Shown piece by piece: positions 1 through 64,000 of a stretch of DNA of 64,000 nt. The notes under the pieces are model-generated. The model was not told where the DNA came from, ran no database searches, and saw nothing but the letters and a program-made list of their open reading frames with translations. Source of the DNA: an uncultured Actinomycetes bacterium (lineage in GTDB: Bacteria > Actinomycetota > Thermoleophilia > Gaiellales > Gaiellaceae); the NCBI GenBank assembly GCA_963724315.1, contig CAVRUF010000010.1, positions 60,956-124,955 of the forward strand. The letters run 5' to 3'. A program made the translations under genes and the position numbers. Positions within the stretch are counted from its first letter, which is position 1. Every line of letters starts with the position of its first letter.

Positions 1-412
1 CACGCGCCGCCTCGGGATAGGAGAGGCCGACCACGTCGACCGCGACGAGCACGTCGCGGAAGTCCTCCGGCAGCGCGGAGATGGCGGCGTAGACCTGGCC
101 GATCTCCACGGCGTCGGCCGGATCGTCACCTGCGCGCGACCCGACTGCCGCGTCCTCGACGAGCTCTGCCGTCGCCGGACGGCGACTCTCGGCTCGGCGC
201 TGGCTGATGAGCGTGTTCCGCAGGGCACGGAGCAGATAGCCGACCTCGTCCTCACCGCGTAGGAAGCGGGGGCGCGCCAGCACGCGCGCATACGTCTCCT
301 GCACGAGGTCCTCCGCTTCCTCCCGGGACCTCGTCCAGGCCCGGGCGGCGCGGTAGAGCCTGGGCAGGTGTTCGACCGCCCGCTCTGGATCGAGCCTTCG
401 TGGAGCGCGCAT
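1..412 (-). CDS. ECF-type RNA polymerase sigma factor (3' end outside window)
   Basis: Manual minus-strand translation from ATG 412-410 gives MRAPRRLDPERAVEHLPRLYRAARAWTRSREEAEDLVQETYARVLARPRFL...DFRDVLVAVDVVGLSYPEAA. This shows a sigma-70 region 2 motif and the start of region 4. It is absent from the ORF track because it runs off the window edge. Confidence 0.7.
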   Translation of the reverse strand, partial: MRAPRRLDPERAVEHLPRLYRAARAWTRSREEAEDLVQETYARVLARPRFLRGEDEVGYLLRALRNTLISQRRAESRRPATAELVEDAAVGSRAGDDPADAVEIGQVYAAISALPEDFRDVLVAVDVVGLSYPEAAR

Positions 413-541
413 CACTCTCGCTGCTTGCCGGCTCGGATTTCTGCCTGACCGGCTCGGCCCAAGATGCGCCGGGAAGGAATGGCTCCGCGCGGGCGTCGGA
501 CATGGATGAAGCCAAAGAACGAGTTGAGGAGGTTCACAGCC

Positions 542-1060
542 ATGAAACGATTGCTCATCCCCGCGTTCGCCGTCGTCGCCCTGGCGTTTGCGATGGCAGT
601 GGCGGCTTGCGGAGGAGGAGGCTCAGCCTCGTCCGGCGCACCCGCTTCGGGCGGCGGAGCGACCGTCTCGACCGAGCAGATCGGCGATGCAGGCATTGTC
701 CTGGTCGACTCGAACGGTCAGGCGCTCTACACGAACGACCAGGAGACGGGCAGCATGGTGCTCTGCAACGGCGCCTGCCTTTCCTTCTGGATGCCGCTGA
801 CGGTCAGCGGGGCGCCCAAGGGCGACTCCCTTGACGGAAAGCTCGGCGTCGTCACGCGCCCGGACGGGAGCAAGCAGGTCACCTTCAACGGGAAGCTGCT
901 CTACACCTTCTCCGAGGACCAGCCTGGAGAGGTCGGCGGAAACGGCTTCAAGGACGCGTTCGACGGCCAGCAGTTCACCTGGAACGTCGTCCACGCGGAC
1001 GGTTCCACGAGCTCCTCCGGGGGCGGAACGTCGACCGGGAGTGGCTACCCGGGCTACTAG
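542..1060 (+). CDS. secreted lipoprotein, COG4315-like (Yx[FWY]xxD motif family)
   Basis: ORF 464..1060. The likely start is ATG 542 (MKRLLIPAFAVVALAFAMAVAACGGG, a lipobox signal). Two motif copies are present (ALYTNDQE, LLYTFSEDQ). Confidence 0.65.
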   Translation: MKRLLIPAFAVVALAFAMAVAACGGGGSASSGAPASGGGATVSTEQIGDAGIVLVDSNGQALYTNDQETGSMVLCNGACLSFWMPLTVSGAPKGDSLDGKLGVVTRPDGSKQVTFNGKLLYTFSEDQPGEVGGNGFKDAFDGQQFTWNVVHADGSTSSSGGGTSTGSGYPGY

Positions 1061-1246
1061 GCCGTGTCAGCCGACACCGTCAGGGATCGAGAGGAAGTTC
1101 GCAGGGAGTGCGACCTCGGCCGCACTCCCTGGCTGAAGGAGCTGCTCAGCCAGCGCGCGAGGCAGTGCGGCCGGCCGTGCGTCAGCCAGTCCAAAGGAGG
1201 TCATCATGACGCACATATCAACCACTACCGTGGCGGTCGGTACACA

Positions 1247-1873
1247 ATGAACGCCCCCGCCTCAATCACCATCACGCCAGTCCGCGTTGCCGACCTGCTC
1301 GCCGAGGGCGAGCGGATGCCGGTCTACGTGTACGTCATCGACCATCCCGATGCGCGCGTGCTGGTCGACACCGGCATGACGGAGCTGCACCCGGCGGTGG
1401 CCGACCTCGATCCCCGCCTCCGTCCACTGAGCAAGCAGGACTTCGACCTCGCGGGCATCGACATCGTCGTCAACACACACCTGCACTTCGACCACTGCGG
1501 CGGCAACCACCTCTTCGCCGGCAGGCCGATCTACGTCCAGCGTCGGGAGCTCGACGACGCGCGCAGCGAGGACGACTACACCATTCGCGAGTGGGTCGAG
1601 GCGCCCGGCGTGCGGTACGTGCCGGTCGACGGCGAGCTCGAGCTGCTTCCGGGGCTCCGGCTCGTCCCGGCGCCGGGCCACTCACGCGGCATGCAGGTGG
1701 TCGTCGTCGAGACTGGCGGGCGTCCGGTCGTCGTCGGCGGCGACGTGGCGGTTTGGTTCGGCGAGCTCGACGAGCCGCACACCGAAGGCCAGCTGCGGGT
1801 GCGCGCGCTCGACCCCGAGCTGGTCTGGCTCGCGCACGAGCACGAGCCGTGGCGTCGGCGAGAAGAGCGTTGA
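1247..1873 (+). CDS. MBL-fold metallo-hydrolase (lactonase-like)
   Basis: ORF 1064..1873 carries HLHFDHCGG (an HxHxDH metal motif) and later PAPGHSRG. The probable start is MNAPASITI at 1247. Confidence 0.7.
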   Translation: MNAPASITITPVRVADLLAEGERMPVYVYVIDHPDARVLVDTGMTELHPAVADLDPRLRPLSKQDFDLAGIDIVVNTHLHFDHCGGNHLFAGRPIYVQRRELDDARSEDDYTIREWVEAPGVRYVPVDGELELLPGLRLVPAPGHSRGMQVVVVETGGRPVVVGGDVAVWFGELDEPHTEGQLRVRALDPELVWLAHEHEPWRRREER

Positions 1874-2120
1874 GCTTGAACACCCGGCACCGTCGAGTCG
1901 CGGCGCGGCGAGCAGCGCGGAAGGCATCGGGGTCGCGCTCGCGGCGACGCTGCTCGCGTTCGGCTGCCCGGCGCAGCTGCTCTTCGCGCCAGGCCGGATC
2001 GCGAGCAGAGCGAGCGGCGTAGTACGTCTCGGGCATCTGCTCGCGATCTTAGAAACGCGCCGCAGGTGTAGCCAAAAAGTAGCCAAACGCGGATTTCGCA
2101 CTCTTCGCGTCGCCTCCCGA

Positions 2121-2150
2121 GAAAACGAAAACCCCCGATAAGCGGGGGCT
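2121..2150 (-). terminator. rho-independent terminator downstream of tRNA-Val
   Basis: The minus strand reads GCCCCCG-CTTAT-CGGGGG followed by TTTTCGTTTTC. Confidence 0.75.
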
Positions 2151-2157
2151 TCGTGAG

Positions 2158-2230
2158 TGGGCGGTACTGGGCTCGAACCAGTGACCCCCAGCTTGTCGAG
2201 CTGGTGCTCTCCCAACTGAGCTAACCGCCC
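2158..2230 (-). tRNA. tRNA-Val (anticodon GAC), no encoded CCA
   Basis: The reverse complement is GGGCGGTTAGCTCAGTTGGGAGAGCACCAGCTCGACAAGCTGGGGGTCACTGGTTCGAGCCCAGTACCGCCCA. It folds as a canonical cloverleaf with a 7-bp acceptor stem, GCTC/GAGC D-stem, CCAGC/GCTGG anticodon stem, loop TCGACAA, and ACTGG-TTCGAGC-CCAGT T-arm. Confidence 0.9.
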
Positions 2231-2244
2231 TTGGGGGCCGGATT

Positions 2245-2748
2245 CTAGCGAACGCTCCTGGGCAGGAAGCCCAGTGGATCCACGGGCTCGCCGTGCACAT
2301 GGACCTCGAAATGCAGGTGCGGGCCGGTGCACGAGCCCGTGCAGCCCGCTCTCGCGATCGGCTGGCCTCGCTGGACGAGGTCGCCCGGCTCCACCTGGAT
2401 CGACGACAGGTGCGCGTACAGGGTCACAAGGCCCGGGCCGTGGCGGATCTCGACCACGTTGCCGTAGCCCGCGTGCTCGTCGAGCCAACCGGTCGCGATG
2501 ACGACGCCGTCGCCGGCGGCTCGCACGCGGTTCGTCTGGAGCACCGCGATGTCGATCCCGGCGTGGAGGCGGCCCCAGCGCTCGCCGAACGGGGACTCGA
2601 ACGGGCCGTCGAGCGGCACGGCGAAGCGGTCCGCTTCCCCAGGACCAAGCCGCAGAGATGCGGTGTAGTCCGGGTAGGAAGCGAACGCGGGGGCGGCGAG
2701 CGCACAAGCGCAAAGAGCCGCCGCGGCGAGCGCGGTGAAGCGAAGCAA
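2245..2748 (-). CDS. M23 family metallopeptidase (secreted)
   Basis: The ORF has a signal peptide (MLRFTALAAAALCACALAAPAFA), HAGIDI, and GCTGSCTGPHLHFEVHV (the HxH motif of LytM/M23). Confidence 0.85.
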   Translation of the reverse strand: MLRFTALAAAALCACALAAPAFASYPDYTASLRLGPGEADRFAVPLDGPFESPFGERWGRLHAGIDIAVLQTNRVRAAGDGVVIATGWLDEHAGYGNVVEIRHGPGLVTLYAHLSSIQVEPGDLVQRGQPIARAGCTGSCTGPHLHFEVHVHGEPVDPLGFLPRSVR

Positions 2749-2839
2749 GCGCCCCAGGCTAGCCGAGCGGACCGAGCCGCCGACTCCCCCGAATGGGGGG
2801 ACGCGCCGCGGCCACGTGGGCGCGGCGCGTCCCGAAGCG

Positions 2840-3395
2840 CTATCCGGCCAGCTGAGGCGCCCTGCCGTCCGACGTGACCCGGATCGTCCCCTGCATCCAC
2901 GGATGGATGGCGCAGATGTAGTGGATCCTCCTGCCGACCTTGGCCTTCACGCGGACGCCGATCTTCTCGCCGGGCAGGAGGATCAGCGAGTCGCCCTGCG
3001 ACTGCATCCCGGCCGGGCCCTTGTTCACGCGCAGCGTCCCGAGCCCGGAGTCCGGATCGTTCGGATCGACCAGGTGGTTGTTGATGAGCGAGCAGATCGG
3101 GCAGGCGAAGATCTCGTCCACCGTGTCCGGGACGTTCTTCTCCATGACCGTGGTGATCGAGTGCGGGTCGCCCGACTTGTCCGCGTCGACCCAGGTGACG
3201 CGCTCGTTCGGACGGACGTAGATCACGCCCTGGTCGAAATGCAGCGTGCTGCTCAGGTACTCGTTCGGGCGAGAACGAGTCGCCGCCGCGCGTCTTGACG
3301 GTCTTCCCGGCGTAGGCCGGCGCCGCCGCGAGCCCGACCGCCAGGAGCGCAGCGAGCAGCACCACGAGGCGGCGGGACAGGTTGGTTTCGAGCAT
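2840..3395 (-). pseudogene. cupredoxin (plastocyanin/azurin-like) secreted protein, one frame break near 3267
   Basis: N-terminus MLETNLSRRLVVLLAALLAVGLAAAPAYAGKTVKTRGGDSFSP lies in the frame of ORF 2424..3452, with GGAGG 5 nt upstream of ATG 3395. It continues as NEYLSSTLHFDQGVIYVRPNERVTW...HYICAIHPWMQGTIRV in the frame of ORF 2840..5227. The break sits at the GGG run 3267-3269. Confidence 0.7.
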
Positions 3396-3456
3396 GCGAA
3401 CCTCCATCGTTTTCGGCACGTCGAGTGTCCCACCCGCCGCGCGGCGTGACAACGTC

Positions 3457-4300
3457 CTACGAGCGCAGCGTGAGCGTTCCGCTGGTCGTCTTCGAGTAGC
3501 CGTTCTTCGGGACGCTGAGGCGGAGCCGCACCTTCATCGTCTCCTTCGGCGTGACCTTGAAGACCGTCTTCGAGCCGGCGCCGAGCGTGTGCGCCGAGAC
3601 CTTCTTCCACGCGGAGCCCTGCTTGCGCTCGAGGACGATCTTCCCGCCGGCCTGGCTGGGGCTCGTGGAAACGGTGATCCAGTACGTGCTTGTTCTTCTT
3701 GCGCGACTTCACGTTCAGCTTCGGCTTCACGTTCAGGCGGACGACGAGCTGTCGCGGACCCGACCGTCGCCTGGTACTGGCCGGGCACGCGCGGGGATCG
3801 ACGCGGTGAACTTGCCCGGTCGTCGCGTTCGCGGTGCACGCTCTTGATCGGGTTCGCCGAGCCGCCGACCAGGTTGAGGTCGACCGTGCTCGCCCTCGGG
3901 CGCGTACCCGCTGAACGTCGCGGGCTTGCCGTGCGTGACGGTCAGGCCGGGGCCGGCCAGGTACAGGTCCGAGACGACGACCGATGCCGTGCATGCCCGG
4001 GTGGAGCGAGCAGTGGTACTGGTACGTCCCCGGCGCCGAGAACAGGTAGCTGAACGTGGCGCCCTTCGCGAGCGGCGAGGTGAACAGCCCGTCGTCCTCG
4101 ACGAGGTTGTGGGTCGCGAGGCTCGACACGGACGTGATCTCGTTGTTCGTCCACTTCACGGTGTCGCCGGTCACGGCGATGACCTGGTGCGGGGTGAACC
4201 GCTGGAACTTCACGGAGACGTTGCGCTCGACCGCCGCGCTCGCCGCGGGAGCGAGCAGGCCGGCGACGACCGCAACGACGAGGAGCGCGCGGCCGCGCAT
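3457..4300 (-). pseudogene. cupredoxin domain protein with C-terminal Ig-like/beta-sandwich region, about 4 frame breaks
   Basis: MRGRALLVVAVVAGLLAPAASA...TGDTVKWTNN...GTYQYHCSLHPGMHG gives the Cu ligands. Hand translation then follows SVVVSDLYLAGPGLTVTHGKPATFSGYAPEG / STVDLNLVGGSANPIKSV / ...VRLNVKPKLNVKSRKKNKHV... / KIVLERKQGSAWKKVSAHTLGAGSKTVFKVTPKETMKVRLRLSVPKNGYSKTTSGTLTLRS across three frames. The start overlaps the MCO stop (ATGA). Confidence 0.6.
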
Positions 4301-5227
4301 CAGCCGCTCACTTTGTAGTAGCCGATCATGCCGGCCATCATGTGCGTCTCGACGTGGCAGTGGTAGAGCCACGTGCCCTTGGCGTCCTCTCGGAAGCGGA
4401 ACGTGAAGCTCTCGGCCGGGCCGAGCGTCTTCGTGTCGATCCACTCGCCGTTCTGCATCCAGCGGTGTCCGTGGATGTGGAACGTGTGGTGCTCGCTGCC
4501 GAGCGCCAGGACGTCCCACTGGACGAGGTCGCCGATCTTCGCCGTCTGCGTGTTCTTGTTCCCGGGGAAGGCGCGCCCGTTGATCGTCATGAAGCCGAGA
4601 TGCGTGGAGAGGAAGGCGATGTTCTCCTTGTCGGCCTTCTTCTCGTGCTTGCCGAGGATCGAGATGGCGCCGTACATGCCGCCCTCGATCGACTGCGTCA
4701 TCGACGAGGAGTGGTCGTGGTAGGGCAAGACGCCGCGCGAGCCCTTGACCGCCTTCAGCCGGTACGTCCAGCTGTGCCCGACGGCCACGTTCGCGCCCGG
4801 CCCCGAGATGCCCGGGATGTACGCCCCGTCCGAGCCGACCGCGTACTTGAACGCGTGGAAGTGCATCGAGTGCCGGTTCAGGAAACGGGTGTCCAGGTTC
4901 TTGAAGTGGACGACCACCTGGTCGCCGACGCGGGCGCGGATCGTCGGGCCGGGAATCCCGTCGTTGTCGCCGGTGACGTACGGGTAGGTTCGCCCACGGC
5001 TTGGCCCAGTTCTTCGTGTAGCGCTTGTAGAGGACGGTCTGCATGACCGTCTCGCCGGTCGTGTACGTGTCGCCCGACAGGGGGTCGAGCCCCGTCGGCA
5101 TGAGGTTCCACGTGGCCGGGACGGCGGCGATCCAGTAGTGCATCGTCTTCGCCTGTGCGGCGGCCGGCGCCAGGGCGAATCCCGAGGCGACCAAGAGCAC
5201 GAGCGCAAAGGTCCGCAGCACGGACAC
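4300..5227 (-). pseudogene. two-domain multicopper oxidase (small-laccase-like), one frame break near 4985
   Basis: N-terminus MSVLRTFALVLLVASGFALAPAAAQA...YKRYTKNWAKPWANL lies in the frame of ORF 2840..5227. It joins YVTGDNDGIPGPTIRARVGDQVVVHFKN...HSMHFH...PYHDH...HTFHIHGHRW...WLYHCHVETHMMAGM in ORF 4300..5238. These are the four MCO copper-binding motifs. Confidence 0.8.
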
Positions 5228-5285
5228 ATTGTGCCCACAAAGCAGCAGGAATCGGTCGGTTGCGTGTAAGCGGCCGGTAAGCGCG

Positions 5286-7439
5286 CTACAACCGCTCGAG
5301 CGGGGCGTACTCGAGCATCAGACGCCGCTCGGAGCCGTCGTCGGCGAAGCGCACCGTGACCGTGCCGTCCGACTCGATTCGCGTGACGACGCCCTCGCCC
5401 ATCGTCGCGTGGCGCACCGTGTCGCCCGTCGAGAGATCCGGGAACTCGACCTCACGCTTGGGCGTCACCGTCGGCGCGCCGTAGCCCGACCACGACGTCG
5501 GGCGCAGGCGGTCGCGCTCGATCTCGTCCTGGGGGAGCTCGTCGATGAACCGGCTCGGCAGGTTGTAGTTGCGCGAGCCGTAGAGCGCCCGCGCCGACGC
5601 GTGGGTCAGGGTGAGCCGCTCGCGCGCACGCGTGAGGCCGACGTAGCAGAGCCGCCGCTCCTCCTCGAGGCTGCCCTCCTCGAGCGAGCGCGCGTGCGGG
5701 AAGACGCCCTCCTCCATCCCGATCATGAAGACGGCGCGAAATTCGAGACCCTTGGCGTTGTGCAAGGTCATGAGCGTCACCTTGCCGCCCTCCTCGTCGA
5801 TCGAGTCCTGGTCGGAGTAGAGCGAGACCTGCTGGAGGAACTCGGAGAGCGTCGGCTCGTCGGCCGCCTCGTCGTACTCCTTCGCGACGCCGAGGAGCTC
5901 CATCAGGTTCTCCATGCGTCCCTGCGCCTCGATCGTGCGCTCGGCCTGGAGCGCCTCCATGTAGCCGGACTGCTCGTAGACGCGCTCGAGGAGATCGGGG
6001 ACCGAGAGCTCCTGCGCGGCCGAGGCGAGCGAGTCGAGGAGCGCGCGCAGCTTGCCGATCGCACGCAGCGGCGCCGGGCCGACGCCCGCCTCGTCGGCGC
6101 GCCCGATCGCATCCCAGAGCGTGATCCCCTGCGCGTCGGCGAACGCCTGGAGCCGCGCGAGGCTCGTGTCCCCCACGCCGCGCCGCGGCCGGTTCGCCAT
6201 GCGCAGGAGCGAGACCGTGTCGGACGGGTTGTCGATCGCCTGCAGGTACGCGATCGCGTCGCGCACCTCGGCGCGCTCGTAGAAGCGCGGGCCGCCGATC
6301 ACCTGGAACGGGATGCGGACGGTGCCGAGGATCTCCTCGAGCACCCTCGACTGCGCGTTCGTGCGGTAGAAGACGGCGATCTCGGACGCCGAGTAGTCGC
6401 CGTCGACGAGCCCGGAGATCTCGGAGGCGACGAACCGCGCCTCGGCGTGCTCGTCCTCCACCTCGAGCACGCGCACCGGGTCGCCCTCGCCGACCTCGCT
6501 CCACAGGTTCTTCGGCTTGCGCTCGCGGTTGTGCCGGATGACCGCGTTCGCCGCCTGGAGGATCCGGTTCGTCGAGCGGTAGTTCTGCTCCAGGGCGATC
6601 GTCCTCGCGCCCTCGAAGTCCTGCTCGAACTCGAGCACGTTGCGGATGTCCGCCCCGCGAAACGCGTAGATCGACTGGTCGGGATCGCCGACCGCGAAGA
6701 CGTTCTTGTGCTTCCCGGCCAGGAGCTGGAGGAGCCGGTACTGCGCGTGGTTCGTGTCCTGGTACTCGTCCACCAGGATGTAGCGGAACGTCTTCTGCCA
6801 GCGGTTTCGCGCCTCGGGGAAGCGCTCGAGCACGTCGACGGTGAGCATGAGCATGTCGTCGAAGTCGAGCGCGTTCGAGGCGAAGAGCCGGCGCTGGTAG
6901 GCCTCGTACACCTCGGCGACGGTCTGGTCGTAGAAGGAGCCGACGCGCTCGGCGTACATGGCCGGGCTCACCAGCTGGTTCTTCGAGCGCGAGATCTCCG
7001 CGTGGATGCCGCGCGGCGAGAAGCGCTTCGGATCCTTGTCGAGCTCCTCCAGGCACGCCTTCACCACGCGAACCTGGTCGGCCTGGTCGTAGATCGTGAA
7101 GTTGCCCTTGTAGCCGAGCCGCGGCGCCTCGCTGCGCAGGATCCGCCCGCAGGCGGAGTGGAACGTCATCACCCACATCGTCCGCGCGATGCCGCCGACG
7201 AGCCCTTCGACGCGGCGCTTCATCTCCGCGGCTGCCTTGTTCGTGAACGTGATCGCGATGATCTCGTTCGGCTTCGCCCCCGCCCCGCGAATCAGGTGGA
7301 CGATGCGGTGCGTCAGGACCCGCGTCTTGCCGGAGCCCGCGCCGGCGACGACGAGCACGGGCCCGTCCACGGCCAGCACCGCCTCGAGCTGGGCGGGATT
7401 CAGGTCGGAGAGGTAGTCCTGCGAGGGCGCGACGGTCAC
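5286..7439 (-). CDS. pcrA: ATP-dependent DNA helicase PcrA/UvrD
   Basis: Intact 717-aa ORF with LNPAQLEAV, Walker A AGAGSGKT, DEYQDTN, and LEQNYRST, which are UvrD/Rep family motifs. Confidence 0.92.
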   Translation of the reverse strand: MTVAPSQDYLSDLNPAQLEAVLAVDGPVLVVAGAGSGKTRVLTHRIVHLIRGAGAKPNEIIAITFTNKAAAEMKRRVEGLVGGIARTMWVMTFHSACGRILRSEAPRLGYKGNFTIYDQADQVRVVKACLEELDKDPKRFSPRGIHAEISRSKNQLVSPAMYAERVGSFYDQTVAEVYEAYQRRLFASNALDFDDMLMLTVDVLERFPEARNRWQKTFRYILVDEYQDTNHAQYRLLQLLAGKHKNVFAVGDPDQSIYAFRGADIRNVLEFEQDFEGARTIALEQNYRSTNRILQAANAVIRHNRERKPKNLWSEVGEGDPVRVLEVEDEHAEARFVASEISGLVDGDYSASEIAVFYRTNAQSRVLEEILGTVRIPFQVIGGPRFYERAEVRDAIAYLQAIDNPSDTVSLLRMANRPRRGVGDTSLARLQAFADAQGITLWDAIGRADEAGVGPAPLRAIGKLRALLDSLASAAQELSVPDLLERVYEQSGYMEALQAERTIEAQGRMENLMELLGVAKEYDEAADEPTLSEFLQQVSLYSDQDSIDEEGGKVTLMTLHNAKGLEFRAVFMIGMEEGVFPHARSLEEGSLEEERRLCYVGLTRARERLTLTHASARALYGSRNYNLPSRFIDELPQDEIERDRLRPTSWSGYGAPTVTPKREVEFPDLSTGDTVRHATMGEGVVTRIESDGTVTVRFADDGSERRLMLEYAPLERL

Positions 7440-7630
7440 GCTCCGATGCTAGACGCTCCGCCGTGCGTCCCCGCCGGCCGCAATGGACCTCGCCCCACCC
7501 AACCATGGGAGGGGAGGACCCTCCACCCACCGCCCAAGCCAACCGTAGCTCGAACCCACGCACGGCTTCGGGTCGATTCTGTGCCGATTTGCCGCGAGTA
7601 CCCGAGACCGGCTTTCGTCGGCGGGTCGCC

Positions 7631-8368
7631 CTAGTCGTCGCCGGCGTCGCTGTCCACCGCGAGCAGGCTGTCCAGCGCGGCCCCGAGCTGGAGGCTCGCC
7701 GCCTCGAGCGCCGCCTGGTCGGAGGACTTGAGGACGATCTCGACCTCGGGCCCGGCGGCGCCGAAGCGCGGGTAGCTCCCGACGGTCACGGACGGGTGGT
7801 CGGCGGTGGCCTGCTCGAGCAGCACGACGAGCTGGCCCTCCGTGGCCTGCACCGTCCGCCGCCGCGAGACGATCGGCAGGCCGCGGAAGCGCTCGGCGAT
7901 CGCGTCGAACATCGCGGTCATCTCGCGCGGCAGGCCCGGGAGCACGTAGACGTTCTCGATCCGGAAGCCGGGGGCGCCGCCGAGCGGATTGGCGAGCGGT
8001 TCGGCGCCGGCCGGAAGACAGGCCCAGCGCGCCGCGTACTCGGCCAAACCGCGCGGCCCGAAGCGCGCGCGCAGCTCGCCGGCGAGCGGCTCGATCTCGA
8101 TGCAGGGGACCCGGAACGCGGCGGCGACGCCCTCGCGGGTGAGGTCGTCGGGCGTCCCGCCCAGGCCGCCCGTCACGAACATGAGATCGGCGTGCGACCG
8201 GCGGGCGCGGACGAACGCGCCGATCTCCTCCACCTCGTCCCGCACCGCGGCGACGAACGTCACGCGGACGCCGAGCTCGGCCAGCCGGCGCGAGATCCAC
8301 GACGCGTTCGTGTTCTCCGTGTCCCCGGAGACGATCTCGTTCCCGACGGTGAGGACGGTCGCGTCCAT
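7631..8368 (-). CDS. CinA-like competence/damage-inducible protein, MoCF-binding domain
   Basis: ORF reads MDATVLTVGNEIVSGDTENTNASWISRRLAELG...VTGGLGGTPDDLT..., matching the CinA N-terminal domain pattern. Confidence 0.75.
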   Translation of the reverse strand: MDATVLTVGNEIVSGDTENTNASWISRRLAELGVRVTFVAAVRDEVEEIGAFVRARRSHADLMFVTGGLGGTPDDLTREGVAAAFRVPCIEIEPLAGELRARFGPRGLAEYAARWACLPAGAEPLANPLGGAPGFRIENVYVLPGLPREMTAMFDAIAERFRGLPIVSRRRTVQATEGQLVVLLEQATADHPSVTVGSYPRFGAAGPEVEIVLKSSDQAALEAASLQLGAALDSLLAVDSDAGDD

Positions 8369-8388
8369 CGGGACGAGTACTTGACCTG

Positions 8389-9234
8389 CTAAGCGGGAAC
8401 GGGCGGCGGGCGAGTGCGGCCACGACCTGCGCGGTCGTCCAAACCGGGCTCGTCGCGTACTGGCGGTTGTAGCGGTACGACCCGTTCGAGCGCTGGAGCC
8501 GCTGGAGGTAGCGGAAGGCCGGCCGGCCGGGCTTCTTCCCCGCGGCGACGAAGGCCTGGATCGCCCAGGCGGTCGAGGGCGCGTCCGAGCCGCGGTTCGG
8601 GGTCAGCTCGAACCCGCCGTCGGCGTTCTGGAGGCGCCGGAGGAACGCGAGCCCCCGCTTGATCGTCTTCGCGCTCGACGGAACGCCCGCCGCGCGGAGC
8701 GCCTGGATCGCGGCGGCGGTGTCGTTCGAGTCGGCCTGGCCGCCCGCGTACCACGACCAGCCGCCGCTCTTCGCCTGCCGTCCCTTGAGGAAGCGGACGG
8801 TCTTCGCCGGAACCTTGCGTCCCGCGGCGCGCAGGGCGATGACGCCCCAGATCGTCGAGTTCACGGTCGGCCCGATCCGGCCGTTCGACTTCGTGTGGCC
8901 GGCGAGCTTCGTGGCGAGCGTGCCGACGACGCGGTTCATCGCGGCCAGCGCGACGATGCGGAGCTCGAGATCCGTAAGCGCCGCGTCGGTGCTCGCGGTC
9001 AGGTAGTCGGCCGCATCGGCGCTCCGGGCCGGCCAGGCCCGCGCCGAGCGGATGCCGAGCACCGCCCAGCCGGTCAGGCCCGCGTCGGAGGCGCGGCCCG
9101 GCTCCGCGAAGCCGCCGTCCGGAGCGCTGGCGCGCCTGCAGGTACGCCACGCCGTCGCCGAGGTCGGCCCGCGCCTCCTGCGCGGCGAAGCCGGCCAGCG
9201 CGAGCGTGGCGACGAGGAGGGCGAGACGCCTCAC
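8389..9234 (-). pseudogene. secreted prenyltransferase/squalene-oxidase-repeat (alpha/alpha-barrel) protein, last gene of the B12-riboswitch operon, 2 frame breaks
   Basis: GTG 9234 opens VRRLALLVATLALAGFAAQEARADLGDGVAYLQARQ in the frame of ORF 8389..9417. After a break near 9125 it reads PDGGFAEPGRASDAGLTGWAVLG...SGGWSWYAGGQADSNDTAAAIQAL...NADGGFELTPNRGSDAPSTAWAIQAF...SNGSYRY in the frame of ORF 7449..9062. A second break lies near 8400, before TAG 8389. The repeated xxGG(F/W) + (T/S)AWA motifs are typical of terpenoid-cyclase/prenyltransferase repeats. Confidence 0.6.
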
Positions 9235-9913
9235 GCCCACACCACCTCCGTCCGCTGGCGGCGGTCGTAGCGTTCGAGCACGCGTCTCAGCTCGGGCCCC
9301 GCCGCGAGCGCCAGAACGAAGTTCCCGAGCGCGTGCGCCAGGTCGAACGGGACGCCGCGCGCCATGAGCAGCGTGAACGACTGCCAGGTGTGCGGCCAGA
9401 ACGAGTACCAGTTCCACACGTCCATGAGCGCACTGAAGCCGAGGCCGAGGGCGAAGCAGGCGAGCCGCGAAGGCGAACCGGCCCTCGGAGGAGCGGCGCG
9501 GCGAGCCCGCCGACCAGGCCGCACAGGCCCCACGCGAGCATCTGCCACGGCGTCCACGGGCCCTGGCCGAGGAAGAAGTTGGAGACGAGCGCCGCCACCG
9601 CGCCGACCGCGAACCCGCGCCTGGGCCCGAGCGCCGCCCCGGCCGCGACCGTCACCACCGTGACCGGCTGCACGCCGGGAACGGCGGCGAAGAGGATGCG
9701 CCCCGCCGCGGCCAGCCCGGCGACCGTCGCGACCAGCGTCAGATCCTTCGCCGAGTCGGGCGAGCCCTCGAGCGCCGCCGCGCCGCCGGCCAGCACTGCG
9801 AGGACCGCGAGGAGCAGCGCGACGCTGGCACGGGCCGGGTCGAGCGCGGCCCAGGCCGACGCGGCGAGCGCGACGACGGCGCAGACGAACAGCGTTCCGC
9901 CTCTAGACCGCAA
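9231..9913 (-). pseudogene. putative ECF transporter S (substrate-capture) component, one frame break near 9480
   Basis: This polytopic membrane protein is read from ORF 9287..9913 (…AVPGVQPVTVVTVAAGAALGPRRGFAVGAVAALVSNFFLGQGPWTPWQMLAWGLCGLVGG) joined to ORF 9231..9557 (…FALGLGFSALMDVWNWYSFWPHTW…). It sits directly after the ECF ATPase and T genes. Confidence 0.55.
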
Positions 9914-11256
9914 CGGCTTCCTCCTCCCGGACGGCGCCGATGGTCACCCGGCGGTGGGCCGGGAACGTGCGGTCGTGCGTGGCCACGAGCACGGCGCGTC
10001 CTTCGGCCGCGTAGGCGAAGAGCCAGTCGGCGAGGGCGGCCTTGCGGTCGGGGTCGACGCCGCGCGTCGGTTCGTCGAGGACGAGGAGGTCCGGCTCGGC
10101 CACGGCGACGGCGGCCAGGCCGAGGCGCTCGCGCTCGCCGCTCGACAGGTCGCGCGGATGGCGGTCCTCGGCCCACGCGAGCCCGACCCGGCCGAGCGCG
10201 CGGCGGGCCGAAGCCTCGTCGCCGGCCCCGAGCGCGACCTCGTCGAGCACGCGCTCGCAGGCGAGGTAGCGGCCGGGATCCTGGAGGAGCAGCCCCGCGC
10301 GACCTTCGACGCGCGACCGTTCCGCCGTCGGGGTCGAGCAGCCCGGCGAGGAGCTTCGCGAGCGTCGTCTTGCCCGAGCCGTTCGGGCCCTGCAGCGCGA
10401 CCACCTCGCCGCGGCGCAGCTCGAGGGCGGCGCCGTCGAGCACCGGGATCCCGGCGCGGTAGGCGAACGTCACGCCGCTCGCGCTCGCCACGACCGGACC
10501 CGGCTCGGGCCCGTCCACGTCGGCGGCGGGCTCGGCGGGCAGGTAGCGCGGCCGGTGCGCCGCGAGCCATTCGAGGCCTTCGTCGCGCGGCGCGTCGAGG
10601 AGCAGGCGCCCGTCCTCCAGGAAGAGCACGCGGTCGGCGACGGCGAGCGCCCGCTCGGTGCGCTGCTCCGAGAGGACGACGGCGGCGCCGGAGCCCTCGA
10701 CCTCTGCGAGGAGGCGCGCGGTGGCGTCGGGATCGAGCTGCGACGTCGGCTCGTCGAGCAGCACGAGCCGCGGCCGCACCGCCAGGGCGGCGGCCAGGCA
10801 GACCCGCTGGAGCTCCCCGCCCGAGAGCTCGTTCGTCCGCCGTCCGGCCAGATGGGCGGCGCCGAGCGCGTCGAGCGCGGCGTCCACGCGCGGCCAGATC
10901 TCCTCCGGCGCCGTACCGAGGTTCTCGAGCCCGAAGGCGACGTCGTTGCGCACGAGCGCCATGAGGATCTGGTCCTCGGGATCCTGGAAGACGGTCGCGA
11001 CCGTTCCCGCGAGGTCGGCCGGGCTCGCCGTGCGCGTGTCGCAGCCGCCGACCTCGACCCGACCCGAGAACCGCCCGCCGTGGAAGTGCGGCACGAGCCC
11101 GGCGAGCGCGCGGACGAGCGTCGTCTTCCCCGAGCCCGACGGGCCGAGCAGCGCGACGATCTCGCCCGGCTCGAGCGCCACGGACACGTCGGTCAAGGCG
11201 GGCGCAGCGACGTCCGGATACGTGAACGACAGGTGCTCGACGCGCGCTAGAGCCAC
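9903..11256 (-). pseudogene. ECF transporter fused double ATPase (EcfA-EcfA'), one frame break near 10310
   Basis: There are two ABC cassettes. Cassette 1 has GPSGSGKTT...LSGGELQRV...LLDEPTSQLD. Cassette 2 has GPNGSGKTT in ORF 9739..11838, continuing as LSSGERERL...LVLDEPTRGVD in ORF 9903..10250. GTG 11256 overlaps the EcfT stop. Confidence 0.8.
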
Positions 11257-11951
11257 GCGAACCCCACCACGACGAGCGCGACGGCGCCGGCGATCGCGGC
11301 CCGGTCGAGCCACGTCCACGCCGGGCTCGGCGCGGTCGTGCGCCCGGCGCGGCCGTAGCCGCGGGCCTCCATCGCCTCGGCCAGGTTCGACGCGCGCTCG
11401 AGCGAGCCGGACACGAGCGGCGACAGGAGCCGCGCGTGCCCGCGCACCCCGGCGACCGCGACGCCGCGGCCGCGAACCGCGTCGCGCAGCCCCGAGGCGT
11501 CCCGCTCGAGCGAGGGAACGAGCCGCGTGGCGAGCGCGACGGCGAGCGCCGAGCGGCGGAATCCCCGCGCCGAGGCGACGAGCCGGTCGTGGTCGACGAG
11601 CAGCGCGTAGGCGGAGAAGGCGAGCGCGACGCCGACGAGGCGCAGCGCCTGGAGCGCCGCGATCTGGAGCTCCTCCACGGTCACGTCGAGCGGCCCGAGC
11701 ACCGGCAGCGTCGGCCCGCTCCAGAGCACGTCGGTTCCGTAGACGGCCAGGAACGGCGAGAGCAGGAACACGCCGACGCCGGAGAGAAGCGCGCCGAGGA
11801 TGTAGATGCGTCGCCGGCCGGGCTCGGCTTGGAAACACACGATCAACAGGGCGCCGGCGATCAGCGCGGCCGACCAGACGTGCTGCGCGAGCAGCGCGGC
11901 CGTCCCGGCGCCGGCGAGGAGGAGCGTGGCGGGTGCGGGCGCGAGCCTCAT
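11247..11951 (-). CDS. ECF transporter T component (CbiQ/EcfT family)
   Basis: This is the tail of ORF 11247..13313, starting at MRLAPAPATLLLAGAG. It is a multi-TM protein with the ARGxxR-type signature (…AMEARGYGRAG…). ATGA overlap with the upstream gene. Confidence 0.75.
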   Translation of the reverse strand: MRLAPAPATLLLAGAGTAALLAQHVWSAALIAGALLIVCFQAEPGRRRIYILGALLSGVGVFLLSPFLAVYGTDVLWSGPTLPVLGPLDVTVEELQIAALQALRLVGVALAFSAYALLVDHDRLVASARGFRRSALAVALATRLVPSLERDASGLRDAVRGRGVAVAGVRGHARLLSPLVSGSLERASNLAEAMEARGYGRAGRTTAPSPAWTWLDRAAIAGAVALVVVGFAWL

Positions 11952-12688
11952 TCGACCACCGCGCCCGTCTCGTCGAAGCGCGCCTCGTAGCGGTAGCGGA
12001 CGATCGCGGGATCCGCGGCCAGCGCGGCCATGGCGGCGCGAACCGCGGCGCGCGAACCGGCCAGCGTGAACGTGACCGGAGCGCCGTTCGCCTCGCCTCG
12101 GCCGGCGGTCAGCTCGGCTCCGTCGGCATCCGTGCGGATCTCGACGGCGAACACGTTCGGCTCGCCCTCGCCCTCCGCGCCGCCGAGCGTCTCGAGGAGC
12201 GCCGCGGCCTCGGCGTCGAGCTCGGCGGGCGCCCGCACCTCGGCGGGGCGCCGCTTCCCGTCCCAGCCGTGCAGGAACGGCTCGGGGAACGCGCCGACGA
12301 CGACCGGGCGCTGCGCCTCCTTGCTCCAGTCGCGGTAGTCCCACCAGAGGACGTCGCCGGGCCGCAGCTTCACCTCGGCGCCGCCGCGGTCGGGCTCGAT
12401 GCCGTTCAGGAAGTAGAACCAGTCGCGCCGGTCGTCGAGGCTCCCCGAGACGCCGTTCACCGACTGGACGAAGCGGCCGCCGTAGCGCGTCTCCACGTCG
12501 GCTGCGCCGTCGAGCGCGGCGATGGCCGAGACCCCGGAGGAAACGGACGTGTCCACGATCACGTCCGCGCCGCGGTCCTGCGTCACCCAGAGCGTCGCGT
12601 CGCCGCCGCCGGTCCCCGCGCCGCCTGCGCTCCCGCACGAGGCGAGGACGAAGACGAGCGCGAGGAGCGGCGCGAGGCGGCGGCGCAT
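11948..12688 (-). CDS. DUF4430-domain lipoprotein (transcobalamin beta-domain-like)
   Basis: ORF has the lipobox MRRRLAPLLALVFVLASCG, then …ETRYGGRFVQSVNGVSG…DWFYFLNGIEPDRGGAEVKLRPGDVLWWDY…, the characteristic DUF4430 pattern. Confidence 0.7.
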   Translation of the reverse strand: MRRRLAPLLALVFVLASCGSAGGAGTGGGDATLWVTQDRGADVIVDTSVSSGVSAIAALDGAADVETRYGGRFVQSVNGVSGSLDDRRDWFYFLNGIEPDRGGAEVKLRPGDVLWWDYRDWSKEAQRPVVVGAFPEPFLHGWDGKRRPAEVRAPAELDAEAAALLETLGGAEGEGEPNVFAVEIRTDADGAELTAGRGEANGAPVTFTLAGSRAAVRAAMAALAADPAIVRYRYEARFDETGAVVE

Positions 12689-12691
12689 GGG

Positions 12692-13356
12692 TTACCGGGC
12701 CTTGGCTCCGGCGAGGACGGCGGAGCGGACGAGCCCTTCCTTCGCCACGCGGATCGAGCGGACGCGGCGACTCGGGCAGAGCGTTCCCGACTTGGACTTC
12801 ACGCTGCGGCCGTTGACGCGGAACACGACGTCGCCGACGGCGGTCTTGACGCCGGCGTCGTCCTGCTGGAGCGCCTTGAAGCAGAGCTTCGGCTTCCGCG
12901 TCTTCTCGATCTCGAGCGTCTTCGGGCCGCCGGTCGGGCCGAACGTCGCGTAGTACCAGAGCACGCGGTCGCCCTCCTCGAGGACGTAGTCGGTCGCGCC
13001 GACGGGCGGCGAGACGCCGTTGACCTTGAAGACCCAGCCCGGTGCTGGCGGTGCCGGCCAGGCGGCCGATCTGGTTCACGTACGAGCCGAACGAGAACGT
13101 GAGCGTGGCGTAGAAGAACTCGCCGCGGCGGCTCGCCCGCTCGAGCGCGCCGAACGCGGTGTCCGCGCCGACGGTGAGCGGATCGCCGGACGGCGGCGTG
13201 ATCGGCCCCGCGACCGGCGTGACCCAGGGCTCCTTGGCGCCCCAGATCGTGGTGTTCTCGCTTTCGACGCGCACGTGAACGTTCACGGCCGAGAGCGGGA
13301 GCGGCGAGCGCAAGCGCCGCCACGACGGTGCCGAGCCAAACGAGAGAACGGTGCAC
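12692..13356 (-). pseudogene. DUF4430-domain secreted protein, first gene after the cobalamin riboswitch, 2 frame breaks
   Basis: GTG 13356 has GGAGG upstream and opens MHRSLVWLGTVVAALALAAPALG (ORF 12799..13356). This joins VNVHVRVESENTTIWGAKEPWV…FFYATLTFSFGSYVNQIGRLAG (ORF 11247..13313 frame). That in turn joins …VFKVNGVSPPVGATDYVLEEGDRVLWYYATFG… (ORF 12692..12964). Confidence 0.65.
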
Positions 13357-13384
13357 GTTTCCTCCTTCCTCGAGGGGAACGATT

Positions 13385-13550
13385 CGACGAGCGGCAGGTC
13401 TTCTGACTCGGGGCGCCCTCCTCGCCGCCTTCCCGGCCGAAGCCAGTGACGTCGTGGCGAGGAGCGTCTCCCCTTACAGCGGCGGGACCGTGCCGGACTT
13501 GCACCGGACTTCCCTTGACCGCTCGCCTAGGTTGTCGGGGCAACGCTAAC
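13385..13550 (-). promoter_or_regulatory. cobalamin (B12) riboswitch
   Basis: The minus strand reads …GGTCAAGGGAAGTCCGGTGCAAGTCCGGCACGGTCCCGCCGCTGTAAGGGGAGACG…GTCACTGGCTTCGGCCGGGAAGGCGGCGAGG…AGTCAGAAGACCTGCCGCTCG. This matches the conserved AAGGGAA / GGTG..A.TCC / GTCCCGCC.CTGT core, the B12-box-like CACTGG…GGGAAGGC, and the terminal AG.AGACCTGCC of RF00174. It ends about 25 nt before the RBS of the DUF4430 gene. Confidence 0.88.
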
Positions 13551-13570
13551 ACTCGCGTAGGCTGCGCGCG

Positions 13571-13912
13571 ATGACGGCCTCCGCACGACTCTCACGCTGG
13601 GGCCCCGTCGTCGCCTGGGCGGCCGTCATCTTCGCCTTCTCCTCCGTGGCGGATCTGGGGACCGGGCTCGGGACCTGGGATCTCGTGCTGCGCAAGCTCG
13701 CGCACCTCGCGGAGTTCGCGATCCTCGGCGCGCTGCTCTACCGCGCGCTCGGCCGGATCGGGCTCGCGGTCGCGATCGGCTCGCTCTACGCGGCCACGGA
13801 CGAGCTCCACCAGGCGTTCGTCGACGGCCGCGTCGCCTCGCCGCTCGACTGGGGCATCGACACCGCCGGCGTGCTCGCGGGCGTCCTCCTCTACGCGAGG
13901 GCCGTGCGGTGA
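13571..13912 (+). CDS. VanZ-like family membrane protein
   Basis: 113-aa ORF with …KLAHLAEFAILGALLY…ATDELHQAFVDGR.AS..D…, a VanZ signature. Confidence 0.7.
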   Translation: MTASARLSRWGPVVAWAAVIFAFSSVADLGTGLGTWDLVLRKLAHLAEFAILGALLYRALGRIGLAVAIGSLYAATDELHQAFVDGRVASPLDWGIDTAGVLAGVLLYARAVR

Positions 13913-14328
13913 GGACGGTCGCGATCGACCTGGACGCGTCGCTCGGCGACACCCGGCCGCTCTGGGACGCCTTCCTCGTGGACGCCGCACGGCGCTTCGC
14001 CTCGATCGCGCCGCTCGATCCGTCCGCGCTGCCGGCCGACCGCGGCGAGGCCGCGGCGGAGCTCGACGCCTGGGCCGCGGCCGGGGTCGGCGACTGGCGC
14101 AAGGCGCTCGAGCGCTTCGCCGAGGACCACGCCCCGGTCTACCTGCGCCCCGACTCGGCCGCGAACGCCGAGCTGCGCAAGCTGAAGGCCTCCGGCGCGC
14201 GGATCGTCGTCTTCACCGACGCGCCGGAGCCGCTCGCCCGCGTCGCCGTGTCGCACCTCGGGCTCGCGCGCTCGATCGACGCGCTCGAGACCGGCGCGGG
14301 CGCACGCGAACGGGCCGAAGCGGGCTAG
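13909..14328 (+). CDS. HAD-like hydrolase family protein (tentative)
   Basis: The ORF starts by GTGA overlap with vanZ-like. It has MRTVAIDLDASLGDT (DxD motif I) and …RIVVFTDAPEP…. This is a short, weak match. Confidence 0.4.
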   Translation: MRTVAIDLDASLGDTRPLWDAFLVDAARRFASIAPLDPSALPADRGEAAAELDAWAAAGVGDWRKALERFAEDHAPVYLRPDSAANAELRKLKASGARIVVFTDAPEPLARVAVSHLGLARSIDALETGAGARERAEAG

Positions 14329-15519
14329 ATCCCGGCGCCGGCGCGGCAGGGCTCGCGATACGCCTTCGGCGCCTTCGCGCACGCCTTGCGCTGCTCCGGC
14401 TCGGTCGCGTAGAGCGACGCGACGATCGTCCCGACCCCGGTCCAGCACCGCGCGCGCAGCGGCTCCTTGACGATGCGGCAGAACTCGGCGGCCTTCGTCC
14501 CGGACGGGTCGTAGGACGCGAGGTCGCGCGCCGCGCCGTAGACGCAGCTCTTCACGTAGTCGCCCGCGAGGTCGCAGAGCGGCGCGATCTTGGCGCCCAC
14601 CTCGAGCGTCTGGCCGGAGGCGTCGCGGCCGTACGACTCGAAGCAGGTCGTGATCCAGGCCTTCTCCACGGTGCGGCAGGTGGCCGCCGTCGCGGCCCAG
14701 TCGAAGCCGTTCAGCTCGTTGATCCGCGACGTGACCATGAGGTAGCAGTAGAGCTTGTGCCGCTCCTTCATGTCCCGGCACGGGTAGACCGGATCGTCGT
14801 CGCGCACCCACTTGGACTTGATCCCGTAGCTCGACGAGATGTTCTCCATGAAGACGCCGCCGGTGCACGAGGTCTGGTCCCAGTCGGTCTTGAGCGCGTC
14901 GCAGATCTCGAGCGCCCAGGGCAGGTCGTAGCCGCGGTAGATCATGAGGCCGTGCCCGAGCCCGTGGACGCACTGGTAGAGGAGGAACGTGGTCGCCTTG
15001 ATGTCCGGGTCGTCGCAGAGCCCGCGCGCGACCTCCTTGACGTCGTCAGGCGACGCGACGTCCGCGAACGCGCGCTCGAGGATCCCGTGGTAGTAGCCGG
15101 ACCAGCAGGAGGCCGAGCCGGCCGCGAACGCCTCGGCGACGTCGCCCTCGTAGCGCTGGAGCGAGGCCGAGCCGATCATGTGGACGATCCGGTGGCAGTT
15201 GCTGCGGATCTGGGCGTCGGAGCGCAACCGCCTCGTCGAACTTCGCCAGCGCGTTCTTCGGGCCCTCGTAGTAGGCGAGGTTCCCGAAGGCCTGCTCGTA
15301 GCAGCGCTGGTCCGCTTCGGCGCAGTCTGCGAGCAGCGTCTGGTCCGGCTTGAAGTGCCCGGCGACCGGATGCGCCTCGGGCGTCGTCGTCGCGTGGCCC
15401 TCGTGGCCGCCCTTGTCGCTCGAGTCTCCGTGCCCGCCGAACGCGAACGCCGCGAACCCGAGCGCCGCGGCAACGACGAGCACCGCGATTCCGACCGTCG
15501 TCCGCGTAACCCTGCGCAT
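14325..15519 (-). pseudogene. membrane-anchored Cys-rich repeat protein of unknown function, one frame break near 15230
   Basis: N-terminus MRRVTRTTVGIAVLVVAAALGFAAFAFGGHGDSSDKGGHEGHATTTPEAHP… (ORF 15046..15519) joins …CHRIVHMIGSASL…SCWSGYYHG…YQCVHGLGHG…SCTGGVFMEN…TCFESYGRD…SCVYGAARD…RCWTGVGT… (ORF 14325..15473). Confidence 0.5.
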
Positions 15520-15558
15520 TGCCTACAGGGTATTCGTCGCCTCGGGAGCGCCGGTTGG

Positions 15559-15678
15559 CTAGTCGCGCGACCCGGCCCACCAGGAGCGCGGACGCTCCTC
15601 GTAGATCCGGGAGTCCGCGCCTGCGAAGACCGCCAGCGGGCCTGCCACGAGCAGTGCGATGAGTGCGAGTTGGATCAT
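15559..15678 (-). CDS. possible small membrane protein (39 aa)
   Basis: MIQLALIALLVAGPLAVFAGADSRIYEERPRSWWAGSRD lies within ORF 15559..15756. There is a single TM helix and no recognisable family. Confidence 0.25.
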   Translation of the reverse strand: MIQLALIALLVAGPLAVFAGADSRIYEERPRSWWAGSRD

Positions 15679-15803
15679 GCTCTTACAAACGCACTCGAAC
15701 GCCAGAACATTCCTGCAAAACCGCTGTTTTGGTACTCCCGGCGGGCCACACCGCACGCCCCCTTGTTAGCGCGCGGCGCAACCCACCGGAACTTGAAAAA
15801 CCG

Positions 15804-17846
15804 TCAGCCGTGAATCGAGACGATCAGCGGGATGATGAGGATCGCGACGACGTTCGCGATCTTGATCATCGGGTTGATCGCGGGCCCGGCCGTGTCCTTG
15901 TAGGGATCGCCGACCGTGTCGCCGGTCACCGCGGCGGCGTGTGCCTCTGATCCCTTGCCGCCGTACTCTCCGTCCTCGATCAGCTTCTTCGCGTTGTCCC
16001 AGGCGCCGCCGCCCGAGGTCATCGAGATGGCCAGGAAGATGCCGGTGACGATCGTGCCGATCAGGAGGCCGCCCAGCATCTCGGGCTTGATGATGCCGAC
16101 CACGATCGGGAAGACGACCGGGATCATGCTCGGGAGGATCATGCGCTTGATCGCCTCGGCCGTGACGATGTCGATCGTCTTTCCGTACTCCGGCCGGACG
16201 GTGCCCTCCATGATCCCCGGGTTCTCGCGGAACTGGCGGCGAACCTCCTCCACGACCTGACCGCCGACGCGCCCGACCGCCTCCATCGCGAGCGACGCGA
16301 AGAGGAACGGCATGAGGCCGCCGAGGAAGAGCCCGGCGATCACCCATGGATCGCTCAGCGCGAACGTGACGTTCAGCCCGTCCTCGGCGAGCGACGACGT
16401 GAACCCGTCGAAGAGGATGAGGGCGGCCAACCCGGCCGAGCCGATCGCGTAGCCCTTGGTGACGGCCTTCGTCGTGTTGCCGACCGCGTCGAGCGGGTCG
16501 GTGACGCCGCGCACCTCGTCGGGCAGGTCGGCCATCTCGGCGATGCCGCCCGCGTTGTCCGTGACCGGGCCGTACGCGTCGAGCGCGACGATGAGGCCGG
16601 TCATCGAGAGCTGCGCCATGACGGCGACGCCGATCCCGTAGAGGCCGGCGAGCTCGTTCGCGGCGATGATCGCGGCCGCGATGACGATGACCGGCAGCGC
16701 GGTCGCCTGCATGCCCATCGCGAGCCCTTCGATGATGTTGGTCGCATGGCCGGTGGTCGAGGCCTTGGCGATCCCCTTGACCGGCGGCCAGCGCGTGCCG
16801 GTGTAGTACTCGGTGATCGCGACGAGCAGGAAGGTGACGCCGAGCCCGATCAGGGTGCAGCCGTACAGCTCCCAGAAGGTGAACTCGACCGTCTCGAACG
16901 CCTTCACGACCGGGATGAACCCGAGCGCGGAGAAGACCACGGCGGCCAGCACGGCCTTGTACAGCGCGTTCATGATCGAGCCGCTCGAGCCGATGCGGGC
17001 GAAGAACGTCCCCAGCACCGAGGCGATGATCGCGACGCCGCCGATCGCGAGCGGGAAGACGACGAGGTTCGTGGACGCGAAGTTGAGCGCGCCGAGGAAC
17101 ATGACCGCGACCGCCGTGACCGCGTAGGTCTCGAACAGGTCGGCCGCCATCCCGGCGCAGTCGCCGACGTTGTCGCCGACGTTGTCCGCGATCACGGCCG
17201 GGTTGCGCGGGTCGTCCTCGGGGATGCCCGCCTCGACCTTGCCGACGAGGTCGGCGCCGACGTCGGCGGCCTTGGTGAAGATGCCGCCGCCGAGCCGCGC
17301 GAAGACCGAGATGAGCGAGCCGCCGAACGCGAGCCCGATGAGCGCGGTCGTGGCCTCCTCCGGCGTGTTGTCGAACCACTCGGTGAGGACGCCGTAGTAG
17401 CCGGCGACGCCGAGGAGGCCGAGGCCGACGACGAGCAGGCCGGTGACCGAGCCCGACGAGAACGCGACGGCCAGCGCGGGCTTGACGCCGCTCTTGGCAG
17501 CCTCGGCCGTGCGGACGTTCGCCCGCACCGCCACGTTCATCCCGATGAAGCCGGCCGCCGCCGAGAAGACGGCGCCGATCAGGAACCCGAACGCGGTCGA
17601 CCAGCCGAGGTCGTTCCAAAGCCCGATCCCGAGAAAGAGGACGACCGCGACTCCGGCGATCGTCATGTACTGCCGCCGCAGGTAGGCGGATGCGCCCTCC
17701 TGCACGGCGTGCGCGATCTCCTGCATGCGCTCCGACCCCGCGGGGAGCCTGAGCAGCCGCACCGTCAGAACGACGGCCCAGGCGATTCCGATCGCCGCGC
17801 AGACAAGCGCGAATAGGACGCTGTGATCCTGAAAGAAGTCCGTCAA
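15804..17846 (-). CDS. hppA: membrane-bound proton/sodium-translocating pyrophosphatase
   Basis: Intact 680-aa polytopic ORF with [29 protein letters not shown], and [18 protein letters not shown], the H+-PPase signature motifs. Confidence 0.93.
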
Positions 17847-17965
17847 ATCCTCCGCCTTCTCGTGTTCACAAGGTTGGCGCCGATCGGCCCGCCGGAACTC
17901 GAGATTCCTTTGGTACAGGCCGTTTTCGCCCGCGGCATTCTATTCACAATGTCCGGATGTGCGCG

Positions 17966-18762
17966 TTAGAAGCTCGCGCCGCGCAGCGCGTTCGCGCAGA
18001 GATGCTCCTCCGGCTGCGCCGGGATCTTCGGGATCATCGCGAAGAGCAGCTCGCGCAGGCGCTCGTTGTTCTCCGTGAACACCTCGACGACCTGCTCGTG
18101 CGAGACCGGCTCGGTGCCCTCGACGCCGACGTCGTGGTCGGTGACCATCGAGATGTTCGCGTAGCAGAGCTCGAGCTCGCGGGCCAGGTAGCCCTCCGGG
18201 TACGCGGTCATGTTGATCGTGTCCCAGCCCATCTGCTGGAACCAGCGCGACTCGGCCCGGGTGGAGAAGCGCGGGCCCTGGATTACGACGACGGAGCCGC
18301 CGTCGCGGGCCTTGATCCCGAGCTCGCCGGCCGTCTCGACGAGGAGCTTGCGGAGGTCCGGGCAGTACGGATCGGCGGCCGAGACGTGCGTCGTCTCTGG
18401 GCCCTCGTAGAACGTGTCCGCCCGGCCCGCTCGTGCGGTCGATGAACTGATCGCACGACGACGAACTCGCCCAGCTCGAGGTCGGCCTGGAGCGCGCCGG
18501 AGGCGCACGGGCCGATGATCCGGCGGACGCCCAGCTCCTTCATCGCCCACAGGTTCGCGCGGTACGGGATCTGCGCCGGCGGCAGCTCGTGGTCGCGCCC
18601 GTGGCGCGGGAGGAACGCGACGCGCTTGCCGCCGATCTCGCCGATCGCGAACGGCGCCGACGGCTTCCCGTACGGGGTCGCGACCTCGACCTCCTCCACG
18701 TCCTCGAGGAACGCGTAGAAGCCGGAGCCTCCGAAGACGCCGATCTCTGCCTGGCCGGTCAC
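17966..18762 (-). pseudogene. mtnP: S-methyl-5'-thioadenosine phosphorylase, one frame break near 18440
   Basis: GTG 18762 opens VTGQAEIGVFGGSGFY…ATPYGKPSAPF…FLPRHGRDHELPPAQIPYRANLWAMKELGV (tail of ORF 18283..19332). This joins …GRADTFYEGP…VVIQGPRFSTRAESRWFQQMGWDTINMTAYPE (ORF 17966..18550). Confidence 0.85.
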
Positions 18763-18781
18763 GGCCGCGGAGTCTAGCCGC

Positions 18782-21700
18782 CTAGAAGAGCGTCTTGATC
18801 GACGAGCGCTTGTCGAGGTTCTTGTCCACGCGGGCGCGGTCGTTCCCGGCGCCGCCGGAGACGGTGTCGCGGGCGCCGTCGCGCGCGTAGAACGTGTCGT
18901 CGCCGCCTCGCCCTTCAGCGTGTCGCGGCCGGGGCCGCCGGTGATCGTGTCCGCGCCGGCGCCGCCGAGGACGAGGTCGTCGCCGCCCTTGCCGTCGATC
19001 TTGTCGTTGCCGCCCAGGCCGCAGATGACGTCGTTCCCCTTCGTCCCGTTGAGCTTGTTGGCGCCGTTCGTCCCGCGGATCGTGCAGGGCGAGACCGTGA
19101 CGTCTGCCGAGTCGGCGTCGTCCGACGAGTCGGGGTCGTCCTGCTCCGCGGTCACCTCGGCCGTGTTCGCGAGCGCGCCGGCCTTCGTCGTGCGGACGAC
19201 GAGCTTGAGCGTCGCCGTCTCGCCCGGGTCGATCGAGCCGAGGTTGCAGAGGACGACGAGCGCGCCGGTGCAGACGTCCGGATTCGCGTTGAGGAACGTG
19301 ACCTCGTCCGGCAGGTCGTCCTCCACGATCACGTTCGTGGCCCGGTTCGGACCGTCGTTCTTGCACCGTGATCGTGTACGTGAGCGTCCCCCGCAGCAGG
19401 GGGCTCGTGGACGAGACCGCGAGGTCGAGATCGAGATCGGCGAGCTTCATGAAGACCGCATCCGTCGCGCCGGACATCGCCGTCGTGCTCCCGTCGGGGT
19501 TCGTCGCGGTGACGCGCAGGCGGATCGTGCGGCCGAGGTCGGCGGCCGTCGTCTCGTAGGTCGATTCGGTCGCGCCGGCGATCTCGACGCACGGATCGCC
19601 GCACGAGAGCCACTGGTAGGCGAACGTGATCCCGGTGCCCGTCCAGGTTCCCGGCGCGGCGGTCAGGACGTCGCCGATCCCCGGATCCGTGGGAACGATC
19701 TCCGGAAACTCCGTGTTCACCGGAGGAGCGAGAACTCCCTCGCAGTTGGTCATCGTGTCGGTCGGGTCCTGGTCGACCGCGTCGCCCGCGCCGTCGCCGC
19801 AGTCGAGCGTGTCCACGAGCCCGTCGCGACCGAAGAGGCGGTCGTCGCCAGCCAGGCCGTTGAGCGTGTCGGTGCCCAGGTTCCCGACAAGGTCGTTCGG
19901 GCCGGCGTTTCCGGTGATCGTGTCGTTGCCCGAGCCGCCGAGGACGCGCTCGATCGTCATCGCGACGTTGTCGCCCTCTCCCGCCTCGCCGTCGTCGTCG
20001 GCGTCGTCGAGGTCGATCGTGAGCGGCGCCGTGCGCGCCGAGTAGTCCGCGGTGTCGAAGCCGTCGCCGCCGACGAGCGAGTCCTTGCCGACGTCGCCGA
20101 CGAGGACGTCGTTGCCGCCGCTCCCGAAGACCGTGTCGTTGTCGCCGCGCCCGTCGAGGCGGTCGTCGCCGCCCTTGCCGTCGATGACGTTCTGGATCGC
20201 GCTGCCCACGATCACGTCGGGTCCGGAGCCGCCGTTCACGACGTCCACGCTCGGATCGAGGTTGTCGCCCTCCCCGGCCTCGCCGTCGTCGGCGACGCCG
20301 TCCAGGTCGATCGCGAGCGGCGCCGAGCGCCCCGAGTAGTCGACGAGATCGCTGCCCGGGCCGCCGATCATGGAGTCGGCGCCGGGGCCGCCGTTCAGGG
20401 TGTCGTTCCCGTCGAGGCCGTCGAGCGAGTCGTCGCCGGGCCCGCCGGTGAGGACGTTGCCGGTGGTGACCGACCCGACGAGGACGTCGCTGCCCGCTCC
20501 GCCGATCGCGTTCTCGACGTCGGCGCCGATGCCGTCGCCCTCGCCGGCCTCGCCGTCCACGGACTGGTTGCTGAGCGTGACGGTGACCGGGCCGGTGCGG
20601 CCGGAGTAGTCCGCCGCGTCCATGTCGCCGCCGCCGAGCACGATGTCGGCGCCGTCGGGGGCCGCGCCCATCGGGAAGCAGGTCGTTTCCGTTGCCGCCC
20701 ACGAGGTGTCGTCGCCGTTTCCGCCGATGAGGACGTCGGCGCCGTCCGCGCCCTGGAGGTTGTTCGCCAGCGCGTTGCCGGTCAGCGTGTCCCCGGCGGT
20801 GCCGCCCTTGAGCGTCTCGACGTCGGCGCCCACCGTGTCGAGCTCGCCCGCCTGGCCGTCGTCCTTGTCGCCTGCGAGGTCGGCCGTGATCGCAACGGCT
20901 CGGCTCGAGTAGTCGACCGTGTCGGTGTCGGCGCCGCCGTTCATGACGTCCGACCCGCCCTGGCCGTCCAGCGTGTCGTTGCCCGCGAGACCGTTCAGCG
21001 TGTCGTTGCCGCCTCCGCCGAGGAGCACGTTCGCCGCGGCGTTCCCGGTGAGCGCGTCGTTGCCGGAACCGCCCGCGAGGTTCTCGACGTCGCCGCCGAC
21101 GGTGTCGTTCTCGCCCGCTTCGCCGTCGCCGCTAGTTCCCGGCGAGGTCGGCCGTCACCGCCGCCGTGCGGGAGGAGTAGTCGGCGGTGTCGACCTCGGG
21201 CCGCCGTTCAGCGTGTCGCGCGAGGGCCCGCCGTCGAGCGTGTCGAGCGCCGGCCTCGCCGTTCAGCGTGTCGATGCCGCCGCCGCCGTCGAGCGTGTCG
21301 TTTCCCGGCCCGCCGCTGAAGACGTTGGGCGTCGTGTCGCCGTCCAAGGAGCGGAGCGTGTCGCCGGCGTTGCCGCCGATCAGGTGCTCGACGTCGGTCG
21401 AGACCTTGTCGTTCTCGCCGGCCTCGCCGTCGCCCGCGACGCCGTCGATCTGGACGGTCACGGGCGTGCCGCGGCCCGCGTAGGTCGCCGTGTCGCCGCC
21501 GAACAGGTTGTGGCTAGCCGCCGTTCAGCAGGTCGGCGCCGAGACCGCCGTCGAGGAAGTCGTCGCCGTTGTCGCCGTTCAGCGTGTCGGCCAGGGCCTG
21601 GCCGCGCAGCACGTCGTTGCCCGTAGCCGCCGTTCAGGACGTCCGCGTCGCCGTACGGATGCGAGTCGCGCCCGTCGCCCTCGAGCGTGTCGTTACCGCC

Positions 21701-23731
21701 CGGCGCCGTTCAGCGTGTCGTCGCCGTCGCCGCCGTCGAGGAAGTTCGCGTCGACGTCGCCCGTGATCGTGTCGTCGCCGGTTCCGCCGATCACGTTCTC
21801 GACGTCGGAGCGCACGTTGTCGTTGCCGCCGCGGCCGTCGTTCGACGCGTCGTCGAGCGTGACCGTGACGTCGTCGCACTGCTGCTCGCCGCCGTTGAAG
21901 CACCCGTCGGCGTAGGTGACCGTGTCGATGCCGTCGCTGCCGTGCATGTCGTCGCCGTCGGAGCCGCCGTTGATCGTGTCGTCTCCCGGGCCGCCGAGGA
22001 TCTCGTCGCCCCCGGTCGCGCCGGTCAGATAGTCGTTGCCGAACCCGCCGAGGAGGTCGTCGCCGCCGCGAGTCGCCGTAGATGTAGTCGTCGCCGTTGC
22101 CGCCCTGGAGGTCGTCGTTGTCGTCGTTGCCGTAGATCGAGTCGTTGCCGTCCCCGCCGAGGATCGTGTTCTCGCCGTCGTCCGGGAACGACGGGTCGCC
22201 CGGGTGGCACAGGCCGTAGCCCGAGAGCACGTCGTCGCCGCCGAGGCCGCTCAGCGTGTCGCTTCCGTCGCCGCCCATGAGCTGGTTCGCCGCGGACGAG
22301 CCGGTGATCGTGTCGGCGCCGCGGCTGCCGCGGACGTTCTCGACGTCGAGCTGGACGTTGTCGCCCTCGCCCGAGCTGCCGTCGTTCGCGACGCCGTCGA
22401 TCGTGACGGTGACGACCTCGGAGCTCGAGTTGCGATCGTCGTAGTCGGCCGTGTCGGTCCCGTCGCCGCCGTTCATCTGGTCGGCGCCGTCGAGCTCGTC
22501 GATCTGGTCGAAGCTGTCGTTTCCGTCCTCGCCGAAGAGGAGGTCGTTGCCGCCGAGACCGGTGAGGACGTCGTTGCCGGGCCCGCCGCGCAGCGTGTCC
22601 GCGCGCGTGTCCATCGCCGATCAGCGTGTCGGCGCCGGAGCCGCCCTGGACGATCTCGATGTCGCTCTTCACGTTGTCGGCCTCGCCGCCGTCGTCGGCG
22701 ACGTCGTTCAGCGAGATCGTGCGGTTGCCGCCCTCGCCGGTGAAGTCCGCCGTGTCCGTGCCGACGCGCCGCCGCTGAAGGTGTCGCGCGCCGGCGCCGC
22801 CGCGCAGGAGGTCGCTTCCGTTGAGGCCGTTCAGCGTGTCGTTGCCCGGGCCGCCCTCGAGCGTGTCGTCGTCGCTCAGGCCGCGCCCTGCGTAGCACGC
22901 CGAGCGGCGTGGTTCCGCCGCCGCCCGAGATCGATGTCGTTCCCGCCGTTGCCCGTAGAAGCGTGTTCGGGCAGGACGTCCCGACGATCGTGTCGCCGCC
23001 GCTGCCGCCCTTCGCGTTCTCGATCGTGTCCTGCACGTTGTCGAGCTCGCCGGCCTGGCCGTCGTCGGCGACGTTGTCGATGTCGATGGTGCACGGCGAT
23101 CGTCCGCGCCGGAGTAGTCCGCCGTGTCGATGCCCGTGCCGCCGTTCAGGACGTCGGCGCCGTCCGTGGCCGAGCCGGCGGTGAACGTGTCGTCGCCGGT
23201 GCCGCCCGTCATCGTGTCGGCGCCGAGCGAGCTCTGGAGCGTGTCGTTCCCGGCGCCGCCGTCGAGCGTGTCGCCGGCGCTGCCGCCGCTCATCGTGTCG
23301 TTGCCGCCGCCGCCCGACAGGACGTTCGTGCCGCCGGTGCCGCCGTTCAGCGTGTCACTCGCGCCGCCGCCGGTGAACGTGTCGTTTCCGGCGCCGCCCG
23401 TGATCGTCGTCGCGACGGAGATCGCGGAGGCGTTCGCGACGTTGTTTCCGTCCAGCAGCGTGAGCGTGATCGAGGTGACAAGCGAGGTCGGGCAGCGCGC
23501 GTGGTTCGCGCTCGGCACCGTGCAGCCGGTCCCGGGCGTGATCGCGATCTGCGTCTCCGCGAACTCGTAGTACTGCGTCCCGCCGGCCGTGACGATCGTG
23601 ACCGTGACGCTGTTGTTCTCGGTCACCTGGGCCGTGTAGGTGATGAACCCGCCGACCTTGGAGACCGTCGCGGCATGCGCCGGAACGACGCTGAACGAGA
23701 ACGCCGCCACCGCAATTGCCACAGTCCGCAC
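18782..23731 (-). pseudogene. giant secreted RTX-type (hemolysin-type Ca2+-binding repeat) protein with C-terminal Ig-like and DUF11-like domains; frame broken at least 15 times
   Basis: GTG 23731 opens MRTVAIAVAAFSFSVVPAHA (signal peptide). GGxGxDxL nonapeptides are readable in all three minus frames in turn (ORFs 22025..23731, 22473..23036, 21634..22614, 21693..21947, 21132..21461, 18782..21028, 18283..19332). A module of about 80 aa recurs: …DTADYSxRTxP(v/l)t(v/i)dLdGvADDGEAGEGDNvxxDVEnvxGGsGxD.L.G. The tail has GTWTGTGITFAYQWLSCG, TLTYTITV…NVIVEDDLPDEVTF, and …VDKNLDKRSSIKTLF before the stop at 18782. Confidence 0.75.
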
Positions 23732-23773
23732 TAGCCGAGTCAGGGCGAGGTTGTACCACGATTCCCAGGCGGG

Positions 23774-23793
23774 ATAAAGACCGGGCTACCCGG
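23774..23793 (-). terminator. possible weak intrinsic terminator after the DUF1844-like gene
   Basis: The minus strand reads CCGGG-TAG-CCCGG followed by TCTTTAT, immediately after the stop at 23798-23800. The stem is short. Confidence 0.3.
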
Positions 23794-23797
23794 CCGG

Positions 23798-24124
23798 CTA
23801 GGCCGGCTCGGCCGCGTCCGGGGCCTCGCCCTCGGACACCGCCTGGACGTACGCGAGCTGGAGATTCGCGACGGCCGCGGTGAAGTCGCGGAGCAGCTCC
23901 GCGGGGACGAACGTCTCGAGCACCGCCGTCAGCGACTGCATCGTGTCGATCGCCAGGCGCACCTGCTCGAGGTCGCGGTCGTCGGTGGTGTCGGGCGTCG
24001 TGCCGAGCCGCCGGTAGCCGATCGTCGAGACGGCGAGGATCGTGTTCACGACGACGTCCTCGACGCGGAGGCTCCGAAGCTCCTCCGCCATCTCCCGCGC
24101 GAGCCGTTCCTGATCCTCAGACAC
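23798..24124 (-). CDS. DUF1844-like small acidic protein
   Basis: 108-aa ORF with …VVVNTILAVSTIGYRRLG…DLEQVRLAIDTMQSLTAVLE…, resembling the DUF1844 pattern. It overlaps the upstream gene's stop. Confidence 0.45.
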   Translation of the reverse strand: MSEDQERLAREMAEELRSLRVEDVVVNTILAVSTIGYRRLGTTPDTTDDRDLEQVRLAIDTMQSLTAVLETFVPAELLRDFTAAVANLQLAYVQAVSEGEAPDAAEPA

Positions 24125-25277
24125 GGGCCGGCTCCAGGACCTCGGCCGCGTAGATCTCCTCGAGCGTCCCGCCCTGCTCGAAGCGCGCGATCTGCCGCTG
24201 CGCCGCGTTCGCCGCCGGGATCGTGAGGAACGGCGCCGCGCCGAGCTCCTCCGCCACCGGGAGCACCCACTCGACCAGCTCCTCGAGCGCGGCCCGGGCC
24301 GAGCGAACCCGCGGGGTGGGAAACGCCGACAGGTCGATCAGGTCGCCGGACAGGCCGTGCCGGATCGCACGCCAGAAGTTCTCCTCGAGCAGCCGGTCGG
24401 GATAGTCGGGCAGCGGCTCGCCCTCGTCCAAGGCGCGAGCAATACGCGCCGTGGTCGCGTAGAGGAGCGCCGCGAGGAACTGGGCCTCGCCGAGCTGCGG
24501 CTGGCCGTCGCAGATGCGGATCTCGACCGTGGGGAAGGCGAGGTGCGGCCGCACGCTCCACCAAAGCTGCGTGTCCTCGGTGATCGAGCCCGTGTCCCAG
24601 AGGTACTTGACGTAGCGCGCGTAGTCGTCCCAGTCGGCGAACGCATCGGGGATCCCGCAGCGCGGGAACATCTTCGTGAAGATCTGCGTGCGCGCCGAGT
24701 GGAGGCCGGTGAAGACGTTCTCGAGGAACGGAGAGCTGGCCGACACCGCGAGCAGCTCGGGCAGGAATCCGCGCAGCGCGGTCGAGACCTTGATCGCCCG
24801 GTCGGCGCCGCGGATGCCCGTGTGCACGTGCAGCCCGAAGGTGTTGTTGCGCCAGACGACGTAGCGCAGGAGCTCGTCGTTCGCGCGGTAGTGCGGGGTG
24901 TCGATGATCCGCTGCTCCTGCCAGGGGCTCCACGGATGCGTGCCGGTCGCCGCGAGCCGCACCCCGAGCCCGTCCGCCAGGCGGAGGAGCTGGGCGCGCC
25001 GCTCGCCGAGGCGCTGCGCCGCTTCCGTGAAGTCGGTACACGCGCCGGTTCGGATCTCCACCTCGGAGGCGATCAGCTCGCCCACGAGCATCGTCTCGAG
25101 CTCCGTTCCCGCCGCCGCGGCCTGCAGCTCCTCGAAGCGATTTACAAGTCCGAGCGTCTCGGGATCGAGGATCGCGAACTCCTCCTCGACGGCGAGCGTG
25201 AAGTCCTCAGCCTCGTCGAATCGTTCCCGGGCGAGACGCAGCGCCTCGTCCGGGCTCGGGCGCTCTGCCTCAGCCAT
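24117..25277 (-). CDS. carboxylate-amine ligase, glutamate-cysteine ligase family 2 (YbdK-like)
   Basis: Intact 386-aa ORF with …TLAVEEEFAILDPETL…ELIASEVEIRTG…FGLHVHTGI…WWSVRPH..FPTVEIRICD…, the GCS2 family signature. Confidence 0.85.
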   Translation of the reverse strand: MAEAERPSPDEALRLARERFDEAEDFTLAVEEEFAILDPETLGLVNRFEELQAAAAGTELETMLVGELIASEVEIRTGACTDFTEAAQRLGERRAQLLRLADGLGVRLAATGTHPWSPWQEQRIIDTPHYRANDELLRYVVWRNNTFGLHVHTGIRGADRAIKVSTALRGFLPELLAVSASSPFLENVFTGLHSARTQIFTKMFPRCGIPDAFADWDDYARYVKYLWDTGSITEDTQLWWSVRPHLAFPTVEIRICDGQPQLGEAQFLAALLYATTARIARALDEGEPLPDYPDRLLEENFWRAIRHGLSGDLIDLSAFPTPRVRSARAALEELVEWVLPVAEELGAAPFLTIPAANAAQRQIARFEQGGTLEEIYAAEVLEPARV

Positions 25278-25289
25278 CGGACGAAAGTA

Positions 25290-26540
25290 TCAAAGCGAAA
25301 GTATTAGGGCGGCGATCCGCTCCCAGCTGAAGCGCTCGACGGCCGCCTTCCGTGCGGCCGCGCCCAGAACGGCCCGGTCTTCGGGCGACAGCGCGAGCAG
25401 CTCGCGGAGCTTGTCCTCCAGGTCGGAGACGTCGCCCGTTTCGAAGCTCGCGAGGTGGCGGAGCTCCGGCGGGTACTCGCTCTCGATCGCGGTCGCGATC
25501 TCGGCCAGGCCGGAGTGGCGCGCGACGAGAGGCGGGGATCCGCAGGCGGCGGCCTCCGCGGCGACCATGCCGAAGGCCTCGGCGAAGACGGACGGCGTCA
25601 CGCTCACGTCGGCGAGCGGCCACAGGTGCGCGAGGTGGCGGTGCTCGAGCGGCCCGGTGAAGAGCACGCGATCGGTGGCGCGCGCCTCGAGCGCCTCGCG
25701 CTCGGGCCCGAAGCCGACGATCACGGCCCGAGCCTCCGGGATCCGGTCGAGCGCGTCGAGGAGCAGGCTCACGCCCTTCTCATCGGACAGCTTCCCGACG
25801 TAGACGACGGTCGGCTTGTCCTCCGTCAGGAACGCGGCCAGCCGCTCGGCGTTCCCCGGGTCGGGAAACCGCTCGTTCGCGCGGCCGGGGTTCGGCGGGT
25901 CGAGCTCGGCCTGGACGAGCAGCCCGACGAGCGCCTCCTCGCGCGGCTCGGGCCGCAGCTCCTCCACGTCGACGCCCGGCGGAACGATGTGCACGCGGTC
26001 GAGGTACTCCCCCGGGCCGACCACGGACTCGAGCACGCCGCGGATGTGCTCCGAGCCGGCGAGCACCGCGGAGGCCCGGTCGAGCGACTCCTGGGCCCAG
26101 TCGGCGAGCTCCTCGTTGCCGCGGATCGAGAACTCGAGCTCGGAGCCGTGCGCCTTGACGACGAACGGCGCCCCGGTCGCGACGCCGACCGGAGCGCCGA
26201 GCAGCACGTGGTTCACGAGGAGCAGGTCGGCCGGAAGCTCGGCGCGCACCGCGGCGGCGTTGCGCTCGACGAAGTCGGCTCGCTCCTCCCACGAGAGCTC
26301 CTGGAGGTAGCGCGCCTCGACGCCCTCGTAGCGGTCGAGCACGAACACCGGCAGCGGCCCGCCGCCGAGGTCGGGGCGCACGACCCGGGCGCCGCCGAGG
26401 TCGAACCGCTCGGGGTGCGGGTCCTGGCAGAACACGACCACCTCGTGCCCGAGCCGGGCGAAGGCGCGGGCGAGCGCCTGGGTGTAGACGTTCGAGCCGG
26501 TGCCGCCGAGGAGGTAGCCGTGCCAAATGAGAACCTTCAT
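25290..26540 (-). CDS. glycosyltransferase family 4 (GT-B fold)
   Basis: Intact 416-aa ORF with MKVLIWHGYLLGGTGSNVYTQALARAFARLGHEV… and the C-terminal …PSVFAEAFGMVAAEAAACGSPPLVARHSGLAE (E-x7-E region). Confidence 0.8.
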   Translation of the reverse strand: MKVLIWHGYLLGGTGSNVYTQALARAFARLGHEVVVFCQDPHPERFDLGGARVVRPDLGGGPLPVFVLDRYEGVEARYLQELSWEERADFVERNAAAVRAELPADLLLVNHVLLGAPVGVATGAPFVVKAHGSELEFSIRGNEELADWAQESLDRASAVLAGSEHIRGVLESVVGPGEYLDRVHIVPPGVDVEELRPEPREEALVGLLVQAELDPPNPGRANERFPDPGNAERLAAFLTEDKPTVVYVGKLSDEKGVSLLLDALDRIPEARAVIVGFGPEREALEARATDRVLFTGPLEHRHLAHLWPLADVSVTPSVFAEAFGMVAAEAAACGSPPLVARHSGLAEIATAIESEYPPELRHLASFETGDVSDLEDKLRELLALSPEDRAVLGAAARKAAVERFSWERIAALILSL

Positions 26541-26542
26541 GC

Positions 26543-27079
26543 GTGGATCCTGACGGACCGCTCGTCGAACGCGCCCAGCGGGGCGACCGGTTCGCGTTCG
26601 AGCAGCTCGTCGAGCGCCACCAGCACCGGCTGTTCACGCTCGCCGCCCGCACGCTCGGATCGCGCAGCGACGCGGAGGACGCCGTCCAGGACGCGTTCCT
26701 GCGCGCCTGGCGCTCGATCGGCTCGTTCCGCGGGGGCTCGCTCTTCTCCACCTGGCTCTACCGCATCTGCGTGAACGCCGCCCACGACCAGCGCATGCGG
26801 CGCAGCGCCGACCCGGTCGAGCCGGTCGAGTCGGCCGACCCGCGCGACCGCTTCGCCGACCAGGAGCTGTCCGGCGAGCTCCAGCGGGCGCTCGAGGCGA
26901 TCGACCCTGCGCAGCGCGAGGTGGTCGTCCTCTACGACGTCCTCGGCGCGTCCTACGCCGAGATCGCCGAGATCACCGGGACGGCCGAGGGTACGGTGAA
27001 ATCCCGGCTCTTCCGCGGCCGCGCCGAGCTTGCGCGGCGACTCGGCGGAACACCTGCGGGGGAGGACGAGTCAAAGTGA
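26543..27079 (+). CDS. ECF RNA polymerase sigma factor (SigE-like)
   Basis: ORF reads …LVERAQRGDRFAFEQLVERHQHRLF…AEDAVQDAFLRAWRSIGSFRG.SLFSTWLYRI..N…LYDVLGASYAEIAEITGTAEGTVKSRLFRGR, covering regions 2 and 4. Confidence 0.88.
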   Translation: MDPDGPLVERAQRGDRFAFEQLVERHQHRLFTLAARTLGSRSDAEDAVQDAFLRAWRSIGSFRGGSLFSTWLYRICVNAAHDQRMRRSADPVEPVESADPRDRFADQELSGELQRALEAIDPAQREVVVLYDVLGASYAEIAEITGTAEGTVKSRLFRGRAELARRLGGTPAGEDESK

Positions 27080-27690
27080 CGATGGCCGACGGACATCCGC
27101 ACGAGCACGACCTCCTCGCCTACGTGGAGGACGACCTGCCGCGCGCGAGCGCGACGCGGTCTCGCTCCACCTCGAGACCTGCGCCGAATGCCGGCAGGCG
27201 GTCGCGGACGCGCAGGCCGGGCGCGCGCTCCTGCAGGCGGCTCCCCCGCTCGAGCTCTCCTCCGCCCGCCGGGATGCGATCGCGGCCGTCGCTCGGCCCC
27301 GCCGAGCCGCGGCGCAGCCGCCGGCCGGCCTGGCGGCTCGTGGCCGTGCTCGCCGCGACGCTCGCCGTCGCCGGGCTGCTCGGGGTCGCGCTCAATCGCA
27401 TCGGATCCGGCACGGACGACAGCGGAGGCCGCGAGGCGGCGGCGACCGCGGGCGCCGAGGACCAGGCCGAAGGTGGCGGCGAGTTCGCGCCCGCAGTCCC
27501 CGGCGCGACGCTCCTCGGGCAGGTCGCGGGCACGCCCGCCTCGGTCGCCGCGGCGCTCCGGGAGGACGGCTTCGACGCGACGGTCGAAAACGGCGTCGTG
27601 GTCGTCCAGGTCGACGAGGCGAAGCGCGACGAGCTCGAGCGCGCGGTGGCCGAGCTCGATCGAGGCCCGGTCGCGGTCTACGTCAAGTAG
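27076..27690 (+). pseudogene. anti-sigma factor (zf-HC2 type, single TM), 2 frame breaks
   Basis: GTGA overlap with the sigma gene. MTMADGHPHEHDLLAYVEDDLP (ORF 27076) joins …RDAVSLHLETCAECRQAV (H-x3-C-x2-C, frame of ORF 27030..28355). It then returns to …WRLVAVLAATLAVAGLLGV (TM helix) and an extracytoplasmic tail. Confidence 0.7.
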
Positions 27691-28346
27691 AAGTAGAGCG
27701 CGTAGAGCAGCTCGACGGCCGGGCTCGTCGTGTGCACGGTCACGTCGTGAGGAACGTTCAGGAGCGCGTCCGTGTAGTTGAAGATGATCTTCACGCCGGC
27801 ACGGACGACGTCGTCGGCGACGCTTTGGGCCGACTCGGCGGGCACGGCCAAGACCGCGACGATGATGTTCTTCTCCCGGATGACCTCGCCGAGGCGCGCG
27901 TAGTCGAGCACCTCGAGCGCCTCGATCGGCTGGCCGACCTTCCCCTGGTCGGTGTCGAAGGTCGCCGCGATGTTGAAGCCGTGGTCGGCGAAGACGGTCG
28001 AGCTCGCGATCGCCTGGCCCAGCCGCCCCGCGCCGAAGAGCGCGATGTTGTGCTGGCCCTGCGTGCGGAGGATCTTGCGGATCTCGCCCGCGAGCCCGTC
28101 GACCGAGTAGCCGACGCCCCGCTTGCCGAACTTCCCGAAACCGGAGAGGTCGCGGCGGATCTGGGTCGCGTTGATGTTCGTGTACTCGCTGATCTCCTGC
28201 GAGGAGATGCGCTCCTTGCCCATCTTCTTCGCCTGCGTCAGCACCCGGAGGTACTGGCTCAGGCGGGCGGCGACTCCGACCGTGAGGCGGTCTTCGGCGG
28301 AGATCCGCGTCTCGTCGAGCGTGGCCGTTGCGAGTCGCGCGTTCAT
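27678..28346 (-). CDS. rex: redox-sensing transcriptional repressor Rex
   Basis: Read from MNARLATATL (ATG 28346) within ORF 27678..28637. Motifs are …RLSQYLRVL…ISSQEISEYTNINATQIRRDLSGFGKFGKRGVGY…ALFGAGRLGQAI…. Confidence 0.88.
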   Translation of the reverse strand: MNARLATATLDETRISAEDRLTVGVAARLSQYLRVLTQAKKMGKERISSQEISEYTNINATQIRRDLSGFGKFGKRGVGYSVDGLAGEIRKILRTQGQHNIALFGAGRLGQAIASSTVFADHGFNIAATFDTDQGKVGQPIEALEVLDYARLGEVIREKNIIVAVLAVPAESAQSVADDVVRAGVKIIFNYTDALLNVPHDVTVHTTSPAVELLYALYFYLT

Positions 28347-28429
28347 GGCTTGTGACAGAGCATAGCCAGGCCGATCGCAAGGTGCGGAGGGAACCGCGAA
28401 CACGTCCGCGAGTGACTTTGTAACGCGGC

Positions 28430-28678
28430 TCAGAGGACGCCGAGACGGCGGCGCAGCCCGTCCGGATGCACGTAGAACGTGAACGCGGGCTCCCCGTCGA
28501 CCACGACCACGGGGATCCGTTCGCGGTACGAGTCCTCGAGCGCGTGGTCGCCGGTGATGTCCACTTCCTCGAGCTCGAACGGCGTTTCTTCGCGCACCTG
28601 GCCGATCACGCGGCGCGCCGCGGCGCAGAGGTGGCACTCCGGCGCGTAGTACAGGAGAACGCTATGGGTAGAGCCCAC
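28430..28678 (-). CDS. glutaredoxin-like small thiol-disulfide protein (DUF836/Grx2-like)
   Basis: ORF 28430..28720 reads …VLLYYAPECHLCAAARRV…EVDITGD…L…YRERIPVV…, with a CxxC thioredoxin-fold motif. The start is uncertain. GTG 28678 is chosen because ATG 28720 would overlap gdh by about 60 bp. Confidence 0.55.
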   Translation of the reverse strand: MGSTHSVLLYYAPECHLCAAARRVIGQVREETPFELEEVDITGDHALEDSYRERIPVVVVDGEPAFTFYVHPDGLRRRLGVL

Positions 28679-29936
28679 GGATATTGGTGGCCTCCGCGAC
28701 CCGCGCGACGCCGAGCGCATACGCCGCCTGCCGCATCGTCAACGACTTGCTCTCGTGGAGCTCCCAGGTCTCCGTGAACGCCCGCGTGATGATGTCGTCG
28801 AGCCGCTGGTTGACCTCCTCCTCCTTCCAGAAGTACTCCTGCAGTCCCTGTACCCACTCGAAGTAGGAGACGACCACGCCGCCCGCGTTCACCAGGATGT
28901 CCGGCAGGACGAGAACGCCCTTGTCGTCGAGGATCTCGTCGGCCTCGACGGTGGTCGGGCCGTTCGCGCCCTCGCAGACGATCGTCGCCTTCACGTCGGC
29001 GGCGTTCTCGCTGGTCAGCACCTGCTCGAGCGCGCACGGCGCGAGCACGTCGCAGTCGAGCAGGAGGAGATCGTCGTTCGAGATGTCGTCCGAGCCGGCG
29101 AACCCGCTCAGGGCGCCGGTCAGCTCCTTGTGCCGCCGGACCTCGACCAGGTCGATGCCCTTCTCGCACACGATGCCGCCGGTCGAGTCGGACAGCCCGA
29201 TGATCGTGGCGCCCTCGTCCGCGAGCAGCTCGGCGAGATGGCGGCCGACGTTCCCGAAGCCCTGCACGACGACCCGCGCGCCGGTGAGCTCACGGCCGCT
29301 CCGCCGGAGCGCCTCGCGCGCGCAGAACCCGGCGCCGCGCCCGGTCGCCTTCTCGCGTCCGAGCGAGCCGCCGACATTGACCGGCTTCCCGGTGACGACG
29401 CCGAGCACCGAGTAGCCCTGGTTCATCGAGTACGTGTCGAAGATCCACGCCATCACCTGCGCGCTCGTCCCGACGTCCGGCGCCGGGATGTCCTTCTCCG
29501 GCCCGATCTGCGTGATGATCTCGGTCGTGTAGCGGCGCGTCAGCCGCTCGAGCTCGGACATCGTCAGATCCTTGGGATTGCAGACGACGCCGCCCTTCGC
29601 GCCGCCGAACGGAAGCTCCATGAGCGCGCACTTCCACGTCATCCACATGGCGAGCGCCTTCGTCTCCTCGAGCGTCACGGCCGGGTGGTAGCGCAGGCCG
29701 CCCTTGGAGGGCCCGCGCGCGACGTTGTGCGTGACCCGGAAGCCCTTGAAGACGTCGACCGAGCCGTCGTCGCGCCGCGTCGGGATCGACACCTCGATCG
29801 CCTTCTTGCACTCGATGAGGACGCCCAGCATGCCGTCGTCCAGCTCGAGCAGGGCCGCGGTGCGCCGCAGCTGCTCCCGCGCCATCTCCCACGGGTCTTC
29901 CTGCGCGAACGACGTCGGGGTCTGGACGGTCGTCAC
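28662..29936 (-). CDS. gdhA: Glu/Leu/Phe/Val dehydrogenase family, glutamate dehydrogenase
   Basis: Intact 424-aa ORF with …GPSKGGLRYHP…LAMWMTWKCALMELPFGGAKGG… and the Rossmann motif VVVQGFGNVG. Confidence 0.9.
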   Translation of the reverse strand: MTTVQTPTSFAQEDPWEMAREQLRRTAALLELDDGMLGVLIECKKAIEVSIPTRRDDGSVDVFKGFRVTHNVARGPSKGGLRYHPAVTLEETKALAMWMTWKCALMELPFGGAKGGVVCNPKDLTMSELERLTRRYTTEIITQIGPEKDIPAPDVGTSAQVMAWIFDTYSMNQGYSVLGVVTGKPVNVGGSLGREKATGRGAGFCAREALRRSGRELTGARVVVQGFGNVGRHLAELLADEGATIIGLSDSTGGIVCEKGIDLVEVRRHKELTGALSGFAGSDDISNDDLLLLDCDVLAPCALEQVLTSENAADVKATIVCEGANGPTTVEADEILDDKGVLVLPDILVNAGGVVVSYFEWVQGLQEYFWKEEEVNQRLDDIITRAFTETWELHESKSLTMRQAAYALGVARVAEATNIRGLYP

Positions 29937-32570
29937 TCAGACCGGAGTCTAAACCGCACGTCCACGGAAGTTGCACTCGCGCCCACGTCGCCCGAGGGCG
30001 GGTAGGCGACGAGGCGCAGCGTGTAGACGCCGGGCCGCAGGACCCGGCCGTGCGGGCCGCGGCCTGTGAGGCCGAGCGCGTAGCGGCCGGGGAGAAGATC
30101 GTGGAGCCGGGTGAGGACGCCGAGGCGCTTCTCGCCGCGCCAGAGCTCGACGACGAGGAGCTGCACGGGCTCGACCGCCTGGCCGTTCTCGTCGGTCGCG
30201 ACCCGGCCGGCGCGGAAGGCGAGCACGGCGGGCGCGACGTCGGAGGCCGTGAACTCCTCGGCCGAGAGCGCGACGTTGCCGATCAGCGGCGCGGGGCTCG
30301 CGTCGCGGAAGCTGACCGCCCACGGGAGCCGCACCGGTCGCGACCCCTGCGGCGCCACGACGAACGCGCCGCCGGCGCTGCCCTCGAGCGGGCCGGTTCC
30401 CGAGGCGACGAGCGCCACGTCCGCGGTTGCGCCGGGGATGACGGACACATGGGCCGGCGAGGCGGCGAAGCTGAGCTCGGGCGCGCCCCACGTGTCCCGC
30501 GCCAGCCCGAGGTCGATCTCGAGCGGTCGCGTGGAGAGGTTCCGGATCCGGACGGTCTGCGTGACCTGCCAGCCTCGGCCGCCGTCGACCCGTCCGTACG
30601 CGAGCGTCACCGGCTCGGCTGCGATCTCGGCCGAGGCCGCGCCGGCGGCGTCGACGATCCCCGCGCCCTGCACCGTCACCGGCTCGGGGCCCGTCTCGAG
30701 CACGATCTGGCGGGCGCTGCCGACGAGCAGGCTGCGCAGCTCGCCCGTCGTGAGGCCCGGGCGCGCCTGGGTCACCGCGGCCGCCGCGCCCGCCGCAACC
30801 GCCGCGGCGACGCTCGATCCGGTCGCGGTCGCGTAGCGCTCGGTGCCGTCGGAGTTCCGGCCGCCGTCGGACGTCGCGATGCCGACGCCGGGGGCGACGA
30901 CGTCCGGCTTCACCTGGCCGCCGAAGGCCATCCCGCCGGAGGAGAACGGAGCGACGTCGCCGGCCAGCCCGTTCGCGACGCCGCGCACGCCGGCGAACGC
31001 GACCGTGACCGGCGTTCCGTCGACCAGCGCGTCGAGCGCCTCGTTGCCGGCGTCCGCGGGGAGCCCGACGACCGGCACCGCGGTTCCCTCGTCGAGGTCG
31101 AGCGAGCCTGCGCGCACGCGCGTGCCCGCGACGAGCACGGCGCCCGCGCCGGCGCGCGACGGCGTTGCGCACGCGGGTGTCGAGCGCGCTTCCGGCCGGG
31201 AGGATCGCGGCCCGTCCCGCCACGCGGCTGACGCCGTTCGCATCGAAGAAGTCGGCGAGCGCGGCGCCGTCCGCGACGTCGCTCTCGGCCCGGTCGGGGT
31301 CGGCAAGCGACGGCCCGGCGAGCGCGACCGCCTCGAGCTGTCCCTCGGGCGGAAGCACGCCGAGCACCGGCGCAGCGCCGGAGAAGACCTCGTCGCCGCC
31401 GGCGGCGACCTTCGTGTCGGCCTCGAGCGTCGTCGCCCGAAGATCCACGGCGCCGACGGTCAGCGCGCTCGCGGCGCCGCCGGGATCGCCGACGGTTCCG
31501 AACCCGCGGCCCGCCCGGCCGTCGTTTCCGGACGGAGCGACGACGAGCGTGCCGAGCTGCGCGGCGCCCGCGACCGCGCGGGCCTCGGGGCTGTCCGGGA
31601 AGGACGCGTACGGCTCGACGACCGCGGCCAGCGCGACCGGAAGCGCGTCGGAGACGTCGCCGTCGCGGTTCGGGTCGACCGCGCGCTCGAGCCCGGCGAG
31701 CAGCGTGTCGCCGTGGCCGAGCAGCGCGTAGGAGCCGTCGTCGGTCTGCTCCCAGCCGAGAATCCTGATCGGAACGATCGTCGCGCCGGGGACCACGCCC
31801 TGCAGGCCGGTCGGGCCGTCGGCGCCGACGAGGATGCCCGCCATGCGCGTGCCGTGCGGCTCGAGACGGCCGGGATCGTCCGGCTTCGGCTCGGCCGCGG
31901 CGCTGCGGTCGTTGTCCACGATGTCGTAGCCGGGCCGGACGCGGCCGCCGAGGTACGGGTGGTCGAGATCGACGCCCGAGTCGAGCAGCCCGATCTTGAC
32001 GCCGGCGCCGTCGAAGCCCGGGAGCGCGGCGTCGAGCCTGCGTCCCGCGCCGGCGGCGAACTCGGAGCTCGTCAGAGCCTGGGCGGTCAGCGCCGCCGGA
32101 TAGAGCGTGCGCACCGGGTAGACGCCGACGATGCCGTCCATCCGCTCCAGCTCGGCCTGGGCGCGCCCGTCGAGCACCGCGGAGAAGCCGTTCAGCGTGC
32201 GCGTGAAGGAGCGCTCGCGCTTGACCGTGACGCCGCGCTCGGCCAGCCGCTCGAGGAGGAGCCGCTGCGAGGCGTCCGCCTCGGCGAGCCAGCGCTGCTG
32301 GTCGGCGGGCGTCGGCATGGACTCCGAGCGGGCGATCGAGTCGGCGAGCGACGGCGCGGCGAGCACGACGATCATCCGCTCGGCCTGCCCGGACTCGGGC
32401 CGTTCGCCGAAGATGTCGCTCCAGGCCGACGCCGCCGCCTGGAGGGCGGACTCGCCCGCGCCCAGGACGGGGGCCGCGAAGACGACCGCGACGGCGCAGG
32501 CCGCAACGAGCGCGAGAACGGCCGGACCCGCCGCGCGGCGCCTCGAGTTACGCCGCGGAGGCATACGCAT
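29933..32570 (-). pseudogene. secreted S8 subtilisin-like serine protease with inhibitor-I9-like propeptide, PA-like insert and C-terminal beta-domains; one frame break near 31170
   Basis: MRMPPRRNSRRRAAGPAVLALVAACAVAVVFA…GLLDSGVD (Asp)…EPHGTRMAGI (His) lies in ORF 29949..32711. This joins …YATATGSSVAAAVAAGAAA (Ser) in ORF 29933..31306. GTGA overlap with the gdh start. Confidence 0.8.
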
Positions 32571-33513
32571 CGAGCTCAAGGTAGCGAGGATACGGAATCG
32601 CACGTACGAACCTGCCGGCAGAGGCGACCATCGCTGCGTTATCGGTACAAAGCTGAAGCGGGACAAGAGCGGCGTCCGGGAAGGCGGCTCGAAGCTCGGA
32701 GTTGGCCGCAACGCCGCCGACGACCGCGATCTGCGTCGCTCCGAGCGCCTCGGCGGCGGCCCGGGTCCGCTCCACGAGCGCCCGCACGATCGCGCGCTGG
32801 TAGGACGCGGCGAGATCGGCGCGACGGCGTTCCAGCTCCTCCGGGGCGAGGTCGCGCACCGCGTAGACGAGCGCGGTCTTCACGCCCGAGAACGAGAAGT
32901 CGTACGCGGGGACCCGGGCGACCGGGAACGCGAACGCCTCGGGATCTCCCTCGCGGGCGAGCCGGTCGATCGCCGCCCCGCCCGGGTAGCCGAGCCCGAG
33001 GAGCCGCGCGCCCTTGTCGAACGCCTCGCCCGCCGCGTCGTCGAGCGTCGTCCCGAGGACGCGGTAGCCGGACCGCTCGGTGACGTCGAGGAGCAGCGTG
33101 TGCCCTCCGCTCGCGAGCAGCGCGAGGAAGGGCGGCTCGAGCGGATCGGGCTCGAGGTAGAGCGCCGCGACGTGCGCGTGCAGATGATCCACCGGGACGA
33201 GGGGCAGCCGCAGCGACCACGCGAGCGCCTTCGCGGCCGAGACGCCGACGAGCAGCGCCCCGATCAGCCCGGGCCCGCGGGTGACGGCGACCGTGTCGAG
33301 ATCCGCGAAGCCGGCGCCGGCCTCCTCGAGCGCCTCGTGCACGACGGGCGCGAACAGCTCGAGGTGACGCCGCGACGCGATCTCGGGGACGACGCCGCCG
33401 TAGCGCGCGTGCAGCTCGGCCTGGGACGCGATCACGTTCGAGCGGATCTCGCCGTCGCGGGTGACGACGGCCGCGGCGGTCTCGTCGCAGGAGGTCTCGA
33501 TCCCGAGGAGCAT
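32548..33513 (-). CDS. tsaD: tRNA N6-adenosine threonylcarbamoyltransferase
   Basis: Intact 321-aa ORF reading MLLGIETSCDETAAAVV…H..AH…SGGHT…GYPGG…. Confidence 0.92.
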   Translation of the reverse strand: MLLGIETSCDETAAAVVTRDGEIRSNVIASQAELHARYGGVVPEIASRRHLELFAPVVHEALEEAGAGFADLDTVAVTRGPGLIGALLVGVSAAKALAWSLRLPLVPVDHLHAHVAALYLEPDPLEPPFLALLASGGHTLLLDVTERSGYRVLGTTLDDAAGEAFDKGARLLGLGYPGGAAIDRLAREGDPEAFAFPVARVPAYDFSFSGVKTALVYAVRDLAPEELERRRADLAASYQRAIVRALVERTRAAAEALGATQIAVVGGVAANSELRAAFPDAALVPLQLCTDNAAMVASAGRFVRAIPYPRYLELDAYASAA

Positions 33514-33516
33514 GGG

Positions 33517-33993
33517 CTAGTTGGCCCGCGCTTCGACCTGCTCGACGAGCGGGTCCTTCCACATGACGAGCGCGTCCTCGCGGTTGTCCGTGTAGTAGCC
33601 GCGCCGCACGCCCGTCGGCGCGAAGCCGAGGCTCTCGTAGAGCGCGATCGCCGACGCGTTCGAGACGCGGACCTCGAGCGTGTACCCGCGCCGCTCGTCG
33701 TCCGCGGTGACGCGGAAGAGCTCCTCGAGCATCTGGGTCGCGATTCCCCGCCGCCGGTACGGCTCCGCGACCGCGACGTTCATCACGTGCCAGGCGTCGA
33801 CGTAGCGGGAGATGATCAGGTAGCCGACGAGCCGCTCGTCGGCAGGGTCGAACGCGCCGAGCGAGATCGACGACGGCTTGGCCAGCTCGCCCGCGAACAT
33901 CGAGCGCGACCACGGCGTCGGGTAGGCGGTGCGCTCGATCACTTCGATCGCGTCGAGGTCGCCGAGCGTCAGCCTGCGGAAGTCGAGCGTCAT
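33517..33993 (-). CDS. rimI: ribosomal-protein-alanine N-acetyltransferase (GNAT)
   Basis: 158-aa ORF with …NVAVAEPYRRRGIATQMLEEL…, the GNAT acetyl-CoA motif. It sits between tsaB and tsaD. Confidence 0.85.
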   Translation of the reverse strand: MTLDFRRLTLGDLDAIEVIERTAYPTPWSRSMFAGELAKPSSISLGAFDPADERLVGYLIISRYVDAWHVMNVAVAEPYRRRGIATQMLEELFRVTADDERRGYTLEVRVSNASAIALYESLGFAPTGVRRGYYTDNREDALVMWKDPLVEQVEARAN

Positions 33994-34607
33994 GGCCTGA
34001 GTGTGCCCGCCCGGCGGTTCTTCTCGGCGTCGGGAATGCGCAGGTAGAGCGGCTCGAGCGCGTCGGCCGGCCCGAATTCGGCGGCGAGCCCCGCGAGGTT
34101 GCGCGCCCAGGGGACATGCTCGCCGCTTTCGTCCTGCGGCACGACACCGCCCGCGGCCTCGATCTCGGCCCGGTACAGGACGGCCCCGTCGCCCACGTAC
34201 CGGACGCCCGGCTCCACCCGGAGCTCCTGGGGCGCGAGGACGACGGGCGTGCCGTTCGCGCGCGTGAACACTTCTCCACGGCGCGCGTCGAGCACCGGGA
34301 CAGAACCTGGGGGCGCCCCCGCGGCGAGCGTGTCGAGGGTCGAGACGCCCGCAGTCTGCACGCCCAGGGAGAGCGCCAGCGTGCGCGCGGTCACGAGTCC
34401 CATGCGCAGGCCGGTGTAGCTCCCCGGCCCGGTTCCGACGGCGAGCGCGTCGAGGTCGGACGCCTCCGCCCCGGCCTCGGCGAGCAGCTCGTCGGCGTCC
34501 GCGAGGACGCGAAAGGCGCGCGAGCGCCGCTCCCCGAGCACCTCTCCATCCCGGAGGAGCGCCACGGTGGCGGCGTCGGTCGCTGTGTCGAAGGCGAGGA
34601 GCAGCAT
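33990..34607 (-). CDS. tsaB: tRNA threonylcarbamoyladenosine biosynthesis protein TsaB
   Basis: 205-aa ORF reading MLLLAFDTATDAATVAL…VGTGPGSYTGLRMG…, with conserved operon position. Confidence 0.85.
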   Translation of the reverse strand: MLLLAFDTATDAATVALLRDGEVLGERRSRAFRVLADADELLAEAGAEASDLDALAVGTGPGSYTGLRMGLVTARTLALSLGVQTAGVSTLDTLAAGAPPGSVPVLDARRGEVFTRANGTPVVLAPQELRVEPGVRYVGDGAVLYRAEIEAAGGVVPQDESGEHVPWARNLAGLAAEFGPADALEPLYLRIPDAEKNRRAGTLRP

Positions 34608-34658
34608 CAGTTTCCCGTGTTTTCCAGGGGTTTTGCGGCGTCCTGAACCCGAATCAGT

Positions 34659-35048
34659 CTACGGTCGCCCTCCAGGAGCCGCAACAGAACCCGCAGGCGC
34701 GGCGGGCGGAAGGAAGCCCTCGCCGGCCTCGGGCCACTCGACGAAGGCGACCGCGCCGTCGAAGTACGGCTCGAGGTCGGCCCAGTCGGCCTCGCCGAGC
34801 GTCTCGAAGCGGTACAGGTCGAGGTGAGCGACGGGAACCCGTCCGGGATACCGGTGACCGATCGCGAACGTCGGGCTCGTCACCGGAACCGTGACGCCGA
34901 GCGCCCGGCAGGCGCCGCGCACGAAGGTCGTCTTGCCCGCGCCGAGGTCGCCCGAGACCGCCACGACGTCGCCCGGCTCGAGACCCGCCGCCAGCTCGAG
35001 CGCGATGCGCTCGGTCTCCTCGGGCGAGGAGGACGTGAGCTCGATCAT
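34659..35048 (-). CDS. tsaE: tRNA threonylcarbamoyladenosine biosynthesis ATPase TsaE
   Basis: 129-aa ORF with Walker [15 protein letters not shown], and HLDLYR. Confidence 0.88.
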
Positions 35049-35057
35049 CGCCGAAGG

Positions 35058-35754
35058 CTAGAAAAGATCGAGCTGCTCGACGGCGGGGAGCGCCGGCTCG
35101 GGCGGCGCGGCGGCGTGCAGCTCGATCACGTCGGCCGCGGGCGCCTCCTCGACCGTGCGGCCGAGCAGGGCGGGAATGCGGGCGAAGTCCTCCTCGAGCG
35201 TGCGCAGCATCGCCGGCGTGTAGAGCGCTGCGGCCGGATGGAAGATCGGGTAGAGCGTCACCGTGCGCCCGCCGACGCTCGCCTCCTGCGGCGTCCCGTG
35301 CACGCGCGTGATCCCGTCCGGCTTGCCCGACAGGAGCTTCGTGGCGAAGTTGCCGAGCGTCGCGACGAGCTTCGGCTCGATCAGCTCGAGCTGGCGGAAG
35401 AGGTGCGGCTCGCAGGCATCGATCTCGTCCGGCTGCGGGTCGCGGTTCCCGGGCGGGCGGCACTTGAGGACGTTCGCGATGTACACGCTCTCGCGGTCGA
35501 GCCCGATCCCGGCGAGCAGCTTGTCGAGGAGCTTTCCGGCCTGGCCGACGAACGGGTAGCCCTGCTGGTCTTCGTGGAAGCCCGGGCGCCTCGCCCACGA
35601 ACATGAGGTCGGCGTCCGGGTCGCCGACGCCGAAGACGACCTGCGTCCGGCCCTCGGCCAGACGGCAGCGCGTGCAGACGGAGGTCTCGGCCGCGTAGGC
35701 GGCCAGCGCCTCGCTTCTCGTCAGTGCGTCAACCGCAGCCACAGCTTCCGCCAC
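35058..35754 (-). pseudogene. uracil-DNA glycosylase family 4, one frame break near 35585
   Basis: …[32 protein letters not shown] (ORF 34654..35754) joins …[17 protein letters not shown]…ACEPHL…ATLGNFA…HP (ORF 35058..35486). Confidence 0.8.
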
Positions 35755-35938
35755 AGCAACCGCCCGAGGCGCTGCCGAAGCTCGGCTGCTCGGCGGCGCC
35801 GTGAGCGGCGAACACGGAGAGCTGGCGGCGCGTCTGACCGGAACCGCAGTCGGGGCAGTCCGGATCGGCGTCGCTCAGCCGCAGGAGCTCCTCGAAATGG
35901 CTCTCGCACTCCATGCACACGAACTCGTAGATCGGCAT
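35729..35938 (-). CDS. FmdB-family putative regulatory zinc-ribbon protein
   Basis: [19 protein letters not shown]…CPDCGS… followed by a Gly/Cys-rich tail (CxxC_CxxC_SSSS pattern). Confidence 0.8.
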
Positions 35939-36083
35939 CGCCAACGCAGTCTAGTGGCTCGGTGCGACGTCTGGTCCGACCGCGGTTGTCGCTAAAGTCC
36001 TGCGTCTACGCGTCGATGGGAGAACCAGGGGGGTTGGTTCGTATTTCCGTAGTACCGCCGCAAAACAGGGATGAAGGAACGCC

Positions 36084-37022
36084 GTGCGCCGTGGACTGAT
36101 CGCAACGATCGGGCCGCTCGCGGCACTCGCGCTCGTGCTCGGGTTCTTCTCGATCCTGCGCTCACTGGGCGCCGACGTGCAGTCGCTCGGACCGCTGCCG
36201 CTGCCCGTGCCGCGCACGGACGAGAGCGCGACCGTGGCAGTCCCGCCAGCGGCGCGGCCCCCTGTCCCCACTCCGCAGAGCCCGGCGGCCACGGTGCCCC
36301 CGCCCTCGCCCGCGCCCTCGCCCGTCACCGGGAGCCTCATCACGTCGCCGCCGGCTGCGCCGCTCGCCCCTCCCGAGCAGCCGGTCGGAAACGACGGGCC
36401 CGCGACGCCCTCGACACCTTCCGGCAGCCCGCCCGCGCCGCCTGGGATCCGCGACTCCGGGCGAGGGCCCGTCCGAGCCGGGCCCGGGTACGCCGCCGCC
36501 TCCTCCTCCCCCCGGCACCCCGACCGGCAACGACGGCGACCCGGACGAGCCGAACGGCGACGACCCCTGGTGGCGGCACCACCACGGCGGCAAGCACTCG
36601 CAGGGCGACCGCAAGCACGGTCACGGCCACGGGCACCACGGGAACCGACATCACGGCGACAAGCACGACCAGGGCGACGACAACGACGGCGACCGCGGCC
36701 GGCACCACGGCGACCGGCATCACGGCGACCGGCACCACGGCAACCGGCACGACGGGGACAAGGGCGACCAGGGCGACGGCGACCGGGGCCGCCACCACGG
36801 CAACCGGACCACGGCGACCGCCACCACGGGGACAAGGGCGACCGGGCGACGACGACCGGGGCCGCCACCACGGAAACCGCCACCGCGAGGACAAGGGCGA
36901 CGGCGGCGACGACCGCTCCCGCGACCGTGACGACGACCACGACGGCCATCACGGCCACCGCTCCGGACGGCGACGACGACGGACATTCGTCACACCACGG
37001 CGGCCGGCGGCACCGCGACTAG
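36084..37022 (+). pseudogene. membrane-anchored Pro-rich / His-Asp-Gly-repeat protein of unknown function, about 4 frame breaks
   Basis: GTG 36084 opens MRRGLIATIGPLAALALVLGFFSIL (TM helix). A Pro-rich segment follows (PPVPTPQSPAATVPPPSPAPSP…). Hand translation of 36540-37020 then gives GDPDEPNGDDPWWRHHHGGKHSQGDRKHGHGHGHHGNRHHGDKHDQGDDNDGDRGRHHGDRHHGDRHHGNRHDGDKGDQGDGDRGRHHGN… spread over alternating frames, ending …DGDDDGHSSHHGGRRHRD at the stop at 37022. Confidence 0.45.
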
Positions 37023-37079
37023 GCCCTCCGCTGGCTAGACTGCGGCCGCCCGGTATCCGCGAGGAACTGGAGCCGCCTG

Positions 37080-37773
37080 ATGAGCTTCCAATCGATCTGC
37101 GTCGTCGGCGACGGCCGCGTCGGACGGGCCGTCTCCGCCCGCTTGCTCGAGCGCGGCCTGGCCGTGCGCTCGACGACGCGCGAGCCGGCGTGGGACGGGG
37201 CCGACCTCGTCGTTCTCTGCGTGCCGGACCGGGCGATCGCCGAGGTGGCGGCGCAGGTTCCCGTCGGCCCGTGGATCGCGCACATGAGCGGCGCGACGAC
37301 GGCTCGACGCGCTGGCGCCGCACACGCGCCGGTTCAGCGTCCATCCGTTGCAGACGTTCGTCCTGAGCCGCGGCCCCGAGCAGCTCGACGGGATCTGGAG
37401 CGCCGTGAGCGGCGAGTCGCCCGAGGCGCTCGAGACCGGCTTCGCGCTCGCCGGGACGCTCGGCCTGCGCCCGTTCGAGCTGGCCGACGCCGACCGGCCC
37501 CTCTACCACGCCGGCGCGGCGTTCGCGGTCGCGTTCGTGGTCACGCTGCACGAGGTGGCGTCCGAGATCTTCCGTGAGGTGGGCGCGCCCGTCGAGGCGC
37601 TCGAGGCGCTCATGCGCCGCACGATCGACAACGGGTTCGAGCTCACCGGCCCGCACCGGCGGGGCGACTGGAAGACGGTCGACGAGCACATCGCGGCCCT
37701 CCACGAGCGGCATCCCGAGATCGAGCCGCTCTACCGCGCGCTCTCCGACGCGACGGCGGCCCGGCCGGAATGA
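37080..37773 (+). pseudogene. Rossmann-like + DUF2520 domain protein (putative oxidoreductase of the pantothenate cluster), one frame break near 37300
   Basis: MSFQSICVVGDGRVGRAVSARLLERG…DLVVLCVPDRAI (ORF 37080..37577) joins …HPLQTFVLS…PLYHAGAAFA… (ORF 37348..37773). It overlaps the panC start. Confidence 0.6.
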
Positions 37774-38574
37774 ACGTCGCCCGAACGGCGGCCGAGGCGC
37801 GGGCCGCGCATCCGACGGAGGGAACGGTCGGGCTCGTCCCCACGATGGGCGCGCTGCACGAGGGTCACCTCTCGCTCCTGCGCGCCGCGCGCGCCGAATG
37901 CGACTTCGTCACCGTCAGCGTCTTCGTGAACCCGGCGCAGTTCGGGCCGAACGAGGATCTCGCCCGCTATCCCCGCGACGAGGCCGGCGACCTGAAGCTG
38001 CTCGAGGCGGGCGGCGCCGATCTCGTGTTCATGCCGCCCGCCGACGGAGATCTATCCGCCGGGCTTCGACGACTGGATCGAGGTCGCCGAGGTCTCCGAA
38101 GGCCTCGAGGGCGACGCGCGGCCGGGACACTTCCGCGGCGTCGCGACCGTGTGCGCGCGGCTCTTCTCCATCCTGGAGCCGGATCGCGCCTACTTCGGCC
38201 AGAAGGACGCGCAGCAGGCCGAGGTGATCGCACGGCTGATCGAGGAGCTCGGGCTCGGGATCGAGCTGCGCGTCCTCCCGACGGTGCGCGACGCCGACGG
38301 CGTGGCGCTCTCCTCCCGCAACGCGTACCTGAGCCCGGAGGAACGCGAGGCCGCGCGGGCGATTCCGCGCGCGCTCGCGGCCGGCGAGGAGGCGTTCCGA
38401 AGCGGGGACGATCCGGCCGCCGCTGCCCGTGCGGTGCTCGCCGCGGAGCCCGGACTCGAGATCGACTACGTCGAGACCGCACACTGGAGCCCGCGGACGG
38501 TGCTTGCCGTCGCGGTGCGCGCCGGCGCCACGCGGCTCATCGACAACGTCATTCTGGAAGGATCCTGGGCATGA
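37770..38574 (+). pseudogene. panC: pantoate--beta-alanine ligase, one frame break near 38045
   Basis: …[22 protein letters not shown]…[16 protein letters not shown] (ORF 37770) joins …[16 protein letters not shown]…[10 protein letters not shown]…SSRN.YL (ORF 38149..38574). Confidence 0.88.
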
Positions 38575-39407
38575 AGCTTCCGCTCACCGAGCTGGCCGCG
38601 ATGAAGGCCGAGGGCCGCACGATCGTGATGGTCACGGCCTACGACTGCCCGACCGGACGCCTCGCGGACGAGGCGGGGATCGACATCGTCCTCGTGGGCG
38701 ACTCGGCCGCGATGACGGTGCTCGGCCACGACTCGACGGTTCCGGCCACGATGGAGGAGATGCTGATGCTCGCGCGCGCGTGCGCGCGAGGGGCCAAGAG
38801 GCCGCTCGTCGTCGGCGACCTGCCGTTCGGCTCGTACCAGGTGAACGACGAGGACGCGGTGCGAAACGCGATCCGGTTCGTGAAGGAGGCCGGGATGGAC
38901 GCCGTGAAGCTCGAAGGCGCCGGCCCCGAGGCGGACCGCGTGCGCGCGATCGTCGGCGCCGGGATCCCGGTCATGGGCCATCTGGGCCTGACCCCGCAGT
39001 CGGCGACGATGCTCGGCGGCTTCCGGGCGCAGGGCCGCACGGCCCCGGAGGCGAAGCGGCTGCTCGACGACGCGCTCGCGCTCCAGGAGGCGGGCTGCTT
39101 CGCGCTCGTGCTCGAGGCGGTTCCGGCGGCCGTGGCCGCGCGCGTGACCGCGGCGCTTTCGATTCCCACGATCGGGATCGGCTCCGGCCCGGACTGCGAC
39201 GGCCAGGTGCTCGTGCTCCACGACCTGCTGGGGCTCTACGACGGCCGCCCGGCGCGGTTCGTGAAGCGTTACGCGGAGGTCGGCGACACGATCAAGCACG
39301 CGCTGGAGCGCTTCGCCGCCGACGTCCGCTCGGGCGCGTTCCCCGAGGACGAGCACACGTACTCGATCCCGGACGACGAGCTCGCGCGCTTCGAGGCCGA
39401 CCTCTAG
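38571..39407 (+). CDS. panB: 3-methyl-2-oxobutanoate hydroxymethyltransferase
   Basis: ATG 38571 overlaps the panC stop (ATGA). [25 protein letters not shown]…VLVGDS…GDLPFGSYQ…VKLEGG-like…GHLGLTPQS…IGIG.G..CDGQVLV. Confidence 0.9.
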
Positions 39408-40054
39408 ACGGCCAGCGAGAACAGGATCCCGAGCGCGACGAGCGCGAGGACGGTGAGGACGATCGCGCCGAGCGTGCGGACGAGCGGCCAGGCGTGGACG
39501 GTCATGACGCCGAAGATGAGCAGCCCCATCGCCCAGAGCGAGAACGCGACGTCGGCGCCGTAGAAGACCCACCGGCCGGCGCTGATCGAGTCGCGGCCGC
39601 CGCTGTGGAAGACGTGATCGCCGTAGGCGGCGAGTCGGATGGGCCACACGACGAACAGCGCGAGCGCAAGCGGCGCGGCGGCGAAGGCGAGCACGTGCCG
39701 GGCCCCTCGCGCCGTCCCGGCGCCCCCGGCGCCGCGGATGCCGACCGCCAGCGCCCCGCCGCCGATCCAGTAGGTGGCCGCGCCGTAGAGGGCGCCCGCG
39801 ATGAACACGATCATCGCGACCGTGATCCCGTCCCGCCTCGGGTCGTCCATGAGCGTCCCAACGCCGGGCGTGGCGAGCACGCCCGCGATCCCGGCCAGGA
39901 ACACCAGCGCCAGCACCACCTCCTGGCGCGCATCCATGGCCTCTCGCGACTCGTCGCGGAGCGCCAGGAACGTCGAACGGGGGGTTATGAGTACCCCAAT
40001 CGAGCGAAGCCACCAGGCTCGTTCGGATCCTCCGGCGGCGGCTTCGGCCTTCAT
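39404..40054 (-). CDS. Yip1-domain family membrane protein
   Basis: Read from [34 protein letters not shown]… within ORF 39404..40147. It has five hydrophobic helices typical of Yip1/YIF-like proteins. The start is uncertain. Confidence 0.5.
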
Positions 40055-40209
40055 TGAGATCAGCTTAACCCTTGTAGCCAAGCGGCCTGGAGCCAAGCGC
40101 CCTACCACGGAGCGGTCGGTGGGATCACCCAAAAGGGGAGTGCCCACCCACCCCGATGGAGCCGAAACCTCATTCGTAAGGTCAGTCTGCGGCTACTCAA
40201 GGAGAAAAC

Positions 40210-40788
40210 ATGGCGAGGCGTACACGCAATCTGCTCACGACGCTCCTCTTGCTCGGAGTCGTCGGGAGCGTGGCCGGATGGGGCGTCTACTCGGCGTTCA
40301 CGGCCACCACGACCAACTCCGGCAACACGATCACCGCCGGCACGGTCTCGATCTCCCAGCACGCTGGTTCGACGACGCTCTACAGCGCGTCCAACCAGGG
40401 CCCCGGCGCGACCACGGTCGGCTGCATCCGGGTCACCTACGGCGGTTCGCTGGCCTCGAGCGTCAAGCTCTACAGCTCGAGCGTCACGAACGGCACGGCG
40501 TTCAACCTTCAGGTCGAGCGCGGTTCGGGCCTCACGTCGCCCGACAACACGATGAACTGCACGGGCTTCACGGCGTCGTCGACGGCGTACAACGGGGCCC
40601 TCGGCTCCTTCGCCGGGACGTACGCGGCCGGCGTCGACGGCAAGGCCGGCGGCGCTGCGTGGGCGACGAGCGACAGCGTCGACTACCGCTTCACGATCAC
40701 GGTGGTGGACGACCCGACGCCGAACGCCCACACGAGCTCGCTGAGCTCGGGTGCTCACACGTTCACGTGGGAGGCCAGGAACAACTAG
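40210..40788 (+). CDS. TasA/camelysin-like secreted protein with SipW-dependent ('alternate-type') signal peptide, paralog 1
   Basis: AAGGAGAAAAC lies before ATG 40210. MARRTRNLLTTLLLLGVVGSVAGWGVYSAFTATTTNSGNTITAGTVSIS… continues to …GCIRVTYGGSL…NCTGFT…FTWEARNN at the stop. Confidence 0.75.
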   Translation: MARRTRNLLTTLLLLGVVGSVAGWGVYSAFTATTTNSGNTITAGTVSISQHAGSTTLYSASNQGPGATTVGCIRVTYGGSLASSVKLYSSSVTNGTAFNLQVERGSGLTSPDNTMNCTGFTASSTAYNGALGSFAGTYAAGVDGKAGGAAWATSDSVDYRFTITVVDDPTPNAHTSSLSSGAHTFTWEARNN

Positions 40789-40810
40789 GACGAGCTAGCC
40801 CGACTGACGC

Positions 40811-41398
40811 TTGATCGCGCTGGGAGCGGAGATGAGATCTCTCGCCTTCGCTCCCGGCCGGTCAGGAGAGCGGGTCATGCTTGCGGCAACTCGTATCCGG
40901 ATCGACTGGCTGGCGCTCGTCGCCGGAGTCGTCCTCGCGGCAATCGCACTCGCCGGCTGGCGAGTCGACGGAGGTCTCAATCCGCCCCCCGCGGATGTCG
41001 CCCTCCTCGTAGCACCGTCCCAGGAGATCGCAATCGCGACGACCTCGGGCTCGGACGAAGCGGTGGCCATTCGAGCGACGGACTCGGAACAAGGCGTAGC
41101 GCGAGGCCTCGAGATCCGAAACGCGACGGGCGGCAAGCTCGACCTCCGTCTTCAGGCCACCCCGGCGACGGGCGAACTCGACGAGTCGCTCACCGTCCGG
41201 ATCGTGACCGGAGGACAGACGCTCTTCGAAGGGCCGCTCGGGGCGCTTCGAGCCGGAACTCCGGCCTTCGCCCTCGAGAGCCACGAGACGTCAGACGTGC
41301 AGGTGCTCGCTTGGATCCCGACCTCCGCTCGAGATGAGTCGTGGGGAGCGCGGTCCGAGCAGGTGAGGCTCGAAATCGTCACCACACCAAGCGCATGA
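40811..41398 (+). CDS. membrane-anchored beta-rich accessory protein of the TasA-like cluster (unknown family)
   Basis: ORF 40811..41398. The likely start is ATG 40877 (MLAATRIRIDWLALVAGVVLAAIALAGW, a TM helix). The ectodomain reads …LEIRNATGGKLDLRLQATP…LTVRIVTGGQTLFEGPLG…VLAWIP…VRLEIVTTP. The stop overlaps the next start (ATGA). Confidence 0.55.
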   Translation: MIALGAEMRSLAFAPGRSGERVMLAATRIRIDWLALVAGVVLAAIALAGWRVDGGLNPPPADVALLVAPSQEIAIATTSGSDEAVAIRATDSEQGVARGLEIRNATGGKLDLRLQATPATGELDESLTVRIVTGGQTLFEGPLGALRAGTPAFALESHETSDVQVLAWIPTSARDESWGARSEQVRLEIVTTPSA

Positions 41399-42049
41399 GA
41401 CTCTCGATCCAGATCATCCACACTGACGGCGGCGGCCAGGCCCAGCGGCCTGTGCGGCGGCGGCGCGGCAGGAGCAAGCTGCTCTTCCTCTCCGTCCTCT
41501 GCGCAGCTCTCGGGCTCGCCGGCTTCGGCGTCTACTCGGCCTACACGGCGACGACGACGAACACCGGCAACTCGTTCGCCTCCGGCACCGTGTCGATCAC
41601 GGACAACGACTCCTCGACGGCGATGCTGAGCCTCGCGAACGCGAAGCCCGGCGACTCCGACTCGAGTTGCGTGCGGGTGACCTACACCGGTTCCCTCGCG
41701 GCGAATGTGCACCTCTACGGCGCGTCGAGCGGCGGGCTCGCGCCGTACCTCACGCTCACGATCACCCGCGGGACGGACCCGTCGCCGTCCTTCGATTCCT
41801 GCACCGGATTCACGCCCGACGCGACGAACTACATCGGCGCAGGCGCCGGCATCGTCTACCAGGGCGCGCTCTCGGCGTTCGGCACGAACTGGGCGACCGG
41901 GGTCGTCGACCCCGTCACAGGGAGCCCGGAGAGCTGGACGCTGAACGAGTTCCACTCGTACCGCTACACGATCACGCTTGGACGACAACAACGCGGCCCA
42001 GAACCAGACCGGGACGGCCTCCTTCACCTGGGAGGCTCGGAACCTGTGA
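41395..42049 (+). pseudogene. TasA/camelysin-like secreted protein with SipW-dependent signal peptide, paralog 2; one frame break near 41980
   Basis: MRLSIQ…RRRRGRSKLLFLSVLCAALGLAGFGVYSAYTATTTNTGNSFASGTVSITDND…SCVRVTYTGSL…SCTGFTPD…HSYRYTITL reads in one frame. After removing one base in cttgg (41978-41981) it continues DDNNAAQNQTGTASFTWEARNL to the stop at 42047-42049. Confidence 0.75.
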
Positions 42050-42654
42050 CCTCGGTGACCACGTCACACGACATCTCCGCGGCATATGCGCGGGCGTGGG
42101 ACGCCCGCGTTCGTCGTTCCACGGTGGGTCGTATCGTGCGGATCGCCTGCCTCTTCGCTGGTCGGGTTCACGGTCACGATCGCGTCCGCGGTCACGGTGC
42201 CGCTGGCGTTCGGCATGCACTCGTTCGCCGTCCTGTCGGGGAGCATGGAGCCGACGATCTCGACCGGCGACGTCATCGTCGTCAAGACGATCTCGCCGCT
42301 CGAGGCGAAGGTCGGAGACGTCGTCAGCTTCCGCGACCCGGAGAACGCTTCGCGCGGCTTCTGTCGCACCGGGTCACGCAGATCCACGTGATGCCCGAGG
42401 GCGTCGCGTTCGTCACCAAGGGCGACGCGAACACCGGCGTCGAGCGCTGGCAGATCGCCCGCAACGGCACGATCGGCCGCGCCGAATACCACGTCCCCAA
42501 GCTCGGCTATCTGACGAACCGGCTCGGAAGCCGGTTCGGACGGCTGCTGTTCTTCGTCCTCCCGCTCATCCTGCTCGCGGGACTCGAGCTGCGCCGTCTT
42601 TGGAACAGCGACGACGATGATCCGAAGGAGCCGTCGGATGCGTCCGCGCACTAG
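42046..42654 (+). pseudogene. signal peptidase I, archaeal/ER type (S26B, SipW-like), 2 frame breaks
   Basis: GTG 42046 overlaps the preceding stop (GTGA). TM segment …FTVTIASAVTVPLAF… is followed by LSGSMEPTISTGDVIVVKTISP…GDVVSFRDPEN (ORF 42086..42391, catalytic Ser in SGSMEP). This joins …SHRVTQIH…FVTKGDANTGVERW…YHVPKLGY… and a C-terminal TM helix LLFFVLPLILLAGL (frame of ORF 41341..42654). Confidence 0.75.
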
Positions 42655-44504
42655 GCGTCTCCGCAGGTTCCTGATCGTCATGGTCGTCGCCGGCATCGCC
42701 GGGACGGCCGTCGGCGTCATCCACGCGGCCTTCTTCGCGACCACCGGCAACACCGGGAGCTCGTTCGACGTCCGGCTCGGTCGTGCTGACGGACAACGAC
42801 GCGGGCGCCGCCGCGCTCACCCTGTCCGCCGCCAACCCCGGCGCGACCGACACGGGCTGCATCCGGCTCTCGTACACGGGCTCGCTCAACTCGACCGTCC
42901 GCCACTACGCGGACGTCACGGGCGCGCTGGCTCCCTACCTCACCTTCAAGCTCACGCGCGGCACCGACTCGGCGCCGTCGTTCCGCTCCTGCGCGAGCTT
43001 CACGCCGGACACCTGCGACTACTTCGGAAAGGGCGCCGGCGTCCTCTACGACGGCCTGCTCTCGAGCTACCCGACCACCTATGCGGCCGGCATCCAGGAC
43101 TACACGTGCACCGGATCGTCGAACTACGCGACGACGATCACCGGGACGACCGGGATCGTCGAGCTTCTGGCGGCTCGACCCGCTCGTCAGCTCCGACTCC
43201 TACACGGACACGTCCGGGGTGCTGCTCGAAAACCACACGGGCGAGCGCGGCGCGACCTGGACGCAGACGGTGCTCTCCGAGCAGTCGGCGATCATCACGA
43301 ACGAGAACCGCACCCGGAAGAACGGGACCGGCGTCGCGGTCTACACGTCGTCCGGCGCGACCGTGAACGCCGACTACGCGGTCGAGGCCGACGTGCACGT
43401 GAAGTCGCTGATCGCGAACGACGCGATCGGCGTGCTCGGACGCTACGACCCGTCGATCGTCACGGGCACCGGAACCTGGTACCTGGCGCGCTACTCGAAC
43501 GCGGGCACGCCCCGCTGGGAGCTCTACAAGGACGTCAACGGCACCCAGACGATGCTCGGCAGCTTCAACCAGACGCTGACGGTCGGATCGAGCTACCGCG
43601 TGCGCCTCGAGATGATCGGGACTGCGATCAGGCTCTACGTCGACGGCGTCCAGCGCGTCAATGTCGTCGACGCAGCCGTCGCCGCCGCCGGCCTCCCCGG
43701 CGTCCGGATCGGCTCGCCCGGCTCCGCGGTCACGACCTCGAACACCACCGGTCTTCACTTCGACAACTACGCCGTCTACGACATCCCGGCCGACGATTCG
43801 GTCGCCGCGAACAACGGGACGATCAACGGCGGCCCGGCGAGGAACACAGGAGCGATCGCCGGCGACTCGAACGCGTCGATGGTGTTCGACGGAACGGACG
43901 ACTACGTGCGCGTCGCGCGCCAGATCTCGGACAACTTCTCGATCGAGTTCTGGTTCAACTCGACGCAGGGCATCGGGGCCGGCGGCGCCTGGACGACCGG
44001 CGCCGGGCTCGTGGACGCGAACACCGCCGGCGTGACCAACGACTTCGGCGTCTCGCTTGTCGTCCGCCGGCCGCGTGCTCGCCGGAACCGGAAACGCCGA
44101 CACGACGATCCAGTCGGGCACGGGCCTCAACGACGGGGCCTGGCACCACGTGGTCTTCACCCGCGTCCGCGCGAGCGGTGCGCTCGTCCTGTACGTCGAC
44201 GGCCAGCAGGTCGCGACCGGGACCGGCGGCACGAACGCGCTCACGGCGTCCGCGAACATCGATATCGGCCGGCTCCAGACCGCCGCGAACTACTTCGCGG
44301 GCCGCCTCGACGAGGTCGCGGTCTACAACACCGCGCTCTCCCCGGCGACGGTGCTCTCGCACTACGACACCGCCCGTGTGCCCGAGGTCTGGACGAACCC
44401 CGAGAACCACTCCTACAAGCTCGAGATCACGCTCGCGAACACGAACGCCGTCGAGGGCCTCTCCGCCACGTCGACGTTCCGGTGGGAGGCGACGAAACCA
44501 GTGA
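42638..44504 (+). pseudogene. TasA-like protein with SipW-type signal peptide, interrupted by two concanavalin/LamG-type lectin-fold domains; about 4 frame breaks
   Basis: AAGGAG lies 7 nt before ATG 42638. MRPRTRRLRRFLIVMVVAGIAGTAVGVIHAAFFATTGNTGSSF joins SGSVVLTDNDAGAAALTLS…GCIRLSYTGSL…SCASFTPD…, which joins SFWRLDP…WYLARYSN…IRLYVDGVQ… (jelly-roll 1). That joins …MVFDGTDDYVRVA…FSIEFWF…GAWHHVVFT…LVLYVDGQQV…FAGRLDEVAVYNTALSPATVLSHY (LamG). The last segment is …PENHSYKLEITLANTNAVEGLSATSTFRWEAT(NQ), with the stop at 44502-44504 after removing one A from AAA 44495-44497. Confidence 0.65.
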
Positions 44505-45644
44505 TGCGCCTCCTCACCGTCGTCTGCGCGATCGCCGTCGCCCTCGGAACGGCCGCGGCCGCCTTGGCCGCCTTCAGCGCGATCACGTCGAACGCGAGCA
44601 CGTTCTCGGCGAACCCGGACCTCTCGAACCCGACGGTCACGGCGTCGATCATCGCGCGCCCGTCCGGCCTCCTCCCCGGGAAGATCCGCCAGGGCGGCCA
44701 GTACTACGTCTACGCGAACGCGACCGACGCGGGCAACCCGCCGAGCGGGATCTCGACGGTCACGGCCAACATGACGACGTTCGACACGGGCACCGGCTCG
44801 GTCGCGCTGACGACGGCCGGCGGCCCCTGGACGGTGAACGCGGTCTCGTACGCGTACCGCTCGGCGCTCCTGACCGCGAACACGCCGCTCGTCACCGGCA
44901 CCTCCTACGTCTACACGGTCACGGCGAACGACAACGCGTCCCACACGAGCGGCGCGACGAACTTCAACGTCACGATCGAGACCTACGCGGAGGTCATCTC
45001 CGCGATGACCGGGCTCGTCAGCTACTGGAAGCTGAACGAGGGCGCCGGGACGAACGCGGCCGACAGCGCCGGCGCGAACACCGGCACGTACACGAACACG
45101 CCGACGCTCGGCCAGGCCGGCGCGCTGACCGGCGACACGACCACGTCGGTGTCCTTCAACGGCACGAACGAGTACGTGAACGTCGCCGACGCGGCCTCGC
45201 CTCGACATCACGGGCAACATCACGATCGAGGCCTGGATCCGCTCGAACACGCTCATCAACAACTCGACGATCCTGTCGAAGGGCTCGACGGCCGGCTACC
45301 GCCTGATGCGGAACGGCAACAACAACCCGTCCCAGTTCGGCACGAGCGGCCCGACCAACGGGAACCTGAACGGCGCCACGTCGATCAACGACGGCGTCTG
45401 GCACCACATCGTCGCCGTCTACAACGGCGCGAACAAGTACATCTACCTCGACGGCGTGCAGGACGCCACGGTCGCCGCCACCGGCGCGATCACGGCGAAC
45501 GCCACCGCCCTGCGAATCGCCGAGAACGCACAGGCGACCGGGCGCTACTGGGCCGGCTGGATCGACGAGGTCTCGCTCTACAACGTCGCGCTCACGCCCG
45601 CCGAGGTGCTCGACCACTACAACGCCGGCAAGGGCACGGGGTAA
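44504..45644 (+). pseudogene. secreted Ig-like + LamG (Laminin_G_3-like) domain protein with SipW-type signal peptide; one frame break near 45200
   Basis: ATG 44504 overlaps the preceding TGA (TGATG). MRLLTVVCAIAVALGTAAAALAAFSAITSNASTFSANP… leads to a beta-rich domain, then …LVSYWKLNEGAGTNAADSAG…SVSFNGTNEYVNV. This joins …LDITGNITIEAWI… and ORF 45306..45644 (…GVWHHIVAVYNGANKYIYLDGV…WAGWIDEVSLYNVALTPAEVLDHYNAG). Confidence 0.65.
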
Positions 45645-45647
45645 CCG

Positions 45648-46615
45648 ATGAACGACGTCCACGAGCCCGAGATCCAGGGCCCCGACGACGATCCGTCGGA
45701 CGACCCGTACTACACCGGGACGCCTCCCGCCGAGCTCGCCGAGGAGCAGCTCGCGGCGCCGCTGGCTCGCGATCCTGCTCGCGATCCTCGTCATCCCGCT
45801 GCTCGTCGCGCTCGCCCTCGCGGGCGGAAGCGGGACGGGCTCCGGCTCCGGCTCCGGAGCCGCCCGAGTGCTCGGCCGCGAGCCCGGAGAACGCCGCGGC
45901 CTGCGCGACCACGACGACGGACACGACCCCGATCCAGTTCCCGGGCAACCCCGTTCCGCCCACGACGACCACGACGGGCTCGGGCGGCGGCGTCTCCGCC
46001 CGTGACGGTGTCGCCTCCCCCGCCGGTGTCGCCGCCTCCGCCGAGCTTCAATCCGACCCCTCCGCCGAGCCCGGCTCCGCCGCCTCCGCCCACGCCTCCG
46101 GCTCCGCCGCCCCCGCCTTCGCCTTCGCCTCCCCCGCCGCCCCCGGCGTACGACGGGCCTCCGAAGCTGACGCAGCTGAACGGCAGCAAGCCGCTCTTCA
46201 AGCTGCCGAACGCGGCCGCCGGCAAGACGGTCTCGCGCTGCGTGACGATCAAGTACAACGGGAATCCGTCCGCGCGCGTGCGGCTCTTCGGCGACCCCAG
46301 CGGCGGGCTCGAGAACTACATCGACCTGAAGGTCGTGCGCGGCACGTCCACCTCGGGCACGAACGGCTCGTGCGCCGGGTTCACGCCCGACTCGACGAAC
46401 TACCTCGGCGACGGCTCAGGCGTGATCTTCAAGGGGCTCCTGTCGACCTTCCCGGCGACGTTCGCGGCAAGCCAGGACGATCCCACCCAGGCCGACCGCG
46501 AGAAGTGGACGAACGGCGAGAAGCACACGTACCGCTTCGAGGTGACGCTCCGCTCGAACAACGCCGCGCAGGGCCTCACGGTCTCGATGGACTTCGCCTG
46601 GCAGGCGAAGGACTA

Positions 46616-46619
<4 letters not shown>
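45648..46619 (+). pseudogene. type-II membrane-anchored protein: acidic cytoplasmic N-terminus, TM helix, Thr/Pro-rich stalk, C-terminal TasA-like domain; about 3 frame breaks
   Basis: MNDVHEPEIQGPDDDPSDDPYYTGTPPAELAEEQLAA joins RRRWLAILLAILVIPLLVALALAGGSGTGSGSGS (second frame). This joins EPPECSAASPENAAACATTTTDTTPIQFPGNPVPPTTTTTGSGGG (third frame). It then returns to PPVTVSPPPPVSPPPPSFNPTPPPSPAPPPPPTPPAPPPPPSPSPPPPPPAYDGPP…SRCVTIKYNGN…SCAGFTPD…HTYRFEVTLRSNNAAQGLTVSMDFAWQAKDY at the stop. Confidence 0.6.
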
Positions 46620-49459
<2,840 letters not shown>

Positions 49460-49506
49460 GCAGAGCCAGTCTAGCTCCGGCCCCGGACGAACGCATGTTC
49501 GCTTCG

Positions 49507-49863
49507 CTACGGAGCCAGGCGGCCCGGATCGGGCACGTACGGAACCTCGAGGTTGCCGGCGATCACGGTGCCGTAGCCGAGCATCCTCCCCACGAGGCTC
49601 TGGTCGATCTCGATCGCGCCGCCGGGGGGAAGCTCCGCGGCCGCGGCGCGCCGGCGCAGGACCCCGTGGACGACGAGCAGCTTGCGGCTCGTGACCACGA
49701 GCCTCGTGCGGTCCCAGGCGAGGACGGAGCGGACGGCGATCCAGGCCGCTAGCACGAGCGCCAGCGTGCCCGGCGCGAGCACCGGCCAGTACTCGGCGTT
49801 GCCGAGGACGACGAGGCCCAGGCCGACCGCGGCGAAGAAGCACGCCCGGATGAAGGGGCGCAC
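49507..49863 (-). CDS. membrane protein with bacterial PH (bPH_2/YdbS-like) domain
   Basis: 118-aa ORF with two N-terminal TM helices, then …[23 protein letters not shown]…[18 protein letters not shown]…. Confidence 0.5.
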
Positions 49864-49967
49864 GAGCGCGGCCGCATGGGGACGGTCGTCGAGCCGAACC
49901 GACTCGCCGGGCTCCAGGTACTTCGCGCATGCGTCGCCGTTCGGCGACGCGCGCGTCGAGCCCCTAC

Positions 49968-50207
49968 CTAGGCCTTGCGCCAGCGGCGGAACACGAGTCC
50001 GCCGATGGTGAAGCCGAGGCCGAACGTGCCGACGGCGAATCCGCCGACCGCCACGGCCTTCCGCGCGCCGTCCATGCGCTCCCAGCGTCCGAGCGCGTCG
50101 GTCTCTTCCGGCGAAAGCGGCTCACCGCGCCGCTTCTTGCGGCCTGCCGCCCCGGCGCGCAGCCCGACGTAGATGTCGTCGAAGAGCTCGTTGGATTCTT
50201 CAGCCAT
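49968..50207 (-). CDS. small C-terminally membrane-anchored hypothetical protein
   Basis: MAEESNELFDDIYVGLRAG…AVAVGGFAVGTFGLGFTIGGLVF lies within ORF 49968..50213. No family recognised. Confidence 0.35.
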   Translation of the reverse strand: MAEESNELFDDIYVGLRAGAAGRKKRRGEPLSPEETDALGRWERMDGARKAVAVGGFAVGTFGLGFTIGGLVFRRWRKA

Positions 50208-50232
50208 GCACACATTGTAGTCTCAGGCCCAG

Positions 50233-51018
50233 ATGTGGCCGGTGCGGGTTCTCCATGTTTCCGACCTGCACGCCGGCACGGCGGAGGAGCCCCAGATCGA
50301 ATCGGCGCTCCGCGCGCTCGTTTCCGAGGCCGATCCCGAGCTCGTCGTCGCGAGCGGCGACCTGACGCACCGCAACCAGCCCGAGCAGCACGCCCGCGCC
50401 GCCGCGCTCCTGCGCTCGCTCGAGCGGCCGCTGCTCGTCGTCCCGGGAAACCACGACATTCCGATGCTCCCGCCCGGCCGGTGGACCTCGACGTTCGCCG
50501 CCTTCCGGCGCGAATGGCCCGAGACGGAGCCCGTCTACCGCTCGGAGCGGATCGTCGCGTGCGGGCTCAACTCGGTGCGTTCCTGGCGGTGGCAGGCCGG
50601 CGGGCTCTCGGAGGAGCAGACCGCCCGCGCCGCCGGGGTGTTCGCCGACGCGCCGCCGGGCGCACTCCGGATCGTCGCGCTCCACCACCAGCTCGCGAGC
50701 CCGCCCTGGCGCACGGGCAAGCGTCCGGTCGCGCACCGCGGACGTGTGCTCGACGCGCTGGCGGAGGCGGGCGCCGAGCTCATCCTCTCGGGCCACGCCC
50801 ACCAGAGCTCGATCGTCGAGCGGCGCGAGTTCCAGTCGGGCGAGGGCGGCCTCGTGATCGCGACCGCGCCCGGGCTCGGACATCCGCGGCCGAAGCGCCG
50901 CGGCGAGGCGCGCGGCCTGCACCGCTTCGACGTGGACGAGACGACGATCCGCGCCCTCACCTACGCCTGGAACGGCGAGGGCTGGACCGAGATCGCCGAC
51001 CGGCGCTTTCCCCGCTGA
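50233..51018 (+). CDS. metallophosphoesterase (calcineurin-like)
   Basis: ORF has VLHVSDLHAG, SGDLTHRN, VPGNHD, ALHH, and SGHAHQ, the canonical motif series. Confidence 0.85.
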   Translation: MWPVRVLHVSDLHAGTAEEPQIESALRALVSEADPELVVASGDLTHRNQPEQHARAAALLRSLERPLLVVPGNHDIPMLPPGRWTSTFAAFRREWPETEPVYRSERIVACGLNSVRSWRWQAGGLSEEQTARAAGVFADAPPGALRIVALHHQLASPPWRTGKRPVAHRGRVLDALAEAGAELILSGHAHQSSIVERREFQSGEGGLVIATAPGLGHPRPKRRGEARGLHRFDVDETTIRALTYAWNGEGWTEIADRRFPR

Positions 51019-51035
51019 CCGCTACCCTGGGCGCG

Positions 51036-51482
51036 ATGCGCTTCGTGCTCGCCGCCGTCGTCGCCCTCGTCCTCGCCGCTCCGGCGCAGGCCGCGATCGT
51101 GCCCGGCAAGTCGATCGCCGGCGTGAAGCTCGGGATGACGCAGGCGCAGGTGACCGGCGTGCTCGGCGCTCCGGTGTCGACGCAGCACGGGACGAACGAG
51201 TTCGGCTCCTTCACCGTGTTCAGGTACAAGCGGCTCTGGGTGACGTTCCAGGGCGACGTGACCGTGACCGCCGTGAAGACGACCCGGAAGAACGAGCTCA
51301 CGCCGCACGGCGTCCACGTCGGGTCGACCCGCGCGCAGCTCAAGGCGGGCGTGACGAAGCTCCACTGCATCACGAAGCGGCTCTGCCAGAAGGGCCAGAG
51401 CGTCCCCGGCGCCCGCGTGACCGTCTTCCGGCTCTTCCACGACAAGGTCACGAGCGTGCTGGTCGGCTTCGTTATCGACTGA
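51036..51482 (+). CDS. secreted hypothetical protein
   Basis: ATG 51036 lies in the tail of ORF 49929..51482. MRFVLAAVVALVLAAPAQA is a signal peptide, followed by a beta-rich 130-aa body. No family recognised. Confidence 0.5.
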   Translation: MRFVLAAVVALVLAAPAQAAIVPGKSIAGVKLGMTQAQVTGVLGAPVSTQHGTNEFGSFTVFRYKRLWVTFQGDVTVTAVKTTRKNELTPHGVHVGSTRAQLKAGVTKLHCITKRLCQKGQSVPGARVTVFRLFHDKVTSVLVGFVID

Positions 51483-51522
51483 TTCGGACCGTTAGCTGCC
51501 ATCGCAGTGGTATTGTGATGGC

Positions 51523-51768
51523 ATGAGAACTACCATCGATGGTGCCGGGCGGCTCGTCGTTCCCAAGCCTCTCCGCGACCAGCTCGGCCTCGAGCCAGGG
51601 ACTGAGCTCGACGTCGCCGTGCGCGACGGCCGGCTCGAGATCGACGTTCCTCCGGTGGAGATGCGGCTCGAGCGGCGTGGCAAAGGGCTCGTTGCCGTGA
51701 CGGAGACGCCGGTGCCCGCGCTCACCGCGGACGAGGTTCGACGCGCGCTCGACCGCACGCGCGGATGA
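51523..51768 (+). CDS. vapB: AbrB/MazE/SpoVT-type antitoxin (VapB-like)
   Basis: MRTTIDGAGRLVVPKPLRDQLGL.PGTELDV… is a SpoVT-AbrB looped-hinge motif. The stop overlaps the PIN gene start. Confidence 0.8.
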   Translation: MRTTIDGAGRLVVPKPLRDQLGLEPGTELDVAVRDGRLEIDVPPVEMRLERRGKGLVAVTETPVPALTADEVRRALDRTRG

Positions 51769-52169
51769 TCGCAGTCGATTCGAGCGTCGCCGTCGCCGCC
51801 TTCGCGTCGTGGCACGAGCTGCACGATCCCGCGCTCCGAGCCGTCGAGCGCGGCGCCCGACTCCCGGCGCAGGCGGCGCTCGAGACCTACGCAGTCCTCA
51901 CTCGGCTGCCGGCGCCGCATCGCGCCCCGGCGTCGCTCGTCCTCGCGTACCTCGACGACCGGTTTCCGGAGCCGTTGCTCGAGATCTCGGCAGCGCGGCT
52001 TCGCGACCTTCTGAGCGAGCTGGGCGGCCGTGACATCGCGGGCGCGGCGACCTACGACGCGGTCATCGCGGCGACGGCGCGCGCGCACGATGCCGAACTC
52101 GTGTCCTGCGACCGCCGGGCCGCCCCTACGTACGAGCGCCTCGGCGTCCGCGTCGCCTTCCTCGGCTAG
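51765..52169 (+). CDS. vapC: PIN-domain ribonuclease toxin (VapC-like)
   Basis: [12 protein letters not shown]… (N-terminal acidic D), …[10 protein letters not shown]…LVSCDRR… give the PIN acidic residues. It is paired with the antitoxin by a 4-bp overlap. Confidence 0.75.
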
Positions 52170-54163
52170 ACAGCCGCCGCGGCGTCGAGCTCGCGCCGCA
52201 GGGCCTTGATCTCGTCGCGCAGCTTCGCGGCGTACTCGAACCGCAGCTCGTCGGCGGCGACGAGCATCTCCTCCTCGAGCGTGACCGAGAGCTTCTCGAT
52301 CTCCTCGCGGGTCATGCCCTCGGACTTCGGCGCGCGTCGCCGCTTGCCCGGGACGTTCGGCGACTCGAGGGAGAGGAACTCGGCGATGTCGGAGACGCCC
52401 TTGACGATCGTCTCGGGCGTGATCCCGTGCTCCGCGTTGTACGCGAGCTGGATCTCGCGGCGGCGGTTCGTCTCGTCGATCGCCCCGCGGATCGCGTCGG
52501 TGACCTTGTCCGCGTACATGAGCACCCGGCCGTTGATGTTGCGCGCGGCCCGCCCGATCGTCTGGATGAGCGCCGTCTTGCCGCGCAGGAAGCCCTCCTT
52601 GTCGGCGTCGAGGATCGCGACCAGCGACACCTCGGGCAGGTCGAGGCCCTCGCGGAGGAGGTTGACGCCGACGAGCACGTCGTACTCGCCGAGGCGCAGC
52701 TCGCGGATGATCTGGATCCGCTCCAGCGTGTCGATCTCGGAGTGCAGGTAGCGCGCCTTCAGGCCCGACTCGAGCAGGTAGTCGGTCAGGTCCTCGGCCA
52801 TCTTCTTCGTCAGCGTGGTCACGAGCGTGCGCTCCCCCACCTCCTCGCGGCGGCGCACCTCGTTCATCAGGTCGTCGATCTGGTTCAGCGTCGGGCGCAG
52901 CTCGACCTCGGGGTCGACGATCCCCGTCGGGCGGATGATCTGCTCCGCGATCACCGAGGAGTGGCCGGTCTCGAACGGCCCCGGGGTCGCGGAGACGAAG
53001 ATGAGCTGCGGCGTCCGCTCGAGGAACTCGTCGAAGCGCAGCGGCCGGTTGTCGAGCGCCGACGGGAGCCGGAAGCCGTAGTCGACGAGCGTCTGCTTGC
53101 GCGAGCGGTCGCCCTCGTACATGCCGCCGATCTGCGGGACGGTCTGGTGCGACTCGTCCACGAAGACCACGTAGTCGTCCGGGAAGAAGTCGAGCAGCGT
53201 GTTCGGCGGCGTCCCGGCCTCGCGGCCGTCGAGGATGCGCGAGTAGTTCTCGATCCCGTTGCAGTAGCCGAGCTCGCGGAGCATCTCCATGTCGTACTCG
53301 GTGCGCTGCCGGATGCGGTGCGACTCGAGCAGCTTGCCCTCGGCGTCGAAGCGCTTCACCTGCTCGTTCAGCTCGTGCTTGATCGCGCCGATCGAGCGCT
53401 CGATCGTGTCCTTGTCGGTCACGTACTGCGTCGCCGGGAAGATCGCCAGGTGCTCGAGCTTGGCGTAGATCTCGCCGGAGACCGGGTCGAAGTGCGTGAT
53501 CTGCTCGACCTCGTCCCCGAAGAGCGAGATGCGGTAGGCCGACTCCATCGACGCCGGCTGCACCTCGATCACGTCGCCGCGCACGCGGAAGCGGCCGCGG
53601 CCGAGGTACGAGTCGTTGCGCGAGTACTGGATGTCCACGAGCTTGCGCAGGAGCGCGTCGCGGTCGACCTGCTGCTCGAGCGCGAGCAGCACCGTCTTCT
53701 CCCGGTAGGTCTCGGGCGAGCCGATCCCGTAGATGCACGAGACCGAGGCGACGATGACGACGTCTCGGCGGGCGAGCAGCGCGCTCGTGGCCGCGTGGCG
53801 CAGACGGTCGATGTCGTCGTTCACCGACGAGTCCTTCTCGATGTAGAGATCGGCCTGGGGGACGTACGCCTCGGGCTGGTAGTAGTCGTAGTAGGAGACG
53901 AAGTACTCGACGGCGTTTCCGGGGAAGAACTCGCGGAACTCGTTGCAAAGCTGCGCAGCCAGCGTCTTGTTGTGCGCGATCACGAGCGCGGGGCGCTGGA
54001 TCTTCTCGATCGTCCAGGCCATCGCCGCGGTCTTGCCGGTCCCGGTCGCGCCGAGGAGCGTCTGGAAGCGGTTCCCCGCCGAGACCGAATCCGCCAGCGT
54101 GCCGATCGCCTCCGGCTGGTCACCGGTCGGCGAGTACGCGCTGTTGACCTCGAAGGCCGCCAT
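52166..54163 (-). CDS. uvrB: excinuclease ABC subunit B
   Basis: Read from [20 protein letters not shown]…[10 protein letters not shown]…[12 protein letters not shown]… to the C-terminal UVR domain (…[11 protein letters not shown]…) within ORF 52166..54601. The frame is intact. Confidence 0.95.
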
Positions 54164-54241
54164 CGGGCCATCGTAGCCAGGCGGCTCCGTGTCGCTGTAC
54201 GCCGATTTCCCCCGTACACTCGAACGGCTTCTCGTCACACC

Positions 54242-56011
54242 ATGGGTCGTCGTCTCAGCAGCTTTCTCCTCCCCGCGCTCGTCTGCGCCTGCCTTGCCGC
54301 GCCCGGACTCGCGCACGCCGCGCGGCCGAACATCGTGCTCGTCCTGACCGACGACCAGCGCTGGGACACGGTCGCGTCGGTCATGCCGACCGTGGAGAGC
54401 GAGCTGGGCGGCCACGGCGTCACGTTCACGAACGCGTTCGCCGTCAACCCGCTCTGCTGCCCGAGCCGCGCGACGATCCTCACCGGGCGCTACTCCCATT
54501 CGACCGGCGTGTACGGCAACGGGCCGCCCGTACGGCGGCGTGAGCTGGTTCGACGACTCCTCGACGATCGCGACGTGGCTCCACACGGCCGGATACCGCA
54601 CCGGCTACATCGGCAAGTACCTGAACGGCTACGGCCGTTCGTGGGCGCCGCCGTCGATCAACCGCTGGTTCGTCCCGCCGGGCTGGGACCGGTGGTTCGG
54701 CTTCAACGGCGGCTACTACGGCTACGACGTCGAACTCGGACGGGTTCAACGTCCTCTTACGGCACGGACGAGACCGACTACTCCACCGACGTGTTCGCGC
54801 GCGAGGCGATCTCGAACTTCATGGACGCGACCGTCGGACGAGCCGTTCTTTCTCGTCTACGCGCCCGTATGCACCCCACGCGCCGGCCGATCCGCCCGCC
54901 CGCTACGACGGGCGCGTTCACGGGGATCCCTCCGTGGCGGCCGGCCTCCTTCGACGAGATGGACGTCTCCGACAAGCCGCGCTGGGTGCGCGACCGGCAT
55001 GCGGTTCACGCGCAAGCAGCGTGGGCCGAATCGGACGAGTTCCGGCGCGACCAGCTCGCGTCGCAGATGGCCGTCGACGACGGCGTGGAAGCGATCCTCG
55101 CTCGCCTGCAAGGCGTCCGGCCGGCTCGCGAACACGATGATCGTGTTCCTCTCCGACAACGGCCTCCTCTGGGGCGAGCATCGCATCTGGAACCGCAAGA
55201 ACGCGGCCTACGAGGAGTCGATCCGGATCCCGCTCATCATCCGCTACGACCCGCTCGTCGACGCGCCGCGCTCGAACGACGAGCTCGTGGGAAACGTCGA
55301 TCTCGCCCCCACGTTCGCGGCGGTCGCGGGCATCCCGGCCCCGGGGGCGCAGGGGAAGAGCCTGCTGCCGTTGCTCACCGCTGCCGCCGGTGACCCGCCG
55401 CCGTGGCGCAAGCGGCTCGTGATCGAGCACCTCAAGGGCCAGCCCGGCACCGGGGACGACGTTCCCACGTACTGCGCCGTGCGCAGCGACCGGTTCAAGT
55501 ACGTCGTCTATTCGACCCACGAGGAGGAGCTGTACGACCTGCTCGCCGACCCGGCGGAGCTCGACAATCGCGCCGCCGATCCCACGCTGCGCGCGACCAA
55601 GTTCGGGCTGCGCGCCGACGTGCACCGCCTCTGCAATCCGTCCCCGCCCGGGTTCGACCTGGCCTGGCTCTGCACGCTCGAGCCCGCGCCGGGCGCCACG
55701 TCGGTCACGGGGACGGCGGCCGCCGAGACGATCTGCGGACGCAAGGCGAGCGAGGTGCTCCAGGGCCGGGGCGGCAACGACGTGGTGCGCGGCGAGCGCG
55801 GAGACGACCGTGCTCTACGGAGGCGCGGGACCGGACAAGCTGATCGGCGGCGACGGCAGCGACCAGTCTCGACGGCGGGCCGAGCGACGACATCATCCTG
55901 GCGCGCGACGACCGCCGAGACCGGGTCGTCTGCGGCGCCGGGCTCGACCTCGTCCTCGCCGACAAGCGGGATCTCGTCACGCGCGACTGCGAGCAGGTGC
56001 GGCGCGGCTAG
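54242..56011 (+). pseudogene. secreted Cys-type sulfatase fused to C-terminal RTX-type Ca2+-binding repeats; at least 6 frame breaks
   Basis: [43 protein letters not shown]…[18 protein letters not shown] (FGly motif CxPSR) lies in the tail of ORF 52427..55393. It alternates with ORF 54540..56213 segments (…[14 protein letters not shown]…, …MIVFLSDNGLLWGEH…NVDLAPTF…). It then reads GRGGNDVVRGERGDD / VLYGGAGPDKLIGGDGSD / SLDGGPSDDIILARD…VVCGAGLDLVLADKRDLVTRDCEQVRRG to the stop at 56009-56011. Confidence 0.7.
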
Positions 56012-56017
56012 GAGGGC

Positions 56018-58558
56018 TCAGCCCCAGGGGAACTCGGGGGAGTGGCCGAGCTCGGCCGCGCGGTCGCCGCTCAACGCGAAGACGCGCACCTCATGGCCGG
56101 TTCCTTCCGCGGGCAGGACGCTCGCGGGCAGGTTGAAGCTGAACCCCGAGTCGTCGATCCCCTTGTGCCGCTCGGGCTCGAGAGTTCGGAAGGACTCGCC
56201 ACTCGCAACGTAGACGAGCTTCCCGTCGGCGAAGACGGCGATCGCGTCGACCGGCCGGCCGCCCTTGTCGTCGACCGCCCAGCCCTTGAACATGTAACGG
56301 TCGGTGAGGAAGCTCGTGCGCGACCCTGCCGTGAATCTCCTCGGGGGCGAGTTGGAGCGTCTTCCCGTCGGCGCGCCGCACCGTGTTCCCGTCGAGGAAG
56401 AAGGACGGCGCCGCCGGGCCGATCCGCGAGAGTGCGCCGTCGGCGCCGACGACAAGGATGTCGACCTCGTTGTCTCCCGCCACGAGCGAGCTCTCCGGCA
56501 CGAAGACGGCCAGGCGGGACTCGCCGCCGGCCGACTTGTAGACCTTCGTGGTCGCGACCACGCTCCCGTTCACGGCGACCGCCAGATCGGTTCCCTCGTC
56601 GACGCCGGAGACGCGACCTGTGACCCACGCGGGCGAGAGTTGCCCTGCCGGGTCGTAGTCGGCGAAGATCGCCCGGCCGTCGAGCTCGACGCTCGCCCGA
56701 CCCGCGCTGCCGACGTTCAATGAGTCGAGCGGCTTGCCGACCAGGTCGCTCCTGGGCCCGGCGCGGTAGATCTGATCCCAGCCGCCCGTTCCGAACAGGC
56801 CGGTCCAGTGGGCCACCGCCGCGTCTCGCTCGGCGAGCAGCCGCGAGAGCGGCGCCTCGAACTTCGCGCCCGCCTTCCCCGCGATCCGCACGACGCCGTC
56901 CGCCTCCGGCTCGCCTTCGAGGAGCGAACGGCCGTCCATCGGTTCGAGAACGTCGATCCCGAGCAAGTCGGTGATCGTCGGCAGCACGTCGATCGTCCGC
57001 ACGAACCCGTCCTGGACGCGACCCTCCTTCTGCTCCGGCAGCTTGATGAACAGCGGCACGAACGCGATGTCGTGCATCGTCTCGGCGGTCGCGTCTCTGC
57101 GCGGCAGCCCCGGCGTGAAGCTCACGCCGTGATCCGCCATCACGATCACGAGCGCGCGGTCGTAGAGCCCGGTCTTGTGCAGGCGGCGGAGGACGATCCC
57201 GAGCACCCGGTCGGTGTAGCCGACCTGGAGGAGGTAGCGCTCGTACCCCTGCTCGACGAGGAAGGGGTCGTCTGTCCACGTACGGTCTTCGACGCCGGGG
57301 ATGATCCGGGTGTCCCCGACGTAGTGCTTGCCCGACGGCAGGTAGCGCCACGGGATGTGCGGGTTCTGCACGTGCATGTAGTGCAGGCTGCGCGGCCGCG
57401 ACCCCGACATGGATCGCACCGATCCACAGATCGGCGCGCACTCGGCCGTGGCGACCTTGGCCCGGCCGTTCCCGGAGGCGACGTTCATGCCCGCGAAGTC
57501 CCGCCACGTCTGGTCCACCGGCGGGAAGGCCGAGCGCCAGCGAGTCCGGCAGGAGGACGTGGAGGTACACGAGGCCGGTGTCCGACGCGAGCGACGTCAG
57601 ACGCTCGCCGACCGGCTCGTCATCGGTCGGCTTGCAGAGGGCGACGGGACAGAGATGCGTGAGCGACTCGTGGACGCGCAGGCGGTAGCCGTTGCCGAGC
57701 AGGCGTGAAGAGGTTCTGCCGGTGGTTCGCGTAGATCGGCAGCTCGTCCTGGTTGGGCAGCTTCCCGGTGAGCGCCGAGGGAACCGCGTGCTCGGTGAAC
57801 GCGTGGACGGTCGTCGCCTGGCGGTAGAAGGTCGCGTCGCCCTCGAGCTCGGCAAAGTTGGGGAAGCGCTCGGCGTTCACGCGGCCGTCGGCGCCGAGGA
57901 GTCCGGCCGTGCTGAGCTCGTCGAACATGATGAACACGACGGGGATGTTCGAATGGACCGTCCCCGCCTGGATCGGCTTCTCGTCGACGCGAAGAAGCTC
58001 TGTGACCGGCGAGTGGAAGAGGAAGAGCGCGACGAAGATGAACGGCGCCGGCAGCAGGATCGTCAGGAACGACCGGACGGGCGCCACGCGAACGTAGGCG
58101 AAGGCGGCGGCGGCGCCCGCGAGACCGGCGACGATGACGAGCGACGTGCCCGAGTTCTCGGCGATGCGCTTCGCTCCCTGGAGCAGGATGAGCGCCGCAA
58201 GCCCGGCGATGAAGAGGACGTGGACGACCCACCAGACGCGCTCGCCGACGAACGCGGCCAGCCACTCGACCACCAGGAGCACGGCGGGCGGCACGAGCAG
58301 GATCCCGATCGCGAACACGAAGATGTCGAACGGCGTCGAGCCGCGCACCGCGAAGAACTCGGCGTTACGGGAGAAGAGGTAGTAGAGCGGCTGCGCGATC
58401 GCGAACGCCGACAGGACGACGATGTGGGCGGCGGGCGTCAGGAGCTTGCGCGGACGCACGCGCGGGCCGACCAGCCTGCGCAGCGCGCCTCCGCCCCCCG
58501 TCACCCCTGTGCCTTCCACGCTCGACATCTTGTCGCGGCCGCGTAGCGAGCGGGTCAA
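56018..58558 (-). pseudogene. polytopic membrane sulfatase-family (LTA-synthase/phosphoglycerol-transferase-like) protein with large C-terminal beta domain; 3-4 frame breaks
   Basis: The N-terminus has 5 TM helices plus …IPVVFIMFDELS… (ORF 57620..58558; ATG 58528 is an alternative start). This joins …LLGNGYRLRVHESLTHLCP… (ORF 56071..57855), which joins …HYMHVQNPHIPWRYLPSG…LVIVMADHG…TIDVLPTI… (ORF 56091..57518). The last segment is …FKGWAVDDKGGRPVDAIAVFADGKLVYV… (ORF 56018..56455). Confidence 0.6.
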
Positions 58559-59103
58559 GGCTCGAGCTCGTCGCCGTAGGCGCGTCGGTAGACATCGCGC
58601 AATTCGAGCACGTCGTCAACGTACTCCTCCGTCTCGGGAAAGGCGATCCCTTCGTCCTTTTCGATCCACTCGTCCACGTTCGCCTGGCCCGCGTTGTAGG
58701 CGGCGAGCGCGAGCCGCTCGTCGTCGTACTTGCGCAGCAGCCGGCGGAGGTAGAACGAGCCGTAGCGCACGTTGATCTCCGGGTCGTAGAGATCCTCGAC
58801 CACGAAGTCGTTGCCGCCCGTGTGGAGGGCGATCCCGCGCGCCGTGTCCGGGAGGAGCTGCATGAGCCCGATCGCGCCCGACGGCGACTCGGCGTCGGGG
58901 TCGAACTTGCTCTCGCGGTAGATGACCGCGGCGAGCAGAGCCGGGTCGAGGTCGTAGTTCTTCGCGTGCCCGACGACGATGTGCTCGTACGGCAGCGGGT
59001 AGCGCAGCTGCGCGTACCAGGCCGGCTTCGTCTTCTCGAGGTAGAGAACCGAGCCGGCGGCGAGCGCGAGGAGCGCGGCTACGGCGGCGACGATCTTCGT
59101 CAT
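58555..59103 (-). CDS. lytic transglycosylase (SLT domain), membrane anchored
   Basis: Read from MTKIVAAVAALLALAAGS… within ORF 58555..59442. Motifs are …AVIYRESKFDP.A.S.SGAIGLMQLLP.TA…AAYNAG…. Confidence 0.82.
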   Translation of the reverse strand: MTKIVAAVAALLALAAGSVLYLEKTKPAWYAQLRYPLPYEHIVVGHAKNYDLDPALLAAVIYRESKFDPDAESPSGAIGLMQLLPDTARGIALHTGGNDFVVEDLYDPEINVRYGSFYLRRLLRKYDDERLALAAYNAGQANVDEWIEKDEGIAFPETEEYVDDVLELRDVYRRAYGDELEP

Positions 59104-59753
59104 TCCCGTTCGGTCAGCCTGCGGATGACGTCGGACGCGGACGCGTCGAGGTGCTCGAGCGGCCCGGTGTTCTCGATCACGAAATCGGCGCGGGCGATCT
59201 TCTCCTCCTCGGGGATCAGCCGCTCCTCGCGGTCCGACACGGAGCGGCCCAGCCGCGCGGCGCGGATCTCCGGGGGCGCGGTCACGACCACGACCGCGTC
59301 GAACTGCCTGTCGCCGCCGACCTCGTAGAGCAGCGGCACCTCGGTGACGCAGACGGCGGGCGGATCGTCGAGCCGCGCCAGCTCCTCGCGCCAGTTGAGA
59401 TACGTGCCGACGACCGGAGGATGGAGCAGCCCCTCGAGCCACTGCAGCGCCTCGCGGTCGTGGAAGACGCGCTCGGCCACGCGGGCGCGGACGATCTCGC
59501 CGTCGTCGTCGAGCACGGCGGGCCCGAGCCGCTCGACGATCGCGCTCTTGACCTCCTCGTTCTCGCGCAGCAGCCGGTGCACGATCTCGTCGCTCGAGAT
59601 CGTCGCGGCCCCCTGCCGGGCGAACGCACGCAGCAACTCGCTCTTCCCCGCGCCGATCGCCCCTGTGATTGCGACTGCGACGGGGCGGCGCGACGATCTA
59701 GCTGGGATCGTCCTCGCCCTCGACGGGCTCGGCGACGGGCTCTTCGGCCGCAA
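59100..59753 (-). CDS. coaE: dephospho-CoA kinase
   Basis: ORF has …VAVAITGAIGAGKSEL (P-loop)…LLHP…VTEVPLLYE…. The start is uncertain. The only in-frame candidate upstream of the P-loop is TTG 59753, which overlaps the rpsA 3' end by about 55 bp. Confidence 0.8.
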   Translation of the reverse strand: MRPKSPSPSPSRARTIPARSSRRPVAVAITGAIGAGKSELLRAFARQGAATISSDEIVHRLLRENEEVKSAIVERLGPAVLDDDGEIVRARVAERVFHDREALQWLEGLLHPPVVGTYLNWREELARLDDPPAVCVTEVPLLYEVGGDRQFDAVVVVTAPPEIRAARLGRSVSDREERLIPEEEKIARADFVIENTGPLEHLDASASDVIRRLTERE

Positions 59754-61173
59754 TCTCGGCCTCGACGACCGCTTCCGCTTCGGCTTCCACTTCGGCCTCC
59801 ACGTCTGCCTCGGCCACCGCTTCGGCTTCCGCCTCGACCTCGGCTTCGAGCTCGGCCTCGACGACCGCTTCGGCTTCGGCTTCCACTTCGGCCTCCACGT
59901 CAGCTTCGGCCACGGCTTCGGCTTCCGCCTCGACCTCGGCTTCGAGCTCGGCCTCGACCTCCGCCTCGATCTCGGCGGGCCCTTCGGCCTCGGCCGTGGC
60001 GGGCTCGGCCGGCTGGTCGCCGTCGGTCTCGGTGGAGAAGACCGTCTCCTCGCCGCCCTCCTCGAGCCGCTTCAGCGAGAGTGAGAGGCGGCGGCGCTCG
60101 GCGTCCATCTCGATGATCTGCGCCTTGACGGTGTCGCCCTGGTTCACGATCTCACGCGGGTTCTCGACGTGGTGGTTCGCGAGCTCGGAGATGTGCACGA
60201 GGCCCTCGACGCCCGGGAGGATCTCGACGAAGGCGCCGAACGTGACCACCTTCGTCACGCGCCCCTCGACGACGTCGTTCTCGGAGTACGCGTCCACGAC
60301 CTGCTGCCACGGATCGCTCTGGGTCTGCTTGAGCCCGAGCGAGATCCGCTGCCGTTCGCGGTCGATGTCGAGCACCTTGACCTCGACCTCCTGGCCGATG
60401 TCGAGCACCTCGGACGGATGGTTCACGTGGCTCCACGAAAGCTCGGAGATGTGGATGAGGCCGTCGATCCCGTCGAGGTCGACGAACGCGCCGAAGTCGA
60501 CGATGTTCGAGATCGTGCCGGTGACGATGTCGCCGGGCGACAGCCGGTCGAGGATCGCCTGGCGGGCGTCCTTGCGCTCCTCCTCGAGCACGGCGCGCCG
60601 CGACAGCACCACGTTGTTGCGGCTGCGGTTGAGCTCGATCACCTTGGAGCGGAGCGTCTTGCCGAGGAACTCGTCCAGGTCCTGGACGCGGCGGATGTCC
60701 ACGAGCGAGGCGGGCAGGAAGCCGCGCACGCCGAGGTCGAGGATGAGACCGCCCTTGACGACCTCGATCACGATGCCCTCGACGGGCTCGCCGGTTTCGG
60801 CGGCGGCCTCGATCCTCTTCCACGCCATCTCGAAGCGCGCGCGCTTCTTGGAGAGGATGAGCCGGCCCTCGGCGTCCTCCTTCGTCAGAACCAGCGCGTC
60901 GATCTGGTCGCCGACCGAGACCTCGTCCGCCGGATCCACCGAACGGCGGATCGAAAGCTCGGAGACGGGGATGACGCCCTCGGACTTGTAGCCGATGTCG
61001 ACGAGCACCTCGTCCTTGTCCACCCGGACGACGGTGCCGCTCACGACCTCCCCTTCGTTGATGATCGGGAAGGTCGAGTCGTAATCCGGAATACGGTCAC
61101 CATCCGGACCGATAATCCAGAAATCTTCCTCAGACTTTGTGTGGTCTGCTTCTATAACCATCTCGCTCTGCAT
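59698..61173 (-). CDS. rpsA: 30S ribosomal protein S1 with acidic Glu/Ala/Val tandem-repeat C-terminal extension
   Basis: Read from MQSEMVIEADHTKSEEDFW… within ORF 59698..61587 (ATG 61161 is an alternative start). There are four S1 domains (…GEVVSGTVVRVDKDEVLVDIGYKSEGVIP…, …GIVIEVVKGGLILDLG.RGFLP…, …GTISNIVDFGAFVDL.GIDGLIHISEL…, …GRVTKVVTFGAFVEILPGVEGLVHISEL…), then (EAEV/EAEA)n. Confidence 0.93.
   Translation of the reverse strand: MQSEMVIEADHTKSEEDFWIIGPDGDRIPDYDSTFPIINEGEVVSGTVVRVDKDEVLVDIGYKSEGVIPVSELSIRRSVDPADEVSVGDQIDALVLTKEDAEGRLILSKKRARFEMAWKRIEAAAETGEPVEGIVIEVVKGGLILDLGVRGFLPASLVDIRRVQDLDEFLGKTLRSKVIELNRSRNNVVLSRRAVLEEERKDARQAILDRLSPGDIVTGTISNIVDFGAFVDLDGIDGLIHISELSWSHVNHPSEVLDIGQEVEVKVLDIDRERQRISLGLKQTQSDPWQQVVDAYSENDVVEGRVTKVVTFGAFVEILPGVEGLVHISELANHHVENPREIVNQGDTVKAQIIEMDAERRRLSLSLKRLEEGGEETVFSTETDGDQPAEPATAEAEGPAEIEAEVEAELEAEVEAEAEAVAEADVEAEVEAEAEAVVEAELEAEVEAEAEAVAEADVEAEVEAEAEAVVEAEIAAEEPVAEPVEGEDDPS
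59758..59980. repeat. 96-bp tandem repeat (2 full copies plus a partial copy) inside the rpsA 3' end
   Basis: GGCCTCGACGACCGCTTC…GGCTTCGAGCTC starts at 59758 and again at 59854 with only a few mismatches. It encodes ELEAEVEAEAEAVAEADVEAEVEAEAEAVVEA twice. Confidence 0.8.
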
Positions 61174-61204
61174 CAGGTGAGCGGGGAAGTATAGCCGTGA
61201 AACC

Positions 61205-62216
61205 TTGAATCCACGCGACTTCCTCACTACTGCGGCCATCGGGCTCGTCCTGATCGTCGGAGGGCTCGCAATCGCCGACTCCGTTCGCGGCTGCGACCGC
61301 TCCAACCAGGCGGCGGCGCCGACGACCACGCAGGCGACGACGACCGTCGACACCACCGCCCAGGGCCAGCAGCTGGAAGCCCCCGAAGGCTGGCCCACAG
61401 GCGTGCTGGACGGGGTGCTCACGTTCGTGGACGCCGACTCGTGCCAACTGCGGAGGATCGGGCTGACCCCCGGACGCGAGCGGCCGATCCAGCCCTTCCA
61501 AACCGACTGCGAGGGCCTGTGGGCGCCCAAGGTCGGCGCCCGCGTCGCCTTCATCCCGCCGGTCGGCGAAGGCGCGGCGATCCGCATCGCGGACCTCGGC
61601 CAGAGCGACCGGGACTACGGCATCTACCCGATTCTCGACGACAGCGGCGCCATGTGGAGCTTCGACGCCCAGCGCGTCGCCTGGTGCGACGATCTGGAAA
61701 CGGGGATCGAGCGCGAGATCCTCGGAGAAGCTCGGAACCTCAGCTTCTGTCCGCTGGCCTACACGCCGGACGGAGAGCTCGTCCACGCGGCGCGCGGAAG
61801 ACCGGCTGGTGGCCGGAACGCGCACGGTGCTGACCGCGTCGGGGCCGATCGCGTTCGCCCAGTTCGGGGCCGACGGTTCGGCGGTCGTACGCGTCGAGCG
61901 GACGCTCGAGCGCTACGCCGGCGACGCGCCGCCCGTGTCCGTCCGCCTGCCCGGGTTCTGGGTCGGCGCCGATCCCATCGTCAGTCCCGACACGTGCCTG
62001 GCCGCGGTGCCGCTCGACGACGGGATCTCCGTGCTCTCTCTGTGCAGCTCCGACCCGAGGATCGAGTTCGACGGCTTCGCCGCGACCTGGTCTCCGGACG
62101 GACAGTGGCTCGCGATCGCCGAGCCGGACGCGATCGTCTTCCACCGGCTCGTGGGACCGGAGCAGACCCTCCGCTGGCCGGCGCACGCCGCCCAGCTCGC
62201 CTGGAGCGCAAGCTGA
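61205..62216 (+). pseudogene. membrane-anchored PD40/TolB-like beta-propeller-repeat protein, tandem paralog 1; one frame break near 61800
   Basis: TTG 61205 opens MNPRDFLTTAAIGLVLIVGGLAIADSVRGC…GVLTFVDADSCQLRRIGL…CEGLWAPKVGARVAF…WSFDAQRVAWCD…FCPLAYTPDGELV. This joins ORF 61809..62216 (…ATWSPDGQWLAIAEPDAIVF…). Confidence 0.55.
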
Positions 62217-62285
62217 CGTCGGCAGGTTCCGGCCACGCAACCCATTGAGCTCGCCCGGCGGTCCGGCTAGTCCTACAGTTGGGCC

Positions 62286-63334
62286 GTGGAGAAGCGCGGC
62301 TTCCTCACCTGGGCGGCGGTCGGACTCGTGGCCGTCGTCGCCTTGTTCGCGCTCGCCGACACGCTTCGTGACGCCGGCCGGTCCACGCGGGGTTCGGCCC
62401 GGCCTGCGGTCGATACCGACACGACCGCCCTGTCCGGCACGAACACCGTCCCGGAGCCGCCGCTCGAGGCGCCGCCGGGCTGGCAGGAGGGGCGTGCTCC
62501 CGGGCGTCCTCACGTTCATCGACGCGGGCAACTGCGCGATCCGCACGATCGGCCTCTCGGGCGGCCGCGAGCAGCCGGTGCCTCCGTTCGAGACCACCTG
62601 CGAGGGATTCTGGGCGCCGCCGGTCGGCTCCCGGCTCGCGTTCGTCTCGCCGTTCGAGAACGGCGGGACGATTCGGATCGTCGACCTGAACGGGGTTCGC
62701 GACGACCTCGGGACCTACATCGCGAGCGGCGATGTCCACTGGAGCGCCGACGGGCGGCGGGCGGCATGGTGCGCCGACCCGCGATCCGGTATCGGCATCG
62801 AATGGCAGATCGCCGGCGGGGCGCGAGAGATCCCGTTCTGTCCGGCCGCGTTTACCCCCACCGGCGAGCTGGCCCGGCGGCGTGGCGGTCAGGCCCCCGC
62901 GCAGGCGCGGACGACTCATCGTGGGCGACCGGATCGTGGCGCGGATGCCGGATCCGATCCTCTACGCGCAGTTCGGTCCCGAAGGCGCGGTTGCGACCGT
63001 CGACATCCGCGGCCGGGTCTATCGCTTCGGCAACGACCCCGTCCGCCTCGGCCCCGTGGTCGGTTGGAACGGATTGCGGCCGGTCTTCAGCCTCGATCTC
63101 TGCCTTGCGGCATTCCCGCGGCTGCTCGGCTTCACGGTGATCGAGCTCGGCTGTGACGGCGAGGTCGTGTACCACCGGGTTCCGGGAACCTCGGCCGCCT
63201 GGTCGCCCGACGGGCACTGGCTCGCCATCGCGGTGCCGGGCGAGATCCAATTCGTTCCCGTGCGCGCGACGGAGGCTACTCCCCCGCTCGTTTGGCCGGC
63301 CCGGGCGCTGGCGCTCGCCTGGCGCCCGAGCTGA
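62286..63334 (+). pseudogene. membrane-anchored PD40/TolB-like repeat protein, tandem paralog 2; 2 frame breaks
   Basis: MEKRGFLTWAAVGLVAVVALFALADTLRD…PPGWQEG joins VLPGVLTFIDAGNCAIRTIGL…CEGFWAPPVGSRLAF…HWSADGRRAAWC…FCPAAFTPTGEL after a break in the GGGG run at 62489-62492. This joins …RLIVGDRIVARMPDPILYAQFG…AAWSPDGHWLAIAVPGEIQF… (ORF 62732..63334). Confidence 0.55.
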
Positions 63335-64000
63335 TGGATTCGAGCAGGTGGTTCACGCCGGTCGTTGTCGGCCTCGTGCTCGTAGTCGGGGGGCTCGCGC
63401 TCGCGGATTCCGTCCGGGGCTGCGAAACGGCGACCACGACGATCGAGGCGAGGCCGACGCAGCCCACGGAGCCGACGACCGCGCCGGCGGCGACGACGAC
63501 CGAGACCGGCCCCACGCCGCAGGAGGAGGCGCCGGCGAACTGGCCGCAGGGCGAGCTCCACGGCGTCCTCACGTTCATCGCCGCCGACGACTGCCGGATC
63601 CGCACGATCGGCCTCGCCGGAGGCCGCGAACGGCCGCCGACGCGGTTCGTCACCAACTGCCTCGGCTTGTGGGCGCCGAAGGTCGGCTCGCGGGTCGCGT
63701 TCGGCGAGCTGCCGGACGGGAGGTTCTTCCGGATCGCAGACCTCGGCCATCCGCGGCGCAGCTTCGGGGTGTATCCCGTCAGCGCCGAAACGTGGCCGAT
63801 CTGGAGCCCGGACGGTCAGCGGCTCGCGTGGTGCGACTCGCCGGGCACGGGTGTCGAGCGCGAGATCCTCGGCCAGGGACGAGTGCTCTCGTTCTGCCCG
63901 GTCGCGTACACGCCGGACGGAGACCTCGCCCATGTCGAGGGCCGCCGGCTCGTCGTCGGCGACCGGACGCTCGTGCGGGCTCCCAAGCCCATCCTGTACG
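63334..64000 (+). CDS. membrane-anchored PD40/TolB-like repeat protein, tandem paralog 3 (3' end outside window)
   Basis: ATG 63334 overlaps the preceding TGA (TGATG). Hand translation gives MDSSRWFTPVVVGLVLVVGGLALADSVRGC…GVLTFIAADDCRIRTIGL…CLGLWAPKVGSRVAF…IWSPDGQRLAWCD…FCPVAYTPDGDLAHVEGRRLVVGDRTLV…. It is not in the ORF track because no stop lies inside the window. Confidence 0.6.
   Translation, partial: MDSSRWFTPVVVGLVLVVGGLALADSVRGCETATTTIEARPTQPTEPTTAPAATTTETGPTPQEEAPANWPQGELHGVLTFIAADDCRIRTIGLAGGRERPPTRFVTNCLGLWAPKVGSRVAFGELPDGRFFRIADLGHPRRSFGVYPVSAETWPIWSPDGQRLAWCDSPGTGVEREILGQGRVLSFCPVAYTPDGDLAHVEGRRLVVGDRTLVRAPKPILY

What the first reader, a model, noticed from the sequence alone, without database searches (positions are those of the whole stretch)
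42638..44504. TasA-like fold interrupted by about 430 aa of concanavalin/LamG-type domains (possible tip or adhesin subunit)
The N-terminal two thirds of the TasA-like domain run through …GCIRLSYTGSL…SCASFTPDTCDYFGKGAGVLYDGLLSSYPTTYAAGIQDY. The last strands are …PENHSYKLEITLANTNAVEGLSATSTFRWEAT. Both align position-for-position with paralog 2 (…SCVRVTYTGSL…SCTGFTPD…ESWTLNEFHSYRYTITLDDNNAAQNQTGTASFTWEARNL). Between them sit two lectin-fold modules. The second carries the Laminin_G_3 hallmark …WHHVVFT…LYVDGQQV…FAGRLDEVAVYNTALS. A domain inserted into a loop of a polymerising subunit is how pilus adhesins are often built. I am not aware of a TasA-family example.
Basis: partly seen in the sequence, partly recalled or inferred. 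Interest (0 to 1): 0.62.

Follow-up and report, generated by a model that had tools for sequence, protein, structure and literature searches.

The report
Lectin domains inserted in TasA-like fibre subunit
This is one real gene from a soil or bog actinobacterium, broken in this assembly only by four spurious extra bases, that encodes a biofilm-fibre (TasA-type) subunit with two sugar-binding-type domains spliced into one of its loops; it most likely makes the fibre sticky, but that function has not been tested.

Summary
Removing four single inserted bases (42770, 43160, 44059, 44492) turns 42638..44504 into one 620-codon ORF. It is 81% identical to an intact 619-aa protein in a syntenic relative. 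Independent short-read contigs of a ~99% identical strain lack three of the four extra bases; the fourth is not covered. They also lack the extra bases in panC, paralog 2, the signal peptidase gene and the next gene, so the frameshifts are most likely assembly errors.

Residues 11-154 and 581-620 align collinearly with the 217-aa paralog (52-53% identity). About 426 aa sit where the paralog has a 5-residue loop. The paralog's AF2 model has the TasA fibre (8AUR) as its only significant PDB match. The ortholog's model (pLDDT 90, pTM 0.80) keeps the same strand order around a tandem LG-type pair.

About 20 clusters share this architecture. About 10 carry a single LamG in the same loop, and one carries a C-terminal LamG.

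The operon also encodes two plain TasA-like subunits, a SipW-like peptidase, a protein with a donor-strand motif and a LamG domain, and a membrane-anchored TasA-like protein.

Best reading: a lectin-bearing minor subunit of a donor-strand-exchange fibre. Tip versus shaft position is unresolved. It is a new variant of a known kind; haloarchaeal TafC is the closest precedent.

The parts
42638..44504 (+). Whole gene: 620 codons plus TGA, once the four spurious single-base insertions are removed
   Evidence: It is 81% identical (503/620) to the intact ortholog P0001, in the same gene order.
42770..42770 (+). Extra base 1 (G); shifts frame 2 to frame 0
   Evidence: Absent in L001. Not covered by the independent contigs, so it is inferred from orthologs only.
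43160..43160 (+). Extra base 2 (C); shifts frame 0 to frame 1
   Evidence: Absent in L001 and 'left out' in contigs of run X1.
44059..44059 (+). Extra base 3 (G); shifts frame 1 to frame 2
   Evidence: Absent in L001. 'Left out' at 44055/44057 in X1 contigs, which is the same event placed differently by the aligner.
44492..44492 (+). Extra base 4 (A). It shifts frame 2 to frame 0, and without correction the ORF runs on into the next gene.
   Evidence: Absent in L001. 'Left out' at 44491 in X1 contigs.
42638..42727 (+). Signal peptide (residues 1-30: basic n-region, hydrophobic core, ...VIHA)
   Evidence: Read directly from the sequence. Helix 4-33 in the AF2 model of P0001. The exact cleavage site is not determined. 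The twin arginines are not conserved among orthologs.
42728..42800 (+). TasA-type N-terminal donor-strand motif (AFFATTGNTGSSFDSGSVVLTDND, residues 31-54)
   Evidence: Conserved with the paralogs. It aligns with TasA 'DATFASGTLDLS...NLKPGD'. The donor-strand role in TasA is described in PMC9674648.
42801..43100 (+). TasA-like jelly-roll, N-terminal part (residues 55-154; four long strands, two invariant Cys)
43101..44380 (+). Insert (residues 155-580), in place of a 5-residue loop of paralog 2
43125..43773 (+). Insert module 1: concanavalin-A-like jelly-roll with no Pfam match (residues 163-378)
   Evidence: All-beta with pLDDT >90. Foldseek aligns the insert to tandem LG pairs and to CBM66/AbnA-type sugar-binding modules.
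43888..44353 (+). Insert module 2: Laminin_G_3 domain (residues 417-571)
   Evidence: Pfam PF13385, E 8e-26.
44381..44501 (+). TasA-like jelly-roll, last two strands (residues 581-620, PEVWTNPENHSYKLEITL...STFRWEARNQ)
   Evidence: 53% identical to the C-terminus of paralog 2, E 1e-10. Strands 587-597 and 608-618 have pLDDT 92-96 in the ortholog model.
40210..40788 (+). Operon context: TasA-like paralog 1 (192 aa, intact)
40811..41398 (+). Operon context: small protein with an N-terminal TM helix and a beta-rich domain. Function unknown; start codon uncertain.
   Evidence: Conserved in L020.
41395..42049 (+). Operon context: TasA-like paralog 2 (217 aa; one extra base at 41978)
   Evidence: NCBIfam TasA E 2e-6. 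Pfam PF12389 E 1.3e-4. AF2 model matches 8AUR.
42046..42654 (+). Operon context: SipW-like (archaeal/ER-type) signal peptidase I, with three extra bases (42161, 42351, 42354)
   Evidence: TIGR02228 E 2e-24 and SipW model E 1e-22..
44501..45644 (+). Operon context: about 380-aa protein with signal peptide, TasA-type donor-strand motif, a non-TasA beta domain and a C-terminal Laminin_G_3 domain. It has one extra base at 45201. Its start overlaps the target's stop (GTGATG).
45648..46619 (+). Operon context: about 315-aa protein with a cytoplasmic N-terminus, a TM helix, a Pro/Thr-rich spacer and a TasA-like domain that lacks the donor-strand motif. Three further +1 frameshifts lie in its first half.

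Best explanation
The locus encodes a single secreted 620-aa protein. A TasA-type jelly-roll subunit carries a rigid tandem of two concanavalin-A/LamG-type (lectin-like) domains, spliced into the loop before its last two beta-strands. The proposed mechanism has four steps. (1) The protein is exported by Sec and its signal peptide is removed by the SipW-like peptidase encoded just upstream. (2) Its conserved N-terminal donor strand inserts into the jelly-roll of a neighbouring TasA-like subunit: the 192-aa or 217-aa paralog, or the membrane-anchored 315-aa protein. Because its own jelly-roll is complete, it can also accept a strand. (3) It is therefore built into a donor-strand-exchange fibre as a minor subunit. 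(4) The projecting LG pair binds a glycan (own exopolysaccharide, cell wall, or plant/fungal/soil polymer) and gives the fibre adhesive or matrix-cross-linking capacity. Shown here: one gene, the insertion topology, the folds, conservation, and operon content. Inferred: polymerisation, position in the fibre (tip or shaft) and glycan binding. The four frameshifts in the window are assembly errors, not biology.
For: One gene. Intact orthologs of 599-642 aa exist. The syntenic intact operon is seen in L001. The extra bases are absent from independent contigs.

Insertion. There are two collinear BLASTP matches to paralog 2, with 426 aa in place of 5. The insert-deleted sequences align end to end with three paralogs and share two invariant Cys.

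Fold. The paralog's AF2 model has 8AUR (TasA fibre) as its only significant PDB match (E 1e-6), followed weakly by TLP-1, CanA, FimG and PapA. The only PDB sequence-profile hits are TasA 5OF1 and 8AUR. Family members carry PF12389 and are named 'TasA family protein' or 'SipW-like signal peptide' by their sources. The ortholog model has pLDDT 90.2 and pTM 0.80, with strand order 5 + insert + 2 identical to the paralog. The insert matches laminin LG4-5 pairs, CBM66, AbnA domain 4, sialidase lectin domains and the lectin module of the pilin PilC.

Operon logic. The SipW-like peptidase is present. The downstream protein shares only the donor motif with the TasA-like family. The anchored TasA-like protein lacks a donor motif. 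The same operon occurs at 38% identity in L020.

Modularity. The same loop carries one LamG in about 10 clusters, and a C-terminal LamG fusion also exists.

Precedent. TasA donor-strand exchange and TapA nucleation are described in PMC9674648. The TafC LamG tip subunit and the TafF anchor are described in PMC11821415 and PMC12337348.
Against: No experimental or expression data exist for this family, and no RNA run was found. The target itself does not reach significance against Pfam PF12389 or NCBIfam TasA; its membership rests on 52% identity to a paralog that scores just below the Pfam cut-off (22.3 against 22.5 bits). No multimer prediction could be run, so it is unknown whether the 426-aa insert is compatible with the fibre interfaces. 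One ortholog (P0010) is not next to TasA-like or SipW genes. No ligand can be named.
Confidence: 0.65

Rival explanations
1. It is a dedicated tip or nucleator subunit, functionally like TapA, TafC or FimH. On this reading it is present once per fibre at the distal end and never in the shaft.
For: It is a single copy next to two plain subunits. It carries lectin-type domains, as do the predicted tip protein TafC (PMC11821415) and the lectin-bearing pilin PilC. It has a donor strand that could start a fibre, as proposed for TapA.
Against: Unlike TapA or TafC, it keeps a complete TasA-like acceptor fold, so nothing in the sequence prevents another subunit from donating a strand to it. The next gene (donor motif + non-TasA domain + LamG) looks more like a donor-only tip protein.
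Confidence: 0.25
2. It is a non-polymerising surface or secreted lectin or carbohydrate-binding protein. On this reading the TasA-like domain is only a scaffold, or a one-off tether to the membrane-anchored 315-aa protein.
For: The ortholog P0010 stands alone, without TasA-like or SipW neighbours. The double-LG cassette occurs in many unrelated actinobacterial surface proteins.
Against: The donor-strand motif and jelly-roll are conserved at paralog level across orthologs down to 38% identity. Most orthologs with genomic context sit in the full operon.
Confidence: 0.15
3. It is an enzyme: either a glycoside hydrolase of the concanavalin-like glucanase superfamily, or a 'camelysin'-type protease.
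For: Pfam files Laminin_G_3 under 'lectin/glucanases' and PF12389 under Peptidase_M73.
Against: The Foldseek matches are lectin, LG and CBM modules, not catalytic domains. The conserved 'YxVEADV' strand has E-x-D but lacks the second glutamate of the GH16 ExDxxE/ExDxE motif (read from the sequence; the motif is from my own knowledge). TasA is now understood as a fibre subunit, not a protease (PMC9674648).
Confidence: 0.04
4. The gene is a decaying pseudogene, or it is three or four separate small genes, in this organism.
For: The window as given has four frameshifts in 1.9 kb. The operon (41978-46000) has about 12, while uvrA and uvrB have none.
Against: All the differences are single-base insertions, with no stops or deletions. 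Every one that is covered by independent contigs of a ~99% identical strain is absent there, including those in the housekeeping gene panC. Each frame segment keeps 81% identity to the ortholog. Other MAG-derived gene calls show different frameshifts in the same gene (P0002, P0108).
Confidence: 0.04

Closest known systems
TasA (Bacillus subtilis biofilm fibre subunit; PDB 5OF1, 8AUR) and the tapA-sipW-tasA operon
   Same: SipW-type signal peptidase in the operon. N-terminal motif ...F-A-S-G-T/S-V/L...KPGD. Jelly-roll fold: 8AUR is the only significant match of the paralog model. Multiple paralogous subunits.
   Different: Sequence similarity to TasA itself is marginal (E 0.3 by profile). TasA has no inserted domain. 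The host is a high-GC Actinomycetota organism, not a Bacillota one. The accessory proteins differ: no TapA homolog was detected, and there is instead a membrane-anchored TasA-like protein and LamG proteins.
TafC, predicted tip subunit of haloarchaeal Tat-fimbriae (PMC11821415; NCBIfam NF052521)
   Same: A minor subunit of a TasA-superfamily donor-strand fibre that combines a pilin-like domain with a LamG domain. The locus also has a signal peptidase (TafD) and TM-anchored jelly-roll proteins (TafF).
   Different: In TafC the LamG domain is appended C-terminally, with only about 10 residues after it. Here two domains are inserted before the last two strands. Only the LamG part matches the TafC model (25 bits against a cut-off of 410). 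No conserved Tat motif is present here. The organisms are bacterial versus archaeal.
Modular type IV pilins PilB and PilC of Streptococcus sanguinis (PDB 7OA7/7OA8)
   Same: A lectin-type concanavalin-like module grafted onto a polymerising pilin so that the fibre itself is adhesive. It appears as a Foldseek hit at E 2e-7.
   Different: The pilin fold and assembly machinery are unrelated (type IV). The module is grafted at the C-terminus, not inserted in a loop.
Sortase-pilus tip adhesins with nested domains (e.g. RrgA, GBS104, SpaC) and chaperone-usher adhesins (FimH, PapG)
   Same: A binding domain is combined with a pilin-type domain. In RrgA-type adhesins the binding domain is inserted within a stalk domain, so the chain returns to complete it (my own knowledge, not tested here).
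   Different: The folds, the covalent or chaperone-usher assembly, and the binding domains (vWA or other lectins) all differ. FimH and PapG are N-terminal fusions that lack a donor strand.

Membership tests
TasA / camelysin family (Pfam PF12389 Peptidase_M73; NCBI 'TasA family protein') | Significant match to the family profile | tested here: inconclusive
   The target has no PF12389 or TasA hit, either as a whole or with the insert deleted. Paralog 2 scores PF12389 E 1.3e-4, 22.3 bits against a cut-off of 22.5, and NCBIfam TasA E 2e-6. Many 60-90% identical relatives of paralog 2 carry PF12389, and one is named 'TasA family protein'. P0378, a LamG fusion from the same family, passes the cut-off at 25.4 bits. 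The target is 52% identical to paralog 2.
TasA / camelysin family | TasA-type jelly-roll fold | tested here: met
   The paralog 2 model has 8AUR_A as its only match with E<=0.001 (E 1e-6, 212 columns, TM 0.47/0.44). The ortholog of the target has the same strand order at high pLDDT.
TasA / camelysin family | N-terminal signal peptide followed by the conserved donor-strand segment, with a SipW-type peptidase encoded alongside | tested here: met
   The motif AAFFATTGNTGSSFDSGSVVLTDND is conserved with the paralogs. It aligns with TasA residues 'DATFASGTLDLS..NLKPGD'. The peptidase matches TIGR02228 at E 2e-24, above its cut-off, and the SipW model at E 1e-22, below its equivalog cut-off.
TasA / camelysin family | Polymerisation into fibres by donor-strand exchange | not testable with these tools
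   No multimer prediction and no experimental data are available. The claim rests on analogy with PMC9674648.
Laminin_G_3 / concanavalin-A-like lectin superfamily (PF13385) | Profile match above the gathering score, and an LG-type jelly-roll fold | tested here: met
   PF13385 E 8e-26, 91.4 bits against 27.6. Foldseek matches laminin LG4-5 pairs at E 4e-12 and CBM66 at TMt 0.83. The first module has no Pfam hit and is assigned by fold only.
Laminin_G_3 / concanavalin-A-like lectin superfamily | Carbohydrate (or other ligand) binding | not testable with these tools
   No ligand can be inferred. Conserved aromatic and acidic positions are listed.
Haloarchaeal TafC (NCBIfam NF052521) | Equivalog-level profile match | tested here: not met
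   25.2 bits against a cut-off of 410. Only residues 491-586 (the LamG part) match.
Haloarchaeal TafC (NCBIfam NF052521) | Twin-arginine (Tat) signal | tested here: not met
   The target has RR pairs (TRRLRRFL), but orthologs P0009 and P0012 have none and the spacing to the hydrophobic core varies. No dedicated Tat predictor was available.
TapA (B. subtilis) | TapA-type domain following the donor-like N-terminus | tested here: not met
   No TapA family hit for any operon protein in NCBIfam or Pfam.

The most novel reading that the evidence does not exclude
Actinomycetota build complete TasA-type donor-strand fibres with three kinds of part: a membrane anchor (TM helix, proline-rich spacer and an acceptor-only jelly-roll), plain shaft subunits, and lectin-bearing subunits. 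The loop-inserted LG pair would let a subunit be both donor and acceptor. Lectins would then stud the shaft at intervals instead of capping it, giving a multivalent glycan-binding matrix fibre. That arrangement has not been described for any donor-strand pilus.
Probability: 0.3. Interest if true: 0.65.

Novelty: new variant of a known kind. Interest (0 to 1): 0.45.

Why it matters
TasA-superfamily fibres are now recognised as a shared bacterial and archaeal solution for building biofilm matrix. How they acquire binding specificity is mostly unknown. This family shows a permissive loop in the jelly-roll that accepts one or two lectin modules without removing either the donor strand or the acceptor fold. 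That differs from the terminal fusions seen in TafC, FimH or the modular type IV pilins. It offers a testable route to multivalent, glycan-binding fibres in abundant but uncultured soil and peat Actinomycetota. It also marks a natural insertion site for displaying cargo on TasA-type fibres. Practically, it shows that the fragmented ORFs in this window, and the ~1000-aa 'fusion' proteins in public databases, are indel artefacts of MAG assemblies.

Tried and rejected
I folded the intact 81%-identical ortholog instead.
2. Model coordinates are not exposed, so N/C contacts and the geometry of the insert could not be measured.
3. The Foldseek search with the full-length model is dominated by the LG pair and shows no TasA hit in the top 50. 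The TasA fold was therefore tested through the paralog.
4. The genome-collection scan used a pattern from insert module 1. It mostly returned the cassette in unrelated proteins, for example a 1394-aa Nocardioides endophyticus protein. This showed that the cassette is mobile, but gave no census of the architecture.
5. The top of the representative search is swamped by giant multi-LamG proteins. Only 3 + 3 clusters of the architecture are visible in the best 150.
6. A Tat-signal idea, prompted by RRLRRFL and by tafi, was rejected because the arginines are not conserved.
7. Phase variation or programmed frameshifting was rejected. The insertions are not in repeats or long homopolymers, and they are absent from an independent data set.
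8. No RNA-seq run holds the operon.
9. Cluster look-up gave no organism names. Taxonomy beyond 'Actinomycetota' rests on the relatives' names (Gaiellaceae, Nocardioidaceae, and SsgA in L020) and is not established.
10. Four literature searches for TasA/SipW combined with LamG or domain insertion found nothing beyond the tafi papers.
Full report
**1. What is in the sequence**

They lie in four successive reading frames, each +1 from the one before.

A protein search with a read-through translation found intact single-ORF relatives. These include P0001 (619 aa, 81% identity, 99% coverage, on a 2.6-Mb contig) and about a dozen more of 605-642 aa, down to 38% identity.

The locus of P0001 (L001) is syntenic with the window over more than 20 kb. 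Its gene order is panC, panB, Yip1, then the operon, then uvrA. All genes in it are intact. The operon runs: 192-aa protein, 173-aa protein, 217-aa protein, signal peptidase, 619-aa protein, 380-aa LamG protein, 315-aa protein.

**2. The frameshifts are artefacts**

A base-level alignment of the window with L001 shows that every net frameshift in the window is a single inserted base. The positions are:
- the target: 42770, 43160, 44059, 44492
- paralog 2: 41978
- the peptidase gene: 42161, 42351, 42354
- the next gene: 45201
- panC: near 38037

Three more lie in the first half of the 315-aa gene.

Logan contigs of a public bog-metagenome run (X1) hold a strain 98-99% identical to the window. 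In those contigs the extra bases are 'left out' at 42352, 42354, 43160, 44055/57, 44491 and 45200, and at 38046 and 41975. Position 42770 is not covered.

None of the insertions lies in a repeat or a long homopolymer. Other metagenome-derived gene calls of the same gene (P0002, P0108, about 1000 aa) carry different frameshifts near the 3' end, and these fuse the gene to the downstream one.

I conclude that the breaks are assembly errors. They are denser in this operon than in uvrA or uvrB, which have none. I cannot explain that difference.

Deleting the four bases gives one ORF, 42638..44504, of 620 codons plus TGA. It ends ...FRWEARNQ and is 81% identical to P0001. Its stop overlaps the start of the next gene (GTGATG).

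**3. The insertion**

BLASTP of the read-through protein against the 217-aa paralog gives two collinear matches. Residues 18-161 match paralog 31-172 (52% identity, E 3e-43). Residues 588-627 match paralog 178-217 (53%, E 1e-10). So 426 residues stand where the paralog has five.

Insert-deleted versions of the target and of two orthologs align end to end with paralog 1, with paralog 2 and with the C-terminal domain of the 315-aa protein. All share two invariant cysteines.

**4. Folds**

AF2 on the intact ortholog, with a 46-sequence alignment, gives mean pLDDT 90.2 and pTM 0.80. The order of elements is: signal helix; strands 50-52, 70-79, 85-95, 101-109, 135-140; an all-beta insert at 163-576; strands 587-597 and 608-618. 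The last two strands have pLDDT 92-96.

AF2 on paralog 2 (pLDDT 76; 83-96 over most of the core) gives the same seven strands with no insert. The offset is -18 before the insertion point and +402 after it.

Foldseek with the paralog model finds one significant PDB match, the cryo-EM TasA fibre 8AUR (E 1e-6). Weaker matches to other donor-strand subunits follow: TLP-1, CanA, FimG, PapA. A sequence profile of the paralog family hits only TasA (5OF1, 8AUR) in the PDB. The hit is weak (E 0.3) but falls on the expected 'FASGT...KPGD...GSL' segment.

Close relatives of the paralog carry Pfam PF12389. Their sources name them 'TasA family protein', 'camelysin' or 'SipW-like signal peptide' proteins.

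The full-length model matches tandem LG pairs (laminin LG4-5, E 4e-12), neurexin LNS pairs, single sugar-binding modules (CBM66, TMt 0.83; AbnA domain 4), sialidase lectin domains and the lectin module of the type IV pilin PilC. Pfam places Laminin_G_3 on the second module (E 8e-26). The first module has no Pfam match.

The statement that the two TasA parts form one domain therefore rests on confidence values, strand order and homology, not on measured contacts.

**5. Distribution and modularity**

Searches of the 5.8-billion and 1.84-billion protein sets found the following:
- About 20 clusters (at 90% identity) with the double insert.
- About 10 clusters of 398-443 aa with a single Laminin_G_3 domain in the same loop, for example P0017, P0370 and P0376.
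- One protein (P0378) with a complete TasA-like domain followed by a C-terminal LamG. It passes the PF12389 gathering score.

All come from metagenomes or MAGs. The names that are available point to Actinomycetota: Gaiellaceae, Nocardioidaceae, and SsgA next to the L020 locus.

The double cassette on its own (residues ~167-585) is 45-50% identical to modules in many unrelated actinobacterial surface proteins. It therefore behaves as a mobile binding module.

An ortholog at 38% identity (L020) sits in the same operon: two TasA-like genes, a TM/beta protein, the peptidase, the target, and a 588-aa LamG protein. Another ortholog (P0010) stands alone.

**6. Operon logic and mechanism**

In TasA fibres the N-terminal strand of each subunit completes the sheet of the next, and TapA is thought to supply the first strand (PMC9674648). 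In haloarchaeal tafi a LamG-bearing TafC is modelled at the tip and TM-anchored jelly-roll proteins (TafF) at the base (PMC11821415; PMC12337348).

The proteins encoded here fall into three groups:
- Donor and acceptor: the 192-aa and 217-aa paralogs and the target.
- Donor motif only: the 380-aa protein. hhalign finds only the signal peptide and donor motif in common with the TasA-like family.
- Acceptor only: the 315-aa protein, with a TM helix, a Pro/Thr-rich spacer and a jelly-roll that lacks the donor motif.

The most economical reading is a membrane-anchored donor-strand fibre. In it the target is a lectin-bearing minor subunit. Because it keeps both functions, it could sit at or next to the tip, or at intervals along the shaft. 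This cannot be decided here.

Polymerisation, processing by the SipW-like peptidase and glycan binding are all inferences.

**7. Comparison with what is known, and novelty**

By fold, N-terminal motif and operon partner, the protein belongs with the TasA superfamily. Direct profile evidence for the target itself is lacking.

It is not a TafC family member: 25 bits against a cut-off of 410, no conserved Tat motif, and a different topology.

Full-text searches found no description of a LamG or other domain inserted into a TasA-type subunit. The concept of a lectin-carrying minor subunit is established. The loop insertion, in single and double forms, and the complete actinobacterial operon appear undescribed.

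I rate it a new variant of a known kind, of moderate interest.

Noticed in passing
window 37770-46100 (panC ~38037; 41978; 42161; 42351; 42354; 42770; 43160; 44059; 44492; 45201; three more within 45700-46000): The window carries many single-base insertions relative to a syntenic relative and to independent contigs. They are dense in the TasA-like operon (about 3 per kb), while uvrA (2.8 kb) and uvrB have none. No common sequence motif was seen around them. The cause of the clustering is unexplained.
   Followed up: partly
window 44501-45644: The downstream gene encodes a signal peptide, a TasA-type donor-strand motif, a ~150-aa beta domain unrelated to TasA, and a C-terminal Laminin_G_3 domain. 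This is a donor-only architecture, and it is a better formal analogue of TapA or TafC than the target. Relatives (P0065, P0069, the 588-aa protein of L020) carry the double LG cassette instead.
   Followed up: partly
window 45648-46619: This gene encodes a protein with a cytoplasmic N-terminus, one TM helix (RRRWLAILLAILVIPLLVALALAGG, readable only in another frame), a long Pro/Thr-rich spacer and a TasA-like domain without a donor motif. It is a candidate cell-anchoring acceptor subunit, comparable to haloarchaeal TafF.
   Followed up: partly
window 40811-41398: A small conserved protein with an N-terminal TM helix and a beta-rich ectodomain lies between the two plain TasA-like genes. It is also present in L001 and L020. 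It has no family match and its role is unknown.
   Followed up: no
proteins P0002 (1009 aa) and P0108 (1002 aa), public MAG gene calls: These are apparent 'fusion' proteins of the target and the downstream LamG gene. They arise from frameshifts in the last ~35 codons, at positions different from the one in the window. They are database artefacts, not real fusions.
   Followed up: yes
protein P0378 (429 aa) and P0017, P0370, P0376 (about 435 aa): The same actinobacterial TasA-like family also contains a C-terminal LamG fusion, and versions with only one LamG inserted in the same loop.
   Followed up: yes
window 13376-13538 (-) and 2158-2230 (-): A cobalamin riboswitch (96 bits) and a tRNA gene.
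   Followed up: no
L019 9012-10421: The stand-alone ortholog P0010 is followed by a PAS-GAF-GGDEF diguanylate cyclase gene. This may hint at a link to c-di-GMP and biofilm control.
   Followed up: no
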